In this document: positions 1-34,806 of the stretch, one piece after another
Position numbering within the stretch: position 1 is the stretch's first letter
Layout: each line of letters begins with the position of its first letter
From: Macrostomum lignano
Lineage: Eukaryota
Direction of reading: 5' to 3'
Assembly: GCA_002269645.1 (NCBI GenBank)
Contig: NIVC01003163.1
Coordinates: forward strand, 1-34,806
DNA length: 34,806 nt
Notes under the pieces: generated by a model
Told to the model about the DNA's origin: nothing
The model's database searches: none
The model's input: only the letters and a program-made list of their open reading frames with translations
Made by a program: the position numbers and the translations under genes

Positions 1-122
1 AAACGGACGTCTAGACTTTCAATAAATGACCCCAGTGTTTTGTTAGACTGAGAGAGCCAGCATGATTAAAAAAGCGACTTGCAATTTTGCACGGAGATCA
101 ACTCGTTTATAAATGAAAATTA

Positions 123-1125
123 CAGGTTTGGGTGTTCTCTGGTCCCGAGGGCCACATGCCGCCTGCGAAGCCTCTATCCGGCCCTTGGGTCCTTTGAAAC
201 TTCACAATAGCAGCCCGGCCAGATCAATGTTTGTGCTCTCTTATTTCCTCTCTCCTTTTTTATTCTCTCTCATTTCTCATATCTACTCTCTAGCCTCTCC
301 TCTCTCTGTCCATTCTAGCCTTCCCCTTTTCTCTCTAGCTTCTCCGCTCTCTATTCTGTCTTCTCTAGCCTCTCCCCTTTCCTCTCTAGCCTCTCCCTTT
401 TTCTCTCTAGCCTCTCCCCTTTCCTCTCTAGCCTCTCCCCTTCTCTCTAGCATCTCCCCTTTCTCCCTAGCCTCTCCCCTTTTCTCTCTAGCCCCTCCCC
501 TCTCTCTTCTCTCTAGCCCCTCCCCTTTTCTCTCTAGCCTCTCCCCTTTTCTCTCTAGCCTCTCCCCTTTTCTCTCTAGCCTCTCCCCTTTTCTCTCTAG
601 CCTCTCCCCTTTTCTCTCTAGCCCTCCCCTCTCTCTTCTCTCTAGCCCCTCCTCTCTCCTCTCTAGCCCCTCCTCTCTCCTCTCTAGCCCCTCCTCTCTT
701 TTCTCTACCTCTCCTTTTCTCTCTAGCCCCTCCCCTCTCTCTTCTCTCTAGCATCTCCCCTTTTCTCTCTAGCCCCTCCCCTCTCTCTTCTCTCTAGCCC
801 CTCCTCTCTCCTCTCTAGCCCCTCCCCTTTTCTCTCTAGCCCCTCCCTCTCTCTTCTCTCTAGCCACTCCTCTCTCTCCTCTCTAGCCCCTCCCCTTTTC
901 TCTCTAGCGCCTCCCCTTTTCTCTCTAGCCTCTCCCCTTTTCTCTCTAGCCCTCCCCTCTCTCTAGCCCCTCCCCTCTCTCTTCTCTCTAGCCCCTCCCC
1001 TCTCTCTTTCTCTAGCCTCTCTCTCTTTCTCTCTAGCTTCTCCGCTATCTATTATCTGTCCTCTCTAGCCTCTTCCCTTCTTCTCTTTACTTGGCCCTTG
1101 AGGTAAAAAAGTTTGCCGATCACAG
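123..1125. mobile_element. Degenerate hAT (Charlie-like) MITE-type element with an internal pyrimidine-rich expansion
   Basis: Left end CAGG..GGTCCCGAGGGCCACATGCCGCC and right end GGCCCTTGAGGTAAAAAAGTTTGCCGATCACAG resemble remembered hAT MITE termini (GGGCCACAT.. / ..AAAAAGTTTGCCGACCCCTG). The TIRs are degenerate and no clean 8-bp TSD is visible. Confidence 0.35.
285..1075. repeat. Pyrimidine-rich degenerate minisatellite (CTCTCTAGCCTCTCCCCTTTT-like, ~20-25 bp units)
   Basis: Directly visible tandem units anchored on CTCTAGCC; explains the S/L/P-rich ORF 113-751 and the R/E/G-rich ORF 488-754. Confidence 0.95.
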
Positions 1126-2186
1126 GATTACAGACTTGCTTCTCCAAGACGTATAGCAAAATAAAGCCTTTCCAGATAGTATTCGATGTAATAGATGGAA
1201 TTCGGAGGGACTTCTACCCTATCAAATAATAAAATTTGATATTCATAATTAGACTAAAATTTTTCAGAAACAACAAAAACAAGAAAAAGCTTTCTAGTGA
1301 TATCGGAATCTCACTAAATTGAAGCCTAATGCAAGCCAGATAGGTTATTTCTGTAATCGCAACTACAAGAGATGGCGTCATCCATTTACTCTTTGAACTA
1401 ATGGCATTCGATTGAAATGACAAACCCAGGAAGACAGTGAAGCATCAACCAAAGCAATCAGAAAGCTTTATTGCTTTTAGTATACAGCAACGCGGATTAG
1501 GAATGCTTCGTCAGTAATTAAGCATGAATTGCACAGGGAAAGATGTTAGTTAATCTCCATATAAATTTGACTGTAAAATATCATCAGAAAAAAGTTTCAA
1601 TAAAATCGCATTGCACAGCCCTCAGATACAGAAAACGCGCAGGGACGGAACGAATACAATGTTAAAAAGCAGAATGTTTCACAACAGACCCGCTGGTGAA
1701 CAATGGTAAACAAAAAATTGCACAATTGTATATCACTCAATGTAGACTCAAATTGTCCAGGACGGAACAAAAATTCGACCAGACAGCTCGTAAATATCCG
1801 CCTACCCGCATCAAATAAATAAGTAGCAAGTTGCGGTAAATCAATTCTCCAGTCAACAGAAATTAACCCAAAATGAAAACGGTACCAGGACACAAGAAGC
1901 GTCTCTAAACGACTCAAAAACTACGAGATGACTCATCGTAAAAGACGCCAAAAAGTCGTCAAAGAGTCGCCTAAGAGTCAATTTCTATAGCGCATCTGCG
2001 TCACTGTTTACCAATTAGAATCGCATTTCGCATTTATAACAACTCTATTTAGTCTACTTGAGTTAGTAGTGAGTTTATCGCTAGCACAACAGCTCTCAGA
2101 CGAATTTTTTTGCAACTCAACAGTCGGCCTCTCTGTCGCATTGCAGTCCAACGAGAAACCTAATAGAAAATCGCGCAATAGCATAT

Positions 2187-17941
<15,755 letters not shown>

Positions 17942-18219
17942 CTGCAAAACAATTAGCATCAATCGTTCGCTCGATTTCAAACATAGACAATCGATGTTTC
18001 CCCAGGTCCTGGAGTTCAAAGCACAGATACGCATTTGCTTGCATTTGCAACACGTGCTCTTTTTTGATCCAATACAGTTGATTCGCACCACAGGAAGCGA
18101 CACTTAATGTTTATAAAGAAAAGTTTGGTCTTCGAGCCAATTGAGAGTTAGCAATTAATGATCCAAATAAAACATCATAGAAGCATTTTTAGGACAAATC
18201 TTGTAGGCATGAACATTAG

Positions 18220-18467
18220 TAATAATAATAACTGATTACACCTTCCCGAATTGGGCTGAATGTGCAACCAAAAGCTCACCCGCAGATATTGCGCAGCGCA
18301 TCTTAAGGGTTCATATGGCTGTTCAGTCCATTCACTGGGGGGTCGCCACATGCACCCTTAATACCCCAGCTAATGCTGGCACCCATTTTACAGCTGGGTG
18401 AACTAAAGCAATGCAGAGTTAAGTGTCTTGCTCAAGGACACAAATTGTTACAGTGGGATCAGGAATC
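18220..18467 (-). mobile_element. 5'-truncated copy of the same SINE family
   Basis: Colinear with 16487-16745 (TGATTACACC..GCACCCATTTTACAGCTGGGTGAACT..CTTGCTCAAGGACAC..GTGGGATC); truncated within the B box. Confidence 0.85.
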
Positions 18468-20420
18468 AGTTGTCCATCAGCACACCCCCTGGTCCATCAG
18501 CATGCATTCCCATTGGTCTGTTTATCAATGCACATCCCCCTAATAGAAAATTCTGGGTATGCCAATAAATGTTACAATTATAGCATTTTCTAAATAAATG
18601 TTTATTTTTACTTAAAAATTTAAACATCATTTTGTAATTTGTTGTTACATTTTCATTAAGACAGTTATCCAGCATGCTACCTTTTAATGTACTGACTTCA
18701 CCCTTTAAGTATGTGATATCTCTCTGGTACACTCTGGGTTTTTTTATTCAAATGGGTGCAAATAGCATCTTGGTTTTAAAAATCACACCCTGAAATTTGA
18801 CTCAGGGTGCAAAAAGTACACTAGAATTTTTTGCAAGGATGTGATGCAGATTTCACAATTTAGTGTTATGGACATTGAGTAGTATTATGTTAGACCAGTT
18901 TTTGTCTGCAGCAGTGCAGCGCATCCTGGTCTTGAAAATTGCACCTTGAAATCTAGCACAGGGTGCAAAATTGCATCCAAGTTATGGATGAAAAAACCTA
19001 AGGTTAAGGTACACTGCCTTTCTAGCATGCCACCCCTAGCCCCATTAGTGGGCTACCCTTTAGCCCTTAGTGTGTCATGTGCACCAATACTTCAAAGTGT
19101 AACAGACAACCATCTAACAAAATCTTATTTTTTAATAGGATCTAGGCTTATTTTAAAAGAATATTGATTATGCTCTTATTTTGTATTATACTTTTTATAG
19201 GCCTAATTAAATTAGGTCTGATTATTATTATTATATTATAATAAAGGTTTTATTATATCAAGCCTATCACTCCTGAATCTTATAAATATGCTAGGAAATT
19301 CTAACAAAGGCCTATAATGGATAGGCCCTATAAGAAATGGTTGACATAAAATATCTAATATATAAAATAATCTGCCAGAAAATTGCCTTATAGAACTAGT
19401 GTATAATATAGCTATTGGCATACAAAAGATTAAAATGTCCTTATGCAAGAAAGGGTCCTTTATTGTTGCAATGCCTTTTTGATAATATGCAATATGATTT
19501 ATATGATAAATCATTTATATATATGATATATGATTTTATACAAGTAAATTTGTTTTTCCAATAGGCCTATAAATTTGAATTTATGATATAGTGGGTCACT
19601 TTTTCTAGCATATAGTATAAGTATAAATTTGAGAGTGTGATGACAATAATAAATATTTAATAAATAAATTTATCAAATCACTGACATGTAAGATATTGGA
19701 TTGATAGGGCCTATTTATATAAATTAATTCTTTCTTTTTTACCTATCTATTAGACCTCCCTTGTTCACCTATGTTGCTATGTTATCTACCTTCTATATAT
19801 AGTATGCAGGCCAAATAATTGCATACATAGCTATGGAATATATACTTGATCAAGACTAGGCTAGGCCTAGGACTTTATCAAATATCAACTGTCAACTGAC
19901 ATTATAATGTTAGACTAGATTTTAGGGCATAATAATAACCACACACACAAAAAAACTTAAATTTAGGCAGTAACTCTGATGGACATGGACTATGGTATGA
20001 TTTTGCATTAAAAAGTGTCTCTTGCTGTTAATTAACTAATAAATGATTTAAAAGTAGCAGACCCTAACTAACAAATTTAGATTTATGTAATATGATTTAA
20101 CACAACAATGCACTATGTTTCACAACAACAGATACAATGCCCCAGCGCTCAAGCTTTTTTAAAATAGTAACTTTAACAGCCTATGCCTAGGGTAGGCCTT
20201 AGGCACTGCACACACCACATGTTTAAACTAGTTTCTGCGTAAGCCTATAAATAACAAATTAGATTTACATTAATTAGGCCTGCATTATTTAATACATATA
20301 TAAATAATGTATATAGGGGTCGATATATGTGGGCATAAGGACCTGGCTATATTTTAAGAGTATTTATCTAGGCCTATAATCAATAAAGGGATTTATGTAG
20401 AAGCAAATATCTATAGCCTA
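18468..20420. other. AT-rich, CpG-depleted island; probable hypermutated transposon relic
   Basis: About 4 CpG in ~1.95 kb by manual count, several TAGGCCTA palindromes, GCACCC/GGGTGC inverted motifs and no recognisable intact ORF. Confidence 0.5.
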
Positions 20421-22192
20421 TAGGACGGAAGGGAAAGGGAAAGGGAAACAAGGTGCGCTTTACGTTGGATTTTTTGGAATCTCTGGAAGTCAGTTCAACA
20501 AAAATGTGCGGAATTTTCCTACCTTCTAAAAATAAGAACAAAAAAGAGAGTTTTCAGTACACCCTAATTAATATCAATATCTTCCTTAACTACTTTAGCT
20601 AGGCCAAAAACCATTTTAGAAAGAATACAGAATCGTTTTGTTTTAAGTGACAAAAGTAAAATTTAACTTTGCACTTAACCATTGTCAGCCATGGGCCTGT
20701 ATGGCCAAATTCAGCAGGCTTTGTCTGAGCCAAACACGTACCAGTACCACATAACTAGGACTACAACCAGATGTGTCTAGCGATTCCCCCTCGGATATGG
20801 ACTATCGAGTCCGGAAAGTGAACGGTCAGTGTCACAGCCCTCTACTGACTGAACGACAACGAGTTGGCCAAGCCTGAGGAAAGGAGCATCTAATTCGCAG
20901 AAAAGCAAAAATTCGTGAGACGCTGGTGCTTCGTCAATGAGTTTCTGCAGTTTTCGCCTCTCGTAGCCATTATGCAGGACTGGAACGCTATAGTTGTTAA
21001 AAAACTAGGCTGCAGATCTCATTTGACTTTACATGTAGTTTCGGTCTCGAAGCAAAAATCTCTTCTTTCACTGCTTTTCTTATTTTATCACTCATAAATT
21101 GCGTTTTATCTTAGAAAGGCGCCGCCGGGGTTCAGTTGCGGGACGAGGCATGTACTAAACTGTGTGGCTGCATGGTTAGTAGCAATTGCATCGAGCGACG
21201 GCTTCTGCTACCTCACACCGTCTCCGACAGTCGGTTGTATGCACACCTCCGAGTCCCCTGATTTTGTTCTTAGCTCCAGTTTGGATACGGAGAGCAGATC
21301 GTTGTGTCAATCTTTTTTATCAGTAGCGTGATCAGTGCAGGCCTAGGTTGCAGAGCGTATCTGTAAGATGAAAAAGTGAATCATGGATGCAGGAAAGCTT
21401 TTTAAAAATGATGCGGGCAGAATAAGTCTATATCTCTGATACCTTGCAGGAACGCAAAATGGCTTCACCCAACGTTTCTCAAAAAATCTAACCAAAGCTT
21501 CACCACCTTTGATATGGACAATGACAACAGCATAGACTCTAGAGCCCGGTGTTATGAAAATTCAATGAAAGCAGAGTTCGAAACCCTGATTACGCGGATT
21601 TGATTGAATGGGTGACTCACAACTCAATACCCATCGACAATAAGCAATGCGAGGATAACAAACAATGCTATATTTTTTCCGCGGGAAGATTGCAATAAAC
21701 TCATCTAGTCTGATGACAGTTATTTAAAGTACAGAACGATTTTCAGTCATTTTAATTTTTGTTGACTTGATTAGCTAGCGTTAGCTTGAATGAGTCTCAG
21801 CGAGAAATTGAACCCAGCGAGGACGTTACGTGTCGGCACAGGCTGAGGTCGCCGTTTTGCCTTGATCGTTCCGCGCTTTCCGAAAGCCAACTGTTTCTGA
21901 ATTAGCTGGAGGCCCACGACAAGTGGTGATTGCTTTCCCTCTGATAAAAAAATCATGAGAAAGAAGGTCCATGAACTAGCTCATGCCATTAACTAACAGG
22001 GTTGATCGAGGTTGCGGCACTCATGATAGTTCATCAGGCCTTGTGTTGACTCACTCAAATATGTCAAGCTACATGCAAATACGTTCTAATGCAATACTAG
22101 ACCTGCATAAAAGATCCCACCCGTAGGAATCCAAGCATGCAAGACCCTCGTGCAGCTATGGACGATTACGGCAAGATATGGGAATTTTCATA

Positions 22193-24414
22193 TGATGTAA
22201 CCACGCTCTGGTCGCGGGATAGGGCATGGGAACTTTTTCGTAAGTGCCTCCTATCCCGTGTACCCCCCTGCACAGAGCCGTCGAGACTCGGCCAGGTTTC
22301 CGACCAGGCCTGGAGACTCCCGCTCTGCTGCACCCCCCTGCTGCCTTGGTTCCGTCTCCCCTGCCGCCACACCTGCCTTTCCGGAGCTCCCTGTCCCTCT
22401 CTGTACCCTCCCCTCTACCTTATCTCCCCTGCACTCCACCCTATTCTTCTGGTACTTCCCCTATCCCCCCCTCTTTTGTCTCTCTCTGCACTCTTTTCTT
22501 GCGCTGTCCCCTCTTTCTCTACGTCTACTTACAGTATGTTGTGTGCTCACCGTCCTCCCATCCTTTCCCAAACTCCCAAACGGTGACGCAAGTCGTGTGA
22601 CCCCTTCTCCCCCCCCCGATGACTCATCGATGACTCACCCCCCTCTCTTGCGCAACCTTTTCTCATGCCATTGTTCTCCTCCCCAAATTTCTCATGCGAC
22701 ACCCACCCCACCTCCGCTTCTATTGTTCTCGTTTTTGATTCTTTTGTTCTCTCGACCCCCACCAATTATCACATTTTCTCCGATTTTCTCTTTCTTTTGT
22801 TCTCGTTTTCGCACCTAATTATCACCTTTTCTCCAATGTTTACTTTTCCATTGTTCTCAGTTTTCCCCAATTATCCCCGATTTCCAATTCCTTTGTTCTC
22901 GACCCCAGCCCTATTGTTCTCAATGTTTGCTTGCGCAACACTTTCGCGACCACCCGCTGCGCCAATTATCCCCCCACCCCACCTCCGGATTGCGCAATTT
23001 CCCGATTTCTCATGTTGCTATGCCGGTCTCATGCTTCTCATCATGACTCATTCTGACGTCATTCTGCCGGCAGCCAATCAGAGAGAGGGAGCCATGGTAA
23101 CGACCTTGAGGAGGCGGCTGTGAGGTCTATAAAAGGAAGCGATTTCGGCATGAGAATCCTCAGCCTGCTCGACTCTTCCTCTCCTCGTCCTTCTTTGGAC
23201 TTGCTGTCAGATTGAGTTCTGACCCATTCGTCTATAAGACGAATCCCTGCCAGTCCGCGGTCTGCTACCGCCAAGTTATCCTTAGCTCCCCAAGTGAGCT
23301 CGCCTATCGGCCAGCGGTCTGATACCGCCCAGCATCATCAGCATCGCCTGATCTACATCAGCGCCTCGTCGCTCCAGCGCATCGCCGCTTCACTGTCTGC
23401 CTGACTGCAGCCTACAGCCACCCTCGGTCACTCCGCCTCTCTCTCTCTCTGTGCAGCTGCCGGTAAGTTCCTGTTACTAATTTGTGCTCTAATTGCCTCT
23501 GCTTATCCGGGGTTTGCCTATTTTCCATTGTCTGATTAGAGAGCTGAGCCAATTGTGATACCGTATCTTTTGCTGTATTTTACTCAATAGTGAAGCCGCC
23601 TAATTGCCTGATTATTCGCCTAAGGGCCTAACTATTAACTATTAACTAACTTCATCATTATTCAATCTTTCACCATCATTTAACTCATGGCTTGCTAAGC
23701 CTTTCTCCCGGGGTGGCAAAGCATAAGGGAGTTTGGGTAAGCTAATGGCCTCTCCCCGTGCAAAGCCCGCCTGTGTGAGTGCGTGCGGCGGGTTCGTGAG
23801 TGCGTGCAGTGGAGGGTGATTAGCGAGTCTTGGCACAGAATGGCAGTAGGAAGGTTGCAACCCCATGCTAACGCGTCCCTTCGCCCTGAGCAATCTAAAC
23901 TATAGACAGTACATGTTCGCCTCATACTACTCTTAGTAATCAAAGTCGCAAGTCAGCCTCGCTCACAGCCACAAAGGACCCCCTGCTGAGAAATCCTCCA
24001 GGATTGAGCACAGAGTTCCCGATCATGCCCCAAGCAGAGTCCCTGTACTCGGCTGCATGCGTCTCCCCTGTTAGCCTAAATCCCCTGGTAACCAATCCAG
24101 GCGGGGCTCTAGCCTCGAGAGGTCTGGTAGAAAGATCCAGGTGCGCCAGGTCACATAGAGTGGTGGCAGCCACTCGGTCATACCATGACCGAGTGACCAA
24201 CTATTGCACCTTGGCTACAGGTGGGGTCCATGTGGGTCCTTGGCCCTCTGGTCACGAAGCGCTACCAAAGCTACTAATCATGTGGGCGGGACAGTCTGGT
24301 GCTGGAGGTCCGTCAGGTCATTGCCCGGTCATAGGCAGCCTACGGTCATCGCCCCCTCTAGCCAAGCGTTCGTCTCTCTATAGGAGCGGACAGGCGACAA
24401 GGGCGGTTACATCA
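22193..24414 (+). mobile_element. Solo LTR (2222 bp), probably Ty3/Gypsy type
   Basis: Starts TGATGTAACC (22193) and ends GGTTACATCA (24414), a perfect 10-bp inverted repeat with TG..CA ends. Flanked by a CATA direct repeat (22189-22192, 24415-24418). Contains an internal + strand promoter and no coding capacity. Confidence 0.8.
22989..23135 (+). promoter_or_regulatory. Pol II promoter inside the LTR: C/EBP, AP-1, CRE, CCAAT and TATA
   Basis: ATTGCGCAAT 22989-22998, TGACTCA 23044-23050, TGACGTCA 23054-23061, AGCCAATCAG with CCAAT at 23074-23078, TATAAAAG 23128-23135, in canonical order and spacing. Extra TGACTCA at 22620 and 22631. Confidence 0.75.
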
Positions 24415-24782
24415 CATAATATGATATGAAAAATATGAAAATATATTGAAAATATTCAATAATATGAAAAAGTACTCATAAATCCTCACATGCACTGGTT
24501 CAGTGGTTTCTATGGTTTTGTGATACGTTTCGATTATTTGCGCTTGAACTGACGAAGGATGCTTGGTTGGTGTAAAACTAAAACGTAAACGGCTGAAAAG
24601 TGGGGGATACAGAGTATTCCCGATTTACCCTTAGTATCTATGGCATAAATGCATAAATAAATGCACAGAATGCATTCGTGTCTTACCAATTGACCCCGGC
24701 TTTGCTTTATAAAGCATGTCGCGCTAATATATTTGTACATGTATTTTATCAAAGCTGTAGGCTACATGTGCATGCATCAACA

Positions 24783-27270
24783 ATGACTTGCTCCGGTACG
24801 CATCCTTATTCCCTTCAAATCGCCCAGACAGCAGTGCCGTCGGGTAGCACCGGAGACGAAGTCAGCAGCTCCAAACGGGCAAACTGCAAAAGCGCGGTTA
24901 TTCTAGCCCATCCGTTTCCTCTAGCTGACGTGGCGGATGCCTTTCGAGATAAGTACAGAGCGTACATTGGCTATACAATTGAAACTGCAGGACAGCGGGA
25001 GCTCACTACTCATATGAGCAAGAATGCAATTGAGTAAGCTTTATTTCACTCGTCTATTTCTATACATTTATTCTTATCCTGCATTGAACAATATTGATAC
25101 TGATAGCTTTCACAAATGAAACTGTTTGGATTAGGGACAGGAGTATGCTCAACCAGTAGTCTGCGCCTGATACCTGAACTGTTGTCATTGTTGCAGCAGA
25201 TATAACTAGCCAACCATAATACTTCAAGTGATCTCGTGCACATACTCCACAAACGAACCAGAAAGAATACGACCGCAATGTCTTCATCATATCACTGCAG
25301 TATGAAAAAGTCAATCGAGTGCCTCGGATTCAGGCGTCTGGACGAAGACATGGCCGAGTGTTTGCTAGCTGATGCCGATAAACTGTCTCTGACCGTTTTG
25401 ACTTCTGGCGACGAGAATCCAGCCATCTGTAAGATATCCGTATGGGGTTTTTGATCAGTACAACACGGTTGATCTATTCGTAAAGTAAAAATCTTAATTT
25501 AGCACTAATAGCTTTTAAAACAAAAATATATTGGATAGCAGAGTAGCATTAGTCATTCAAAATTATATTTTTCTTGAAGGCGGTAATTGATTTTGTAATC
25601 GTTTACTTTGTTCTATTAGTTCTTCTACCCGACTTGGAAAGTAGAAATTAAACCATGTATTGAAAGCTTTTTGTAAAGCTGAGTGGAATAAACTAAAAAG
25701 CGAAATAAGCAGAACGCGATTGGTACAAATCGAATTACTTCTAGCTGGTCCAAGCTTCCTGACAGCAAAGCTGAAGGCCGAGCCGCTCAGCGAAATTCTG
25801 GCCTGCGACTGGCAGCTTCACCAACACCTGCGACAGTTGGAGGAGAAATTGAGCCAAGCCAACATAAGCTTCCTTACTGATTCCGGAAGAGTTTATAATA
25901 TTGAATACTTCCTTCCGTTGGCTGTCTGCATGGCAGATGCCAAACATCTTGAGGAAACCCTCGGTGAGAATTTACGCAAATGAATTCATTGAATTAATGC
26001 GATTTTTGACAAATCTTGTCCGATAAATCATTGCAGCATCTCGACCTGGCAAATATCTGATAAAATCATCCAGGTAAAGTTATATGCGGCAACTAGCAAC
26101 AAAACTGAGAGTTAAATATGAGCATTGACACATGGCAGAGCTGCAGGGCCTTGGCGTGTAGGTTGCGCTGTTAGTACCATGCGAAACGCAGAGTCTGCAT
26201 CCGTCTTCTTGCCAGTGCCTGCAGTGTCATTAGCGACTTCTCCTGCACCGCTTGTGGGCTGTTAACTCTGACTCTGAGTTTTGTTGTGGACCTGTGCGGA
26301 AGCAGTTGCTTGAATAGTGTTCGCTCGTGTTCAATTTCATGACTGGCCTTTTAATTATCTCGTACACTTCAGTGCATTATTTCATTCATCATTTTCTAAA
26401 TCTTTTTAAGCCGACAGTTTACTTTACAGCCAACTTAAAAATAACCTTCCCTCGATTGCCAGCAGAAGTTCGAAACCTCGCCAGCGACAGCTGATTAACG
26501 TCCAAAGCAGCAACTCCGCAAAGGCTATCCGCGACTGCCTTCTCAGCGGGACACCTTTGCAACAAGCGTCGCTACAGGCCTATATTGAGCAGCCACTGCT
26601 GGTTGACAAGCGCAAGTTCGACATCCGCACCTTCTTAATGCTTGTCTGTCCAAAGCGGGGCGGAGCTGGTGGCCGAACAAACGATTCCGGCTACTTCGCC
26701 TTCCACCATCCGGGCTTCCTGCATCTTCGTCTCGAGCCATTCAACCCGCAATATCCGGAGCCTTCGCAAGACGGACCGAAATATCAGACGAGTCAGCAGC
26801 TCATGGAGGCTTGCACATGGTATCCGGACGAGCTCAACGCTTACTTGAACAGAAAAAAAGGCTTCAGAATGCCCCCAGACTGGGTCAAAGTTAGGCTGTA
26901 TCCACAAGCGAGAGCTGTTCTGGGCTACCTAGCTGGCTTGCTTCGATGGAACCTACATGATCGCGTCTCCGCAACCAGCAGCTTCCGCATCATCAGCGCC
27001 CACATGCTTCTGGACGAGAGCCTCAGACTGCACCTGCTGAAGTTGGACGATGATGCGCCAAATTGGAGCCGCCCAACCAGCGTGGTGGACTCCGTGCTGT
27101 CGAGCATTTGGCAGGAGGCTGTCTGTCTCGCATGCGAGATTGCCATCAGATTCAGAAGCGGCAGAACCATCAGCGATGATCACTTGGTAACCAGGCGGAA
27201 CTTTCGCATGGTCTACAGCTCAGAGGATCTGTGTCTCGCCAGACAGAGCGTCACTTTGATGTACGACTGA
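24783..27270 (+). CDS. Tubulin-tyrosine-ligase-like protein, TTLL10-like, with a degenerate active site; 5 exons, ~491 aa
   Basis: Phase-consistent exons 24783-25033, 25301-25428, 25745-25963, 26037-26073, 26430-27270 (1476 nt). TTL-family motifs: LGFRRL (GWQRI-like), FLTAK, IEYFLP (EEFFP-like), YLIKS (WICKP position), QAYIEQPLLVDKRKFDIR, PPDWV, MLLDESLRLHLL. The start codon and exon 5 acceptor are inferred. Confidence 0.8.
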
Positions 27271-27978
27271 TAGAGTTGCATTTCAAGTGTACTTGATAGT
27301 GAAATTTTCTCTTCCTTTTTAGTTTATCGGCCTTGTCTTAAAAATTGTACCATACTACTCGTTTTGCTAAGAGCAGGCATAGGAATAAATGCATGCATTT
27401 ATTGTATCATTCTGTCTTTTTCAATCTAAATAAAGCACTTAGCTGTTCGACTCTTTTCATAAGAGATCTGAATTATGATGATATTTAAATTCTTACGTCT
27501 GAAGACGTATGAAGCTCGCAAATTCGGGAAGTACTTTTAATGACTACGAGGGCCGGGCACGTAGGAAGGGGTTGGGAGAGCGATAACTGTCCAAGATTCT
27601 TTAAGCGATACTCTTGAGGATAGTAGCGTGTTCACGCTTGAAAAAGTCAAATGACTACTATGCGCAGGTGAACTATAGTGGGTAATCATAGGGCTAGAAG
27701 CAGTTGGGTGATTTTCCCACAAAGCCCAGCTTCTCATCTTTTTTGAAGGCTGATTACTTCAATTTGAAGGTGAACAATATTGAGGTTATTAGAGTTAGAG
27801 GTTATTACGAGTAACTCAAATTTAGTAAGACAAGGAGCCTCCTCTCTGCGTCTATTACTTTATTGTAGTTTATTTAAAGACACATAATTGCTTCCACAAT
27901 TGTTCCAGTAACGAGTTAATCAAGTCCTATTTCAGCTTTATCATATCAGCCTAGCATAAGCTCTGCAGCTCGTATGCC

Positions 27979-28670
27979 TCATTCAGCCATCCAGATGTCG
28001 TCACTTACATGTATTTCGCCGCTCAAGGCGGTGGCAAAGCTGTTGAGGTGTCAGAGGCCGCTGCTGCCGTTGAAGCAATACGGGGACTTGACCAGACTCT
28101 TCGCCATGCGAGCTCAGCCCAGAGAGAGGTTGCAAATTCCGCAGCTGGGATGAGCGGATGGGCGGCGGAGGCGGTGACCTTGTGAAATCGACGGCCCTGG
28201 GAGCCTGCATGCAATGTGGGAAACGTATGGACAGAATACACTACATTTCACAGACGGAAAGTGAGTGAGAGTGAACATTCTCACAGATGGAATTTCTCTT
28301 GACTAAACCGTAAAAGCCGCATTTCCAGTGCAATAATCGTCTTTGCACTCCAGACCCTGTTGCTGAACCGCAGGAGCCGTAGCAGGAGCCACACTAATAG
28401 TAAAGGCCTGTCTGCACGCCTTCGTATCGAAAACCGCCGTACAGATCAAACATCGTGTCTCCTCTGGACAAGATCACCTGTCTATCGTAGTTAAATATAA
28501 ACGGGCCGATCTGGTCGATGCCGGCAAGACCCCGCAAGTCTCTGTTAGATTGGTCAATGAGGCAGCTGGCAAAGACTCTAATGGCCTTCGCTGCCCCAGC
28601 AACTCGCGGAGACTAGCAGAACGGCCACTGCAACAGCTGCCCAAGCAGCGAGGACTCTGATGTGGCTCAT
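27979..28670 (-). pseudogene. WSC-PAN paralog A, heavily decayed
   Basis: ATG at 28670 and signal peptide, then a net frameshift near QRKA giving an early TAG. The shifted frame reads SCLIDQSNRDLRGLAGIDQIG..YGGFRY with the TVxLCSxIC segment deleted and an in-frame stop. Exon 2 (27979-28204) is homologous to the PAN exon but degenerate. Confidence 0.75.
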
Positions 28671-29350
28671 ATCTTTCAGTGTTAAACTTATTTGTTGACT
28701 GAATTGAACCATGTTATTTATTACATGCCTTTCCGCACAGGATGGATGTTAAGCAAAGGCAAAAAATACACTGGAAGGAAGCTGCGCAATGCACGGTCAA
28801 ACATTCTAATTTGGCAACCATATAATACAGAGACAGAAACCTTTAAAACATTGATTATAAATGCAGTATGCAAATCCCTAACCCCTATCATCCCGTCTTT
28901 CAGAACTATTAGACCAAATATTGTCAATTCAATGGGTTAAGCAAGGCTGTTACTGTTTAGAGTCAGTTATATTAAATTCGAAAAAGCTATAAAAAATCCA
29001 TCAGATCGATTCTACAAGTATTGCAACTAGACCGACCATATTTGGCTAGTCTAGGATTATTCTGGGATTTATTCTCACTTCTGTTAGAAAACAAAACCAA
29101 CAAAAATACATTCTTTTTTTATTTTCACAGATTTAAAGGTCTGAATTGTGTTTGCAATTGTATTTGTCGTAAATAGCTGCAAAAGTCTCTCTCTTATTAG
29201 TATTTATTATTGCACTCGAATCTAATAGTTAGTATTTCATTTGTGCCTTCGTCACCGAGTTCATGCACTGATTCAAAAAGTTAGCCAGCATAGTCTTCAG
29301 TCAAATCAGGAACAAAAAACTTATCCCAGCGCATCCTGGACTTCAGGGCT

Positions 29351-30095
29351 TCAGCCGACGATCCAGACATCGCCAGTCTCCTTGTCGAATGCGGTGGCGA
29401 AGCTTCTGAGGCGGCAGAGGCCGCTGCTGCTGTTGAAGCAATAGGAGGAGGAGCTGGCAGTCCGGGCGCAGGCGCACTGCATCAGGCTCTGCGCCTTGAC
29501 GTCCCAGCCCAGGGTGCCAGTGGCGACCAGCTTTGGAGCGACAGAGGTGGCGAACTTGCGAAAGCGAGTATTTTGCAAAGCTGAAATAGAATTTTTTAAG
29601 GGCATAAAGCTCACTTTTCTCTATTGTAGCTTATTAATAAAAATCTAACACTTCTCGACATACTCTCTCGATGAGTACACATTTTCATAGATGGACTTTT
29701 GCAAACGACCTCCGCAAACCTGGCTAGCATTCCCGTAGCAATTCGTGTTTCACTCGGACTCTGGCGCTGGACCCCAGGAGCCGTAGCTGAAGTCGCACGA
29801 GCAGAAGCCGTAATCCTGCACCGCAGTGAATCGGAAACCACCGTAGGTGCAGATTTCACTGCACAGCTCCACCGTCATAGCAAGTCCAAGCATTCGATAC
29901 CTTCTCTGGAATACTTGACTCTGAATGAGGCAAATTCTGCGATGCCAGCAAGGCCCCCAATGTCTCTGTTTAGTGCGTCTTTGTCAACAAAGCAGCCGAC
30001 ATAGACGGGAGTGGCTTTGCGCTGGCACAGTGACTCGGAAGCCGAACAAGCGGAACAACTTGCAGCATAGTCATTTGCGGCGACTGAGATGTGCT
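29351..30095 (-). pseudogene. WSC-PAN paralog B, decayed
   Basis: ESLCQRKATPVYVGCFVDK is recognisable but has no in-frame ATG/signal peptide; frameshift near 29880; PESEC changed to PESE-stop (TGA); donor GT changed to GA near 29668. Exon 2 (29351-29580) has small deletions and lost Cys. Confidence 0.8.
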
Positions 30096-31035
30096 TAGCA
30101 GCTTGGCAGGAAAGTAATGTTGCTCACAAGTTCTTATAGATGTCAAACTGCATTGATAATAGGATCGCGTCTAAAACACCAATATTCATTGCTTTCATGG
30201 GCTAATGGCCCCGACCTGGAGACACAAAAAAACGAATTGACGAAGTGTATAATGTTGATCAAGTTTGCATGCCTTCTCCAAATAAAATTGACCCAGGAAG
30301 AATGAGATACTGGCTAATAGACTCGAGAAAAATTCGAAAAAAAAGAGATAAAAAGTCAGGGTATTGGCTTGATTGTGCAAGTTCTAGTTGTCCACGATGG
30401 CATACCGAGATGAGAGGTTGCGAAATGGAACGATGAACTAACAAAGTCGGGGGTAGTAGCCTCATCAAAACAAGCTGAAAAGCACGGTAAATTGATCAGA
30501 TTGACAAGCACTGCCCAGAATGAGTAAACATAAGCTAAGCTAAGCTAAATTAATTTAGGGTAATCTGATGCGCGCTACCTTCAAGGTCAGCAACGTCATA
30601 AGTTGCTTTAGAGAGGGAAAGAGTAGAAGTATTGTTTTAACACTTCGTAATTAAGTTTCCAAAGACTCTCTGAGTCTGGAGTCAGGGGTGCTGCAACTGC
30701 AGACAGAGAGTGTTGAATGCCTCCAGTGCCAGCTCATGAATCAGAATCCATCAGCCAGCTTTCATGTAATTAGGTGAGAAGCTCATCAAACTGGATTCTC
30801 AAGTTACTCCGCATCTTCTTTCATTTTTGCTTTACTTTGAAAATGCAACGATAGCCGTTTACCGTAGAATGAAAAAGAAGAAAAATAAAAATCTATGATA
30901 AAAACCAATTAAAACTTAACTTGCAAATGTCTTTGCTTTCTAACCAAAATTTATTATCAATTTCAAGTAGTTGGTCTGACAGGATTCCAAAAAACACAAT
31001 GGGAAATCGAGTCATCGAAATCGGGCTCCGAGGCT

Positions 31036-31896
31036 TCAGCCGATTATCCAGACATCGCCAGTCTCCTTGTCGAATGCGGTGGCAAAGTTGCTGAGGCGGC
31101 AGAGGCCGCTGCTGCTGTTGAAGCGATACGAGGAGCAGCTGGCAGTCCGGGAGCAGGTGGCGGCGCAATCGATCCGGCTCTGCGTCTTGACGTCCCAGCC
31201 GAGGGAGCCGGCGAATTCGGCAGTGGTGACCAGGTTTGGAGCGGCAGAGGCGGCGAACTTGCGGAAACGATGTACCTTGGATCCTGAAAGTTGTTTTTTG
31301 CATTCGAGCTTGTTGGCAAATGTTTCAGGATAGTCTCAGCTTTCTCGTGCTTTACGAGCTTAAGTTGTACATTTAACCTGGTCGAGTGGAATTTTGTACT
31401 TTTTTGATCCCGGATGCATGAAAAAACTATTAGCTTTTAGTAAACCAGATCGGAATCCGAAAAAATTGTGCTCACCCGAGAAGGTACTCTTGTAGATCGA
31501 AGCCCGCAGAGAACTACCGCACACCTGACCATGATTGCCAGAGCAAGGATTGCTGCACTCGGCTTCCGGAGCGGAACCCCAGGAGCCGTAGCTGGAGTCG
31601 CACATGCATTCATTACTATTCTGCACTGCGGCGTATTGAAAGCCACCGTAAATGCAGATTTCGCTGCACAGATCCACAGTCATGTCATGTCTGGACACGA
31701 TGCCTTGGCTTGGGTGTAAGACACTGTATATGCCAAGCTGGGCAACACCAACAAGTCCCAGCATGTCTCTGTCGGGTGGAAGTTTGTCAACGAAGCAGCC
31801 GACGTAGACCGGAGTGGCCTTGCGCTGGCACAGCGACTCACCGGCCAGCAGAGCAACAGCCAGAACATTCGCTAGCACGGAGAGTCTGCTCAACAT
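31036..31896 (-). CDS. Secreted WSC + PAN/apple domain protein (paralog C, intact, 222 aa)
   Basis: Exon 1 31476-31896: signal peptide MLSRLSVLANVLAVALLAGESLC and WSC pattern YVGCFVD..MTVDLCSEIC..FQYAAVQNSNECMCD..ECSNPCSGNHGQVCG..SIY. Phase-1 GT-AG intron. Exon 2 31036-31283: PAN/apple pattern CAATCSRTASCSSYRFNSSSGLCRLS, ending DVWIIG-stop. Confidence 0.88.
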
Positions 31897-32525
31897 GGTT
31901 TGTAGAATAGGTGGGGGTGGTCGATTTTGCTGTCTGTGACTCTTTCTTGTATTGCCTAATGTAGCCTTGATGGCGCCTGTCAAACTGTTTCATGACTTTA
32001 TAGATCAGCTCAGGCTGAGGCTTTCTGAAAGATTTCTTTCTCTATGCAGGAAGTTTGCCAGGCCGCATTGTCTGTGCGGTGGTCGCTGATGATTGATGCC
32101 GATGAGCTGAAACTGCGGGAGCAAACCGGATGGATTGAATGAGAGACAGAAGCTCTCGGTTAAATTTGTCCGCTCAGTAAGAAGAAGGAAAAGCAAGTCG
32201 ATAAAGCTGTCTTACAATCATCGATTGAAAAGCAGTAAAAAATAATAGGACTAATTTAGGAAAAGATTTGAACCAATCGCCTAGGAAATCAAGCTCCTCG
32301 GACTCGCTATTAACAACAATTACAATTTTTGGGCATAGCAACAATATTCACGAGGCAGTGTATTTTAAGACATTACATGATCAGCACATAACCACACGCT
32401 TTACCTCGTTCGAGATTCGGGAAGTCGCCAACACAACAGTATCAATAGCACAGACAATTGTCAATGCCATATGAATGAATTATAGATCCGAACTCACTTT
32501 ATATTACTCTATAGGATTTTAAGGG

Positions 32526-32665
32526 TGGCTAGAATAGAGCACAGCGGACTAGAATTCAGTACAGGTGGCTAGAGTAGAGCACAGATGGCTAGAGTAGAGT
32601 ACCGGTGGCTAGAGTAGAGCACAGATGGCTAGAGTAGAGAACAGGGGGCTAGAGTAGAGCACAGA
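32526..32665. repeat. 20-bp minisatellite (GGCTAGAGTAGAGCACAGAT), ~6 copies
   Basis: Direct tandem units between paralogs C and D. Confidence 0.85.
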
Positions 32666-32765
32666 AAGAAAACTCGTAGACAAGTTTTTACTCATTAACT
32701 ATGTCTGCAGTACTTGAACTGGTTTCAGATTCGTTTCTCGCCAAGCTAAAGCCAGTTGCCAAAGT

Positions 32766-33587
32766 TCAAGTTGCAATCCAGACGTCGCCGGTCTCATTCG
32801 CCAAAGCGACGGCGAAGTTGCTGAGGCGGCAGAGGCCGCTGCTGCTGTTGAAGCGATAGGAAGAGCAGCTGGCAGTCCGGGCGCAGGAGGCTGCGCACTG
32901 CATCCGGCTCTGCGCCTTGACGTCCCAGCCCAGGGAGCCGGCGAATTTGGCAGTGGTGACCAGCGGAGGGGAGGCAGAGGCGGCGAGCTTGCTAAATTCA
33001 CGGCCATGGAAGTCTGCAACAAATACATAACCAGTTTTTTCAAAATCAGTACAAGGGTTGTACTTTTACTTTTGCATCGGAAAAATTGCTTTAGTCGCTG
33101 CCACTTAATCTTTTTGGGAATTTTTTGGGAAAAAGGATAAAAAATACTGGAATTTCCTCTCACTTGATGGGTACACATTCTCGTAGATTGAGTTCCTGTA
33201 CGCTCCACCGCACATCTGCTTAACGTTCCCGAGGCAGTGCTGGTTACACTCAGTCTCTGGCGCGGGACCCCAGGAGCCGTAGCTGGAGTCGCACGAGCAG
33301 GTGGCATAATTCTGTAAGGCGGCGAACCGGAAGCCGCCGTAGCTGCAAATTTTGCTGCACAGCTCAGCTGTCATGTCGGACCTGGACAGAATTCCCTGCG
33401 TGATGTAGGTGACGCTGAATGGGCCGAGCTGGGCGATGCCAACGAGGCCCTACATGTCTCTGTTTGGCGGAGCTTTGTCTCTGAAGCAGCCCGCGTAGAC
33501 CGGAGTGACTTTGCGCTGGCACAGCGACTTGGAGACCAGCAGAGCCACCACTACAGCAGCCGTTGCTGCAGAGAGTCTGGGACGCAT
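32766..33587 (-). pseudogene. WSC-PAN paralog D, intact apart from one in-frame TAG
   Basis: Exon 1 33164-33587 (MRPRLSAATAAVVVALLVSKSLCQRK..) has TAG at 33450-33452 where paralog C has Leu (RDM-stop-GLVG versus RDMLGLVG). All WSC Cys, splice sites and exon 2 (32766-33013, PAN domain) are intact. Confidence 0.8.
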
Positions 33588-34806
33588 GGAATGCGGTTGT
33601 TGTCACTTGCGCGACCGTAAAATTTCAGGTCACTATCGCAGTAAAGAGGGTCTAGATTGTCTCAGTCTCTTTTGCTTTTCTGATGGAGTGGGATAAAGGC
33701 AGCACTTCATAGTTCGTTTTATACTTTTTTCCTGGCTTCTTTCGATGTTAAGAATAATAGACGGCAGCGGTGTGTTGTAGCCAGCAGTCAATAGAATCCC
33801 GTGTTTTAAACTAGTGGGTTCACGAGTAACTTTATTGATTGATAGAATCGAATTCAATGCTGCTGATAGACATGCTAGAAACATGCCATGAGAATTATCT
33901 GCAGTCCTGGTATCATTTGGTATCTTTCCCAAGGTATTCAGTGACAGAACAGGCAAAAAATTCCACCCTAGAGGTTCAAATTTCTCCATTTTCCAGTAGA
34001 TTTCGTGAAACAATACGTTGAAAAGTGCCAGCATTTCAGCAAAGTTCGTCTATCCTTCGAAAAAAATTGTCCACCTCCATCCTTCAGTCTCGCGCGCGAC
34101 CGATTTCTGATTGCATTCTGATTTGGCATTGCATGCTCTGCGAGAGTATTTCATGCACAGTTTGGTTAATTTCAAAGTGATTCCCTGAATAGTATCTGGT
34201 TAAAAATCTTGTCGATAAAAATTTAGTCATACGAGTAACAAGCAATTTAATTTTTTGATAAAAAATCTCATTTAGGGAAGCAACCGTTGAATTCATGGAG
34301 ATTGGGTGTCTTAGCCACACACTAAACAGTAGAAAATAGCTAAGCCAAAATAGCTAACTTCATAGTGAAGTTAGACATACCTGTCTGTCGCTGAAATAAG
34401 GTGAGAGTCTCAAGTCAGACTCGAAACATTACTGAGAAGCGCCACTCACACTACTGGAAAAACAATATTTTAAAAGTAGTCATCGTTTAGAACAGCAGTT
34501 CGCAGCACAAAAGTCAAGAACGTAACAAAAGGAACGGCAACCAGCGTATCTAAGGATGTCTAGAAGGAGCCACAGAGGTATAGAGGAGGATCCGTCCGGT
34601 TTTGTGCCGAGAGTACATCGTCATGTTAGCGTAAATCAGCTAATGGGAGTACCTGACGGGAGTACGGGCTTTTCAAGGTGGGTGGACATCCAGTCTATGT
34701 CGCCGATGAAGGCACCCACTGTTTATTAATATGCCATTCGCAGAACTCGAATACATTGGATTACGAGAAATCTACGAGTAGTTTTAGACAAGATGGCACT
34801 TTTTTT

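What the first reader, a model, noticed from the sequence alone, without database searches (positions are those of the whole stretch)
22193..24783. Solo LTR positioned as a promoter and first exon for the downstream TTLL-like gene
Seen: the LTR promoter (C/EBP, AP-1, CRE, CCAAT, TATA at 23128) faces the TTLL-like gene, and the LTR ends ~370 bp before the inferred ATG. A consensus donor CCG|GTAAGT lies at 23462/23463, and an acceptor (CTGTAG|) lies at 24760, 22 nt upstream of the ATG, with no other obvious partner exon. Inference: an LTR-initiated non-coding exon (~23157-23462) splices to 24761, placing the gene under bZIP (stress or wound) control, i.e. TE exaptation.
Basis: partly seen in the sequence, partly recalled or inferred. 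Interest (0 to 1): 0.7.

Follow-up and report, generated by a model that had tools for sequence, protein, structure and literature searches.

The report
Probable solo LTR upstream of flatworm gene
A 2.2-kb transposon remnant, probably a lone retrotransposon LTR with an intact-looking promoter, sits just upstream of a degenerate tubulin-ligase-like gene in the flatworm Macrostomum lignano; nothing available here shows that it drives that gene, and the proposed splice link is weak.

Summary
The window comes from Macrostomum lignano, identified through the gene's own protein and its paralogs. The described features are all at the stated coordinates.

- **Element:** 22193-24414, with 10-bp terminal inverted repeats (TG...CA) and a 4-bp target duplication (CATA).
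- **Promoter:** a very non-random cluster of bZIP palindromes, plus a CCAAT box and a TATA box at 23128.
- **Splice sites and start codon:** GTAAGT at 23463, an AG at 24760 and the ATG at 24783.

A transposon insertion facing the TTL-family gene is well supported, and "solo LTR" is the best reading. It stays unproven: I could reach no second copy, the element has no AATAAA or ATTAAA, and 1.25 kb lies downstream of the TATA.

The exaptation model is not supported by sequence. I scored the sites with a matrix built from 30 verified M. lignano introns.

- The donor at 23462 is average, and four others nearby score as well or better.
- The acceptor at 24760 falls in the bottom 10-13% of real acceptors and ranks 15th-20th of 79 AGs.

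M. lignano SL trans-splices 30-39% of its genes, and a 368-bp AT-rich spacer with its own TATAAAG lies between the element and the ATG. No transcript data were reachable. Verdict: an ordinary TE-near-gene arrangement and a testable but unproven promoter candidate. Low interest.

The parts
22189..22192 (.). Left copy of the 4-bp target-site duplication (CATA)
   Evidence: Read directly; the pairing with 24415-24418 was found by the scan.
22193..24414 (+). 2222-bp transposable element, most likely a solo LTR (U3 about 22193-23157; transcribed part about 23157-24414)
   Evidence: It has TG...CA ends, a 10-bp perfect terminal inverted repeat and a 4-bp duplication, the only such pair in the window. 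Composition steps at both ends. The flanks show no PBS or PPT, and no long ORF lies nearby. No second copy was found in the window or in 160 kb of other M. lignano loci.
22193..22202 (+). 5' terminal inverted repeat TGATGTAACC
24405..24414 (+). 3' terminal inverted repeat GGTTACATCA
24415..24418 (.). Right copy of the target-site duplication (CATA)
22620..23081 (+). Enhancer and proximal-promoter cluster: 3 TGACTCA, 1 TGACGTCA, 3 TTGCGCAA, 7 WTTGTTCTC, 4 AATTATC, 3 TTCTCATG on this strand, a 53-bp tandem (22760-22875) and the CCAATCA box at 23074
   Evidence: Positions come and the tandem. Enrichment is P<0.0005 against 2000 dinucleotide shuffles.
23128..23135 (+). TATA box (TATAAAAG), the only TATAAA in the element; it implies a start site near 23155-23160
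   Evidence: Its spacing to the CCAAT box (54 bp upstream) and the CRE/AP-1 sites (74-84 bp upstream) is typical promoter geometry; this is read from the sequence.
23151..23686 (+). 537-nt stretch without any ATG, starting right after the TATA box; a candidate 5' leader
   Evidence: It is the longest ATG-free run on the + strand outside the tandem arrays. P is about 0.002 by composition-preserving shuffle.
23463..23468 (+). Proposed splice donor CCG|GTAAGT
   Evidence: It scores 8.5 bits on a matrix built from 30 verified M. lignano introns, which is the median of real donors.
23737..23801 (+). Three further consensus donors inside the element (TGG|GTAAGC 23737, TGT|GTGAGT 23775, TTC|GTGAGT 23796), all scoring above 23463
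   Evidence: 10.8, 9.6 and 10.0 bits.
24755..24760 (+). Proposed acceptor CTGTAG|, the last AG before the ATG; it could equally be an SL trans-splice site
   Evidence: It scores 1.9-3.2 bits, in the bottom 10-13% of real acceptors, and ranks 15-20 of 79 AGs. 26 of 30 real acceptors are CAG. The published trans-splice motif is [T/C]TNCAG (PMC8629364).
24415..24782 (+). 368-bp AT-rich spacer between the element and the ATG; candidate native proximal promoter with TATAAAG at 24708-24714 (75 nt before the ATG)
   Evidence: Read; GC is 27-42%; it holds 15 ATGs. A promoter function is inferred, not shown.
24766..24786 (+). 6-codon upstream ORF (ATGTGCATGCATCAACAATGA) whose stop overlaps the main ATG
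24783..25033 (+). TTL-family gene, coding exon 1 (start codon 24783)
   Evidence: It matches UniRef A0A1I8JLN1 (P0002) from residue 1. The N-terminal length of paralog P0003 agrees.
25301..27270 (+). Remaining coding exons: 25301-25428, 25745-25963, 26037-26073 (37-nt micro-exon) and 26466 (or 26463/26430)-27270 including the stop codon
   Evidence: The micro-exon is conserved in the gene structures of the paralogs. Pfam TTL scores 27.5 bits.

Best explanation
The segment 22193-24414 is a transposable-element insertion in the genome of the flatworm Macrostomum lignano. It is most likely a solo LTR left by LTR-LTR recombination of a Ty3/Mdg4-type retrotransposon; a 4-bp duplication and a long LTR fit the Gmr1/Osvaldo kind. 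It lies in sense orientation 368 bp upstream of the start codon of a divergent, probably catalytically dead, TTL-family paralog.

The element keeps what looks like the family's own Pol II promoter: a dense array of bZIP palindromes and other repeated motifs, a CCAAT box and a TATA box. This is followed by a 537-nt ATG-free leader and several consensus splice donors.

Shown: the ends, the duplication, the motif cluster, the orientation, the distance and the gene's start codon.

Inferred: the LTR class and the activity of the promoter.

My reading is that this is a TE that happens to sit in the gene's upstream region and could act as an enhancer or alternative promoter. I think the mature 5' end of the TTL mRNA is most likely made inside the 368-bp spacer, either from a proximal start site (candidate TATAAAG at 24708) or by SL trans-splicing at an AG just before the ATG. 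Any LTR-initiated read-through RNA would then mostly be processed away, by internal splice sites or as an outron. It would not contribute a defined 23157-23462 first exon joined to 24761.
For: - **Organism and gene start:** P0002 (UniRef A0A1I8JLN1, M. lignano) is 100% identical over the last exon and starts at the same Met. Paralogs PAA47748 and others are from M. lignano.
- **TE ends:**; composition steps at both ends.
- **Solo state:** no PBS or PPT at the flanks, no long ORFs within 4 kb upstream, and no second LTR in the window.
- **Promoter architecture:**; ATG-free leader.
- **Species background:** LTR retrotransposons make up 21% of this genome, are mostly Ty3/Mdg4, and their LTR promoters work in vivo (PMC5730564, PMC12801592).
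- **The element is in another copy of the locus:** a second assembled copy also carries it, because the UniRef model P0071 contains peptides encoded at 23297-23398 and 23938-24078 (97% and 91% identity).
- **Weak support for the specific junction:** the acceptor at 24760 scores 1.9-3.2 bits, in the bottom 10-13% of 30 verified acceptors, and 26 of those 30 are CAG. Four donors score at least as well as 23462, and 14-19 AGs score better as acceptors.
- **Trans-splicing is common:** 30-39% of M. lignano genes are SL trans-spliced (PMC5730564, PMC8629364).
Against: - No other copy of the element could be found, so its repeat status and LTR class are unproven. Searches of viral and metagenome contigs and of 160 kb of M. 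lignano loci were all negative. The genome itself could not be searched.
- The architecture is odd for an LTR. About 1.25 kb lies downstream of the TATA, and there is no AATAAA or ATTAAA on either strand.
- The spacer promoter is only a TATA-like word in AT-rich DNA.
- The leader downstream of 24760 carries two upstream ATGs under every model.
- The sense orientation, the intact promoter, the ATG-free leader and the consensus donor are what an LTR-driven alternative first exon would need, so that reading is not excluded.
- The splice matrix rests on only 30 introns from one gene family.
Confidence: 0.55

Rival explanations
1. Transcription starts in the LTR at about 23157. A non-coding exon 23157-23462 is cis-spliced to 24761, giving a chimeric mRNA and placing the TTL-like gene under the LTR's bZIP-type control.
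For: The element is in sense orientation and has a textbook promoter. The candidate exon has no ATG. The donor CCG|GTAAGT is of median quality for the species. 24760 is the last AG before the ATG. LTR-initiated chimeric transcripts are common in mammals and Drosophila (PMC13408016, PMC10620055).
Against: The acceptor is a TAG site with a poor context, in the bottom 10-13% of real acceptors and ranked 15-20 of 79 AGs. Strong acceptors inside the element (23968, 24001, 24100; 6.6-7.8 bits) lie between the donor and 24760. Four other donors score as well or better. Two out-of-frame ATGs follow the acceptor. There is no transcript evidence. The only gene model that uses LTR sequence (P0071) uses different, non-consensus junctions and is visibly chimeric.
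Confidence: 0.1
2. The LTR is a real promoter or enhancer for the gene but leaves no defined LTR exon. LTR-initiated read-through pre-mRNA is resolved by SL trans-splicing at or near 24760, so the LTR part is discarded as an outron. Alternatively other LTR donors (23736, 23774, 23795) are used, or the LTR acts only as an enhancer on a start site in the spacer.
For: The promoter looks intact and there is no canonical poly(A) signal anywhere in the element, so read-through into the gene is plausible. 30-39% of genes in this species are SL trans-spliced, and an unpaired acceptor near the 5' end is enough for this (PMC8629364, PMC5730564). Regulatory elements in this species are mostly proximal, within 2 kb (PMC5730564).
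Against: 24760 does not match the published trans-splice motif [T/C]TNCAG. The SL ends in ATG, which would be out of frame with 24783 and open a uORF of about 30 codons (PMC8629364 and the sequence). There is no expression data. In the one study of this species, only two solo LTRs of heat-inducible families lay within 2 kb of host genes, and those genes were only mildly induced (PMC12801592).
Confidence: 0.2
3. The segment is not an LTR. It is either another class of mobile element with short terminal inverted repeats and a 4-bp duplication, for example a non-autonomous DNA transposon. Or it is no TE at all but a native promoter with upstream non-coding exons, and the inverted repeat plus duplication is a coincidence.
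For: The end signature arises somewhere in 9% of shuffled windows. No second copy was found. There is no poly(A) signal, and the part downstream of the TATA is unusually long.
Against: The ends coincide with sharp composition boundaries. TG...CA ends with a 4-bp duplication are the LTR/integrase signature. The element has no transposase remnant and no homology to known proteins. The promoter faces inward from one end, as in a U3 region. LTR retrotransposons are the dominant TE class in this genome (PMC5730564).
Confidence: 0.12

Closest known systems
LTR-initiated chimeric transcripts (solo LTRs as alternative promoters) in mammals and Drosophila, e.g. ERV LTRs in mouse oocytes (PMC13408016) and TE-gene chimeras in Drosophila (PMC10620055)
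   Same: A sense-oriented LTR with its own promoter and a splice donor lies upstream of a host gene. The proposed mechanism, LTR start site and donor joined to a host acceptor, is the same.
   Different: There is no transcript evidence here. The host acceptor is weak. The organism trans-splices a third of its genes, which offers another way to process read-through RNA.
Heat-inducible HSE-bearing LTR retrotransposons of M. lignano (Mag, CsRN1, Gmr1/Osvaldo families; PMC12801592)
   Same: Same species. They are LTRs with a TATA-containing promoter and stress-factor binding sites, and the promoter activity of an isolated LTR was shown by transgenesis.
   Different: This element has no canonical or even two-unit HSE. 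Its motifs are bZIP-type palindromes. Its family is unknown, and membership in any of the 137 described families could not be tested.
Osvaldo/Ulysses-type Ty3/Mdg4 elements with LTRs of 1-2 kb and 4-bp target duplications (from my own knowledge, not checked here)
   Same: Long LTR (2.2 kb), TG...CA ends, 4-bp duplication. The Gmr1/Osvaldo clade has 40 families in M. lignano (PMC12801592).
   Different: No internal region or sequence homology is available, so this is a resemblance only.
SL trans-splicing outrons in M. lignano (PMC8629364)
   Same: An AG lies a few nucleotides upstream of the ATG, with a long upstream region that would be discarded.
   Different: The site is CTGTAG, not the enriched [T/C]TNCAG. 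No SL-read data are available for this gene.

Membership tests
Solo LTR of an LTR retrotransposon | TG...CA termini with short terminal inverted repeats | tested here: met
   TGATGTAACC...GGTTACATCA, a perfect 10-bp repeat.
Solo LTR of an LTR retrotransposon | 4-6-bp target-site duplication directly flanking the ends | tested here: met
   CATA/CATA. The combined end signature arises by chance in 9% of shuffled windows.
Solo LTR of an LTR retrotransposon | Sequence homology to the paired LTRs of a full-length element, i.e. a multi-copy family | not testable with these tools
   No eukaryotic genome collection is searchable here. There was no copy in the window, in 160 kb of other M. lignano loci, or in viral or metagenome contigs. 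The supplements of PMC12801592 are not held.
Solo LTR of an LTR retrotransposon | U3-R-U5 layout with a promoter and a polyadenylation signal | tested here: inconclusive
   The promoter is clearly present. There is no AATAAA or ATTAAA on either strand, and 1.25 kb lies downstream of the TATA.
Solo LTR of an LTR retrotransposon | No adjoining PBS, PPT or gag-pol (solo state) | tested here: met
   The flanks were read. No ORF longer than 95 aa lies between 18.1 and 22.1 kb. The ORFs inside the element have no Pfam hit.
Exapted LTR promoter with a chimeric first exon | Sense orientation upstream of the host gene's first coding exon | tested here: met
   The TATA at 23128 faces the ATG at 24783. 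The start codon is confirmed by P0002 and the paralogs.
Exapted LTR promoter with a chimeric first exon | Transcripts that start in the LTR and join LTR sequence to host exons | not testable with these tools
   No RNA data could be reached. Exact look-ups of the gene's products and of LTR ORFs found nothing. The only model containing LTR sequence (P0071) is 5'-partial and chimeric and uses non-consensus donors.
Exapted LTR promoter with a chimeric first exon | A competent donor-acceptor pair for the proposed junction | tested here: inconclusive
   The donor scores 8.5 bits, the median of real donors. The acceptor scores 1.9-3.2 bits, in the bottom 10-13% of real sites, and many better sites compete.
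TTL/TTLL (tubulin tyrosine ligase-like, ATP-grasp) | Match to Pfam PF03133 above the gathering score | tested here: met
   27.5 bits against a cut-off of 20.1, but only profile positions 68-124 match. Paralog P0003 scores 93 bits.
TTL/TTLL (tubulin tyrosine ligase-like, ATP-grasp) | Conserved ATP-grasp motifs shared by the paralogs (HLTNQ; LLE-x-N) | tested here: not met
   Alignment A1 shows HLTNQ deleted and LLEFN replaced by LLKLDDD. The protein is related to TTL enzymes but is probably not an active ligase.
SL trans-spliced gene of M. lignano | An acceptor matching [T/C]TNCAG shortly upstream of the start codon, plus SL-containing reads | tested here: inconclusive
   The last AG before the ATG is CTGTAG (T instead of C at position -3). 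SL reads are not available (PMC8629364).

The most novel reading that the evidence does not exclude
The LTR is the working promoter of this TTL paralog, but the evidence is erased from the mature mRNA. Transcription starts at about 23157, reads through because the element has no poly(A) signal, and the whole LTR-derived 5' part is removed as an outron by SL trans-splicing just upstream of the ATG. If this were general, SL trans-splicing animals could co-opt TE promoters without needing compatible cis splice sites, and such exaptations would be systematically invisible in standard transcript annotations.
Probability: 0.1. Interest if true: 0.55.

Novelty: new member of a known kind. Interest (0 to 1): 0.2.

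Why it matters
If the LTR really drove the gene, it would be a first concrete case of LTR-promoter co-option in a free-living flatworm that is open to transgenesis. It would also be a handle on how TE promoters interact with SL trans-splicing.

As it stands it is one of very many LTR fragments lying near genes in a genome that is 21% LTR retrotransposon, next to a degenerate member of an expanded gene family. Its practical value is as a well-defined candidate promoter for a reporter test: bZIP palindromes, a CCAAT box, a TATA box and an ATG-free leader.

Tried and rejected
**Searches that found nothing**
- Two word-indexed protein searches failed to find the organism. The only hit was a 30% Phytophthora match that first misled me towards stramenopiles. 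The full HMMER search and the cluster look-up corrected this to M. lignano.
- I searched for other copies of the element by exact LTR words in viral contigs and metagenome contigs. The 36 metagenome hits were 19-22-nt chance matches.
- BLAST of the element against the rest of the window and against 160 kb of M. lignano loci fetched through TTL paralogs found nothing.
- The supplements of the M. lignano LTR paper are not held.
The homeologous locus and transcript contigs could therefore not be fetched.

**Ideas I dropped**
- I first thought 23463-23590 was a better intron internal to the LTR. Its acceptor scores -2.1 bits on the species matrix.
- I considered that P0071 showed real splicing from the LTR into the gene. 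It is a 5'-partial, chimeric model with non-consensus donors that skips the true ATG and runs antisense through the WSC genes.
- I looked for heat-shock elements like those of known M. lignano LTRs. There are none.
- The bacterial promoter/terminator scanner was not used, because it does not apply to this organism.

Full report
**Where the window comes from**

The window is eukaryotic.
- A multi-exon CC2D2A-like gene lies on the minus strand at 2.9-13.5 kb. Its introns are packed with 21-36-bp minisatellites.
- A TTL-domain gene lies on the plus strand at 24.8-27.3 kb.
- A tandem array of WSC-domain genes lies on the minus strand at 28-33.6 kb.

Two word-indexed protein searches found almost nothing. 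A full HMMER search with the last TTL exon then returned a 451-aa protein that is 100% identical over that exon, plus a set of paralogs. The cluster look-up names them all as Macrostomum lignano. This is a free-living flatworm whose genome is about 21% LTR retrotransposon and 15% tandem repeat. [quoted passage not shown]

**Checking the observation**

- The segment 22193-24414 (2222 bp) begins with TGATGTAACC and ends with GGTTACATCA, a perfect 10-bp inverted repeat with TG...CA ends. It is flanked by CATA on both sides.
- A scan for this signature (TG..CA, inverted repeat of at least 10 bp, perfect 4-6-bp duplication, 0.2-8 kb apart) finds only this pair in the window. The signature appears somewhere in 9% of block-shuffled windows, so alone it is suggestive and not decisive.
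- It gains weight because both ends coincide with composition steps, most sharply at 24414, where roughly 60% GC drops to 27%.
- Upstream of the TATA box at 23128 there are three TGACTCA, one TGACGTCA and three TTGCGCAA palindromes. That is 7 sites against 0.16 expected, reached by 0 of 2000 dinucleotide shuffles.
- The same region holds seven same-strand WTTGTTCTC repeats, four AATTATC, three TTCTCATG, and a CCAATCA box 54 bp before the TATA.
- Directly after the TATA comes a 537-nt stretch without a single ATG (23151-23686). It is the longest such run on this strand outside the tandem arrays, with P about 0.002.

Together this is a convincing Pol II promoter plus leader facing the TTL gene.

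**Is it a solo LTR?**

For:
- TG...CA ends and a 4-bp duplication.
- A promoter placed like a U3 region.
- No primer-binding site or polypurine tract at the flanks.
- No internal coding sequence nearby.
- A genome dominated by Ty3/Mdg4 elements whose LTR promoters are known to work (PMC12801592).

Against, or open:
- I could not find a second copy anywhere I could look: the window, 160 kb of other M. lignano loci, viral contigs or metagenome contigs.
- The genome itself is not searchable with these tools, so the defining test, homology to paired LTRs, remains undone.
- The layout is unusual, with about 1.25 kb downstream of the TATA and no AATAAA or ATTAAA on either strand.

One indirect point comes from the UniRef gene model A0A1I8HJ37 (P0071). 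It derives from another assembled copy of this locus and contains peptides encoded at 23297-23398 and 23938-24078 (97% and 91% identical). The element is therefore present upstream of the gene in at least one other copy, allele or assembly.

**The gene and its start**

Mapping P0002 to the window gives the ATG at 24783 as the start.

My refined gene model has five coding exons. One is a 37-nt micro-exon (26037-26073) that sits at the same place in three paralogs.

The protein is a degenerate family member. The HLTNQ motif is deleted and LLE-x-N has become LLKLDDD. Pfam TTL scores only 27.5 bits, against 93 bits for a paralog.

**The splice model**

I mapped seven protein-to-genome models exactly and collected 30 verified M. 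lignano introns. 26 of the 30 acceptors are CAG, and 23 of the 30 donors are GTGAG or GTAAG. These figures agree with the published consensus (PMC8629364). I scored the candidate sites against matrices built from these introns.
- The donor at 23462 scores 8.5 bits, the median of real donors under leave-one-out scoring.
- Donors at 23736, 23795, 23774 and 23293 score 9.1-10.8 bits.
- The acceptor at 24760 (CTGTAG) scores 1.9-3.2 bits. That is the bottom 10-13% of real acceptors, ranked 15th-20th of the 79 AGs between the donor and the ATG.
- Acceptors at 23968, 24001 and 24100, inside the element, score 6.6-7.8 bits.

The junction 23462^24761 is therefore possible but not singled out by the sequence. 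Two out-of-frame ATGs (24766, 24772) follow the acceptor and form a 6-codon uORF that overlaps the main ATG.

P0071 does join LTR sequence to the gene, but it is not evidence for splicing.
- It uses non-consensus donors (GTCTGC, GTTAGC).
- It skips the true ATG and lacks a start codon.
- It continues antisense through the WSC genes.

It is a poor-quality chimeric model that looks like a prediction and not like a transcript.

**Alternatives that fit the species**

Between the element and the ATG lies a 368-bp AT-rich spacer with a TATAAAG 75 nt before the ATG. This is a candidate native promoter, though such words are common in AT-rich DNA.

Because M. lignano trans-splices a third of its genes, the AG at 24760 could instead be an SL acceptor. 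It lacks the enriched [T/C]TNCAG motif, and the SL's terminal ATG would be out of frame (PMC8629364).

An SL-capped mRNA without LTR reads would not exclude an LTR promoter, since the LTR part would be removed as an outron. The absence of any poly(A) signal in the element makes read-through plausible.

**Verdict**

The 'TE insertion with an intact promoter facing the gene' part is well supported. 'Solo LTR' is the best but unproven class. 'Promoter and first exon for the gene' is an untested hypothesis whose specific junction is weakly supported.

LTR-initiated chimeric transcripts are a well-known phenomenon (PMC13408016, PMC10620055). Functional LTR promoters, and solo LTRs lying near host genes, have already been reported in this species (PMC12801592). 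The arrangement is an ordinary candidate and not a discovery.

The decisive data already exist publicly for this organism: RAMPAGE, SL-read tracks, long reads and a genome-wide BLAST.

Noticed in passing
window 16504-16801 and 18235-18467: A repeat of about 300 bp contains a tRNA-like segment (Rfam tRNA hit at 16729-16798, minus strand). Copies 85-92% identical occur in unrelated M. lignano loci (L038 twice, L039), so it is probably an abundant tRNA-derived SINE.
   Followed up: partly
window 26466-27270 (last TTL exon): The TTL-like protein has lost motifs shared by all its paralogs: HLTNQ is deleted, LLEFN has become LLKLDDD and GxD has become SAH. The reading frame is intact across five exons, so it is probably a catalytically dead paralog of an expanded M. 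lignano TTL family.
   Followed up: partly
window 26037-26073: A 37-nt micro-exon encoding PGKYLIKSS is conserved in position in the paralogs (L038 13511-13547, L040 12512-12548, L043 11724-11760). The public model A0A1I8JLN1 skips it and uses a non-consensus donor at 25917.
   Followed up: yes
window 23297-24078, 24828-27261 and 27970-33700: UniRef A0A1I8HJ37 ('Mab-21 domain-containing protein', 1010 aa) is a chimeric, 5'-partial gene model. It strings together LTR-derived peptides, the TTL gene and the antisense strand of the WSC gene array. Its start inside the element may mark a contig break at a repeat in the older assembly.
   Followed up: partly
window 24766-24786: A six-codon upstream ORF (MCMHQQ*) has a TGA stop that overlaps the main start codon (ATGA). 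It would be present in the mRNA under almost any model of the 5' end.
   Followed up: no
window 28000-33600, minus strand: There are three to four tandem units of about 1.7 kb encoding secreted WSC-domain proteins (Pfam WSC 9e-16), 63-87% identical to each other at the DNA level.
   Followed up: no
window 1-16000: The introns of the CC2D2A-like ciliary gene are filled with long minisatellite arrays. Examples are 34 bp x 51 copies at 6025-7796 and 31 bp x 75 copies at 13531-15931. This fits the 15% tandem-repeat content reported for this genome.
   Followed up: no
window 22670-22921: Seven same-strand copies of WTTGTTCTC (a Sox/HMG-like core) are interleaved with four AATTATC and the TTCTCATG words. 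Part of this lies within a 53-bp tandem duplication. It looks like a modular enhancer of unknown specificity inside the element.
   Followed up: partly
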